Shown here in pieces: positions 1 through 64,000 of a stretch of 64,000 bases of DNA. Both the position numbers and the translations under genes were made by a program. Origin of the DNA: Paraphysomonas bandaiensis (taxonomy: Eukaryota > Protista > Chrysophyceae); assembly GCA_965644295.1 (NCBI GenBank), contig CBFFRP010000426.1:248001-312000 (forward strand). The letters run 5' to 3'. Each line of letters starts with the position of its first letter. Within the stretch, counting starts at the first letter, position 1. The notes below the pieces were generated by a model. That model ran no database searches. It had not been told where the DNA came from and saw nothing but the letters and a program-made list of their open reading frames with translations.

Positions 1-519
1 GGTTCCTCCTAATGGCCCTAAAATGTATCTCATGTTGCGCCAACCAGTAGCAAATTAAAGGGGCTCTATTTGTGTACGGCTAATACCGTACTTGTTATTG
101 GCTATTCAAATATTTGTTACTGGTTTTCATTGTCTAATATACAAATGAATAGCGATGCATGATTGTGTTGGTGTTGCTCGCACTCAATAAATAAGAGCAT
201 CTGACTGTAAGTAATCAAGATCTGTTTATATATTATAGTTAATGTGATGAGCTACAAACCTACTCCATATCAATTAGCTAGTGTGCTTGTATCAATTAAT
301 CTGAGTTGACTTGAGTATTAACTTAACAAGACATGTCAAATTCGACTACAATATACTGCATTGTATCATCCGTAGCAAGAAATATTAGATTTGGAATTTA
401 GTAGATGCTACCTATTTCCTGCGGTGTCAACCCCAAAGCACTCTGCTTTCCAAAAAACTTTTTCACAAAATACAGTTATGATTAGAAATTAATATACACA
501 CTATTATGTTTATTATATT

Positions 520-1367
520 TTAGAGTATGTATGATGCAACTAAACACAAAACAAGGACGCCAACAATGTCCATTAATACCTGGATAAAAAATATCGTTAG
601 AAAGTAGCACGGTATATACCCCACAAATTAATCAGCATAAAGAGTATCAATATAATGTATGTAATGTCAATAAAACACGATCTACGCATACGCAAAACGA
701 AACACAACTTATATTCGGTAGAGAATAGCTATTGACAGATGTGGCAGACCTGAACTGACGTTGCACCGTGAGCAGGATCCACTCCCATGAATAACATCAC
801 AAAGGGTAGAACACTTCCGAGGAATATAGATATAAACAATATCAGCACTAACGCAGTTGTAATTACTCCTACGTGTTGTATTAGGCTCGTTCATTCGTTT
901 TCGATTAGTATTGTACCTGTTTCCTTTAAGGACGATTCAGGTGATAGGAATACGCGTAAACAACCTGCTAGTCCTACAAAAACGCATATTCCGATTGCAC
1001 CACCACATTCTTGTAAAATCAACACAAATTGCCACTTGGGTTGTGTTTTTTCGAGAGCGATCTCACGTATTACTTTCACCGCAGCTTGGTTTCCAGCATT
1101 CCCACCAGCCCCAATTAACATGGTCATAAAGGCAACAAGAGTTGGATGGCGAGATAGAAGCATTTCATATTTTACAAGAATAATAGATGAAAAACTTTGA
1201 ACACAAAGAAATCCAATAAGCCAAACTGATCGCTCTAGAATAGAACTGGTTACAGTATCTACTCTTTCCACTTTGGTGTTACAGTTTTTTTCTTTGCATG
1301 TTTCATCATTACTATCAATAGATATAAAAGCTTCAATATCATCCATACTTTTCTCTAATATAACCAT
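520..1367 (-). CDS. MgtE-type (SLC41/MgtE integral membrane domain) magnesium transporter, multi-exon; 5' end uncertain
   Basis: ORF 891-1367 has RSVWLIGFLCVQSFSSIIL...MLIGAGGNAGNQA. Manual splicing adds exons ...LPFVMLFMGVDPAHGATSVQ and VLMDIVGVLVLCLVASYIL* (TAA at 520-522), matching the MgtE GGNxG and DPA...D motifs. Confidence 0.8.
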
Positions 1368-2039
1368 GTAGTATGATTATGTTATTAGTATAAGTAAGAT
1401 GTGACCTTATATCATCGCTACACCAATAAGACCCGAGTGTCGGATAATTCGAATGATGTGATTGGTGATTCATGAGGATTATGACTTTCTGAATTGTACG
1501 ATACAGACTTCTCTCTCGGCTCTTAGATGACTCTGTGTATCAGATATGGATATCATCTTGAATGTTTCCTATATCTATATAGATCCAAACCTTAAGTGCT
1601 GGTGTGATGGACTGGAAGATTGCGTGGAGGATATCAAGCCTCTCAAAACCCCGAGTTTTTGTATAAATATAAGCTTTCATTCGACCGCCCATCTTTCTTC
1701 TGGGTGTAGATTTTTTTCAGTTTCTAGCAAAAAGATCGGTTAAAGATTGTAATTCTCTGAGAAAGAACAATGACGTTGTGTACGTACCATACCGATACAT
1801 TTCATATCCTTCTTTTATTTTTTATAAAAAGTCGAGAAGGTTTTTCCTTCAGCCAATAGAATAACAGGAAAGTGTGGATTGTACAGGGAATTACTGTAAT
1901 AAGAGATCGATGAGTGTATATACAAGTATGTGAGGTAAGTCATACACAAGACATAGAGCAGACATATAGTAGCTGAGCACACAATAACCACCATATGTTG
2001 TACTAACTTAACTCAATATGACATAAGATTAAGATATCA

Positions 2040-4366
2040 ATGAATGATTGGTCAGTATCACTGTCCTCTGGGGACTCAGATACGGGTGTATCAGACACAG
2101 GGAGCTCAGATGAGGTGTTATATCCGAGAACATATCAACTCCGTCAAAAACAGAAGATTGATGGGATGGACACTGATAAACTACCAATGGAAAAGAAAGG
2201 ATTGGCTCCAGTAACTACAATGCATCATATAACAAGAATTACAGAGGGGGGAGTAGTCTGTTATCGTGTTCGTATATGTCGCACGTGAGTTTGTAACACT
2301 GTATATAATTGATTGTAGTCACTGTAATATACATATAGATGTTCTGGACTAAAACAGCTACTTGAGTTGGGTTCCTGTGCAGATTTGGAGTCAGCCTTGC
2401 TATTGAATGATGTCCATGAAATATTGGAAGGCAGAGTTTCACAATTACAACTACTTGTGCCTGATGATATGAAGTATTTCAATGCAATACAAGTATGTAC
2501 CATAGCCGATAGTATGTTCTTTATTTACTACATGATTATAGATCCGCAAACGTGGTAGCACGGAAGATACCCCAGTGATGAGTGTAATCAATGAAAGGCA
2601 ATGGAAGAACCATATGAAACGGCTCGTGCAAACCGCCCATGCGATGCCAGATGATAGTGATAAATTTGATACCTCTACTTTGGAGCCAAAAAAACTGCGA
2701 CAGGAAGTCAACAGGAATCAGCAGTCAGCTATCCCGCGATATGGTGTCTCAGTTTACCACGAGCCCACCGTTAACCCTATGCAAAACTTCTGCGCAAGAG
2801 TTACTACAGCTAATTTCTCTGCCGTAATTGCGCTATGGATGTGCCGAAGTTGGAACTACGGAATGAATGCTGAAACTCGAACTCATTGTACTTCTTTAAT
2901 AGAAGAGTTTCAAGTTGCTCTTTTTCAAATATGTAATCAGGACACTAACGTTGCATCACTTCATGCTGTCGGACTGAGTCGAACTGTAGCGGCTCTGAGT
3001 GTACCCCGGGCAACAGTGTTCTCTCTTTTGGCCAGCCAATACGCTGGAAACGATATGACCCAGCTTCAACATATGTTTCGACGCCTTAATCATATTCTTC
3101 CAAAGCATGACGCCCTTCGTATTGGCGAATTACGTTCTATGGCTATACTTATCGGTATTCCCGTTGACTGCAGCAGCACTACGTTTTCTTCGTTAACTTC
3201 CATTGCGAAGACCAGGGCGATGCTGTGTCATGCTAACATGGGTTTTTTCCTTGAGTAAGTAGTGTAGCACTATATTTTTGTTTGTCACTAGCACATGTAG
3301 TTCTCTGCGTAGGTACATGGCTTTCTTAGATAACGGAGTCCAAATGTGTTCAGTCGATGGAGTCGTACTGGATCGACACGACGCAGACATTCGTATTCAA
3401 GGTTACCACAAACAAACTGAAAATTGTGTCCGCTTAGTATCTCAGATTGCGTCTCTTATGAAGCCTGAAAATCATAATGACAGTTGTTTTTCTATCGACA
3501 ACCGTCACGTCAACTATCCTGATATCGTCATGCGAAATCTATGCGGTTTGACCCTATGTGGAGCAATAGCGCTGTGCGGTACATCAGGTTTGCTGTGGAA
3601 ACTTCAAGGTGACCAGGAGAGTGTTGTTCAAAGTGTCAACCTATCACTTTCGAATATCTGCCAATCATATTCGTGCTATGGAGAGGAGACAGTGAATTCT
3701 AAGTGCTTGTATTCATCAGCCCGATTGATGATGTCTAACGTCGCCAACATTGGTAGTGCGTCATTCTATGAGCACGATATCAATCTTGTACGTGATGTGC
3801 TGACAGTATTAGTCGGTGACTCAACATATGCTGTGCGAGCAATACTTCACACAAGGCCGCAGTTACAGCTCTCATCTCCAGTGCTAGAAAGTGGATTAAT
3901 ATCACGTATGGTGGCGAATATGACCGACATGGAATCCTATTTATGCGCATGTGCAGCTCTGATGCAATATATCTCGTACTGTATTGGAGAATTGATTGAA
4001 AAAGAGGAATGGGAGACAGAGTTATTCTCTGTTTTGGATACTGTCCTTGGACCTCAATTGCGAACCCTCAATGGCGTGGGAATGCAGTCGATTCAGAACT
4101 CACTTGTAACTCTATTTGATTTGACTGCTTATGTTTGCGGTGATATGGCTGCTGAGATCAAACGAGCTAAGTGTGCTACTACATTCTCACTTACTTCATA
4201 TGCTCTGACGGTTACAATTGATGCGACAGTTACGATTTCACAAAGGTATGATACGCATTTGTCTAAATTATATTGTATGTTACAGTGGTGTGTGGCAGTT
4301 TACCTCATCACGCAGAGCGGCTGGCTAGAATTTATGAGAACTCCTACTACGTGCTACGAAATGTAA
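2040..4366 (+). CDS. Hypothetical multi-exon protein (~700 aa), no recognised domain
   Basis: Consecutive + ORFs 2040-2288, 2367-2558, 2575-3258 and 3278-4366 are joined by short GT..AG introns (e.g. gtgagt at ~2285, gtaagt at ~3255). Confidence 0.65.
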
Positions 4367-4731
4367 GCCACAGGTTTGCTTTTGCCCGCTTGCTTCTTGA
4401 TAGCATCCTAAACTATTCCTGAGAAGGAGAGTTGTATATCACGGTGTAGAAATTCGTTAGTATTTTTGTATTACACACGAACGTTTACGTATGGTGTGCA
4501 CCGATGAAATACTATTCATTTAGATTATAACTAGAATATTTATCCTGCATAGAAAATGTAATGTTTAGACTCGAATTTTGCGTCCTCTGAAAGAATACTA
4601 TAAATTTCAAAATTAATTTAATGCAAATTATTCAACATTGTCACCGATCATATTTATTTGAGCAGCGATATCTTTCACTGCAACAAACAACTGATGTAAC
4701 ATTGCCAAGATATCTAGCGCCTAGTGCGCAA

Positions 4732-5185
4732 CCCTCAACAAAGTCGGACTCGCTTCTTTTCGTGGTGTTTTGAGGGATAAGCACTGGAGATATTTCTCCG
4801 GGAAACTAACGCGAGCCGCATATATAGTCAGCACTGACTCAGCAGATATTGTTCTGCCCACTCGTAGCCTAATACTTGTGTGGTACAAGGGACACTAGTA
4901 AGTGTCACTTGTGTAGATGTCTTTTGGCTTTGACGAGTAAACAGGCATCCGGGAATGGGCCCACCTCAAGGGCGTCCGGGGGTATTGGGCTGCCTGCTGA
5001 AGTCTATCATCCGGGTTGTTCGCTTTAAGGACAGAGAGCGAAAATGGCTGCACCTTAATGCTTGCGGGTGACGCACAAGCAGCTTTCGTAACGTTAAATA
5101 GTAGGATATCAGAGTTAGTTAAATTGATTTGCTACATTAGTTCTGACGCGTACACGTCTATTGCTAATAGTCAGAGTTTCACTAC
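4732..5185 (+). repeat. Interspersed ~460-bp repeat, copy 1 (near full length, subfamily A); probable non-autonomous mobile element
   Basis: Aligns by eye with 8291-8728, 27081-27315, the reverse complement of 27436-27900 and the reverse complement of 59831-59920. Shared strings include GTGACGCACAAGCAGCTTTCG, AGTAGGATATCAG and the terminal TTCACTAC. Confidence 0.9.
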
Positions 5186-5220
5186 GAGCGCGCGTAATTA
5201 CGACAGATACACATATAGGA

Positions 5221-7051
5221 TTACGAAACAACATTGGGTAACTGCTTAATATCTGGAAGAACAAACTCGTTTGCACTTCTGTCAATACAAGGCTTCGTAT
5301 AATATTTGAGATATAGAAGTTCATTGCGGAGGGCCTGGCAGCGGGGTTGTAGCATAAACTCTGAGAAAGGCATTTCATACGAAAAGTCAGATGCATCGCC
5401 ACCTGCACCCACAGCACTGATTCCCATATTCTTTTTAAGAAGTGCCATATTAAATGAAATCATTTGCAACCAGAAGTAATTTAATGTCTCATGTGAGGTC
5501 TCTCCTTCAAAATCCGAAACTGTTTTAAGTACATCTGAGGCCTTTCCCCGTCTGCCCATGCTTCGAAGGAGCACGTATATCAATCGTAACTTGCTCTCGT
5601 GACCCCATCCTGTGAGTGACCCTTCATTAAAAGCAGTCATAAATTCTTCGTCTGACATGGGCTCTCTAGCCCGAATGTCATCCCGCAGCTCAATCGGAAC
5701 CCCAGAAACATGAGAGGAGGGATTCGTAGAGCTCAAAACAGATGGAAGAGGACGCAGGTCAGGCAGCAGCACAGCAGTTCGCGCCTCAGCATCCAGCAGC
5801 ATCCGTTTTTTGCTGTGTACACAGTACCACATTCAGTCAAAATACCAATTTGCAGTTGTGATACCTGTAGTAGTGCAGGAACAGGCCACCGTTGACTAGC
5901 TGCGGGTTGAGTAGTAGGAATGACCTAAAGTCCTTTCCAGGATTACGGGTAGCGACTATGGCATAATGTACCATATGAGACCAGAAATATGTCTGCACGC
6001 AATTTCATATATTAAGCAGAATAAAAAATAAAAAATTTCATATATTACCATTGTCTCGTGGAAGGTAGTGCCGCGACTGCTCGGTCGTGCGGTGCGAGGG
6101 GAATTAGAAATAAAGTGCTTTATTGATGCAAATATTTTCTCTAAGCCCTCTCGTCTCCCAAACCGAGTCAAGAAAAGCCAAGCAATTCGTAGATGTGTGC
6201 GATGGTCCCATGTATCCAGAGTGCATTCATCGAGAGCCTTTACATCAGCAATTAACATCCCAAGATTCATAGACATACCACGCATACCTGCAAAAAGGCG
6301 TCATCAGGTTCGTCCTCCCGTTCCAGCCACTCTATTAATAACGCCTCTTGCCGTTGTGCTTCCTCGTCGAGAAAAGTACTAGGTTTCTCTTCCTGGGCAT
6401 TTTTCACGTTATCATCAGTATCAGTAGACCCTGGTACAGGACGAGGATGAGAAAACCGATGGCGTAATCGCTCTACCATCCACTCCATTCCTACATCTAA
6501 ACCCTCTCCTCGCGTCCCAGAGCAAGGTACTACACAAATTTGAAATTTTTTCTGTAGAGATTTAAGATCCAGGCCCTCTGCAACCTGCTCTTCATTCAAT
6601 GCATTCGGTAGATCTTGCTTATTGGCAAACACAAGAACTACAGCGTCCTGTAACTCTGGTTCGTCAAGAAGACGATGCAATTCATCACGTGTAGTACTAA
6701 TTCGTTCATGATCATTTGAATCTACAACAAATACAACACCATTCGTATTTTTATAGTAGTGTCTCCAGAGGGGTCGTATCTTATCACATCCCCCCACATC
6801 CCATACAGTTAGATCCATTCCAGCGCATTGGAATGTTTCTACATTAAATCCTATACAGAGATTACCATTCAAGTGATATGATAGTATATGTAATGATGTA
6901 TACCTATCGTAGGCATAGTTGTAACAACCTCCCCTAGTTTGAGTTGATAGAGAATAGTAGTCTTCCCTGCTGCATCAAGAGACACCATCAAGACACGTGC
7001 TTCTGTACGTGGATAAAGTGTATCTAATAAACGTGATATTAGGCTTGACAT
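5221..7051 (-). CDS. Atypical ARF-family GTPase fused to two tandem copies of an uncharacterised helical His-motif domain (5 exons)
   Basis: ARF motifs: [49 protein letters not shown] and FANKQD. These are followed by repeat 1 ([41 protein letters not shown]) and repeat 2 ([38 protein letters not shown]). Confidence 0.88.
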
Positions 7052-7799
7052 GTTATGAATAGGTGGATATATGCTAGAACACTGTGTCTGTGATGTAATG
7101 TATGGATATATATGCATATACATGGACATCTCTGGGCTGTGAATGGATATGTACAGCAGTTTCCATATACATAGAGAGCATACAGCATCTTAGTTTTCGG
7201 AAATAAACTGAAGCAAAAATTGTCTATATTACTGAAATACAACTACGGCTAGAATACAGATAATTGTTGTCTCAATATTAGAGGCATCTTTGAACAAAAA
7301 TATACAAAGGATGCCGATATGGCCGATTGGATAGGGTTGTGACGTTGTGACACGTATTTGAGGACAGAAAATTCTTTGAATTCTTTGTTAGAAATTACTA
7401 ATTTTTATGAGTTTTATGAGAACAGAAATGAAAAAATAGGGATTTCTATTGCAACCACTGATGTCTGTCGTTATGTAGTGTGGTGTACACCATATGTCCA
7501 CAAGATACTATGCATGCATGGAAGCAATAAGCTTATTATAAAACTTATCAGTGATCGCATTCACCTGTTATTTCTGCTTCTCTAACATTCCAGTTCTCTT
7601 TGAATGACACCAGTAAATAGAGCTCACATATATAACTGTATATTTATAGCTGTGTGCCTGTATATGCGTATGTATTGTCCGTTACTATATATCATACCAC
7701 AGTTTATACATTGTATGGAAGATTGCCATTCACTTCTAGACAAATACAAATGAAAATAACAGCACATTCTTCGTATAAGGTTGCTTAACTAAATGATAA

Positions 7800-8290
7800 G
7801 CGGTGATGCTATTCAAGCTTGGTGGATAAATTGACTGATTTGTGCCGTCGATAACAAACTCTGAAGAGTGCTAGTAAGTTCCGTAAGAAATATATCCTAT
7901 GCGCAGTAATCAAACAAGATACACGGTGATTGGCCGCTATGTGTTTCTATACGACCACTTGTGATCATGCGGGTTTGGTGCTGACGTGTTAGCTCTAATT
8001 CCAAGTGAAATGGAACATGCCAAGCTGGTGCTATTACGGGACGACTTGAAATTCATTCAATGTTTGTCAACAGAATAACTGAAGGAAGGCGATCACCAGC
8101 TCAATCTGCACGACGTTCGTACATTGTTTGACAAACTCATCATAATTCGAGCGTCATCTGGGCAACAATGCACCTATTAATCAGGACATTCCCTTCAAAA
8201 CTTCAGTCGTGAAAATGAAAAGTAGCAACTAAGCCTCACCAATCCGAACAAAATGAACTTAAAATATTCTTGCTCAGTGAGGGTGAAGAA
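7800..8290 (+). mobile_element. Decayed hAT-like DNA transposase fragment (stops and frameshifts)
   Basis: Frame-shifted translation LVDKLTDLCRR*QTLKSASKFRKKYILCAVIKQDTR*...RYVFLYDHL...LNLHDVRTLFDKLI...HLGNNAPI...FKTSVVK resembles, from memory, the TRW-SS and DVRxLFD region of oomycete/stramenopile hAT-like transposases. The W codon appears as TGA. Confidence 0.6.
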
Positions 8291-8728
8291 GATAAGCACT
8301 GGAGATATTTCTCCGGGAAACTAACCCGAGCCCCATATATAGTCAGCACTGACTCAGCAGATATTATTCTGCCCACTCATAGCCAAACGCTTGTGTGGTA
8401 CAAGGGACTCTAGTAAGTGTCACTTGTGTAGACGTCTTTGAGCCTTGACGAATAAACAGGCATCCGGGAATGGGTCCACCTCAAGGGCATCCCGGCTGTT
8501 CACTTTAACAACAATCCTGAAGTCAGCAGATGTCAGGTATATCAACGATCTGCTTGCTTTTAGTGATAGAACAAAAATGGTTGCATCTTGGTGCTTGCGG
8601 GTGACGCACAAGCAGCTTTCGTAGCACTAAAGAGTAGGATATCAGAGTTAAGCACTAGTTAGTTAAATTGTTTTGCTACATTAGTTCTGACGCTTACAAG
8701 TCTATGCTAGTAGTCAGACATTCACTAC
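8291..8728 (+). repeat. Interspersed repeat copy 2 (lacks ~45 nt of the 5' end; subfamily B core)
   Basis: Starts GATAAGCACTGGAGATATTTCTCCGGGAAACTAAC as in copy 1, carries the CCTGAAGTCAGCAGATGTCAGG core shared with copy 3, and ends TTCACTAC. Confidence 0.9.
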
Positions 8729-9047
8729 TATGACTCATTTACTCAAGTGTATGACTCCTTGGCATTTAGAGGTACTCATGTTTTTGCGCATGAACCGTCG
8801 CCTCTAGCATGAAAGTTGAGGAAGCTTTGTCATCAAATGTAATACACACAATATTTACCAATGCCATACTTTATATCACTTTGTTTTCATTTGCTATTGA
8901 AACTCTATAACAATAAACGGAAAAAGAACAACTTCTTTTTTAATATTATAAAATGACAATTGACACTCATCAGCGTTTGCATGGATACTCTAACGCCACA
9001 ACTATTCTTTTTGGCAATTAATAAACTATACAATTTACATGTCAAAC

Positions 9048-12000
9048 TTATTTCGGGAACATACGACTTCGTTCTCTATCACGTCGTTCAACTATAGCCC
9101 CTCTACCCCCTGGCCCAGACTTCTTGTTTCCTCTAGCCGGTGCAGAGCCAGCCTGTGACGCACCGGGGCCAGCGATGAACTGGTGATACTTTCCACCCTG
9201 TTGAGCAGCACCAAAGGCTGCAGGAGCCGATGCCGACAACTGTTTCGGTAACTGCATCGAAGGTGTCGTGTGGCCACCAAGGGCTCCATGTGGGGCCCCG
9301 TGATGTGCACGAGAGTAATCGAACGATGATGCCTACAGTACATCAAAACTTGTCACTTTCCTACACACATGTATATCATACACGTACCACTTTACTTCTA
9401 TCACCGCTGTTGGACCTTGTTTTATGACTACCAGCACTACTGCTCCTGCTACCGGTACTTCCCTTACTATTGCCACGCTTCCTATGAGTTCCTTCATTTG
9501 ATGCTGACCGTCGGTCCTACAATGATATGAGGGTCATGAAGAGAGTTCAACATAAAAAATACCGCTGATGGGGGTCGACCTCGGCCCGCATGTGTGCCCT
9601 CTTCTCCCTGTTGTGCTGTGCTGTTGGCATGCTCGTCAGCGAGATGCTTCTCCATTACCCTATTTTTATCCGCCCCTTCCACCCAGCCCACACTAATAGC
9701 AAAATCCAGCTACGATGACGTCAACCCAACAATGTGACAAGAGTGATTCGCCTACCGTTCCATCAGCGCCCTTCTCCTCGTACTCTGTTGAGGTTTCGTA
9801 CCACTCTGTGTCCTGATCTTTCTGTCCTTGTCCTTGTCCTTGTACATGCTTTTCCTGGCTCTCAGGTACATCGCGGTTCCTCTTCTTGTCCTTGTTACGC
9901 CCCCTGTTGCGGTTAGATATGTCATAAATCTCTGTCAGGGACTGGGGAAGCGCGTCCAGACTAGATGCAGTACTGACTGCCCCACTGCCTGGTTCACTAT
10001 CAGGGTTAGAGGCGGATACAGAGGCCACAGGGCTGAAGTGCGACCCCTCGCTTTCGCTAGTTATGGCACTGCTACGCTGTAGCTCCTGATGGGCCTTCTC
10101 AAGTCTGGCAATCGTAGCTGCACCAACGCCGGTTGGACTCTGTACAGCTCCGATTAGAAGTGTAGCAGAGCAGATACATTTATGCACAAAACTCACCATA
10201 GTCCGTAAGACAGCATCGATAGGTGAGTCCCCAGGATGCATCGGAGAGGCAGCAGTTGTAGCCCGCCACATAGCATCATTGAAGAGCTGAGCGAGACATT
10301 ATGTAAATAAGGATTTGTCATAATAATATGCATTATACCTGCGGCCATTCAGGGTCTGCACCTGGGTCCGGACTTGTAACTGTCTCTCCAGGCCGCCCAG
10401 AAGCCGAAGGAGCTGAAGAGGACGCAAGATAGAGGGCAGCACCTGGAGATGCGACCGTGCGACCCTCCGCTGCTATTGGAATCATAACGGAGGGTGATGT
10501 ATCCCCCACTGTTCGACGGACTTGTCCGTGCTTGCTCTGTGTGGCATCACATGGACTCCACTTCGGCCGTATTACCTGTGCAGTGCCCTCCTTGTCCTCG
10601 TACACCTCATCCATAGATGCATCACTCGAATCTGTCAGTGTACGGCTGCGTATAACAGGTGCACTACTGCTTGATGGGGAGGACATTGCATCTGCGGGAC
10701 CTAACCCCAACTGCTCACGTTGAGCCGTCACTACCTCCGGGATGTGGTCTCGAAGGTAAGAACTCAAGGGGGCACATGCTAAAATTCCAGCCTCGTCCAA
10801 AGGTACAGCCTGACCCAAGCGAACAAGTTCCGCGTTCGACATGATAAATAAAGGGCTTTCATCCTCCCGACGAGCCGCTAGGTCCCGCCAATTCCACAGA
10901 GCAGCAAGAGCAGCATTTTGCTCCGCTGTGATGTCTGGCTTCAACTGTTTAGATCCCTGTCTAGGATCTACCAAAAGTCTAGAGTATCCAAGAGGGGAAA
11001 ATGGTTCCTTCTCGTACCTCTTGAGACAAGTGCGTTGTGAGGCGATGAGTACGGCCTCTATACCTGCCGCGCCCTGCGACGCATGCACATCCCGCCGCAC
11101 ACAGTCGTAGATGTACAACAGGTAGTGGGTATTACTGCGGGCATACTCCAACATATCTGCAGGAAGTCGGCGCTGGCGCCAGTCCGATAGCTGTAGCCTC
11201 TTGTTGAGCGTGATGCCACAGTGGTATTTAAGCAAGTGGGCTAGGGATAACGTTGGGTACCTCAAGGCCTTAGCCGCGTGGTAGGTGTCGAAGCAGTTAA
11301 CTATATACAGGCCAAAGTCTCGCTGCAGCCAAAGGATAGCATTGTCGCATCCGTGAAAGACCTTAACAACCTCCGGATCGGTGAATATTGGTAGCAGCGA
11401 AGACATATATTTCCTGAGCGCAAGGGCATCAATAATATAGTCTTTTTCCCTCGTTGAAATCTGTAGAAACAGAGGTTACTGATATAATCTGATACGTGCT
11501 AACTAACCTGCATGAGGCATGTGATTCCCTGGAAAGATCTATAGCTGTGGTGCTCAAGGGCAATCGCTATTTCTTTGTAACATTTTATCTCGTTGACCGC
11601 ACTCTGCAACTCCTCCGGTTCATCAATATACTCAAAGGGTCTCATCGCAGGAATAGCAGGCATTACTGGATTAATGTAGGCTGAATCAGCCAGCTGCTGT
11701 TCATGGCTGATTCGTGCGCAGAGTGCCTTGATCTCAGATTCGTACGGGTGGGCATAGTAGGTAACTGGGGCGACCGAGATGGCATCAGACGCCTCCACTG
11801 GCATTTCGCGAATATCAAGAGGGGTGGAAGAATGGGGTTTGGTAAGCAATCGCGGTCGGAAAGGTCGATTGCGAGAGTTGTCAATCTCTTTTCTAAACAT
11901 CAGTTGGGGCTTCGGGATATCACAGGTACTCTCACGTAAGATCCTGTCACGATCAACGATCAATGATTCCTTGATAAGGGAAGAAAGTTTATGAATTTCT

Positions 12001-12383
12001 TCATTGTCTTCACCCATTTGTGTATCAGCATTTTCAACCAACATATCAATCATATCCACAATAAGCTCATAGAGGGATGAGTCCATCAGATCTGTACTAA
12101 TATCCATCACATGAGCATTACATGATTGAATTCTTTCATTGATTTGTTGTATAATTGTTTTCATATATTCTGAAAGTTTTTCTGTTGATGATATAAATTG
12201 AGGGAATGTATGATCATCTATATGATAAGAGTGTAAGGGAGAGATATGAGAAGAGAGAGAGAGATGTGCGTTACCTTTAGAGGATCCTTTACTGGCTCCT
12301 GATAATATGAGAGATGATATCAAACTACGAATCAATCCTTCAGTGTTCTCTGAACTCTGAATTAAATTGTTTATGATTGACAT
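9048..12383 (-). CDS. RRP6: Exosome-associated 3'-5' exonuclease RRP6/EXOSC10 homologue (PMC2NT-like, EXO and HRDC domains, low-complexity tail); predicted catalytically dead
   Basis: KPQL..[87 protein letters not shown] and the HRDC segment WRDLAARREDES. Downstream exons splice in frame through FDYS to RMFPK* at 9048. Confidence 0.93.
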
Positions 12384-13050
12384 GTGTTTGTGATAGGTCG
12401 TTACTCTATTGTACTATATATGAATATCTGTCTATATAACACTATAATATACTGTGGTTAGAATATATATATATATATATACTAACACGCTATAGACCCT
12501 TCAATGGTCTGTATGTATATATAGATGATTACTATGATAGTTTACATAGACAGCTATGGTCATGTGACTGATATATGAAGGGTAATAACAGAACAATCCT
12601 ATAGGCTAATCAACAGTACACTTCATAACTTCGTCTTTCCACTGGTCTCTATATATATTCAAATATAAAGAATACAATGAATACGGTATAGTCCTACAAT
12701 AAGAAATTCAAATGAAATATACTGTTGCTGTATATACGGTATTCTGTAGACAACATATGTGCGCCATATGCGATATACAGTACAGCAAAAGGTATACGAC
12801 TATTCGTAGTGCCTTGTGGTGTAGAGTACGATGTTCGTGTACGTGTTGCTGTATATATAGAGTGTGGTGCAGTGTATATAGACAGTAGTATGGTATGCCC
12901 CTGCAGCTACATGTACTGTATATGAGGTGGTGCAGATCGGCACTATAGAAACACACACATATATATATACACATATATTCTATTAATAACACATTCGTCT
13001 CTTACAGTCGTCATTAATTCTAATTACTATTATTAAGTAACAAGTTAAAT

Positions 13051-14190
13051 ATGTCTAAAAAGAAAGTTCTCTTGATGGGAAAGAGTGGAGCAGGTTGATA
13101 TGGAACTTGTGTCCTCTATATATCTATGTTAATACTGTATATTCATAGGAAAAACTTCTATGCGATCGATTATATTTGCCAACTATATGGCACGTGATAC
13201 AATGCGCTTGGCTCCTACTCTAGGTACATGTGTACGCTTGATGAATATTATACAATATCCTAACCTATAATTAGATGTCGAGCACACTCATGTCCGCTTT
13301 ATGGGTAATCTCGTCCTCAACTTGTGGGACTGTGGAGGTCAATATCGTTTTTACGAAAACTACTTTGATCATCAGCGGGATACAATATTTAGAAATGTAG
13401 AAGTTTTAATATATGTGTTCGATATTGAGTCCGCAGAGCTGGAAAATGACTTTACACTCTTTGATGGCGTGTTGGAAGCAATGGAACAGAATTCTCCTGA
13501 TGCAAGTATTTTCGTGTTGATTCATAAAATGGACCTCGTTGCTGAGGATGACCGCGTTCGTGTATTCAAGCATCGCGAGAAAGTTATTCAAGATATGACG
13601 CAGCAGTAAGTGACTCCAGTACTGTGTATACCTCTGTGAGTCCTGTGTGCAGATTTAAGATTCAATGCTTTGGGACATCCATTTGGGACGAGACTCTCTA
13701 CAGGGCTTGGTCACAGATTGTGTACAGCCTCATTCCAAATGTACAGCTGCTGGAAACTCAACTTGGAGACTTTGCTGAAATTTGTGGTGCGGACGAGATT
13801 GTACTCTTTGAGAAGGCGACTTTTCTTGTTATCTCTCACACATCAAGACTCAAGTACGTAACAATTCCACATTATACATTTAATTTGTCTTGTGTGATCG
13901 TACTTTGGTGATATTTCTTTACATGTAGTCCGGATGTGTACGACAGTCATCGGCATGAACGGATATCAAACATCATCAAGCAGTTCAAGCTCAGTTGTGC
14001 CAAGGCACAGTCGCAATTCCAGGGCATGGAAGTGCGTAACTCTCGTTTCACTGCTTTCATTGATCTCTTCACGAGCAATACGTACATGATGGTAATCATG
14101 AAACGCTCAGATGTGTCCACCACCCTGGCGCATCTGAACATCGCAGCCGCCCGGAAACACTTCGATAAATTTATACCAGAGAACACATAG
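13051..14190 (+). CDS. RRAGA: Rag GTPase RagA/B (Gtr1) subfamily, 5 exons
   Basis: Spliced [83 protein letters not shown]. Confidence 0.96.
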
Positions 14191-15452
14191 GGCAGAAATC
14201 GGAGATCTGAAGTCTATAGTTGTTAAGATTGTATGAATTACTTTTTGACCGAAGTAGTTTTATTAAATTTATTAGTGTGAAAGTAATGGTTTATTAAAAA
14301 TTGTTGGGTCTCATATTCGAAACTGAAGCATATTAGTTCAGTGGTATGTCCACTCGGTGAAGTGTATAGCATAGAAGAAATTTGCGAGCGTATAAAAAGC
14401 AATAGAACAATTCGAGTAAAATAATTCCGTCGGTTACGATGATGATTGATTTTTCATTTCGCTATACCAGGAGAAGTATAGCTGCATTGGCTGATCTTTA
14501 TACACTATAGAGTGCGAAAACAAAGTATATTTCACTATACAATAAATATCGTTGGATACCTCCCCATAATAAATAATACTGCAATGTATTACTCGCATTA
14601 TGTTGGAATACGTATGGTCCTCTAAGATAGTACTATAGGAAACGGCAAACAATACTAAACAGTAATATACTAAATGTCAAAGATAGTATAATAAACAGCG
14701 AAACTGAAGTGTTGCATCATGACGATTCAAGATACGGAAGTTGAGCAGTGGTTGACATGAACGAAATAATTATCATGTTGTTGACATTTTTTACATGACA
14801 ACACACACAATCGTGTATGCAATTTAATAAAGAGCTTATCTAATTCGATTACAATAAACTTCTCTTAACAATCTTAATTACGAAAACGACCAATAGTCAA
14901 AAATTAATCTAGTAAGACAATGAAGTATATAACATCAATCAAATTTCACTATACAGAAGTACTTGTAAATAGTTCATAAGTTAGCACTAAGTACAAGAGA
15001 ATAACTTAATAGTAGTCATCATTCAAATCAAACACTATCACCATTTGGACAGCACCATTATCGGCCCTAATCTCAAGTTCAAACTCATTCCGGATCAAGA
15101 AAACAGTTAATATATAATTAACTGTTTCGGATGTATACTTTGACGCATACTGAATAATCGCTCTGATCTAATCGAAATACACACTATGTGATCAGTGATC
15201 AGTGCACCTCTACCCTTTGGTAGCTCTATTTCATCAATACATAGTGGTACTTCGACTTCATCAACAGATACGCCTACAATTTGTAGCATCTTCATCTGCA
15301 CCCATCCTTACACACAAAATGTATTCATAATGACTGTAGTATAAGTATGTAGTTGGCTTGTTGCAGGGATGCTGTTAAATAAGAGTGACATGAGGACCTT
15401 CATACGACTTACTTTTGAAGTCGACAATAATCACCAGATCAGAATGAAATGC

Positions 15453-16427
15453 TCATACACCTGATCCACTTTTATCGGTGAATTTTTTTATGCTTTTGTG
15501 AACAATGGGCGTGGTCATAGTATTTCCCGACTTGTAGGAAAGCTTCTGAGGAGTAATCGGAACTATACCATTCTTCCTACCTCCGGATAGCTGATTACTC
15601 CGTTTCAATGGAGAAGTGGTGTACGTTGGAGAATTAGGTCGAGATAATGGTGTCATAACACCACGTGAAAGGTAATCATTAACATCAATCCCTTTCATAC
15701 TGCTGGGAACAAAGTCTGAACGCACGCACACATGATTTCGAATATGAAACTGATGGGCAGGCAAAACGGCACAGCGGTAGCGTCTTTGGCTCTGCAGATA
15801 AGACAGAGCAAAACGGCTTTCTGAACTGACTGTCTCAATCAAAATGACGTCAACAGAAAACATCGAAAAGTCAATTCCTCGAAGGACATCAAGCTCACCG
15901 CCTTCGACGTCTAATACCCAGAGGTTGGCATGATTTATACCATGCTCTGCCATAAGTTCAGACAAAGGAACACATGTCACTACTCTCTCCATATAATCAG
16001 AAGCATTAGAATATCGCCACTTCAGGAAGCTTGTACTCATAAACTCTCTAATACCACTCACAGCACCGCCGCTTTTGTGGGAAAGAAAATGCACATCCTT
16101 CTTCGAACTACACAACACAGCATGAATATTGATAGCATCCGGTCTGTTCTGTAGAAGCTTATAGTAGTTTTCAGAATCACCTTCTATATGAATAGAAGAC
16201 CAATTTAATATTTTATGGAATGCATAAGTTGTCGAGTATTTAATACCATCAAGAGCACCGGATTCAATCACCACACCGTTCCGCTTCCCATAAAAGAAAT
16301 GATTATGAATTAATATATCTTCTTTTAATTGTGATTTGGATTGAGATGCAAAATTATATTCAATATTATTAGCTGAACACCATAATATATAGAGCGACAG
16401 GATCGCTATAAGATTATATGAATGCAT
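15453..16427 (-). CDS. FkbM-family (Methyltransf_21) SAM-dependent methyltransferase with N-terminal signal/anchor
   Basis: GVVIESGALDGIKYSTT..WSSIHIEG..INLWVLDVEGGELDVLRGIDF-type motifs; hydrophobic N-terminus. Confidence 0.85.
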   Translation of the reverse strand: MHSYNLIAILSLYILWCSANNIEYNFASQSKSQLKEDILIHNHFFYGKRNGVVIESGALDGIKYSTTYAFHKILNWSSIHIEGDSENYYKLLQNRPDAINIHAVLCSSKKDVHFLSHKSGGAVSGIREFMSTSFLKWRYSNASDYMERVVTCVPLSELMAEHGINHANLWVLDVEGGELDVLRGIDFSMFSVDVILIETVSSESRFALSYLQSQRRYRCAVLPAHQFHIRNHVCVRSDFVPSSMKGIDVNDYLSRGVMTPLSRPNSPTYTTSPLKRSNQLSGGRKNGIVPITPQKLSYKSGNTMTTPIVHKSIKKFTDKSGSGV

Positions 16428-16883
16428 GTGAGCTGTAGCTGTATCATATATATATCGATGTATCTACAGGACGGTTACAAAGACACTACTATAGCACCAT
16501 CCTGATCTATATGTCAGTAATCTTGTCATTATATATCCTCTACAAACTCTATGAGGATCCTATAGTGAGATGAACTGGAGTGGATACGGCACATCTCATA
16601 TGTTAAATCATATATGATTCTACAGTACACAGTCCTTTCCGGCTACCTGTTACCAGTAACCGGATCTACATCCAGGAAACGGATTACATAACTTTATATA
16701 GTCTATCAATACATCAATACACATACATACATGTATGATGATCTCCTGCTCTATGATGCATGCATGCAATATGCAATGTTATTGCAGGCATTCAATAGGA
16801 AAGTAACAAGATATAGACTGTGCACTTGAACTTTTCATCAAGAATCTTTCCTGACGTATTTATTTGCAATAAGTGATAGTATT

Positions 16884-17546
16884 ATGACTGTAACTGAATG
16901 GATTCCATCCGGAATATCTGAGTGCTTTTTCCTGTGGGCATTTATATGGTTATTGCTCGTAATCCTTCCTCCAGGATCCAAAGAAATTGTGACTGCGTAT
17001 AGACTGAATTTTTGCCATGGTGTTGCAAGTTCACTAGTTGCTTATTTGGCTCTAGAAGGAATCGTTCCCGAAAATTTTGGAACTATGTGCACTCTATCTT
17101 ACTTTGTGGTGGATTTTATCAACATATTATTGAATGATTACTACTGGAAAGTCCCATCATATCAAAATCCTCAGAATAGACGAGTTGAATACGGGCATCA
17201 TTTATTTTGTTTGTTTGTAGGGGTATGCTGCATTACTATTCACGATAAAGTGTGCACATTCACGAAGCAGCCCTTCTTATACCTGATGTATGCAGAATTC
17301 TCCACTCCCATCCTTATGGCGTGGCGTTACTACGGCTACGACTGGCTTGGTGTTCTTTTTGCCATTGCGTTCTTTGCGTGCCGCATTGTATATCATGGAT
17401 TTATGTTTATGCCTGTATGCGTCTCAATCTGCACACCACTTGTGGGGTGGGGATTTTCCATCCCATATATGTCTCTGAATGCATATTTTTTCTATATGAT
17501 CGTAAGGAAAATGATTAAGGGCGTCATGAAGAAGAAAGTAAAGTAG
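16884..17546 (+). CDS. TLC (TRAM/LAG1/CLN8) domain membrane protein
   Basis: Multi-pass hydrophobic ORF with SYFVVD, HH, AEFSTP and FFACRI motifs. Confidence 0.82.
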   Translation: MTVTEWIPSGISECFFLWAFIWLLLVILPPGSKEIVTAYRLNFCHGVASSLVAYLALEGIVPENFGTMCTLSYFVVDFINILLNDYYWKVPSYQNPQNRRVEYGHHLFCLFVGVCCITIHDKVCTFTKQPFLYLMYAEFSTPILMAWRYYGYDWLGVLFAIAFFACRIVYHGFMFMPVCVSICTPLVGWGFSIPYMSLNAYFFYMIVRKMIKGVMKKKVK

Positions 17547-18294
17547 ATTTGTTAAACAAGTGTAATACATATGCATCTTTAGCATGGCATGCAGAATACT
17601 GACGTTGGCAATGTGTTGACTTTCATTTCGCAATCTACTTCGCGAGATTATCCTCGAATCCCATGTTGCTACTAAATGTATACAATTTAATTAGGACGTT
17701 CTTTTGTCATGTGGAAGATAGCTATATGCAATAAATATTCGTCAAACAGACGTATGTAGTAGTATACCTATGAGTAATATTAAATATATTAGCAGTTTAC
17801 AGTAGAGTTAAGAAAAGAGAAACGAGCAGGTTGTATGCTTTGCTTGTGACAGGCGCACTGGAGAAGTTCACCTCCATTACTCGACGGGTTTCAATGGATA
17901 CAAAAGTAAGGAAGTACGGGACTACTGTTATTGCCACGGTTGTCAAATATCATGGGTTTATATAGCATCGAAGCATTATTCTGCTACGGGTTTCGGGGAA
18001 TGTTATGACAAACCACAATGAAATTAACAGCCACGATACATGACATATGAGCGAACGAAAAAGTCAGATTTGCCTTTAATTTACAGCAATCGTAAACATA
18101 CGTAACTACGTAGCTATATAATTGTAGATAGCCTGGTATATAGTAGTCAGTGTAAGTGGCATTGGTGTATGTCGTGTCCGTGAACAAGTTGTATCAAAGT
18201 AATGTAGTGTCCCAAAATTGAAGCCCCAAAATCTGTTATGTCTCAAACATAAAATATTATCAGGAAAAAATCTTTTTAATATATTGTCGCAAAG

Positions 18295-19313
18295 TTATCT
18301 TAATATCCCAACTCTCTTCTGGGTGAGAGGATGGGCGGTTGAGTTGTAAGTTCGTATGGTGTGTTGAGTTGCTCCACTACTAATTCGACGCTGGACCGTC
18401 GTTATCTTTGTTGTAAGTTCATCAACTTCCTCCCTCTGATCAAGGTCCAGAGCAAGTCTCTTACGAGACACCTGTGTGAAAAGGTAGTCCAGAGGCTGCT
18501 TCGACCACTCGGCGCGGGTGTATAGAGCAAACCCCGTACGCATACAACGTAAAACCGCATCAACTCTACTTCGATGAATATCCGAGAGTCGACGAGCATG
18601 ATCATTACTTCTATCTACTGCTGAATCATCAGTATCGCCTGTTGTAGCATCTTCTGTGCTTTCCTCTTTGATTGCTTGATCTTGGGAAAATAATGCGGGA
18701 TCATAAAATTCATTGTGAATAGTTTTACACGCCCTGCTGAACACAAACGTATCATCTGTTTGTAAATCGTTCCGAATGCAAGTGAGAAGATTCCATGTAC
18801 GAATCTGAAACTGTTGTTGGCATGTGAAATATTCCATCTTTTCTTTGAGTTGGTCAACCATGCTCCCGGCAGCAACTCGTGTAGTCTTGTCAGTTATATC
18901 GGCACCCGTCCAATTAAAAAATTCAGCAATCGCTTCAAAAAACTGCAAAGCATTATCACGTGCTAATTTCGCTTTAATCAATTCAGTCATTAATCCTATT
19001 GCTTTAACACTCTTCCTAATCATAACAATTATCAGTACAGAGAATCATATAATACTGTTACTACTTACTTTTCATTAGTCATATGGCGTAACAAAGTTTG
19101 AATCGTTTGTATTGTATCAATTTCTCCCCTTGATTGAGAATTCTTTTCTTCATTCTTTAAAGGGATATTATCTGTTGGTTTGGTGTCATTATCAGGTTCT
19201 TTACATTCAGCATGAGTGAGGTCTCTGTCATCAGCGGATATCTTACGCTTCTTGTTAGGTTTATCATGTTTCTCACTAGTAATGGAAAGTATATCACCAT
19301 ATGGGTTACTCAT
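18295..19313 (-). CDS. Hypothetical protein, 2 exons, with NLS-like KKRK
   Basis: ORFs 19065-19313 and 18295-19023 are joined by a short gtaagt..ag intron; helical region with NDLQTDDTFVF. Confidence 0.7.
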
Positions 19314-19662
19314 GACTTTTTTTCTGTTGAAAGTATGGATATTTGCTTCCTGTCTTATCTGTTTAATGTGTTGTAAACATCCTCACACTGATATATATAT
19401 ATATATATATATGATGGCCGTACCTATATACAGCAGTACTTATGTAACGCTCTCTCTCAGATACCAGTGTGGAAGTACTCTTCACCATACAGCCAGTACA
19501 CCAGTACAGAAGTATAATAGTACAGTACTCGTACATATCTTCCATGTACTGCTGTATATATCCATAGCTACAGCACTGTCCATATAGACTATCTGCCTTA
19601 ACTATACATACACAGTCATATCTACATAAACACAATCTATCAAAGATTAACAACATATCATA

Positions 19663-21305
19663 ATGAAATGGAAATTTCATTCAAAAGATTGTTTGTTTCA
19701 AAGATATGATATTACAGGATCTGATGGAGTTTGTTTAGATGGATCCACACCTAGTTACTATCTACGTCATGGGTTTAATGAAGGTATTCATACATGGCAT
19801 ATACATTTTGAAGGTGGAGGATGGTGTTACAATACTGAATCTTGTCATAGAAGATCAAAAACTGATTTAGGAAGCTCAATTAATTATCCCTCATGTTATG
19901 ACTCACAGAAAATTATACATGAAGGGTATTTTAGTTCTAAAAGTAGTATTAATCCTCTTTTATATAATGCTAATCAAGTATATGTGAAATATTGTGATGG
20001 GGGATCATTTGCAAGTGACAATTTTGATAATATATCGGTAAATACATCTTTGTACTATTGATCTGCTATCAATCTTATCGTAAAACAGGGTCATCATTAC
20101 CGTGGAAGGTCAATTCGGAAGAATCTCATCACTAATTTGTTAACAAGGTTTTCAATGGCAGAGGCAACAGATATAGTCATATCTGGTGCGTCAGCAGGAG
20201 GTAAATAGTCATACACCAGTCAGGCACATGAGTTATTATTAAATTTTGTCAGGACTCGCAGTATACCTTGGACTCGACGCCATGGCTAGTCAGATCAGAC
20301 AGAGTATTAAGAGACCCCAAGAATTACTTATTGTCGGTATTCCTGATTCGGGCTATTTCCTTGACTACGATAGCAAATACTCGTCACGGGGCAAAGCCCA
20401 CATGGTTGCCAGGTTAACGGGTCCTCCTTATCACCAAGAAATTGGTGGAAATTGGTTTCCCGAAGAGTATGTGGACGGACAGACAATATATGCAACGCTA
20501 ATGAGGGGCCTCGTGAGTATGATGGGAGTAACTTCAAACTTCACTTATGATAGTTCTGATTCCATGGCTCGATGCATTCGATCCAAAAGTGCAGCTAATG
20601 CGAATGACTGCCTCTTCCCTGAAAACTTAATATCTTTCATAGATACCCCTTTCTTTGCCTTGCAGGTGAGGTAAATGATATTATTATGCAGAGTATTTAC
20701 AGCAGTTATATTTTCTGTAGCCGAAGTACGACTCCTGGCAGCTTGTGCATGAGGCTGGATTTCCTTTAAGGGGGATGGATGAGACCACTGCAGCAAACAG
20801 CTATGGGCGTCGCCTGCAAGAGAGTTTACTATCTCAGCTGAAGCCTGGATCTGGCGCTTTTCTAGACTCTTGTGTACATCACTGCTATGCGGGCGAGTTT
20901 TACACTTCTATACGTAAGAAAGTGCACGTTTTTTTTCAGTACTTACATGTGAGTAGTGGATGACGCCGGAATTAACGTTGGAACCGCTATCCACGAATGG
21001 TATAAAGAATTACGGAAGCACTATAGAAATGTTAGTAACTCTCTGCTATTATTTTGTTGTTGAGCTAAGTGTTCATGCAGCCAAGTGGTAGTATTTTAAC
21101 GGTGAAGAGCTATGTTCAATCAGATAAATTTCCATGTGAAAGTTGCTGCAGAAATAAAGAACATGATATTTCGTTACATTCACGAAAAGAAGATAGTATG
21201 ACACATATGCATATATATTCTCATTACTTTGAGACGGAATTGATTATTCTATGTGTAGTTGCAATTACATTACTTGGTATGTTATATAAAAGACGAAAAA
21301 AATGA
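19663..21305 (+). CDS. Pectin acetylesterase / Notum-family hydrolase with C-terminal TM anchor; start uncertain
   Basis: CLDGSTPSYY, FEGGGWC, YCDGGSF, nucleophile SGASAGGL (spliced), KYDSWQ, DSCVHHC; ends LIILCVVAITLLGMLYKRRKK. Confidence 0.88.
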
Positions 21306-22240
21306 CTGGTGTGTTATGGGCGAATAAATGTTTTTCACATGAAATTACTTACATTAACTTGTGCTGAAAATAGTTATGATTAATTGATTAATGATGATGC
21401 ATGTTATATACAGAAACTTGGCTTGAGATATAAATATAAGATAGTAATTCGAAAATGTGTTTACATGTCATTCGAATCGAGATAAAATGATATATATTCA
21501 AGCATGGCCTGGTAACCTTTAATAGTAATATTATGCTACAACCAACTCCACGTACCTACTTGAAGCTTGTTGAAGTCTATCCTGTATTCTATGTAGCTAT
21601 GAAATACAGAATCTACAGGACTACAGTATAGGAGTAGCTATTAAAAGTATACAATAAAACTGAAAATATAGCAGCTGTTAAATATGATTCGTAGAATAAT
21701 ATGATGTTGGTGATTGATGTTCTCCGTAAACAGTGCTACCACATCACAATTTTACTGTTTGCTGTACCTCTCCTAATAATCCAACAAGTATTGTGCTATT
21801 ACAAGGTTAACAAGTAACAAGTCATGCTATTATAACAGCAGAAAAAATGGCATTTAATAACATCTGAATAAAGTGTTTTAAGATATAGTACCTCCTCTAC
21901 ACAATAGACAATGTTAATACTGCTGATTTGTGGCATCTTGGAGCATTATCAGTGGTAACTTAAAGCTGTAAGAGTTAGATCTTATTTTATCAAGCTTAGA
22001 GGCAGTAATTCTCATTCTATGCCTAGTATAGAGCATATCAACCGTCTTTCCTGTGCTTCTTATGCACACAAGCTGCAAGCTGCAATCTTCTTACTCATAG
22101 CAAAGTTACTAAATCGCATCTATTCACTTTAAATCGTCCCAGAAGGACAAGACCAAAGTCTAATATAGATGCAAATGACATATACATAGTAGTCCGATGA
22201 AATCAGATTACTTCATTTTCCAAGTGCAAGGCTACAAAAA

Positions 22241-23425
22241 CTACTCGCTCTCGTACACGTCGTCATCTTGACAAGTCCTGGAGGCAAGACTGGCAGAATA
22301 CTCCTCCTCAATCAGCTCTGCGAGCTTAGGTGCAATTGATACCTGAACAACTTTGTCACTAGCATCTGGGGGTAGCGGAAGAGAATCTGTGACTATGACT
22401 TTCTCCACAGGGGAGAGCCCAATTAACTCCATCGACTTTTCTGTGAATAAACCTACGTGGCGCTATGACAATACAAACATGACATTCCCATATATTAACT
22501 CACCGTGTGATGCGCATATGTACACTTTGTTCGCGCCCTCCATCACTAGTCTGTGGCATATTGTCGAGAGCGTTCCTGCGGTGTCCACCACATCATCTAC
22601 TATGATCACGTCTGATCCTGTGACGTCCCCCAAGAGCCGGGTCACATTGCGAGAAGTTTTGACGTTCGAGTCATCGCTGCGACGCAGGAAGGCCGCAATG
22701 CTCACTTCCTTGACCCCTGGTGCATCCTGCAGCCCAATCTGATATTTTCTCGCTTTTTTAATAAAGTCTGGGCTAGCTGCTACAATGGTTACTTTCTCGT
22801 TGAGTTTGACGTTATCCTTGATGTACTTGATAGATAAATCGCTTGAAGATGCCGTTTCCACAGGAATTGTAGTATCAAAGAAACATGTTTCCTGTCCTTG
22901 GCCAGGGCGATGCAGATCTACTGCTAGTACTCTGTCAACACCCATGACATTCATCATCTTCGAAAAGTCTCCTGCAGCGGACCAAAGAAACCGAGATTGA
23001 TTTTTGGTTGATATCGGCTCGCCACGACGATGGTATTTGTAGCCAAAGTAAGGAACAACAGCAGTCACGCGCATGGCACCGCATCTCTTTGCACATGATA
23101 TCATAAGCAATAACTCCATCATATTGTCATTAACGGGCGCTGCACAGGGTTGTATTATAAATACATCTTTCCCTCTCATGGAGTCCATAGCCCGACACGA
23201 TACCTCCCCATCAGAGAACCTCTTCAGCTTCATCCTAATCGGAGTAATCCCAAGTTTATCTGCAATACTGTGAGCTAGTTTCTTGTTTCCTGTTCCTGCG
23301 ATGATAACAACATCGTCTTTTATATTAGGGGTTCTTGGGGTCATCCATGCACTTGCATGACCGCATGATCCACACGCAGCTGCTGCTATTGCGAACTTTG
23401 TTGTAATGCGGCGGAATGAAAACAT
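22241..23425 (-). CDS. Ribose-phosphate pyrophosphokinase (PRPP synthetase)-like protein, divergent, with organellar-type N-terminal extension; 2 exons
   Basis: KRFSDGE, RGKDVFIIQ, NDNMMELL, VDLH, PRPP-binding loop VIIVDDVVDTAGTL, ASHG|LF, VIVTDSLP. Confidence 0.9.
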
Positions 23426-23561
23426 GATTAGAAATTAGTACTGAAATATCGTGGCGTCCATAGAATTAGTTGCGAAGGAACGGGAGGAGATTATGATGAG
23501 TAGATAGAGATGCTCTTGCAGCATACAAAACAAATCACACATATGCATAGATACACATGCG

Positions 23562-23752
23562 TACATACATACATACATACATACATACATACATACATAC
23601 ATACATACATACATACATACATACATACATACATACATACATACATACATACATACATACATACATACATACATACATACATACATACATACATACATAC
23701 ATACATACATACATACATACATACATACATACATACATACATACATACATAC
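23562..23752. repeat. Perfect (TACA)n microsatellite, ~47 units
   Basis: Uninterrupted TACA repeats directly visible; they produce the spurious YIHT/MYVC ORFs. Confidence 0.99.
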
Positions 23753-24192
23753 CACAGCCCTATACTCTAAACTGAAAGAAACCGTTTCTTGTGTATGTAC
23801 GTGTATGTATGTGTGCTGTGCTGTATATGGATCAGAGTACATTCAGCATCACTCCCTTTGCATTGAACATCACACTGTCAACACTCTGCCCAAGTGCCAT
23901 AGGGAGTGTATATTGACGGAAGTAAGAGTTAGATTAAACTATTCCTGCTTTAAACAAGTAGTGTTTGGAGACTTACGTGGAGTTCTGTCATATGTGAGTA
24001 GTGTTTGATTTGATTGTGATCACTATTTTATTCTGTGCTCGTCATTGCAGACAACGAAACGTTTGAGGTGTCAAAGAATAAATTTAGACTTCTTTTGTTT
24101 GTAAAATGGATATTTAGCTAGTTATGTTGCATTGAGTTCTCCTTCTTTAACGACATATAGTTTGTATTGATATCGTTTTGACAGAGAATATA

Positions 24193-26246
24193 ATGAAAGA
24201 CAAGAAAATATTTCGAAGACAATCGACGAACGAAAAGCTAGCTGAGTTTCTTAACAAAACTGAAATAGTTGATGAAGAAGCTGAGGCTCTTGATCAGGAC
24301 TATAAACGAGCTCGAAATAGGATTCGAGTGACATCTTTATACGGTGCAGGGGCCCGTTTTAAAACACCGAAAACAAAGGTAACATGTTCCCTGACCTCGA
24401 ATCCTTTGTCATTTTCTTGTGCGCACAGAAAAAGAAGCAAACGACTGCATCACCGTATGAGCTGTACGGTACTTTTGAGCCAAGTGAGAATAAGTTCGAA
24501 GAATCATCATCTGTCGCACCCGGTGCTCACGAAGACCAGTTCCGTCGCATGCGTTATCCTACCGAAAAGTCAATGAATGACCCTGACCGCGTCTTCTACA
24601 CGACTACTTCTATGACAGAGGGTATTCGATTTCATCCTCAGCCTCCATGGTACTATGGGTACCAAAATAAGACCAAACCGACTGATACAAGTCCCGTGAT
24701 GTCAGCGGCACGTTATGGTTACAGAGGTTCGAGGGATATTGCACAGTATCACACAGAGCCTGTAGTTTCAGCAGAGTATACCAAGAACGAGCACACTCCG
24801 GATTTTTTAGCGTGTACCCAAGCTGTCGATGATGAATGGGCTCCACCTATTCATGGTTCTCCCCTCAATAAAGGATATGCATTAACAAGTCCAAAGCTGT
24901 GGCCGGAGAACACAGAGTATGTCACAGGTTATCGTAAAGGGTCGGCCCCATCCTCACCATTATATGTGCGTGAGACAACTGTGGCTGCCACCCAGCGACC
25001 TTACACATCCCCTTCCGTGGCGAAAGTTAAATTGAACACAACTGCGGAGTTTTCTCTCCTTCGACAGAATTCGAAGTTGGAGAGTAGAGGATTATTGGAA
25101 TCTAGGCCTATGACTCAGCAATCCTTATTCTCGTCGACGTGGAAAGATAAACTTAGCAAGAATGCCAATGCTACTCTCCGGCAGACTATGCGCAAAGAAC
25201 CCCCACCTTATGAGGCACACACGTTAATGGATCCCACAGACACAATGCGTTACTCGGGAGGAACTGCTATGATCGTTCATTCGAGCTCTTCAGAGGAGTT
25301 GAAGTTTAAGATGCATATGGAGATGTATCGCACCACAATTCCGTTTGAGTTGAGATGGAGACAGGTTATATCACTCTTTAGAACCATGAAGTCCCGTTTG
25401 AAGCGGGATCAAAGCACTGATCAGGTTATCCTTGAATTCGCAGAGACATTGAGAAAAGAGGCATTCAGTCACGGGCAGAAAGCGGCTCTACTGCGTGCAC
25501 AGTTTATCAAGGCTATGTCTTCTACTGAAATATTTGAACATCTTCTCCCGAAGCAAATGAGTTTACTTTTTTCTGTGTTTGACCCTTTAAAGAAAAGTAT
25601 TATATTATTTGTAGATGTCATTGCAGCGTTCACTGTACTTGACCATCCTCAGAAATACCGTGACGATAACACCGCATTAATAATTGACCTCTGGCGTCTA
25701 TATGACTACTATGGAGACGACATGCAGCCTGTAGTTGTCGCAGAGTCGGTACTGACGACCTGCTGCGGATCTGATGAAGATCACAAGGAAATTAAGCGTT
25801 TATTTAAAGATGTTTTTCGTCCAGCGTTATATCGATTGGCCATCAAACACGACCCGATATACCAAACCCCTCAAGCCCGTATTGAAGCTGAGAAACAACT
25901 GCATGCGTCGAATTCAGCGCCTTTGTTGAGTCCTAATAGCGGTAAGGCAACCAACAGCCGACCGCCAATGAAATCGAATCCCCTTAATGATGTTGTCAAG
26001 AACAAGAAGAAGCATTTGGTTGTGCGTCCTGTGTACAATATTTACGACGCCCAGTTCGACTTGAACATGTTTTCTCGGCTTCTGGAGGAATGTCCTGAGG
26101 TTGTTGAAGCTTTTAATCGACAGCTTACACAAAGGCTGATTCAGTGTTATGGTAAAGACCCGAGAGACGCATCCGAGGAAGTTGCCGATCAAACAACCAC
26201 CACTGACAAGGACTTTTCATGGATCCTGAAAGGAAAGAAGCGATAG
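24193..26246 (+). CDS. Hypothetical ~660-aa protein with a possible EF-hand-like/recoverin-like C-terminal region
   Basis: Short exon 24193-24378, intron gtaac..cacag, then a long ORF to 26246. LLFSVFDPLKKSII and LWRLYDYYGD resemble degenerate EF-hand entries. Confidence 0.7.
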
Positions 26247-27080
26247 ATCGCTAGATTATACGTGACCTGTCAACAGTGAATTAGATTGGTATCATAAACA
26301 ATTGTTGCTGTCTGTATTACGATTGTTTGACAAATATGTATTTTGGTTACCTTGAACCCCGATTTTATGTACACTTCCGATTGGTAAGATATATATAACT
26401 ATGTGTTGTAATATGCTGATGTGGTAATAATATATAGTTGATGTATCATTTGTGTTGTGCGTGATACTTAAGGGCCACAATGGCCCTTAGATTGGCTCAT
26501 GGCTTACGTAGGACTTGTAGAATAGAAAAGTTAAATCTTGCAAAGTAGGTAAAAAACGTTACGCAATCGTAATCAAAGTGGATGTGAAATCGTAATGAGG
26601 TGAGTCAATATATATAAGTTTAACGACAGGCCGGGGTAATATCATCATAACCTCGTAAAATATATATTACCTGGTGACTATTTGGAGGATTGTATGTGTA
26701 GAGATACTTAAACAGCTAATAACTTATAATTTCTAAGTTTTCTCAAGCATAATTGACTCAGTTAAACCGCCACAGTTATATGTTAATAAATACACACATA
26801 TATAGAAAATAACTGCTAAGGTTATATTTGTACGATACCACATTTACCACGACGATGTTTACCGGTTAAAAGGACTCGCTCATTGATCTACCTGTTCCAT
26901 TATATAATCAGTAATATAAGAATGTCTGATTATTACATGAGAACGGTTGTGTTTAGAAACTAGTTCTACAACTATTATATAATCTATAAAATCTCCTGTA
27001 CTGTGTTTTGGTACGCGTCATCATACATAATAAGCACACATTGTTACAATAATATAACATATATATATATATTGGTGATA

Positions 27081-27315
27081 CCCTGAAGTCAGCAGATGTC
27101 AGGTATATCAACATTTTGCTTGCTCACTGCGTTTGCTTTGAGCGATAGAGCAAGAGAAGTTGCACCTTGGTGCTTGCAGTGACGCACAAGCAGCTTTCGT
27201 TGCGCCAAAAAGTAGGATATCAGTGTTAAGCACTAGTTAGTTAAAATTGTTTTGCTACATTAGTTCTGACTGTTTTACACGCCTATTGCTTGCTAATATT
27301 AAGACATGCACCACC
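27081..27315 (+). repeat. Interspersed repeat copy 3 (3' half only; subfamily B)
   Basis: CCTGAAGTCAGCAGATGTCAGGTATATCAAC...GTGACGCACAAGCAGCTTTCG...TTGCTACATTAGTTCTGAC matches copy 2. Confidence 0.88.
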
Positions 27316-27435
27316 CATCCCCTTGTGTGATACAGAAACTTCTTTGAAAAAACTGCCGATACCCTGATGTCATGCCATATGTCTTCTGTCGTTGTATCTG
27401 CTGCCGTCGTGTTGTTGGTTGTTGTATATCTTAGT

Positions 27436-27900
27436 GTAGTGAAGGTCTAGTAGTGAAAATTTGATCCTTACCAGTAGACGTGTAACAGTCAGACCGAATG
27501 TAGCAAAAGAATTTTAAATAACCAGTGTTTAACTGATATCCTACTATTTGGCGCTACGAAAGCTGCTTGTGCGTCACTGCAAGCACCAAGGTGCAACCAT
27601 TTTCGCTCTCTGTCCTTAAGAGATGAACAGCCCGGATCATGCTTGACTTCAGTAGGCAGCCCAATACCCCTGATACCCTTGAGGTAGGACCCAGATGCCT
27701 GCTGTCTATATTCGTCTACACAAGAGACACATATTAGTGTCCTTTGTACCACACAAGCATTTGGCTATGCGTGTGTAGAACAATGTCTTCTGAGTCAGTG
27801 CTGACTATATATGCGGCTTACGTTAGTTTCCTGGAGAAATAACACCGGTACTTATCCCCCATAACACCACGAAAAGGTGCAAGTCCGACTTTGTTGAGTG
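27436..27900 (-). repeat. Interspersed repeat copy 4 (near full length, subfamily A), flanked by the 9-bp direct repeat TATCTTAGT
   Basis: Reverse complement begins CACTCAACAAAGTCGGAC (copy 1: CCCTCAACAAAGTCGGAC) and ends TTCACTAC. TATCTTAGT occurs at 27427-27435 and 27901-27909. Confidence 0.9.
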
Positions 27901-28799
27901 TATCTTAGTAATAAAACCTGTTAAATTACATAGTATAACCGACACCTGTTCATAATAACTGCAAATGTTGTTGAGGAAGTACTATCCTACACTTCTGTGT
28001 TTCAACCTCCGAATCACTTTCTGTTGGCTCTGAAGAATTAGATTGGTGTAAATTGGTCGAACCTGGCAAATTTTTAACCTTCCTCCCTCCTCATAGCTGC
28101 ACCCCTTGCTTCTCGTTCAATATACGGTGTGCTTCGCGTACCTCATGTGAATTCACCGGACTCTTGAATTACTAATTGCTGTAAATATTCGCCGCAGCAC
28201 ATAACAGTGAAGTTATCGTCACATTACCCTTTGAGAAGACGTGCTGCAGAGTATAACTGTAGAACTATTTAAATCGTTTTGTAAGATAAATAAAATGACG
28301 CCGCAATAAGTACTAGAAACGGAAATATTATATAGATATGCATAGTCTATATATAGTAACATAGTAACAATATAATGAATTTTATGGTCTTTTTCAACTG
28401 AGAATTCTATGTGTACATCATTAATGTAACTAGAATACGATTTCAAACCATACACAAAAACAACAAAATATGGTATTAAAGTAAATCCAATAGCCTATAG
28501 ATTACTCATATATACAGAACACTGTAAATAAAAGTCTAATGAAAGTATGAAGTAAATTGGCAAAAGTGTGTATAAATTGTCGCAACTTCGTTGAAATCGA
28601 CAGGAATTAAACTTCCCTTAACAAGATAAAACTATTTTATGATAAGGTCATACATATAATTAGGTTGTGTATCAATACTTAGTAGCACTGTTAAGTGCTC
28701 TGTGCGTGCATTAGAACACCATACCGTTCAGTAGAAAGACAAAGCTATGTAAATGTTCAGTTCGTAAAACGGACTCACGCATGGATGAATGAGAGTTGT

Positions 28800-31700
28800 T
28801 TATATTAAAAATAATAAGTGTATGCCATATAAATATGTTGTGCAATATAGACAGGACGACAATGAACGATAAAATCCTGGTACAATCTAAGAAATTGGAC
28901 ATGAAATAATAGAAAAAAGCGTTTTCATATTGTACAGTCTTCAATTGCTACTCACAGAGGTAGTGTCATCTGCGCTTTTACTTAGCGTGTCATCTTCACT
29001 AATGCGAACTGGCTTTCTGTACAAATCAGGTACCTGGAGCTCATCTTAATAACACACGTATGTTAAGCCCAAAACAAAAATAGAAGCTATACACACCTGT
29101 TTTAACAGAGTGTCTCAAATTAGGAAGGTTTCCAGCTAGCCTTCCAGATAAGAGAGTCATCACTTCCAGACCAACAGAATTGTCGCTCATGCAAAGGACC
29201 AACACAGACTTATTGACAATTAAACTGTCAACAATGTACATTCCTCCTGTGTTATATAATTTAATTACCTCAGACATGCTATGATTCATTCTATAATGCA
29301 AGCATTTCAATATATATGTCACAAATGAGCTTACCAATTGGACCGATATTGTTACTTCTAAGATTCAAATGGGAAAGAATTCGATTTACCGATAGGGCCT
29401 GCGTATGGGTCACCACAACCGTGTGAGCGATAAGAATGGCATACATTAGCTATATCTTCTGCTCCTTTCGCACCCAACATGTTAAATGATAAGTCCAATT
29501 CTTTTATGTGGTCGTCTTGAGCGAGCATTCTACAGACCAATTAAAACGATTACCATACTTTAATTTCAACTGTATATTCTCATATACTCACTGTCCAACC
29601 AATTGGGATGTAGTGTGGTTAATTTTACAGCCTGCGAGGCGAACTTTCTGAAGTGACCGAGTTCCCAGAATACCCTCTGTTAGTGTTTTCAGCGCACGAA
29701 AGTCCATGGTATTAAAACTTAGATCCAAACTACGTAGATTGGGCCAACACTTGGTGGGCAACTTTCTACCAATTGCTTCCACCTGCGTTGAACTTTCAGT
29801 AGCAGATATCAAACAAGAAAACAAAGTGAACATATTGAATATACAATCAAGTCACAATGCGCTCAAAATTTTACCGCAGCGGATTCCATTTTGTTAGTCG
29901 AGAGGCGAAGTGTGGTCAATGCTTTATTAGCACCTGCCAAATATCTTACAATGACTTCAAAGAGAATACTCCCACTATAAATACCTTGCATATATAAAAA
30001 TGCCTCCATATCTGCATGCTTCATGCGTACACCGTCGTGAATGATAACCTGAATAAAATTCAGAAAAATACTATACGATATCAAAGTGCTATTATAAGGT
30101 TCATACCTCAGATAGCTGGAACGCAATATCTCGTCCTGCGGCCTTGTACTCATCAGAAATATTCCCAAGAGTATTCATATAAGATTCTCCAATGAATGGC
30201 TTCAAGTGATCACTGGCACGACGTTGGAGCAATGCAGGGGGATATATGTCTTGACGATGTATTAAAGCGTAGGCAATCTGGTCCAGACAAACTGCTCAAA
30301 AATTAATCCATCTTTAGTGCATTACAAGATACGTACGCTTTGTGAGTGGAAGGGGGTTGTAAACAACTCCAGCGTTCTCGAACAGGTCTTTTTCGTGTTC
30401 ATACACCTACACACATTTCACTACAAATCATCTGCTATCCACAAACTCCGTACTGGTGGAGGGGGTTTCTCGTGTGTCATCAAAGCATCTCTAAAATTCC
30501 CCTATAATATACAATATTAATGCCGCAAATTTTCCTCGTAACGTTATGATAAGTATATGTAGAATAAACTCTGAGCACAGCAACTACACCTTTTGAATTG
30601 TTCCATTTGGGCGAGTGAGAACACCAGGTCCGTCTCGTCGACCAAATCTAAATCTTCCTGAAGAGGAGTCAGCAACGCAGAGATACACAGCCAAATATAT
30701 TTCGTTCCAGCTCAGTAAATGATGAAAAGGTGAGTACTATTAATTTTATATTAATACCTTCAAATGAGCTGCCATCAGTGTAAGTGCGGGTTCCGTGACC
30801 ATGTTCAAACCCGTTTGCGTACTGGCCAGTATAGACTGCATCATGACAGTTAGAAATAATACTCAAGGCCATATAGAATAAAATAAAAACTGTACAATTA
30901 TTTATTATACCACAGCAATAAGGTATGCTGCGATACGCATATACCTGTTTCGTCGGCATATATTTGCCTTCCAAACCCATGCTTTCGTCCTTGCAACCAT
31001 TGCCCCTCATATTGAGACCCATCAGGCCTAATCCACGTTCCCTTCTTATCTGTTTTTTGAAATCCATTCACCCATGGCCCGTAATATACAGTTCCATCAG
31101 AATAAAATTTAATTCCTATACCGTGCGGTAATTTCTGATAATAAGCAGAGAATATGTATAAGAGAAACTATCTTAAATAATCCGCAGGATACATCATCAC
31201 ACAAATGCTCATGCGCAACCACCAATACCTCATTGTCCACATGTCCAAAGTACTCGTCAAAAGCATCACCCAGACCCCAGCTTACATATACTCCTAAAAT
31301 CAGATTTTATGATTTAGCCTATAAAAATCCAGTATCTCTATAATGTATACAACCACACACAGCACGAAATAATAGCAACAGAAATTTAGCACGTCCCACA
31401 GTGTTTTCACATGTACAAAGTGTATTTTGCATTAAACGTCGCAATAGCGTACCGCTCTCAATTTCGTATTCTTTGGCCTTATCCTTAACAAACAGATATC
31501 TTGAGATATCTCTCCTAGAAAATTCAAAGAATTTAGCAGGTTAGGGCAAATTTGGGGGTGATAGTATATGTTCAGGCTTGTTCATGCCTACCACCACACA
31601 CAGCGAGGCGTGTACAGTGGTGTGTACATTACATTTATATGATATACATCCCAATTAAAATTACATTCCGCACAATAACAAAATGGGATCCGTAAAGTCA

Positions 31701-32276
31701 TATTTACCTCTTCTTTGCCTCTCGTAATACTTCCATTTTCGCAATTTCAGCTCGTCGTTGAATCAACCTGTCCTTATCGGGATCCAGTGCTCGATTCTTA
31801 AGATTCGAATAAAAATTCTTTGGGGCATCTATATTGCATTCCCATATACGGTCCCCGTTTCCACGTAACTGTGTCACTCCAGCAGTTCGAATCATGCATT
31901 CATCGCACATGTTGAAACTGAACGCCTCATGCCCTCGTCCACGGCAAAGAACGACGGGACTACAGAGTTTACGACACCGTAGACACGATCCTAATAATAT
32001 ATAAAATACATTTATGGTTCCATATTAATTAAACTCTAATCACTCACCTCTGAAATAGTATAATCTGTCACCATTCTCGAATAGCTGATGTTTAAATCCT
32101 TCAGGTTCTTGTCGTGTTTTCTTATAAACAATTATTATAATTACAATACAATGAATTAATACTTTAATTTATCATACTTTTCCTTTACTACTAAGATAAA
32201 AATAGTTTCTGGATGTACCATCATCTACACATATCCATGTTTCTTCTTCCTTGTCTTTGCTAGATACAAGCGACAT
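28800..32276 (-). CDS. Multi-exon protein with Cys-rich N-terminus, MORN repeats and ribonuclease-inhibitor-type LRRs; 3' end uncertain
   Basis: MORN-type exons GIKFYSDGTVYYGPWVNG, PDGSQYEGQWLQGRKHGFG and YTGQYANGFEHGHGTRTYTDGSSFEG. LRR exons LTTLRLSTN, LRSLDLSFN, IKELDLSFNMLGAKG and LCMSDNSVG. Confidence 0.8.
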
Positions 32277-32819
32277 TGTTGTGTCCCTATTAATACAATA
32301 GAGATTCCTCTCTACTATAACAATGTATAGCTTGTATTGTGATCTATTCTATTGAGGAAGAATGTAATGTTCTTGTTACAATCTCCTCATCATAGCCATC
32401 ATCAGTCCTCTAGGCTATAGCAAACCCCCCTATATGTACAGCAGTGTACATGTCTATATATAGAGATAGATATGCTGCTGTATGGTGTACTGCACTGCTG
32501 TAGACTGCTGTATATACTTCTATGTCCACTGTAACGATAAATTATCCATCACGAGCAGCAGCATAGACAGAAAACTTCTTATGGTATGATGAGTGTATTA
32601 TACTGCTGTACGGAAGGTGTATAGCTGTATGCGGTATGGATCTGTGTGATTGATTCATATATACATACATATGAGAGAGCCCATAGAGACTATAGAGCCA
32701 ACACAGACATAATCATTAAACACAAGCAATGCTTGTTCATATAATCTATTTGACTTAAAAACCATGAGGATGTGTTGGGTTGTTGTTTGGTTGTGGGTTT
32801 AGAAGTAAATCGGTAGGAA

Positions 32820-35800
32820 ATGTCTAGTTTTTGGAGAAGGGTTGTACCGAGCTTTAGACGTAATAAGGTACAATGTATATGCTTTAATATTCAATAATTG
32901 TGACATGAATTTGATTAGGAGGTGAATGGTAATGTGTCTAGGGTGAATAGTGAAGATTTTACGAACATTGAACCCATAGTTCCTGATATTAGTGGTGAGG
33001 TGCAACCTGAATTAGAGTGTAGTTTTAGGTATGTTGTATCGATACAGTTCGAGTTTATGTATTGATAGCGATCGCATGTAGTGAGGATGAGGAAGGAAAG
33101 TTACTTTCAAAGCTTTGGAGTGAGTATATATCCACGTATGATTGTATGGAATCTGGAGAACGATATGCCACGGAGGTGAGTCCTACACGTGTAGCACGCC
33201 GTTAACATGTTATATACATGCTTTCATATTCAGTATCATGATTCTGTATTAGTTGATGTGTGTTTCTTCATATTTTTAATGGACTCTTTCATTTTCATTT
33301 TTCATAGGTTCGCCACGATGCTTTCAATCGATTTGCAAGGCAATTCATATTTTCGTATTCCGATGTTGCTGATGTATTGGAAAAGCGAGTCGAATTATCA
33401 AACACCTCAAAGGATGCCGTTAAAGAATGCCAGGGTATTGATTGTACTGTTGGACACCCTACGGAGGTGATTGTTCAGATTGCGAGTATGTTGACAGAGT
33501 ATTTAGATGTGGGGGAGGTCAAACCCAGTACAGCAGCTACCGGAGAAAGTTTGGAACTGGAAAATGGGTTTTTGAATATCTCAGTCAAAAGAGTGTTTGC
33601 AGAGAATAGCTGTCGACCAAGTGTTGTAGATGAAGAACAGAGAGGAGTCTCCTCGGACGTCGATTCCGCAAAGAAGACAAGTGCTGCCCGTCTCACCTTG
33701 CTACATATTCTTCACAGTCTAGCCATCGCCATGCATTGGCAGCACAACCGCATTGTTGTATCCAATCGACTGGGTTTAAGCTTTGCACAAGAGGTAGTTG
33801 GTATTCTTCAGTTTTTCTCTGAAAAAATAGATGATGCCATTGCGTCTTGGACTGCTGCCCGTGATCGTGCTCATCATAACAGGGGTTATTTCCCTTCCGA
33901 TTTGCTGGAAGACATGGAGTTCATATCCAGTGCCGTACTCGCAGTGGTTCACATCATTGCCTGCAGCTTTCCGACAATGATGCAGGTTTCAGAGTATACG
34001 ACTACTGGTTTTCTTCCTCCTCACCCTTGGACAGAATCTGCGCTGAAAGCAATGGGGGTTTTCGTGCCAGGCTGTACGAATAGTAGTGGTAGAGATATAG
34101 ATGAGGGCCAATGCAATACAGTTCAAAATCCCGAAGGCGGAAAAAATACAGTGGTCACGAGTGGTGAAGTAGTAAAAGAGATAGTAACAGCCAACAGCAA
34201 CTCCGACCGTGAATATAAGACCGATGGCATGGCGAACAGAGTATCGAATTCAACCAGAACTTGTGCCTTTGACGCAAGAGGCCAACGAAAATCAGACTCG
34301 AAGCCAGATAATGCCCTCGCGAACCCCTCATTTTGTCCAGCAATGCGACCCATAACGGTCCCTCCGAATGGAGATACTTGGTCGGGAATGCTACTGACTG
34401 CCGGGTCAGACTCTGTGCTACTCTCTCTTCTGCGTAAGGTCGTTGCACTAAGTCGAATTATGGCGGTGTCTGTCAACAGCGCAGATAGTAAGGATAGTGG
34501 AAAATCGGAATGGAATGAGACGCCTATGGATGGATGGGTGGAGTCTACACTGCTCCCATGGAAGTCATGCGCAATTCTGCAGAATGAAATATTGTTTGCT
34601 CTACTTGCGATAAACACGTCACATCCTGACGTTTCAAGTAACCGGTTTATGATATTCAATGGTGCTCAAACACTAAATATGTTACTGCTTGAGTCTAGCA
34701 ACATATACACTGGTAAAGATCGCATTGCTATAGATTTAGTGTATGAAAGAGGCATATTATGTCTTCGTTTGAATGAGTTGTTAAATCAGTACTTTTCGGT
34801 ACATAATGAAAGCAAAGCAATCTCATTTGTCGTTGGAGATTCTAGTCAGTATACAGCCCTTATCACAGAATCTTTGGGGTGGTTTCTATCTTGGGTAAGA
34901 GCGTCCTATCGTTATGAAGAAGAGTACGAGGAAGAATATTACTCGAAACTAATTGGTGGGGAAAGTGTGTCCTATTCTCTTTTTGACGATAACGTTGTTG
35001 TTGGATCTGTTCACTCACCTGATATATGTGTTGATCCTCTTCAAAATTCGGACCTTTGGCCGTGGCAACAACAGTGCCGCAGTGAAATGTCTTCCATTTT
35101 TAAGGGCGGTGAAAGATCGATAGGCTTAAATTCTCAACCAACGCGTTCGCACTATCGATTATGCCACTCATGGTGTGAGATAGATACAGACAAGAGCTCT
35201 TCTAAAAGCACCGATCAATCTTTTCCCAATGTGCTTGAAAAATGGTCTGCTTATATTGAGCAAATGGTCATTATGGGTGAAAAGAATGATGCTTCGTTGC
35301 CAGCAGCATTACCATGGTTCCTGCGGGGAAGGGCGGCTCGCGCATGGCAGGTTGTGTTCAGTATTCTTGCCAATACTTGTCTCGCAAAAAGTCAATTTCG
35401 GACGAATGACGTCCAGTCAAAGCGAAATCATGTTATATCCAACTTGACGATGGTGTGGGACTCTGTGTTAATGACACTGGATGAAGAAATTGATGCTATG
35501 TCAACCAGATTACATCCCAACCATGCTCAAATTGTGGATGACGTTGTACCCATGTTGGAAATGCATTTCTTACTGTTTCTTGGGAGATGTATACAGAATG
35601 AAGCTGTCTTCACTTTAGATGAATACTCCCAAGAGTCAGGTATGTGGTCCAGTTTATTTTCGAAAAAGTTTTTTCTTGGTGGCCGGGAGGCTATTAGTAA
35701 GCTACTGCAGAGGAATCTTACTCAATCAATGGACTGTGATGAACGACAGGAAAAAGACATTATTGCCGAAAAGAATGTATCTGACAACCCAAATACGTAT

Positions 35801-38800
35801 TTAGTGCCTCTATTGCGCTGTCGTTCGAGTGAAGTTGAAGTAACTGCGGAGGCTGTGCGGGAGAACAAGGAAAGGATCATTGGGTATTCTTGGATATACC
35901 TCCATGATTGTGTATTAGATATCATTTCGATGATCGCAAGTACAATGAATCAGTTGCAATCAGATGAAGTTGTAAGTGAAAGTCGTAGTGTCGATGTAAA
36001 GCATATAGTATCCGTACTACAAATAGCGTGTGAGAGTGGATATGATGATGTGTCATTTCAAGTCCTACGATGGATGAAGTGGTATTTGGATACACTGAAG
36101 CCTCGGTGTACGTCTGTCCGCAATTCTTTCAGTAGTCAATTTTTTCGATCTGCATTCGCAGTATGTGGATATCATCTTGGTGATGCCAACGTAAGTACAA
36201 TTTTGTATAACGATAGGATGGATGACCCGATGGATAAAGTACAGACAAGCCGCCCATTCATGTGGCCTGCTCGACGGGCGGCTATTGAGTTGATAACTTA
36301 CGTGCAAAGTATGCCGGGGTGTGACCGTTGGATGAAAGTATTTGCGGAAGCGAAAGTTAAAACTCCTGTTCCGAATAACAAAGTCTCTGATATTTTGTCA
36401 CCTGCAACAATGCAGCATAAAGCCGCCACTGCCAAACATGGTAAATCGCCGGCCCATGTTACACTGATACTACTATTTGTCGACAGTCGCCTGAGGGGCG
36501 CTCTATGTCATATTTTGATTAAAGTGCTTACCAATATTGTGGCAATATCGTTAAGTGAACATAATTCTATAGACGACACATGCTTGGAGCAAAGCCAGTC
36601 TAACCGCACTGCCACTATCCCAGAAACTGGCACGTCTAGCAAGAATTACCAAAAAAATATGTCCATTGTTCATCGTGTGAGAGCAAATATTCACCGAAGC
36701 AACTCCGAGGATAATTCCAATGTGCGGTTGTACGATTCTTGTATCAGCAATATTTTTTTGGATTTGATTGAGTTAGTGAAATGGTCTTCCAGTCAGCCGC
36801 GTTGGTATGATGGAGCTGCAGTATCTTGCACAATTTTGAGCTATATTACTCAATTTCTCAGGTCGTATAGGGATTGTACAGCAGAGATGAAATATACCCA
36901 ACAGTGGCTACATAAGACCTCTATTATATCAGAAATGGTATCTAGTCTCATTTCGTGTATTAATTTTTCCTTGGGTGCGGATTGGTCACAAGACAATAGA
37001 TTAGCGCTTGTCCATCAAGGGTTTGCATGTTTAACTGCAGCGATGGCTGGGAACCCGAAAAACAAGTCTGAATTTAAGAGTGTTATGATGACGCGTAGAT
37101 CAGGCAAAGCGCCTATTATATCCACGCCACCTACCCAAAGCAAGAATTCTCAGAAATCAAGAACAGTCTCAAGCTCATCGATTAACGATATCAATTCTAT
37201 CGTACTGATGTATGATGATATAGTTGATATGATACTTCATGCTAGCCCTGAGCCGTTGGTTGAAACAGTACTTGTCCTGTTTGACATGACTTTAGATGGT
37301 CAGCTTGCCAATTTTAGAGATATAGTGTCGGCGTCATCTGTGGGTATAGATCAGATATCATGTGGAATTTTTGCCAATAAATTCGACCGACCTCAGATAT
37401 GTAATTTGAATTCGATACCTATAATCTTTGGAATAATATCGTATTGTTCTGGTGAAATACAGCAGTGTATTTTGAATTCGTTTCACCAATTAGTGGCGGG
37501 AAGGGCTTCGATGGTAAATATCTCGAACTGTTCTCAAATGCGACCTTCTTTGCTGGATTTGGTTCTTGACCATTTTCCAGAAATTGAGGAATCCGCTCAG
37601 TGTGCAGCTGTTACACTTCTGCAGACTCTAGGGAGGCACAGTATATCAGTAGCACAACTCAAGCGGATGTTCCAAATGATGCGAAGTGACGGTGACTATC
37701 GCCCAGTGTATACGACACACTTATTGCGAGGGCTTCAGGGCATGATTGATGATGACGAATCCCCCCGCCATTCATTTGTTTTTGGTGGTGTGAATAGTGG
37801 TTTAGAGCTACCTACCATTCCTCGGTGGCCTGCGCAATCAGCGTATACTGTTAGTTTATGGCTACGTGTTGAGTCTCCTCATAACGATTCGGACACTGCT
37901 GTAAAAAATGTTTCATATGAGTATCGACCATGTGTCCTCTGCTTGAGATGCAATAATGGGAATGGCGTTGAGATATATCTTAAACGAAGTGGTACATCCA
38001 GTACTAAGTTTAGAATCCTCATTCGATGTCATGGCCCTGGTAATATTGATACTTTTCAAGTCCCCGGTATTTATGTAATTGAGGGTCGTTGGCATTACTT
38101 TGCGCTTAGCCATCGGTCATCTGGTTTTCGCAGTAGTAGTGAAGCTGAAGTATTGCTTGACGATCATTTTGTGAGACACAAGATGTCGTTTCCTCGTTTT
38201 ACAGAATCAATAGAAACTCCACTCTTTGGAGACTGCGTTTCAAAGTTTCGTGAGGCAAGTAATGTGAACACCACTATGCGAGGCCAAATGAGTGCTATAT
38301 ATGTGTTCAGTGATGCCTTGACGGAGGGTCAATTACGAGGTATATATGGATTGGGACCAAGCTATTTTTATGCATTTGAGCCTTACAGCACAGTACACAG
38401 AGATTTACCCACGCCGTCCTCAAGTAAAAAGCAAGCCGTAGACCCAGTGCTTAGCGTACTGGATGGCTCACTTACACATCTCATTGCTCTTGCTTATAAC
38501 CCAGCCGTGTGGAAAGGAGATTTATTTCTAGACAATACACCCGAGAAAAATCAAATCAAATGGAAACCAGCCACTGTTCTTTCAACAGGTGATACCATGG
38601 CTCAGTATGGAGAGCCCAGTTCACAAACAGAAGTGCCAGAAATAGAAGACAAATTAAACTGTGCGTATCATTTAGCGGGGAAAATGCATGCTCGCGGCCT
38701 ACCCGGCACCTATCGGAGCACGATTAGCGACGTCCGCATTGCACTCAATTCTCTAGGCGGTATAAGTGTGCTGCTGCCGTTATTCACTCAATGCGACCAA

Positions 38801-41800
38801 CCTCGAGTTCAACCTGTGTATGGAAGGGGTGGTGGTAGTAAAATCGGCAGTAGAAAAATGGAAGTGGTTGATGAAGTTGATTCAGATATCTGTGTTGTGT
38901 TGTTGGAAGTAATTCTGACTCTTCTTGTAAAAACAAGTGAAAACGAAAGTTTTTTGAAAGAATATCAAGGAATTTCTCTCATTTCTTATTTCCTTGAGCG
39001 GATGTCCCCAGTACATATGACCACTCAGTCTCTAGATATCATTTTTCGCATCAGAGATCGTGTTTCCTGGAATATAAATTTTTCAAACGACGTGTTTGAA
39101 CATCTGTTACTGAACTTCAAAATGTGGGTATTTACTTCATTTGAAGTGCAACAGCGACTTTTTCGTGAAATTGAAATTGTCCTGTGCTCAATGGATATTC
39201 ATGATGTACGTCGTATGAATGTATTGAATAAATTGGTGGATGCACTTTATCTCCTTTACGACTATGAAAAGCCGCAGCTCTCCAGTGTTGAACATATCAA
39301 TGATCCCCACGACGATAATTTATTGATGACGACTGACCCAACGAACCAAAAAAAGTTATCCACTGATGGATTGCAACAGGTTGAATTGCTAGGTTCTGTG
39401 TACCATGCGGATAGATGGATTCACTCATCTAGTGGACGTGTTGAAGGTGTAAAACTGACTGACGAAAATTTATCTCATATACGTGCCCTTATTCTACAAA
39501 TAGTAGTTCGAATAATCAAAAATGGAAATGGAGATGGGATTATAGTACCAGATGATGTTACAACTCTTGTTCGATATGTGATTGTAACTAGCAGCAGCAC
39601 TTCAAGAGTAGAGGTGCTGTCAATACTTCTCAACTTACTATGTGAAGAAGGGGGTGTAAGAACCACATCTGTTCCAAAAGTTCTACTAGGCTTATCTGCT
39701 GGTAAAGGATTGTTAGCACTGCTTCCTCTCGTTTCAAATGCGAACGTACAGGTTCGCTTGTATGCATTTCTTTTGCTGTGTATTTGCCTGGTGCAGGCTG
39801 CTATTTATGACGACATAGGTTGCACGGAGCCGTTCAATGACAAAACATTGGCTGAAGAATCGTCACAATTACGTACTCAATGTGGTGTTGATAGTTCGGA
39901 TGAATCTATCCGAAACATTCGATCGTCTAGTGCAGACGATTCATATGTCCATGTTGGACAAGGAGACTACTCATTTCGAGTAGATACCTACACTCGTCTT
40001 GGTATACCCGTATCTTCATTAGGACGAGTCATGATGTGGGTTCAAAACGAAATCATAGGTCATACTGCTGTGGACAGCGCTATAAAAGTGGATAACGAAG
40101 TCCAGGAGTCACATAAACTGGCGACCATTGTTGCCCAGGCATTGTATTGCACCCTACTGGGACAGTCATGTAACCACCTTCGTGACATGGTAAGTCTAGT
40201 TTATTTATCGGACCGTGAAGGAGAGGATAGAGTATCATGTGGTATCAGTAGTGAATCTGATAAGACGAAAGGGTCGATTGGTGTAAATGGAACAGATGGG
40301 ATAAACGAGGCAGACACGCATACTTTGGATTATTCTGGGAAGATATTTTTTTTTCGAAACGGGGCTGAAGGAACAAGAAATAAATCTGAAATTATGATTC
40401 GCATCCCGATGATATTTACTGCTCTTTTGGGCGTGGCTGGACAGAAAAGTGTTCCCTTAGCGATTCGTTTGTCAATTTGTACCAATATACATACCTGCAT
40501 TGTGCAGGACATTGATAACTGTGATAGAATTTTAAGAGTTGCAGCTTGGCAGGAGTCTTTGTTTCAAGTTGTGCGAGGTGAAATGATCCGAATAAAAGAA
40601 ATTGAACAATCTGTTGACCTACAGTCCGACATTATTCAGCGCTATTTGGTACAATGTCGCTCGCTAATTGATGTATGCGTTCGTATTCTGTGTGATGTTC
40701 AAGCTATTACATTGCAGTGTGGAAAACCTATAAGTGCTCCAGTCATCGTCTCACCAAATAGCACTGCAGAAAATCTGGTGGCGCAACTAACAGCAGACCA
40801 AATTCTGAAGGAGATTGAAGGTGGGGAACGTCAGCTAGGATCCTTTATGCTGCGGGAGACAATGTCTTTCGTATATGCCTACCAAGATATTGATATAGGA
40901 GTTGATATGCATTCAACTGCTTTGAAAATATTGCATGAAACAGTGCGCGTTCTGCTACGCCAGAGCTACACTCTGTCGTCATCAAAAAGTATTATGGTAG
41001 AAATTGAAGGCAACGAAAATTACTTTGCCCAGCTGATGCTGTCGTTAAATATATGGCTTGTGGGTGATGTCGTAAAAGAGTATTTTGCTTCATATATAGA
41101 AGTACTATTCCCACTGCATGGCGAAGTGGCGTGTAAATTAGTCGAATCTTTGATAGAACTGATGGAGCCGCTTAGGAGCATGGCTACAGTTTCATTGTTT
41201 CACGGTAGAGATATAGGAACCTTCTTTGTTCAGAATGTTACAGCAGATTGTAGCAGTAACACTGAAACACTATCTGGTGGCTCTGAGTCTAGTAGCACAC
41301 AACAAAACTCGCCTCGTAAAGCTACTGTGGTTAGTTCGTATATTGAGGGAATATATTTGATTATGGTACGTGTGCTATGTTCTGTGTTAAGTGGTGTTTC
41401 GGTATCTGACACAACGGTATCGGCAACATATGAGATGCCCATTCTTGTTTTAACCCATCTCAGGTCCCTGGTGTCATATATATGTGACCAGCGTATTGAG
41501 AATTTTGGATACGAAATGTGTCGTATAATTTCTCGACTTAGTACTGCACTGCAGTGTCTATCCTTTGTGGATGAGAAATGGGTACATGATGCTGTCATTT
41601 TTCTGGTTGACCTTGTATGTCTCCAGCGTAGTACACTGGTTACTCTCCTCGTGGCTGCCTCTCAGCAGGGTAGTGAAGATATATTGGAGGAAGACTGCAC
41701 ATCTCTTGGTGTGTTCGAGAGTGCTATGTCTGCAGTGCGGCCATCACCAGTTGTTGATCCGTTGGAAGCCTCTAATAAAATGGAATTGCATGCCGCCGAA

Positions 41801-44800
41801 ACTCTGTCCCACTTAATAAACATATTGAGTGTTTCTGTGAGTGACCCGATTGATACACTTTCTGCGGCTGGCATTTCGCTGGCTGCTATTCGCGCTGGTC
41901 TCAGACTTCCTCCTGATTTTGATTTGGATTGGGATATATGGATGTTTGTAATGCGTGCTGTCACACGTGAAGCAGATACTATTGAGACTGAATTCCGACA
42001 TAAACGATTGGCTGAAATAGGCACCCTAAATCATTCAGACGAGATTGGGGTGAAGGTCTTGCAACAGCAAGATCTGGAATCCAAGCTATTCAAAGAGGTT
42101 TTGCAGCACTCTGAGGCAGCATATGTAAATGTCAGTGAAGTACGCATGAAATTATTCCGAGAGGAGTTTCGAGCCATGGAAGCAAATGATCGAAGAATAG
42201 TATCAAAATGGAATCAGATTATCTCCCGCCTTGCGAACGAACGAGGCCCTTGGGGTTTAGGAAATGATAAAAATGTTGATGTATTTTGGAAGATTGATCG
42301 GACGGAAACAAGTATGCGCACAACTCCTGTTTTACTACGGAATGAGGCAGGATCACGTCATCAAGTTGCGTCCTTTCTCTCCCGCGGAAAGAGTGAGCTG
42401 TCCAGTTCACCAAGTTTAAGTGATTCTGAAGGCACCTCAGATGATTTGCATGTTAGCCCTGGGGTGCGGCGCCCTCTCAGTGCTGTTATATCCCCCCAAG
42501 GACTGTGGAGGGATCTTATGAAATATCAAAAGAAAAATAGTGAAACTGACATTTTAGTAGACGTGAATGACAGATTAGACATGGAGGACGATATTGATGA
42601 CCCCAAAGAGTTGACTCCAGAGGGGAAAGTTCTTTTTCGAGCTCCCGTGGAGATTATCACAAATGCCACGAATTCTGCAGGTGGTAGCACTCACGGTACG
42701 ATCGAGATAACTAAAACGAAAGTGAGTTTCACGCGATCTTCCGAAGAGAACTTTAGCTTTCACAATAAAACCGGTAACACTGAATTTATGTGGGCGTGTC
42801 AGTGTTTTCCTTCTACTACATGGAATACTGCGGATATAATCAATGTACTATGTAGAACTTACCAACTACGTTTTGTCGCAGTGGAAATGTTTTTCACCTC
42901 AAGATTAACCGTATTTATCAATTTATTTGAGCATTCGATCCAGCGACAAATGGTGGATTGTATCCGGAGGCACGTCAAACCACCATACATTCAGCCTCAC
43001 TATGGTTATCGGCCTAGCAGCATAATTAGTCGTGCTATTCATCAGCCTTCTGGTCGTACAATGACCCAGGCATGGGTACATCGCAACATATCAAATTTTG
43101 AATATCTGATGTATCTCAATACTGTCGCTGGTCGATCGTTTAATGATATGGGCCAGTACCCCGTTTTTCCTTGGGTTATATCCAACTATACCTCCGCAAA
43201 GTTAAACTTAACCGACCCCAAGAATTTTCGTGATTTAAGGTGGTCAATGGGAGCTCAAAATGAATCGCAGCGAGAGATATTTATGCAGAAGTATCGCGAT
43301 TTAGAAGACTGCTATCACTCGGCACTGGAAGAGCGGAAGAACATGCAAGACCCAAGCATGGCTTCCGATTGCCTGCCCCCTTTTCATTATGGATCTCATT
43401 TTTCGACAATGGGATTCGTGTTGTGGTACTTGATCCGTATGGAGCCATTTACTTCCTTGAATATATGGATGCAAGATGGTCGGTTTGATAAGCCGGACCG
43501 CATATTTGATACCATTGAATTGTGTTATCGTGGGTGCACTTCGAACCAATCTGATGTCAAGGAGTTAATACCTGAATTTTTTTATTGTCCAGAATTTCTG
43601 GAAAATTTGAATGGCATTGCAATGGGAACAACGAGTGCCAATAAAGAACTCGGTCCAGTGGAATTGCCTCCTTGGGCAAAAAACCCACATGATTTTATTC
43701 GACAACACAGAAATGCTTTGGAGAGTGAGTATGTGAGTACGTATTTGCATAACTGGATCGATTTGGTGTTTGGTTACAAACAAAGACCTCCTCACATGGG
43801 GGGAACCGAAGCTGCTGTGACTGCCTGCAATGTGTATTTTCATTTGACTTACGCTGGTGCCGTAGATTTGGATGATTTGCGGGAGAATGATAGTCCTTTA
43901 TATAAGCAAATGGTCAGGCAGATTGACAACTATGGGCAAACCCCTGCTCAACTGTTTAACAGACCCCATCCCCCAAGGCAATCTCTCGATAAAGTTGACA
44001 TAATATGGCCGCTCGCCTCACCAGTTCGTGGCGCAGACACGCTTCCAAGAGGTGCTCCGCTGCCTGAGCGCCCTCATCGTGTGGTATGCTTCAAAGAGTA
44101 TGTAGTGTCCGTGAATCCAGTCGTTTATATAACGGAGAGCACGTCATGGGAAAAATTGATAACTATTGATACATCTCGTATTGTAGCCACTCATTTTTGG
44201 CAACTCCGCCCGCCGGATGTGGTACCGCCGTTTCAGTTTAAACCAGACACGCAGGCCCTGAAGTATTCTCAGGGAACATTTACAGGAGGTTTCAATATGC
44301 CAGCACTTCGACTGTCGCAGTACAATTCTGGAAGCAGAGAGCGTCGTATTGGTGCTCCATTCGCACCCCATCAGTTGCTGCGATCTGACTACGTCCACGA
44401 TATGTCGCGTACTATCAAAATTCCTTTCGGAAATAAAGCATTGTTTCAAAAGGAGGAAGCTACCCGGTCGAATATGCGTAGGCGTCCACACACTCGAGGT
44501 ACTTCTGGAAACACTGTTGCAACATCCTCAGCCCCGGTCGCAAGTGACTCTAGACAAAAACGCTCAGAATCGGATGGGATGAAAGATGCATCTGTGATAG
44601 ACTGTGAAGGCGGTGTTTCAAAGGACACTGCTATAAACGGTGCACCGATTGTTGTTCGCCGCTTAGATGAGCACGTATCTGGTCACTTGTTTGCAGTTTT
44701 GCCCGAGAATAGGTTAGTGTTCAGCTGTGGGCATTGGGATTACTCCTTTAAGGCCACAGCGATCGACTCCGGCCGGCTGCTTCAGTCAGTATCCCAGCAC

Positions 44801-45837
44801 CGTGATGTCGTTACTTGCATGGATGTCGCCACAGATTTCCAATACACATGGTTGGTTACAGGTTCGCGAGACTGCACATTGGTTATCTGGGATGTGAACC
44901 CACTTGCGGACCGACCTATTATGCAACAGCCAAAGCATGTTCTCTATGGCCACGATGACGCAGTCAATTGCTTGGCTATTAATGCTGAGCTTGATATAGT
45001 CGCCAGTGGGTCAGATGATGGGACCATAATCATTCACAAGCTTCGTGAAGGCACGTATATACGCTCTATTCGTGTTGAACCCAACCCAACAAATGTGCCT
45101 CCTTCCTCTCCATCTTCTACAAGTAGCGGGGGGAAAGTATCATCTTGGCGAGGTCTCGCGTCACACTCTCACGAAGGCCCCATTTCTCGACAACGTTCTG
45201 GTTCTGACATGTCCTGTAGCTCTGACACCTTGAGGACATTTTCTTCGTGCCCAGAACGGAGTGTCAATCGATCATTCCTTATTTCTAAGCGACGTGTCCA
45301 CTACGTTGGGTTATCCATAGAAGGCTTCCTAGTCGCGTATTCGAATGACGATTCCGCGCTTTACACGTTTTCTATAAATGGGAATGCCCAGGCTAGGAGA
45401 GTTGCCGGTGAGAAGCTTCACGCTTTTTGCTTCTCTGAGGACGGTCGTGTGTTAATCACTGGGGGGGAACGTGGTCTAGTGGTAATGAGATGGATACACT
45501 CGTTGGAACTGTCCAATGTGGACTCAAAGTGGGAATTCGACTCAGTACTGGACGGCCAAAATATCCAAGAAGGAACGAGACCGTTTAACTCTCCTATTAG
45601 AAGTATTTACTTAACTAAACAAGAGCGCCACATGATAGTTGGTTTGGAATGTGGAGAACTAAGAATTCTTGCGCAGGTATTATTCTGACCTTGTGTCGCT
45701 TGGTGTGAAATATATATGTCATACGTTTTTGCTGTTTTTGTGCATATCTTATATGTATATATCCTTAGGATTCGGATTATCTTCGCCGAAGACTGCACTC
45801 TAAGCTTATGGAAATTGGAATTATAGAGAATATATAG
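32820..45837 (+). CDS. Giant BEACH-domain protein of the neurobeachin/LRBA/NBEAL type (ConA-like, PH-BEACH, WD40), ~4200 aa
   Basis: The 4103-aa ORF contains WV..NISNFEYLMYLNTVAGRSFND..QYPVFPWV, FHYGSHFS, DVKELIPEFFY, WIDLVFGYKQ, GQTPAQLF and WD40 repeats (CGHWD, VTGSRD, GHDDAV). Three small 5' exons from ATG 32820 and a last exon DSDYLRRR..* were spliced by eye. Confidence 0.95.
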
Positions 45838-46353
45838 TTATGATATTCTTATAGAAATCCCATTTCTTATTCATAGTTATAGTATTTCTATGTCAAGCGG
45901 TAGGAGTATATTCAAAATAGATTAAACTATAAATTAACGCAGTAGTCTTGAACACCGTGAGTAATCTACTACATACTACTTAATGTTACTTCAGTGAAGT
46001 AGTTCCAGCGTGTGAACAAAGCTGGTAAATATCTCCTCTATATTTCAGACGAAGTGGAGTGACTGGACTACACTTGTACGATACCTACAACGAAGTAACT
46101 TGTGACGAAATCGTGTACCAAGGAATTGTTGAGGTTTGGAAATATGAATGTAATTGAATTCTGTATTCTCAGCTGTTATACTATAACTGTTACTTCAAGA
46201 AAACAGTGTTACACGAATTAAATTAAATCATCATCTAAGATCGGTAGAACTGGCAAAGTTGTGAAAAACAATGAATGATGATAAATACATATCACAATTT
46301 TCACGAATTTGTTGGGATCTACAGTATGATGCGATACGACAATGTCATATATC

Positions 46354-46540
46354 CTAGTTAACGGAAATACCGCCCTGAAAGCCATTCAACTCTGCAGTCT
46401 CTCTAGTTGTATAGGACGCTTTAGAACCAAACTTTACTAACCAATACTCCTTGATATGTCTGTCGATTAGCTCTGGACCACCATCGGCGTGATATTTCTG
46501 TATTCGAGTCGAAGTATAAGAACCGTCACTCCGTCTCATT
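46354..46540 (-). mobile_element. Ty1/copia integrase core fragment (relic)
   Basis: IQKYHADGGPELI..KEYW..G..YTTRETAELNG matches the copia rve pattern (SDxGGE..T..TPxxNG); truncated before the AER glutamate. Confidence 0.6.
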
Positions 46541-46809
46541 CCATTGTATATCGTATACATACGTATGCAAATTGTATACAGACACCTGTACAGAGGTACG
46601 ATTGTTGTATTCATACGCACGCTCATGATAGTTGCACATGCGATCAAAGTGTTTGTGTGTGTAGATAGATTTGTATTTCTCATCATTATTATATATAATT
46701 TAAGTTCGATTGTTTCCTCTCGATTCCTACTTGGTAGTGGATTCTTTACCTTTTACCTTCCTTTGAACATTGAATATTCAAGATTTAACTCTCTGTCTTT
46801 AGAGAACCT

Positions 46810-47950
46810 CTCGATGAGGTCCAAACACCCCAATATCCTGTTGATATGATGACTAACCTTCCACAGTACGAGCACTGCTTCACTGAATGTCTTCGTCAGA
46901 CTAAGCTTGTGGACATTCTTACGGACACTTCTATGTGTGTGCCCAATGCTTCTGAGGATGCTTCAGATGATGTCAAACAACTTGTTCTCTGGCGTCAAGC
47001 AATGTACGACGAGAAAAACAAAACCTTGTCTACACTGTGCTGCAGAAAGTGTTCATAGATAATCCATCTGGACGTGCACACATAGGCGTAATTTACTTGC
47101 CCATATCGCTCGCACGAAAACCTCTGAAGAGCATGGTTCGGCACGGAGTGCATTTTAGTAATATTCCCAGCGGAACGATGACGATGTTGCAGAAGTTTTT
47201 AAGAGACTTCGCAGCACTGCTCTCACACATGGCCTTCCGGAAGTGGAAATGATACTTCAATTATACTTTTGGGACCCCACTCGTGATCAACGCATTAAGA
47301 GTAGTGTTCATGTTTTTAAAGATGGTTTCACCTTTAATGAGCTTTTAGCAAAAACTTGAGCTCACTCTGTCTGATCAGCCTTCAGTAGCTCTATCCTTAA
47401 GCTGCTCGTCAGAAAAATTACTGCTGATGTTTTACACACAACGTTCTTCGTGGTTGCGTCTGAATGCTATCGTAACCCCTCGACCCAGTATTCATCATCT
47501 TCCAAACGTCAGAAATCCCAGGGTGGTCCTTACTGTATCCTTTGCCTAACTCCTGGTCATTTTGCCCCGACATTCCCCTTCAGATTACTAGCCCACAAAT
47601 ACTTCAGAATCGGGATAATCGCCCTGTTCAACCCCAACGTGCAGATGAACATCAAGCTCCGCATCTTCCCCATTCTTACTATCGTCGATCACCTACCTAG
47701 GCGTCCTCCGAAATGTGGTGGTCGAAGTAGTGGTGGCCGTGTGGTGCTGCTCGTGGTGGTAGCCACTCTCTTTCTTGCAACACACGTTGAAGCCATGTTG
47801 CTTTTAGTGCTGATTCTGACATTGATCCCAATGACAATGTTTCGATGGATGATTCTTCTAATGATTCTTCTCTCTACACTACTATGCTTGCTGAGGTTTA
47901 TTCGACTAATTTTACTTCCGATATTGACACACACTATGCTGCTATGATTA
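46810..47950 (+). mobile_element. Decayed LTR-retrotransposon gag-like region
   Basis: Frame-broken ORFs contain the zinc-knuckle remnant CILC-LTPG-H-FAPT-F (CX2CX4HX4C with the last C replaced by F), followed by an RGG-rich and an acidic stretch typical of gag C-termini. Confidence 0.55.
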
Positions 47951-49268
47951 CTACTGTTTCATATGCTGTAGTATTAGTTGGGGTGGATGATGAAATGCCA
48001 TGTATTGTGTAATAAGAATCATATGAATCAGTAGTAATCATAGCAGTATAGGGAATCGCCAGAGTTCTGTGTTCAGGGATATTATGTGGCTACGAGTGTG
48101 TCTGATTTGTCGTTGTCTATCATTCTCAAAAAATAAAGAACAGTAAAAACGATTGTCGAACTAAAAGTCGACCTGGGCATGAAACCTGGGAAGTGAATTT
48201 GACCAGGTTTTCATATGAAAAAAGCATATCGTTCAGATGTCATATGAATTCTTCTGGAGCCATATACATCAATTAAAATACTTATAGAAACTACTTTGAC
48301 ATGTTGCTAAAAGTTTTACTTGTCAGTAACATGTTCTGAGAAAAGAAAAATCATTTCGAGAGTGCTACTGACTGATACTCATGTTGCACACAATTATTGC
48401 TTATTATACAACAAGATCTTATTAACCTTCTACATATATATAATAGTGTTATACTACTTCATAAAAAGCCAGAGTTAATACCACCTATATCTGTACCACC
48501 AACATCTGTACCACACAAAGATAGACAACGACAAATGAGACACATTCGTAGCCACAGAATCCCTGAAGACAGAGAAGGACACGGGCGATACATTTGTCGG
48601 TACGTGCGCAATCCAATAACGGTACCTATATTTAATTAAAATATTAGGAATAGTGTTATCATGAATATAAATGGAAAGTTTGTCGCCATTAACCATATTA
48701 TAATTTTTAATACTTTTTCTGTTGCATTTTTTCCGTTGAGTACAGGCGCTGCTCCAACCCAATTCTGTGTCTACTCAATCGGTATGGAGAACAACTTCGA
48801 TATTTCAACTACCTGATGTATTCGTTTTCTTCTTTCCTGAGGATTTTCTCGCAGGTTTCAACTCGTTCTGTCTAATACTGCTCATAATAATTTTTTTCAC
48901 CATCAATGAACTCTACATCATTATATTTTCCTTATTTTTACCCAATGACACTACCATTGAAATTATACATATATATTATTTCTAATTTTTTAATCGACAG
49001 CATACTGGGTCGAGTAATATTTCCCGTTAAAAAAAGTCTACAACAAGTAGACATTAGGCAAACACTGGGAAAAAATTCCCACGGTATATTACTTTTTCAA
49101 CATTTGTTTTGCTTAAAAATACTATTAATTTCCTAGATATTCCCAAGATATCGTAAAATTACCACGACTCCATAATGTTTATGTAGCGTTTGAATACCGA
49201 AATATGACAACAATTTACAATTTAAAATTATATATCATACAACAATCATTTTAGCTCATCCTATCTAT

Positions 49269-52200
49269 TTACACAATTTCCTTAATTTTCCTATCTGCAG
49301 CCATCAGAGGCCGAGAGGCTGAACGTCTTCTTTCAAGTCTAGTGAACTGTGAGATATATACAAAAAAGAAATAGCAGGAAGTGATATTGTACGGAACGTA
49401 CAAAATGACTATATGAATCAATACAGAAGTATTTTTGTTTGAAATGTATTGTGACAAATCCGGTTCGACATCTGTAAATGGTAAATAAAATAGCACACTC
49501 CACGAATAATATTATCCTGGTCATTATGTCCGTGATAGCACTAAACTGGAATACAATATAAAACAGAGGCATGGAGTAAAAAAAATCACGCTGTCTAATG
49601 ATACAAACATTATTCTTTATTACGTTATTAAACTGTAATACGTCACATATAAAACAGTTCCATGAACTAACAAGCCATTTGTTGTAGGTCTCCATAGAAT
49701 TGTACAGAGTGATGTTACTCCATACTAAGCAATCCAACAAGAGACAAAATAATACACCAAAAATAACACTGCATTTAACGTACATTGCTGGAATTAGCAC
49801 CTATTGCAAGCTTATATAAGTCGGGCTTGAAGGACATTATTTTTATTGACATTCCAGTGGAGCTTGCTTGTGCCGAGAGCACACACCCTCTGGACCCTGT
49901 CAACCGAAAGTTTTCGTCGTAACCAAACGACAGAATGTCCTGCCGCATGGCAATCTCTCTTTGTCGCATCGTAAGCGAAGGCCGAAAACCATACGATTTC
50001 GTAGACAACAGAGCATCAAAGAAGCCTGTGAGAGACAGACCATCAGGACCGGTATCAAAATTTCTCAATATATGCTTCGCCTTTTTTGTGGCCTGGTACA
50101 TCGTGTTATCTGCTGATATACTATTCAATACGTGATACCACAATAGCGTCAATTGTGCAGGATACACGAACCAACAACGGTGAAAAATATAAATACGCAC
50201 CTCAGGGCCGGTGAGACTCGGCTGTGTCACTGAAATATATCGCTTGATCTCATTCTTACTCAAATGACAATTCATATCCATGTTCATACGGTCAAATATC
50301 TCTTCAAGACACAGTTTCGCAGTTGCTGTGAATACAATTCGACCGTCATTATCAGTGGTTAATAGCGCTCGATTACTCCGCGCATTTGACCTGCCAACAT
50401 CACAACAACTTAAGTTGTAAAAATACAACCCATGTAAAGAACGTACACTTTAAGTCTACTGAATTCTGACCCCGTTGTGCACGGAATAATAAGGTAGTTA
50501 TGTCCAGCGGTCAGATTCAACTGAAGTGCTACTGTATCTCTGACACAACATGGTGAATAGCACACCCGCTCCCACCGAATTTCGTCTGCTTCGTCTAATC
50601 CAACAATAAGAGAGTTTTCCATCTCATTGTAACAGCACATAACGTACCGCATTCATGTAATACACTCAGTCCAATATCAATAAACGGAGTTGAACTCTGG
50701 TGCATATCCAGTGATACAGTCCCAGTAAAGGGTGCTGTCAGTCTATAAATGTTAAGGCTTCAGTTGACATACTTATGTACACAAATCGTATTATCTCACC
50801 GAAAAAAGTATGTACTCATATTATGGCTACGACAATCATACACGAAAAACGACTTCCATCGAAGGATAGCTATGTCGCCATTCACTTTCAACGAGCTTGC
50901 CTCCTCAAGTTCTCTCTTCGCCGACTCCCCGTCCATACACCCATTCGATTCCTTCCCATTCTCAGAGAATTGTACGGACGCTTCTTTTGCCCGAGTTGTC
51001 GGTCCAGCTACCTCTATTCCACCCTCTATTTGCACTGCAGCCTCACCCTCAGGCTCCACATGCGACGGTACTAAGCCCTCAGACGAGGTATTCACAGGGT
51101 ACTCACTTTCCTGATCGCTAGTTCCAGAGAGAATATTCCCTCCGCTTTCATAACTAATTGAGCATTGCTCGTCCCCATTCGTCACACTACAATCTGGGCT
51201 ATTAGGAAAGCATGGCGCATCATCCTTTGAAGTGTTATCGTCGTTCATATCTGAGTCACTGTCGGGAACAGAGAGCGACCACTCCTGTATCATGCTGGTT
51301 AAAAGTCTGTGTTTCAGCAACTACAGTAATTGCACCTTCTTGAATGAGTGAATTAAAAGAAGTTTTCTATTTTTTTCGTCTATAGGTGTTGCAGAGTTAG
51401 TAGAACCGAGAGTCGACTCGTGGTCACTGTCCTCTCGAGTCAACGCATCCGCGGCATCTTCATGAAGTTGCAAACCCTCAATAGGCATATCCGTTTCATC
51501 TACACAAGAAGAAGAAATAGAGCTTGTGTCTTCGTCATCAGAAAGGGTACGAGTTCTAGATATTACTATATCATCCGCACTGCTACATCTATTTATACAG
51601 TGAATTAGACTTCACACATTAGACCCAAGCTATTACACACCTTAGAGTATTTTCTGCTGGAAGAAGCATGTCGTGTGGATTTACGCCATTGCTGGAATCG
51701 GGCAACATATACGTGTTAATTTTACAACCCTTCCCATCAAGTCCGTACTCCCACACTTTCATGAACACCTCGCGGCTCTGTTCAGCCGACTGTATATCCT
51801 CGCGACACCGCGAAGTTAGGCGTCGTACATCCTTCCTCCCAGTCATCTGCTCCAACTGCACATCCTGTAAGCATACTCAGAGGAAATTAGAAGCTGGACT
51901 TACACTTTCATCAGCCATTACAGCAGTGAAAGACTCGATCCACTGATCGCAATCTTGAACTGAGGGCGCTTCCACTTGAAAAGCTGTACAAAGCATAAAC
52001 ACCCAGGCATGAAACATAAACACACTAGGTACTAATATAGTACATACCGTCAGTATCGGATAGACGAAGAGTAAAAAATCGAGAAGTCCCAGTGGTATGA
52101 CGGAACACCTGAATAGTGTGCACGTCAAAGGACTTGAACTTTGCACTGGACAGAGTGGACTGCTTGCGACCGTAAAACAACGCATCGCTACAAAGTATGA

Positions 52201-53007
52201 AGCTGTATTCCTTTTTCCGGTGCGGTCCATTGACACGCTTCAAAGTTCCATCACGCACAAAATATCGCGCTGGCTGGGACAGATCTTTCAGGCCATAATA
52301 CTTTTGCTTTTCAAGTAACAGCTTTCGGCTCTCAGATGCAGACTGAGAGCTATTTAGGCTCCCAATGATAGACTGAATCGAAGAAATTGTTCTTGTCAGC
52401 TGCTCAATCTCCTCGTTATCGGTACTTCTCTTCTTAATTTCCCGAAACAAAAGTTCATATTTCATGACTCGCTGCCATGGTTTTGCTAAGTATTGTTCCA
52501 AAGTGAGTCCGCGATTATCCGGATTGGAATCAATATCCCGTAAAAAGTTCGCAAACCTATGACGACAGTAAATTGACAATATTACTAAAGACTGTAATAA
52601 ATTAACCTGTTGTCGTTTTTCAAACGTGTTAACAATTCTCTCGCATTATCACAGTTTCGAATGTAATCGTTGTACATTATCAAACTTGGAGCCACCCGAC
52701 AAAATCGTTTCACAATATCAATCCGACTTGACCCAGCTGCCTTGATTTCACTCAGAATGAATTCATTCACCCCAAGCAGTTGTCTGATATTCGAGAATAA
52801 GACATTAGTAATATTAATATTATCTTTTTTCATGGCTATATATAATTGTCCACGATCTCGTCCTATTCCACGATCAAACTCCTTATCCATCTGTTGTATC
52901 CATACTTCTAACGGCTCAAGATATACAGATATAATATACTTCAATGATTTAACATAACTATCTTCTGTTTCAAATAATTCCAACTCTGGAGTCATCGGAG
53001 CAGTCAT
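49269..53007 (-). CDS. RhoGEF (DH-PH) protein with an acidic linker and a C-terminal EFCAB7-like EF-hand module, multi-exon
   Basis: DH: ELFETEDSYVKSL..LFSNIRQL..YNDYIRN..LEQYLAKPWQRVMKYELLFREI. PH: RYFVRDGTL..FILCSDALFY..QWIESF. C-terminus: YLIIPCTTG..LEEIFDRMNMDMNCHLSKNEI..GLSLTGF..FGYDENF. Confidence 0.85.
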
Positions 53008-53713
53008 TATTACGTTGTTTACTTGTTTTGTTGATAGTAACTAGATCTTATATAGAAACTCACTGCATTGGCTGCTATGTGATTGATTGAAATCACAGTG
53101 ATAATTCGAACACAAGCAGGTATGAAAACAACAAATACTTTATAATGAAATCTATTTCAACCCCTCTGTATCGATATATATATATATCATATACATATAT
53201 GTATGGTGCTTACAGAGTATATATATGCGTGTTTATATGAGATACTTATATATATATATGAGAAAATTTGACCCCAATTCACAACTTAAGATTCCCATAC
53301 TACAACATGTATTCCTACCGTATATTACTGTATTTCAATACCATTTTATAGAAAATATATTTTGGGTAAATTCAAACACTTATAAATAGCAATGATGTAC
53401 CTGATGATCATGCTCTTCTCGGCCTTTTGGCTAAGATCAAGTGTAGTATCTGTTCTTATCAGTGTAATAACTGATAACCGCACAATGTGCGGTACGTTAT
53501 TCACTAATATTTGAAGCTTGCAGATCACGATGAGCTTGCTCACGTCCTGCACGTTGTCCTCGGCATTGCACCACCGCCTTGTGATGACAGCCCTTAGGGG
53601 CACCCACCCACCTATTTCCACTCTACATCACACAATACAACCTCACTCATACTGCATACATCTCACCATTCCCACCACACTAGAAATGAGCACATATCCG
53701 ACAAATCACACCC

Positions 53714-54091
53714 AAAGGACACTCTATCAACTCATTGAGCATCTAAACGCAATAGTTATTAATCACTAACAACTAACAACCATGTCATAGAACATACAAG
53801 ATATTACCCAAACAACTGAGCTATTCACTGTTAATGTAGTAAATATATTGGAATAACAGTCACGAGTATAAGCTTTAAAAGTGTTCAATGCTGATTGTGG
53901 AGTGATACACTGTGCGATTCGCATCACAGTTTACGCAACACAGAAGATATGGAGGTGAGTAATTTGATATACATTCTTTGTTATATCGATCATAGCTGTT
54001 TAGGTAGCACGTCTCTTCACGTTAATAGGGAATATGCACCTCCGGAGCACTTCATTCTGGGATCCTGTATAATGTATATATTTCTCAGTCT
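53714..54091 (+). repeat. Left arm of a ~380-bp high-identity inverted duplication
   Basis: Reverse complement of 55052-55430, with long identical runs such as GTTTAGGTAGCACGTCTCTTCACGTTAATAGGGAATATGCACCTCCGGAGCACTTCATTCTGGGATCCTGTATAATG. Confidence 0.95.
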
Positions 54092-54528
54092 ACGTGATAT
54101 TTCGCATGAAGCAATCCTTCCTGGCCTCTTCAATAGTTAATGTTGAAGTGTGTAAATTTTGCATAATGCTTTATATCTGCCTGTGTTTAAGAGGTCTTGT
54201 TTAAGATGGCAAATGTTAGAGTCATTCTTGAATCCAGGAACAGTTTGAACCTAGATATTATATATTTTGTGTAGCTCTATTTCAATTGTTATGATGTGTT
54301 GAATATAACTTATTCCTTTTTCCAATGCCGTTGCGATTATCAGTTTATAATCACAATTCTATTGCAACTATTGTTAATGGGATCTGAATTTCTCAGATTT
54401 CTCTCGAAGTCTGCTAGGATATTCTACTGTGAGCTGTGAGTCGCCGAGTGAATGTTGGGTACAATTGTGCCATATACTTTTTACAAAGTATGGCAACGTT
54501 ATCAATACCCACTGCGGTATGACTCTGG

Positions 54529-55427
54529 TCACTTTTGAGTTTCGATATAATACTCTAGCAAAATTAGTGGACAACAATAAAATACATACTTATTGCATGA
54601 TTATTTTGGAAATAACGTTTCCCGTACACATCCTTTACAATACATTTCTGTTCGCTTTTGTCACACACCCGCGCTCCGTTAGAATCGCTAATGCATGGCA
54701 AAAAAAGTCACTGTACACTGTAACAGATGTTACAAAGAATAGCTAGTGCTATGTTCAATGTTCAATAGTGTTGTAATCTGAGTACTAGGTTTTAATTCTT
54801 TTATCACAGCCATATATTTGAGTTGACATACTGCATTCTACAACATTAATTATTAGTTTCAGATATATCGTATTAACTAACTAACTAACTAGTTTAATAA
54901 GAATATCACTTCTGTCATCAGCAGTGCTCATTCGACACGCCTTGTGAAAACAATATACAGAAACATCCGATTTTTTAATATGAAACGGGAAAACTTTAAG
55001 AAATTAGTGCTTCATACGATAACATCAACTTGCAGTTAGCCAGTATACAGATAGTCTGAGTTATATATACATTATACAGGATCCCAGAATGAAGTGCTCC
55101 GGAGGTGCATATTCCCTATTAACGTGAAGAGACGTGCTACCTAAACAGCTATGATCGATATAACAAGGAAGTATATCAAATTACTCACCTCCATATCTTC
55201 TGTGTTGCGTAAACTGTGATGCGAATCGCACAGTGTATCACTCCACAATCAGCATTGAATACTTCTAAATCTTAATACTCGTGATTGTTATTCCAATATA
55301 TTTACTACATTAACAGTGAATAGCACAGTTGTTTGGGTAATATCTTGTATGTTCTATGACATGGTTGTTAGTTGTTAGTGATTAATAACTATTGCGTTTA
55401 AATGCTCAATGAGTTCATAGAATGTCC
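54529..55427 (-). CDS. Putative small micro-exon gene of unknown function, missed by the ORF track; 5' end not found
   Basis: GT..AG splicing by eye gives an open product ..TFYELIEHLNAI/NIQDITQTTVLFTVNV/FTQHRRYG/GSTSLHVNREYAPPEHFILGS/FFPFHIKKSD..LIKL/NAVCQLKY..KP/MYSDFFLPCISD..NHAI/KYYIETQK* (TGA 54529-54531). Confidence 0.45.
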
Positions 55428-55430
55428 TTT
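55052..55430 (-). repeat. Right arm of the inverted duplication
   Basis: Reverse complement of 53714-54091, with only scattered mismatches and small indels. Confidence 0.95.
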
Positions 55431-55856
55431 AGTTGACTTGATACACTATTACTATGATTGCTTGGTGTGTGAGATATATATGATATATGTTTAGTTGTAT
55501 AGTCAAGGTGTAGAGGATGATATGCATAGATATCTACAGAGGGCATGCATTGCTGTGTACCACAGTAGTATGGAAAGAAATATATGAGAAATTTCCTGGG
55601 GCATAGTGTAGGGCACTGTACTTTCCCCCCACGAAGCAAGCAGTGCGTATGTGATGCAAACTACGATGTATGTATGGTATTGTACGACAGCAGAGTACGT
55701 ATGTGGTAGCTGTCTACTATCTTCACTGTGTCCAAGGCCTTAATATACTATATATATATATGACTGCAGGTTCATCTGCTAATAACACAACTTATCATAT
55801 CACCTCCTTCTCCTCAATCACATCTATATCATCATTGATCCTGACAACATAAGGTC

Positions 55857-57133
55857 ATGTCATTGGGATTCCTGTTTAAGAGAAGATATAAGTCTTATCG
55901 TGTCCATTCATTTCCCTCTAATGGTAAGACAGATGCAGATGATACACCGAAATTATTACATCAACGGACGAATTCTATTGATTATGAAGTGGATCTAGAT
56001 ACATTAGACACTACAGTTGCATGTTCTCCTCGTCCACTTGCGGGTTCACCATTGATAAGGAGGGCAGAATCAATGAAAGGACGGCGTGGATCTATATCAC
56101 GTTATAGTAAGGATTCGATTCGTTTCTCGCAAGTGTTACGACAGACTAGGAATTCTGTGGTATTGAATGGGTCTCTTGGAGCTGGTGATTTATCTGTGAC
56201 CGTTGTGGTTAAGGCGATAAACCAATCGGATCCAGAAAATAATGAAGCTATGGAAAGATTAGTTTTCGAGCGTGATTTACTGTTGTCAATAAGGTATGTA
56301 CAACCAAGATTTGTTAAGTAATGCTAAATTACTATTTGTGTAGTCACACCAATATCATAAATGTAATGGGATATGCTGGGGCATACGATGGCTCAGCATG
56401 CGTAATACAGGGGCCATTGTTAATTTTGGAAAAGCTCAATGGGTCGGTCCTGAAAGATGCCCTCAAAAAGCCACTATCGCTCTCCAAGTACCCATTTTCT
56501 CTTCTCCGCGCTTTAGAGATCGCTCGAGACATTGCCTCTGCACTGCAATATTTGCACCATGAATATAGCTCAGATATTGTCGTTCTACACCGCGACTTGC
56601 AGCCAGATAACATAACCCTTACATCCGACGGACGTGCAGTTATATCGGATTTTGAAGAGTGTATATCCGTACGGTACACGGATGCCCAACGGGGAGCATT
56701 CAACTTGCTTCCTGGAAAGGGAGCCGTTGCATACAGGGCGCCCGAGATGATGCGGAATGAACCGTACAGCGAACGGGTGGACGTCTACAGCTTCGGCATT
56801 CTGCTCTGGGTTCTTCTTTCTGGAGGGGTGCCGTATAGTGGGCTCAATGACTACGAGCTTGTGCAAGGCGTGTCACAGACCGGTGTAAGACCTGACATTG
56901 CTTCTGCAATGTCCCGGGTATCTGACCGTCGTGTCGCATACGGACTGAAGTCTTTGATTACTTCCTGTTGGAATGATGACCATCTCGAAAGGATGGACAT
57001 CAGTGATATATATTCGGACATTCGTGAATTCTGGCATCGCGAAATGAGAAGTGTAAGCGCGAAAAAACTCACCACAAAAAATGCTCATCGGTGGATTCTT
57101 GGTCATTCCAACGCCAATGCGTTGTTGTTATGA
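55857..57133 (+). CDS. TKL-type protein kinase-like protein, probable pseudokinase; 2 exons
   Basis: VVVK, HRDLQPDNI, SDFE, AYRAPE, DVYSFGILLW, CW..ER. No GxGxxG loop. Confidence 0.88.
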
Positions 57134-57826
57134 AGGTGTATTAAAAATGGGCTAGTGGTAATTGATGTTCTTCATGTTCTGTTTTCTGAGTTGTGTTGCT
57201 GTTTTTTTTGTTTTTTGTTTTTATGTAGTTTCTTTTATATGCATATTGGTTGTGTTGGAGTTGTGCATATATGTAGCGTCGTACGTTATTCTTTGGATTG
57301 TGTTTGCTTGTTCCAATGATTTGTTGGAGTGTTTTTCTTTTCGTAATCATGACTTTTGCTGTATGACACCTTATTGAATATTTTTTTGTGTCGGTTTTAT
57401 CAAAGTAGTGGGATACAGTTTGATTTGCTATCGATGCAATTTAGAATTATAATATACAACGATATGTTAGCGATATATATACATATATATTCTGAGACAC
57501 TGAGGTCTTAGGTAATGTTTTTCGTTAGTCGTAAGTAAGTAATGGGTGACTAATAGTGGTGATGCGTATACGGCTTCACATATTTTTCCTTCATCTTATC
57601 CAATATTCAAAGTCTATAGTCAGTTCGAACAAATATACAAACGAAACGAGAATGTGAATGACAAAGCAAGGATGACAGAAACTTCTTCCATATATCAGTC
57701 GATTATTTCAATGCAATCTTACAGGTAGCGGATACAAAGCTCACCTTTTCTAAAACAGTAGAACACTTACTTCATTCAATATAAGCACAGAAAATACTTT
57801 TCTATAGATTCATAGGACAATTTAAA

Positions 57827-58657
57827 TTATGCAGTATCAGTATTATCATATGATAAGTACTCAACCCATGGAATACATTCGTCTATGCCACGAAGGAAAG
57901 AGTCCGGATCATTAACTACAAACTCTAATTCATGTTCTCTAAACGCTGCGACATACTTCACTTCAGAATAACCAAGCCTACAGAGTAATAAACGAACAAC
58001 AATGTTGAACATATTTTACATATATAATTTGCACTCACTTCTTAAACAGTTTCAGGGATGCTTCATTCTGTTCGTTAATTTTGCAATAGAAGTTTTTTAC
58101 ACCAAGAGATTTCACTGCATAATGCATCATTAACTGAACGGCCTCTCTACCACACCCTTGTCGTCGACTACTTTCCTCAGCAATCATAACATCAATCTCT
58201 ACTCTGTGCTCATCATCGTAATCATTGAAAAATATATTTACATCCCCTATCATCACTTCGTTGGTTCTCACCGCGTCATCTAATGGCTGAGGTTTCTGTA
58301 AAACAATGAAGGTACATTCTGTAAATCGATGAACATATTATTCCAGTCAATATGTTGTGGATGATTTTACTTTTAGGATCGTCTCTCCATGAGGCTTGCA
58401 TATCGTATTCTTCTTGCAATGTTAATGGTTCTGAAGCCGTCATTTCCAGTATATATGGATCTATTAACCATAAGTAATGTTGAATTACTATTATGCAATA
58501 TATAAACCTTGCATCCAACCTGAACAATACAATAATTAGATATCTATGATATATATATATATATACTCCTACCGTGATATGTATCAACGTGTTTTCTACA
58601 ATACGGCACGAGATGAACCAGAGAACCACATATTGACACTTCTGCGTTGTCTCGCAT
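57827..58657 (-). CDS. NAT9: GNAT N-acetyltransferase NAT9-like, multi-exon
   Basis: [79 protein letters not shown]. Confidence 0.92.
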
Positions 58658-59147
58658 CCTCTTAATTGTCTTGAACTGAGTAATGATACTATTCGTGTTG
58701 TTTATCTGATTGTTCCATATATATATATATATATATATGCTGTACATGCTGTATGTACACCAGAGTATGTATGTACAGTACTGTATCACTGTATCCATAT
58801 GTACATATTGTACAGCAGTGGTGTGTATGTATGTATACCGTATATGGGTACATATATGAGGACTACCACATTAAATACTGGTCAGAATACACCATTGCTA
58901 TAGTATCATCTTCTGTATAGTGGTATACTGTACTGTATATATACAGGAATACTGCCAGATATACATATGTATATACACTGCTCTGCAGACTATACATCCA
59001 GCTGACTCACTGAGTGATACACACATATGCACCTCAGCTCAGTGCACTCCACTATATTTACAAGGCAGTATAGTCTCCCCATAACTAATATCGAATATCT
59101 ACAATATATATCTCATATTATCTCAGTAACACTACTAGATATAACAA

Positions 59148-59478
59148 ATGGACGTCGAATTGGAACACGTTCCATCACAAATAGGAACCGCTATCTTGAA
59201 TATAAGGAATGGGTCTATATTAAAAGTATCTGGTGAATTGGATAGTGACTCTGGAAGGATACAATGTGGAAGTCTCTATCAAATTATGCTTGTAAGTTGT
59301 TATTGTTTCTTATGGAATGGTTCTGATGTATGTTGTATTATAGGATAGTGCCAAATGTGTAGACGATGAACCAGTGCGAAGAATCTCTGTAATTTTTGGC
59401 ACTCACAAATTTATAATGACGGCTGCCAGGCAACATTTATACATTGTTAAAGTTCATGCTTCCGAATCAGACATGTAG
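59148..59478 (+). CDS. LAMTOR4: Ragulator complex subunit LAMTOR4-like, 2 exons
   Basis: Spliced MDVELEHVPSQIGTAIL...SGELDSD...YQIML/DSAKCVDDEPVRRISVIFGTHKFIMT...YIVKV: roadblock-type size and LAMTOR4 signature (LExIPxQxG, SGEL, RISV). Confidence 0.75.
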
Positions 59479-59830
59479 CTTATCCATGAAAGACAATGAC
59501 AACATCAGGCAGCTCAACGTAGTGTTGTTATTTCCATGGCTGCATTCTATTCGTATTCTCTTGTTAGTATGTTTGAAATGAAAAGTAAATTTTTGAATAC
59601 AGCGAGTTAACATATCATTTATTTATTTTATCATTGAGGTGGAAACGACTTATGTTTGGGATTTACTAAGGCACAAGTTATCAAGCTGTGATTAACCACC
59701 ATATTTCGATTATGCAAATATCTTATAGTATGAATCATGTAGTTAATGGCTGTTTATTTAGCAAGAGTCAGAACCAGATTAGTAGCTATATGACAAACTA
59801 GCCAAGCTAGATAAACATCTACTATTTACT

Positions 59831-59920
59831 AACTAGTGCAAACTCTTATATCCTACTATTTAGTGCTACGATAACTGCTTGTGCGTCGCCGCAAGCACCA
59901 AGGTGCTACCTTTCTCGCTA
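59831..59920 (-). repeat. Interspersed repeat copy 5 (short 3' fragment)
   Basis: ATATCCTACTATTTAGTGCTACGATAACTGCTTGTGCGTCGCCGCAAGCACCAAGGTGC is the reverse complement of the family core. Confidence 0.8.
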
Positions 59921-60539
59921 TATTCATAGATCTCTGTGTAGGGAACGTTGTTCAACGTGCAACATGACAAGTGAAAGCAGTGATCTAAGTCTACTATTAC
60001 CACAACACATATCTACACATACATTGTGTGCACTTTGCATCGGGGGCTGCCTTATGTGCCTCACGGCAGGCACCAGGGGAAGCAGCAATATACACTTCTG
60101 AGTTTGGCAATCTGGTGGTCTTCTCTTAAGTGTTATGGTTGAAGGTTTTGCAAAACGTGGATCTACAGTGGAGAAGCGTCGGAATCGGCTCTTTTGCTGT
60201 CTTAGCCAGTAGCTTTATATAACATTCTGTTGCGAGATATGTATCGAAGTAATATAAGAAATAAATTTGTCAATATAGTGCAAGATAAGCAACAGCGTAA
60301 AATAACACTTATATACTTCGCACTTACTGCAATTGCTTCCCATACTCATGACAAGTTTTACAGCGAAGTTTAGTTTCAGGAGAAAAATGTTTTGTATTGT
60401 CTTATATTGTTTCTCCTAAACGCACTGCACTCTAAACAGATAAATAAAGTTAGAGAATCACTGCTGCCGACAAATACACATGGATAGGATTAATCAGTCA
60501 GTGCAGGATCTTTAGTTCGACGCAAAAAAGTGAGTCTAG

Positions 60540-61040
60540 AATTACCCATACAGCAGTCTAGTAGGCGCAATGTTGTATGTCAAGGCGCACAACACCAGAT
60601 ATGTTGATGCTGTTAGTTTTTTAGATATGCTGCTGAGCCAACTTTGGCTAGATGCGAATTAATGAGCCACCTCTTGCAGTTGGGAAAGGGATCCTATTTA
60701 GTGGCACCAGATTTGACAAGCTGATTGGAAGTGTTGTGTCACGCTGTACCACGACTGGATACATTGTGTTTGTTGCAGCAGGTGAACCACTCACCTGGCA
60801 GTCCATTTCAAAGACCACCGAATCGAACGTATCAATGCAATGTGAGTATCAGGCTATATAAGCTTTAAGTTTGTATGCAGGAACTAGTGTTGTTTGGAGG
60901 TACGTGGTGATGAGAGAGCATGTAGATCCAGTTGGTCCATTTAGTACAGTGGCACTGTATCATGGTAGTACTGATGATCAAACTGCTGATATTGTACCTA
61001 ATCTCTGCGTGGTGTCTTTTATGATAAGCATCAAAAAAGG
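60540..61040 (+). mobile_element. Ty1/copia reverse transcriptase end and RNase H relic
   Basis: YPYSSLVGAMLYV, TTGYIVFVAAGEPLTWQS..SMQCEYQA and REHV..TDDQTADI match the copia Y.S.VG.L.Y, STTGY..WxS..EAEY and DQxAD motifs; broken by stops and deletions. Confidence 0.75.
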
Positions 61041-61753
61041 TGTCCAGGCGAAGATCAGAAATGTACTAAAGAAGGTATCAGAGAAATGTTTATAAAAGTG
61101 GCAGAAGATCATAAGCCTAAGGCTAGCTGAAATGTCGGAGTCAAACGTCCACTATTTAGCTTTCAGTGGTTTCGTATCAGTCAGTTATGTCGTTTGATGT
61201 TTGATGTAAATACTTCAGCTAAAAGTTTGAATTGAGAAGAAGTGTTGAGTTTTGCTGTCCGTGAGTAATTAAAATCCGTATTTCTATATTATTTGAACTT
61301 GTATAATATCATCGTTACTTGTATAATATATAATACTATAGTGATTAACAGCACTACATAAACTAATATATATGATCTGAATCATGTGTGTGAATCGCCT
61401 GCATGAGATCGTGTCTATCTAAGAACTATAATATTGATTGGTAGTTGAGAGAATATAAATTGTAAAGAATACCAATGAATGATATGGGCTATGATGATTT
61501 TAACTTCAATAATAGATTACTGTGTGACTTCAAGTTCAAGTATTTCAGTGTAAGTATTTCACATTTAAAAACTATCAAATATTGATAAAGTAGGGATACA
61601 ATTTTAACCTGCAATGTCTTCTTCCTTATCTAATTACTATTCATTAAAAAACAATCGCTTGACAATTAACATCAGAACACAAGCTGATACCAAGCATGTT
61701 ATTAATTACATATAGTTGTCGACATAAATTGGCCATCCTACCAAAAAGATCTG

Positions 61754-62242
61754 TTATGTATTCAACTTTTTCGTCATCAGAGCGATATAATCTTCATAAT
61801 ATACATTTCCTGTTTCAGGATCTTTGGCAATCTGAAAGAACTGCTCCAGTTCTTTCGGGCGGAACGGAGTCCCTTTGGCTGTAAGCAAATCTTCGAGAAC
61901 ATCAGCCGATATGAAACCTGTGTTGTTGGTGTCAATAGTTCGAAACGCCTGAAGCAATAAGTCTCCGGAATCAGGTTCACACTCTTTTGATGCCAATATT
62001 CGCAGCATAACCTTTTCAAACTTCGAGTATTGCACAAACCCTGATGGTTCATCATCTTGCATTTCAGGTAGTATCTCTTTAACCAACATCTTCTCAGTGG
62101 GAAAGGCACCAAGAGCTCTCATTATTGTACCCACTTCCTCATTAATAACGGAATCACTTTTCTCTTTATCAAATAAATCAAATGTTTCCCTTATTTTCCG
62201 CTGTGTTTCAGCTGTCCACTGTTCTGTTCTTTGAGTTGTCAT
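61754..62242 (-). CDS. EFCAB2: Calmodulin-like EF-hand protein, EFCAB2/DRC8 (dynein regulatory complex subunit 8) type
   Basis: 162 aa: IRETFDLFDKE..EEVGTIMRALGAFPTE..LLQAFRTID..G.PF..E..A.DPETGNVYYEDY. Confidence 0.8.
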   Translation of the reverse strand: MTTQRTEQWTAETQRKIRETFDLFDKEKSDSVINEEVGTIMRALGAFPTEKMLVKEILPEMQDDEPSGFVQYSKFEKVMLRILASKECEPDSGDLLLQAFRTIDTNNTGFISADVLEDLLTAKGTPFRPKELEQFFQIAKDPETGNVYYEDYIALMTKKLNT

Positions 62243-62655
62243 TTGTGTTATTTTTCAAGATAATTTGTTTAATTAGAAGTGACTTACACTCCTGTATGCT
62301 AATAATACAAATCACGAATAAAGATGATAGAAGAAGAGATTCAATATGGTCTTTATTAGTGTTACTGCTCGAGATATATTTGCAATATGATGGCAGTATG
62401 GTCATGATAATTATGCTCTATAAAGACACTGTGCAGACTGCTTATGTATGTATATATGTATGTATTTTACGTATGGATGTTATGTACGTATGATGTACAT
62501 GTATGTATGATATGTTGTATAGTGAAACTGACTACGAACTATGGGAGTGTACTGTATATGCATGTATATATATGAGCATACATACTGACAACTAGTGTAC
62601 AGGAGGAGCAGCAGGTTTTTGGCTAACGAGGGTTTGTATATGACAAAAGCGTTTC

Positions 62656-62746
62656 ATACATACACATACATACACAGACATACATACACAGACATACACA
62701 GACATACATATGCGTGCATGTCCATCTATAGATACATACATACATA
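62656..62746. repeat. Degenerate CATA/CACA/CAGA microsatellite in a divergent promoter
   Basis: catacatacacatacatacacagacatacatacacagacatacacagacatacat visible directly. Confidence 0.8.
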
Positions 62747-62990
62747 TGAGATTGTAAGTCTCAGCTTGCATCAGAACTAGAGGAACAATAAACCTACTAC
62801 CAAACACTTGACGTAACCATAGGAAACACTATCTGAATGCAGTCATCTATGTATTAACTCTCTCCTTATCTTGCAATATATCTACTCTTATATATATACA
62901 CTCTCATAGAACTGTATCCACATAAACATATATACATATCTGTATACACTCACCTCTAACCTCTTCACTATCACACTCTATTAATTAATT

Positions 62991-64000
62991 ATGCAGAATA
63001 GATTAGTCATCGACCATTCAATAGACTCACCAGCAGCAGGCTCTCTATCATCCCCAAGTTTCAGTCCACAAAAATCATTAAGTATGAAACTTAGAGCTGA
63101 GTCTACACTAATCTCTCGTCCTAACTCCACTATGTCACGTACACTTCCGAAAGTGACGAAACGACGATCATCTAATATTCATCTTCCTGTGAAAATACCC
63201 AAATCAGATGTAGCAAAGATGTATGAAAAGTTGAGTGGTTTGTATGAGACTGAAGGATTTGAATCATTCCCTTCCCGTGGTGCTATAATGCACCCCTCAA
63301 CTGTTTGTGTTCGATGTGCAAGCCATGCATCTCTCTGTGTGCCATGTGCTGATACTCTTGCCCAAGAAGCTGTAGGCTTCTTTCGAAAGTCCCAGGCTGT
63401 AGGGGCATATCACCTGTTTGACAATGCAATCAAACAAGCTGGGGCTTCGAAGGTTGTTCGATTTATTGTATTTCGATGCTGGAAAAATACTGTACGTCGT
63501 ATATCATACAATAGAGGCCAGAGGGAGAAAATGACGTCAAAAGTGTATTTTTTCCGTGTTCTTAGGGAGCCATTCGCGAGTTGGGTAAAATTCACTAGAG
63601 AATGTCAGACCGAGCGACGAGAAAAACGCATTGAACAATTAGAGGATAAAGTAAAAGTATTAGAGCAAACAGTAAATAAGTTTTCAATGGAGAAGGCCGC
63701 GGCAGAAAAGCAGGTATGTTGTGCGTATGTACAAATATTGTTTGTGGCATTTGGTAATACATTTTCAGATTAAGCAATTGCTTATCATTAAATCAAAGAA
63801 TGAAGAGGCAGCTGAGGCACAAAGACAACACATTGCTTCACTGGACGATACGATAAAGCTAGAACGCTCACGAGTTATTCGTTTGTCGCAGTTGTTGAGC
63901 GAAACAACACCACGTTTTGTGAACCTCGTTAAGGCATCGTCGAAAAGTACTCTGAACGGCAGCGTCAGACATATTAACCTTACACATGGTATGAACGTTT
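62991..64000 (+). CDS. Hypothetical coiled-coil protein; runs off the window end
   Basis: ORF 62991-63773 with CxxC..CxxC and a coiled coil, intron gtatgt..ttcag, then an open exon IKQLLIIKSKNEE.. to the edge. Confidence 0.7.

Follow-up and report, generated by a model that had tools for sequence, protein, structure and literature searches.

The window, by which we mean the whole 64,000-nt stretch of Paraphysomonas bandaiensis DNA that was analysed, carries on its minus strand a genuine paralogue of RRP6/EXOSC10, a nuclease of the nuclear exosome, and this gene is both transcribed and correctly spliced (Table 1). Two large open reading frames, joined over a 47-nt GT..AG intron, give the Rrp6-typical GITCLMQISTREKDY, and the full translation is that of P0122, a "complete" 991-aa transcript protein of MMETSP1103 (taxon id 36769, genus Paraphysomonas, a heterotrophic chrysophyte). 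The coding sequence is free of stops, frameshifts and splice defects over 2.97 kb with seven introns. The initial annotation had described all exon frames as intact, which the seven GT..AG introns and the transcripts bear out, but the naive reading frame wrongly ran through intron 1 (12218-12274), a segment that is in frame and stop-free; the true protein has 991 aa. The 5' end of the mRNA lies at position 12454 at least.

As in canonical Rrp6/EXOSC10 (PDB 5c0w, 3saf, 6d6q), a PMC2NT-like region is followed by a DEDD-Y exonuclease domain, an HRDC domain and a long basic C-terminal tail, with a pI of 10.2 over the last 200 aa, and a Pfam scan of the protein found no newly gained domain. The window copy differs from the canonical proteins in three replaced DEDD acids (A, A, N), in an Arg in place of Pro371, and in a PMC2NT that falls below the Pfam cut-off and has its conserved loop shortened.

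Table 1. Features of the window RRP6 copy, in window coordinates
Feature	Position	Strand	Details
RRP6/EXOSC10 paralogue CDS	9048..12383	minus	991 aa, 8 exons, stop included; translation identical to P0122
Exons	12383-12275, 12217-11508, 11460-10339, 10286-10197, 10139-9756, 9709-9563, 9516-9388, 9332-9048	minus	
PMC2NT-like N-terminal region, diverged	11997..12383	minus	aa 1-110; spans intron 1 (12218-12274)
DEDD-Y 3'-5' exonuclease domain	11095..11633	minus	aa 232-395; spans intron 2 (11461-11507); PF01612 E 1e-40
ExoI motif EIAIALEHH	11547..11573	minus	Asp to Ala256 (GCC, 11559-11561); Glu258 retained (GAG, 11553-11555)
ExoII motif HGCDNAILWLQRDFG	11311..11355	minus	Asp to Ala314 (GCT, 11338-11340)
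Arg371 replacing near-invariant Pro of 'DWR.RPL'	11167..11169	minus	
ExoIII motif YARSNTHY	11122..11145	minus	Tyr379 retained (TAT, 11143-11145); Asp to Asn383 (AAT, 11131-11133)
HRDC domain	10756..10920	minus	aa 454-508; PF00570 E 1e-7, 32.1 bits vs cut-off 23.8
Clade-conserved C-terminal motif LPQSLTEIYDISNRNRGRNKDKKRNRD	9870..9950	minus	aa 741-767; presumed exosome-associating basic C-terminal region
Further conserved C-terminal motifs	10266-10347, 9680-9758, 9306-9329, 9054-9101	minus	

Three replaced catalytic acids, in genomic DNA and in mRNA

In DEDD nucleases, metal A is bound by both ExoI acids (Asp and Glu) and the ExoIII Asp, metal B by the Asp residues of ExoI and ExoII, and single substitutions of these acids are standard dead alleles. 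The DEDD-Y pattern of the window protein is A256, E258, A314, Y379 and N383, leaving only the ExoI Glu of the four acids. The three motifs and their GCC, GCT and AAT codons read on the minus strand exactly as first annotated, and the ExoI Glu, the catalytic Tyr and the "DES" of the HRDC domain are all present, as had been claimed. In phmmer alignments with solved Rrp6/EXOSC10 chains, where the window protein matches the yeast and human proteins over aa 38-509 (E 1e-77), the replaced residues fall on the yeast ExoI, ExoII and ExoIII acids, and the ExoII position is the one that reads Asn in PDB chain 5c0w_K. Since the paralogue on contig C32 has GAC (ExoI), GAC (ExoII) and GAT (ExoIII) at these sites, each window codon is one base off an Asp codon; the proposal of single-base changes holds to that extent, with the origin of the ExoII codon given as either GAC>GCT or GAT>GCT.

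The change is targeted at the catalytic acids and not spread across conserved columns. An alignment of about 200 Rrp6 homologues has 89 columns with conservation of at least 85%. Four of these are changed in the window protein (D256A, D314A, D383N and P371R) and two, both mildly, in the C32 copy (L to F, A to S). Three of the four window departures lie on the four acidic DEDD columns (hypergeometric p = 1.4e-4), a pattern of ligand loss that is thus not due to chance. This concentration, together with the intact frames, speaks for the earlier view that the gene does not look like random pseudogene decay. All DEDD acids are retained in 200 of 203 homologues, and besides the window protein two of the 203 differ somewhere in DEDD-Y.

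The altered codons are those of the organism and of its mRNA. The window stretch is present in twenty public runs from 11 studies, and all of the sampled words (100%) recur in DNA runs of a study that is not the probable source. Transcript contigs from four runs were aligned to positions 9500-12500. Two full-length spliced contigs (3.0 and 3.1 kb, from separate studies) have zero differences from the window; they skip five introns (CT..AC on the plus strand, hence GT..AG in the direction of the gene) and continue past 9562 over the sixth, while the last intron is supported by the exact translation to P0122. More spliced pieces, in which the covered codons are unchanged, come from a third run and from a marine polyA metatranscriptome. 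The ExoI and ExoIII codons are each covered by transcripts X8, X9, X12 and X15 without a differing letter, and the ExoII codon by X8, X9 and X12, likewise without differences. Ala, Ala and Asn are thus encoded in DNA runs and in spliced mRNA of independent studies, as the read and cDNA check proposed with the initial annotation had called for. An assembly or sequencing error, or RNA editing that restores Asp, has a practically negligible probability: the DNA of another study holds every sampled word, the covered codons read alike in four runs from separate studies, and such identity between independent DNA and transcripts excludes both. The gene is transcribed in all transcript data sets examined. 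Environmental transcripts also carry two non-synonymous variants and one in-frame indel. An X12 contig with 13 differing bases at 11000-11113 was considered as a diverged allele and rejected, being a transcript of the C32 paralogue.

A single-gene duplication with an intact-DEDD paralogue

The initial annotation had suggested that the gene might be a paralogue beside an active copy, and an intact-DEDD paralogue was located on contig C32. It gave the stronger PF01612 match in a whole-genome scan and reads IAIDLEHH, HGCDSDILWLQRDFG and YARSDTHY, that is, an intact DEDD-Y. The gene corresponds to transcript protein P0121 (957 aa) with two residue differences, its introns stand at the same seven positions as those of the window copy, and the X12 contig, being its mRNA, shows that both copies are transcribed. 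PMC2NT occurs in the genome only at these two loci; a third, distant Rrp6-like gene on contig C424 has DEDD-Y and HRDC without PMC2NT. The genome also encodes Dis3-type RNB genes, Mtr4 and a single C1D/Rrp47 gene.

Compared by blastn and tblastx, the window and C32 loci have in common the gene itself and a dispersed repeat, and their flanks differ. Haplotypes, homeologues, a segmental block and a whole-genome duplicate were rejected because the gene is shared and the flanks are not; the pair is a single-gene duplication at the DNA level. In two related contigs (L026/L030 and L027) a CFAP141-like gene adjoins RRP6, and no such gene was found near the RRP6 locus of the window or of C32.

A maximum-likelihood tree of 28 Rrp6 proteins places the window copy and P0121 as sisters (support 98/95) within a protist Rrp6 clade (100/99), with P0001 and P0002 from another lineage as the outgroup to the two copies (100/99). 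On this tree the RRP6 duplication is lineage-specific. Protein database searches returned nothing closer than these two outgroup proteins (55-59% identity) besides the organism's own two proteins. The branch lengths are 0.30 for the window copy and 0.12 for the C32 copy, a ratio driven largely by the N-terminus, which is absent from the outgroup. The two copies share 67% of their amino acids and 68% of their nucleotides, with dN 0.21, a saturated dS of about 1.9 and an omega of about 0.11; the exonuclease domains are 84% identical, with omega 0.05-0.08. With the P0001 coding sequence as outgroup, the exonuclease (EXO) dN is 0.059 on the window branch vs 0.030 on the C32 branch. Unique changes in a simple three-taxon count number 47 vs 34 (p = 0.18), of which 14 vs 7 are in EXO, an asymmetry that is not significant. 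The proposed dN/dS check therefore gave purifying selection, with omega about 0.1 at saturated dS. Saturated dS combined with low omega points to an old duplication and to strong constraint, on average, on both copies, the "dead" domain included, though as an average since that duplication this omega is compatible with a recent loss of the acids too.

Domain by domain, we compared how many of the columns conserved among 21 full-length relatives each copy retains. The window and C32 copies keep 26/29 each in the linker, 87/95 and 88/95 in EXO, 29/32 and 30/32 in HRDC, and 17/24 each in the C-terminal region; in the N-terminal region they keep 14/30 and 28/30. The Pfam PMC2NT score is correspondingly 17.2 bits in the window copy (cut-off 23.3) vs 46.8 bits in the C32 copy; the helices of the window PMC2NT align, and where exons 1 and 2 meet, its conserved "SN.IP.G.DF.Y" loop is shorter. 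As far as sequence comparison goes, two things are altered in the window copy, the metal ligands and the Rrp47/Mtr4-binding module, and the rest is as in the active paralogue. PMC2NT binds Rrp47/C1D and so links Rrp6 to Rrp47/Mtr4. Since it is degraded here, the window copy may no longer recruit Rrp47/Mtr4, an element of the classical scaffold role, and the diverged module, which the initial annotation had not noted, complicates a simple idea of a scaffold for Rrp47/Mtr4. A complex prediction for window aa 1-135 with the C1D/Rrp47 orthologue P0213 scored 0.02, a value that says nothing on binding either way. At the other end of the protein, the C-terminal motifs are common to the paralogue and stramenopile relatives. 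Compared with the solved yeast and human Rrp6 C-termini, the window C-terminus gave no meaningful sequence match, so the assignment of the EAR and lasso is by position and clade conservation only.

A candidate non-catalytic RRP6

On balance, the window gene is probably a selectively retained non-catalytic RRP6, specialised in a structural, RNA-binding and exosome-activating role. From its missing ligands, we infer that the protein has lost catalytic activity, and by analogy with studied Rrp6 proteins it presumably still docks on the exosome and binds RNA. Catalytically dead D238N Rrp6 still binds polyA RNA, Rrp6 stimulates the exo- and endonuclease of Rrp44 "independent of its catalytic activity", and Exo9 association runs through the C-terminal EAR of Rrp6, whose basic lasso binds RNA (PMC5314766). 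On its mRNA targets, the Rrp6 of Schizosaccharomyces pombe works "mostly structurally" (PMC4986887). Taken with the retained fold, the C-terminal motifs and the genes for exosome partners, this literature on dead Rrp6 leads us to read the window copy as a subfunctionalised non-catalytic Rrp6, and the reading as a candidate scaffold, activator or RNA-binder, which the initial annotation had put forward, is supported.

The gene was duplicated alone at the DNA level within this lineage. The window copy then lost D256, D314 and D383 (to A, A and N) and had its PMC2NT remodelled, while the exonuclease fold, Tyr, Glu, HRDC and C-terminal motifs were held under purifying selection. The intact-DEDD copy on C32 would provide the nuclease activity. 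The window copy would dock on the exosome cap via its retained C-terminal motifs, bind RNA 3' ends in a metal-free cleft and with its HRDC and basic tail, and either gate RNA and pass it to Dis3/Rrp44 or retain it, in both cases untrimmed.

It is quite improbable that the gene is a redundant duplicate that lost its activity recently and is decaying into a pseudogene, with a low dN/dS left over from a long pre-inactivation period. The averaged omega does not fix the date of the three substitutions, the window branch is the longer one (0.30 vs 0.12) with the higher EXO dN (0.059 vs 0.030), and the variants in environmental transcripts, two non-synonymous and one an in-frame indel, would suit such decay. 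However, a decaying gene is hard to reconcile with 2.97 kb and seven introns free of stops, frameshifts and splice defects, with expression in every transcript data set examined, or with changes concentrated on catalytic acids (p = 1.4e-4), and the four active-site-region substitutions together with the N-terminal remodelling suggest time spent under new constraint. Residual or altered RNA hydrolysis, by way of Glu258, Tyr379, Asn383 and the nearby Asp312, is very improbable. The position of Asp312, which lies two residues ahead of Ala314, is Phe in yeast Rrp6, so Asp312 is not a conserved ligand; and although Glu and Tyr are retained and Asn could weakly ligate a metal, D238N alone is a dead allele (PMC5314766), the ExoII position is Asn in chain 5c0w_K, and here three acids are lost.

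The window protein might also have left the exosome and become an RNA-binding adaptor that works independently of it, its DEDD/HRDC module recruited as in EXD1 or Egalitarian. This is unlikely, since the C-terminal motifs are kept equally in both paralogues (17/24 each), which would be unexpected had exosome association been abandoned, and the protein is without any gained domain. In its favour, PMC2NT, the link to Rrp47/Mtr4, has strongly diverged in the window copy, inactive DEDD domains are documented as RNA adaptors (PMC4712191; bioRxiv 10.1101/2025.08.03.668247), and yeast Rrp6 has roles that are independent of the exosome and of catalysis (PMC7587046). The likeness to these adaptors is that the window protein, too, has a DEDD fold without its metal ligands. 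Egalitarian has an inactive DEDD/PF01612-like domain that is proposed to bind RNA instead of cutting it. The inactive DEDD domain of EXD1 is an RNA adaptor that binds without cutting (PMC4712191). Both belong to old, distinct families with Lsm or dynein-adaptor regions and without PMC2NT, HRDC or an exosome tail, whereas the window gene is a young full-length RRP6 paralogue.

A retained non-catalytic RRP6 has its closest counterparts in engineered dead alleles (rrp6-D238N/A and S. pombe rrp6-cat), whose lesions match this one in kind and in site and in which RNA binding, exosome association, Rrp44/Dis3 stimulation and many in vivo functions persist (PMC5314766, PMC4986887). In contrast to these single laboratory substitutions in a sole copy, the window lesion is natural, triple, located in a second copy and accompanied by N-terminal remodelling. 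Plant RRP6L1, RRP6L2 and RRP6L3 offer a parallel in RRP6 duplication with division of labour, by a duplication independent of the window/C32 one; among them a role as exosome cofactor is proven for RRP6L2 alone (PMC8894942). In the literature consulted, we found no report of DEDD-acid loss in a plant RRP6L paralogue.

Inactive DEDD domains, non-catalytic roles of Rrp6 and plant RRP6 paralogues (PMC8894942) are already known, and a limited literature search turned up no previous account of a full-length RRP6 that is catalytically dead by nature and accompanied by an active copy. Such a gene pair would demonstrate that the non-catalytic function of Rrp6 suffices to keep a gene. From yeast mutants, Rrp6 has both catalytic and structural or activating roles, whose relative weight in cells is debated. 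The window copy would be a separation-of-function protein, with RNA binding, Exo9 docking and Dis3 stimulation free of background trimming, and it would add a peripheral hydrolytic subunit to the exosome pseudo-enzymes, so far listed for the phosphorolytically inactive core.

A broader idea, possible but doubtful, is that chrysophyte-type protists have repeatedly evolved a dead Rrp6 that is maintained by selection and vies with the active paralogue for a place on the exosome cap, so that the exosome exists in two forms. If true, one form would trim with Rrp6 and the other would only thread RNA to Dis3 or shield 3' ends, and evolution would have split the structural function of Rrp6 from the catalytic one. 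The idea has support outside the window gene, as catalytically altered Rrp6 may not be unique to it, to judge from proteins of other lineages that are about 42-44% identical to the window protein. P0147/P0206 is an Rrp6 with the ExoII Asp changed to Ala, which recurs across several samples on at least six contigs and has two forms that are 95% identical, and P0127, from a third lineage, has the ExoI Glu changed to Gln and the ExoIII Asp to Gly.

Variation and structure of the predicted-dead RRP6 gene

Environmental polyA transcripts of the RRP6 copy with altered DEDD acids carry a 6-nt in-frame insertion within the GQGQGQ stretch (window 9822), together with Q520L, V410I and one synonymous variant (window 10721, 11052 and 12096, respectively), and these differences are natural polymorphism of this predicted-dead copy. 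Since its first intron is in frame and stop-free, a naive open reading frame runs through it and gains 19 false residues. The junction of exons 1 and 2 is the exact site of the shortened loop in PMC2NT, the N-terminal module, and the intact-DEDD paralogue on contig C32 has an exon 1 that is longer by 9 nt.

Both paralogues have a copy of a dispersed repeat family (about 200 to 400 bp, copies 68 to 85% alike, with many further copies on C32) a few hundred bases downstream. Relative to the gene, this repeat is oppositely oriented at the two loci and thus lies outside the duplicated segment. The window gene has a Rag/Gtr1-type GTPase neighbour that is absent beside the C32 paralogue.

Coordinates of the features discussed
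Feature	Location	Strand
Dispersed repeat copies	window 4730-5117, 8290-8678, 27478-27905	
RRP6 intron 1, 57 nt	window 12218-12274	
Rag/Gtr1-type small GTPase ORF, start of the upstream neighbour of RRP6	window 13301-13609	+
C1D/Rrp47 orthologue P0213	G000:C297:84555-84887 (L023 1845..1382)	-
Third RNB (Dis3-like) locus	G000:C126:30567-32082	
Distant Rrp6-like gene, third in the genome	G000:C424:168985-170411 (L007 973-2775)	+

Altered DEDD acids in other protist Rrp6 lineages

In a second lineage of protist Rrp6, which shares about 42% identity with the window protein, the ExoII Asp is replaced by Ala (HGCENAL[YN]WLQRD; proteins P0147, P0206, P0212 and P0209), and ExoI and ExoIII are intact. 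This lineage comprises two forms, 95% identical to each other, and JGI and SRA samples together yielded six or more contigs that carry it (loci L026 and L029-L033). In a third lineage, protein P0127 (L024, SRR32281773) reads DLQNH at ExoI, Glu being replaced by Gln, and YARDGTHF at ExoIII, Asp being replaced by Gly; its sister in the tree, P0130, is intact. This double change is a candidate, seen on a single contig.

Other exosome-related genes in the genome

The C1D/Rrp47 orthologue is single-copy and encodes 128 aa in two exons; C199 carries the sole further gene of the Sas10/C1D family that was found. At the third RNB locus, the match is split into four pieces, with many stop codons inside and between them, so this locus may be intron-rich or broken. 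The third Rrp6-like gene lacks PMC2NT and may encode a protein resembling RRP6L3 or RNase D; its DEDD-Y exonuclease domain is intact, and an HRDC match lies 3' of it.
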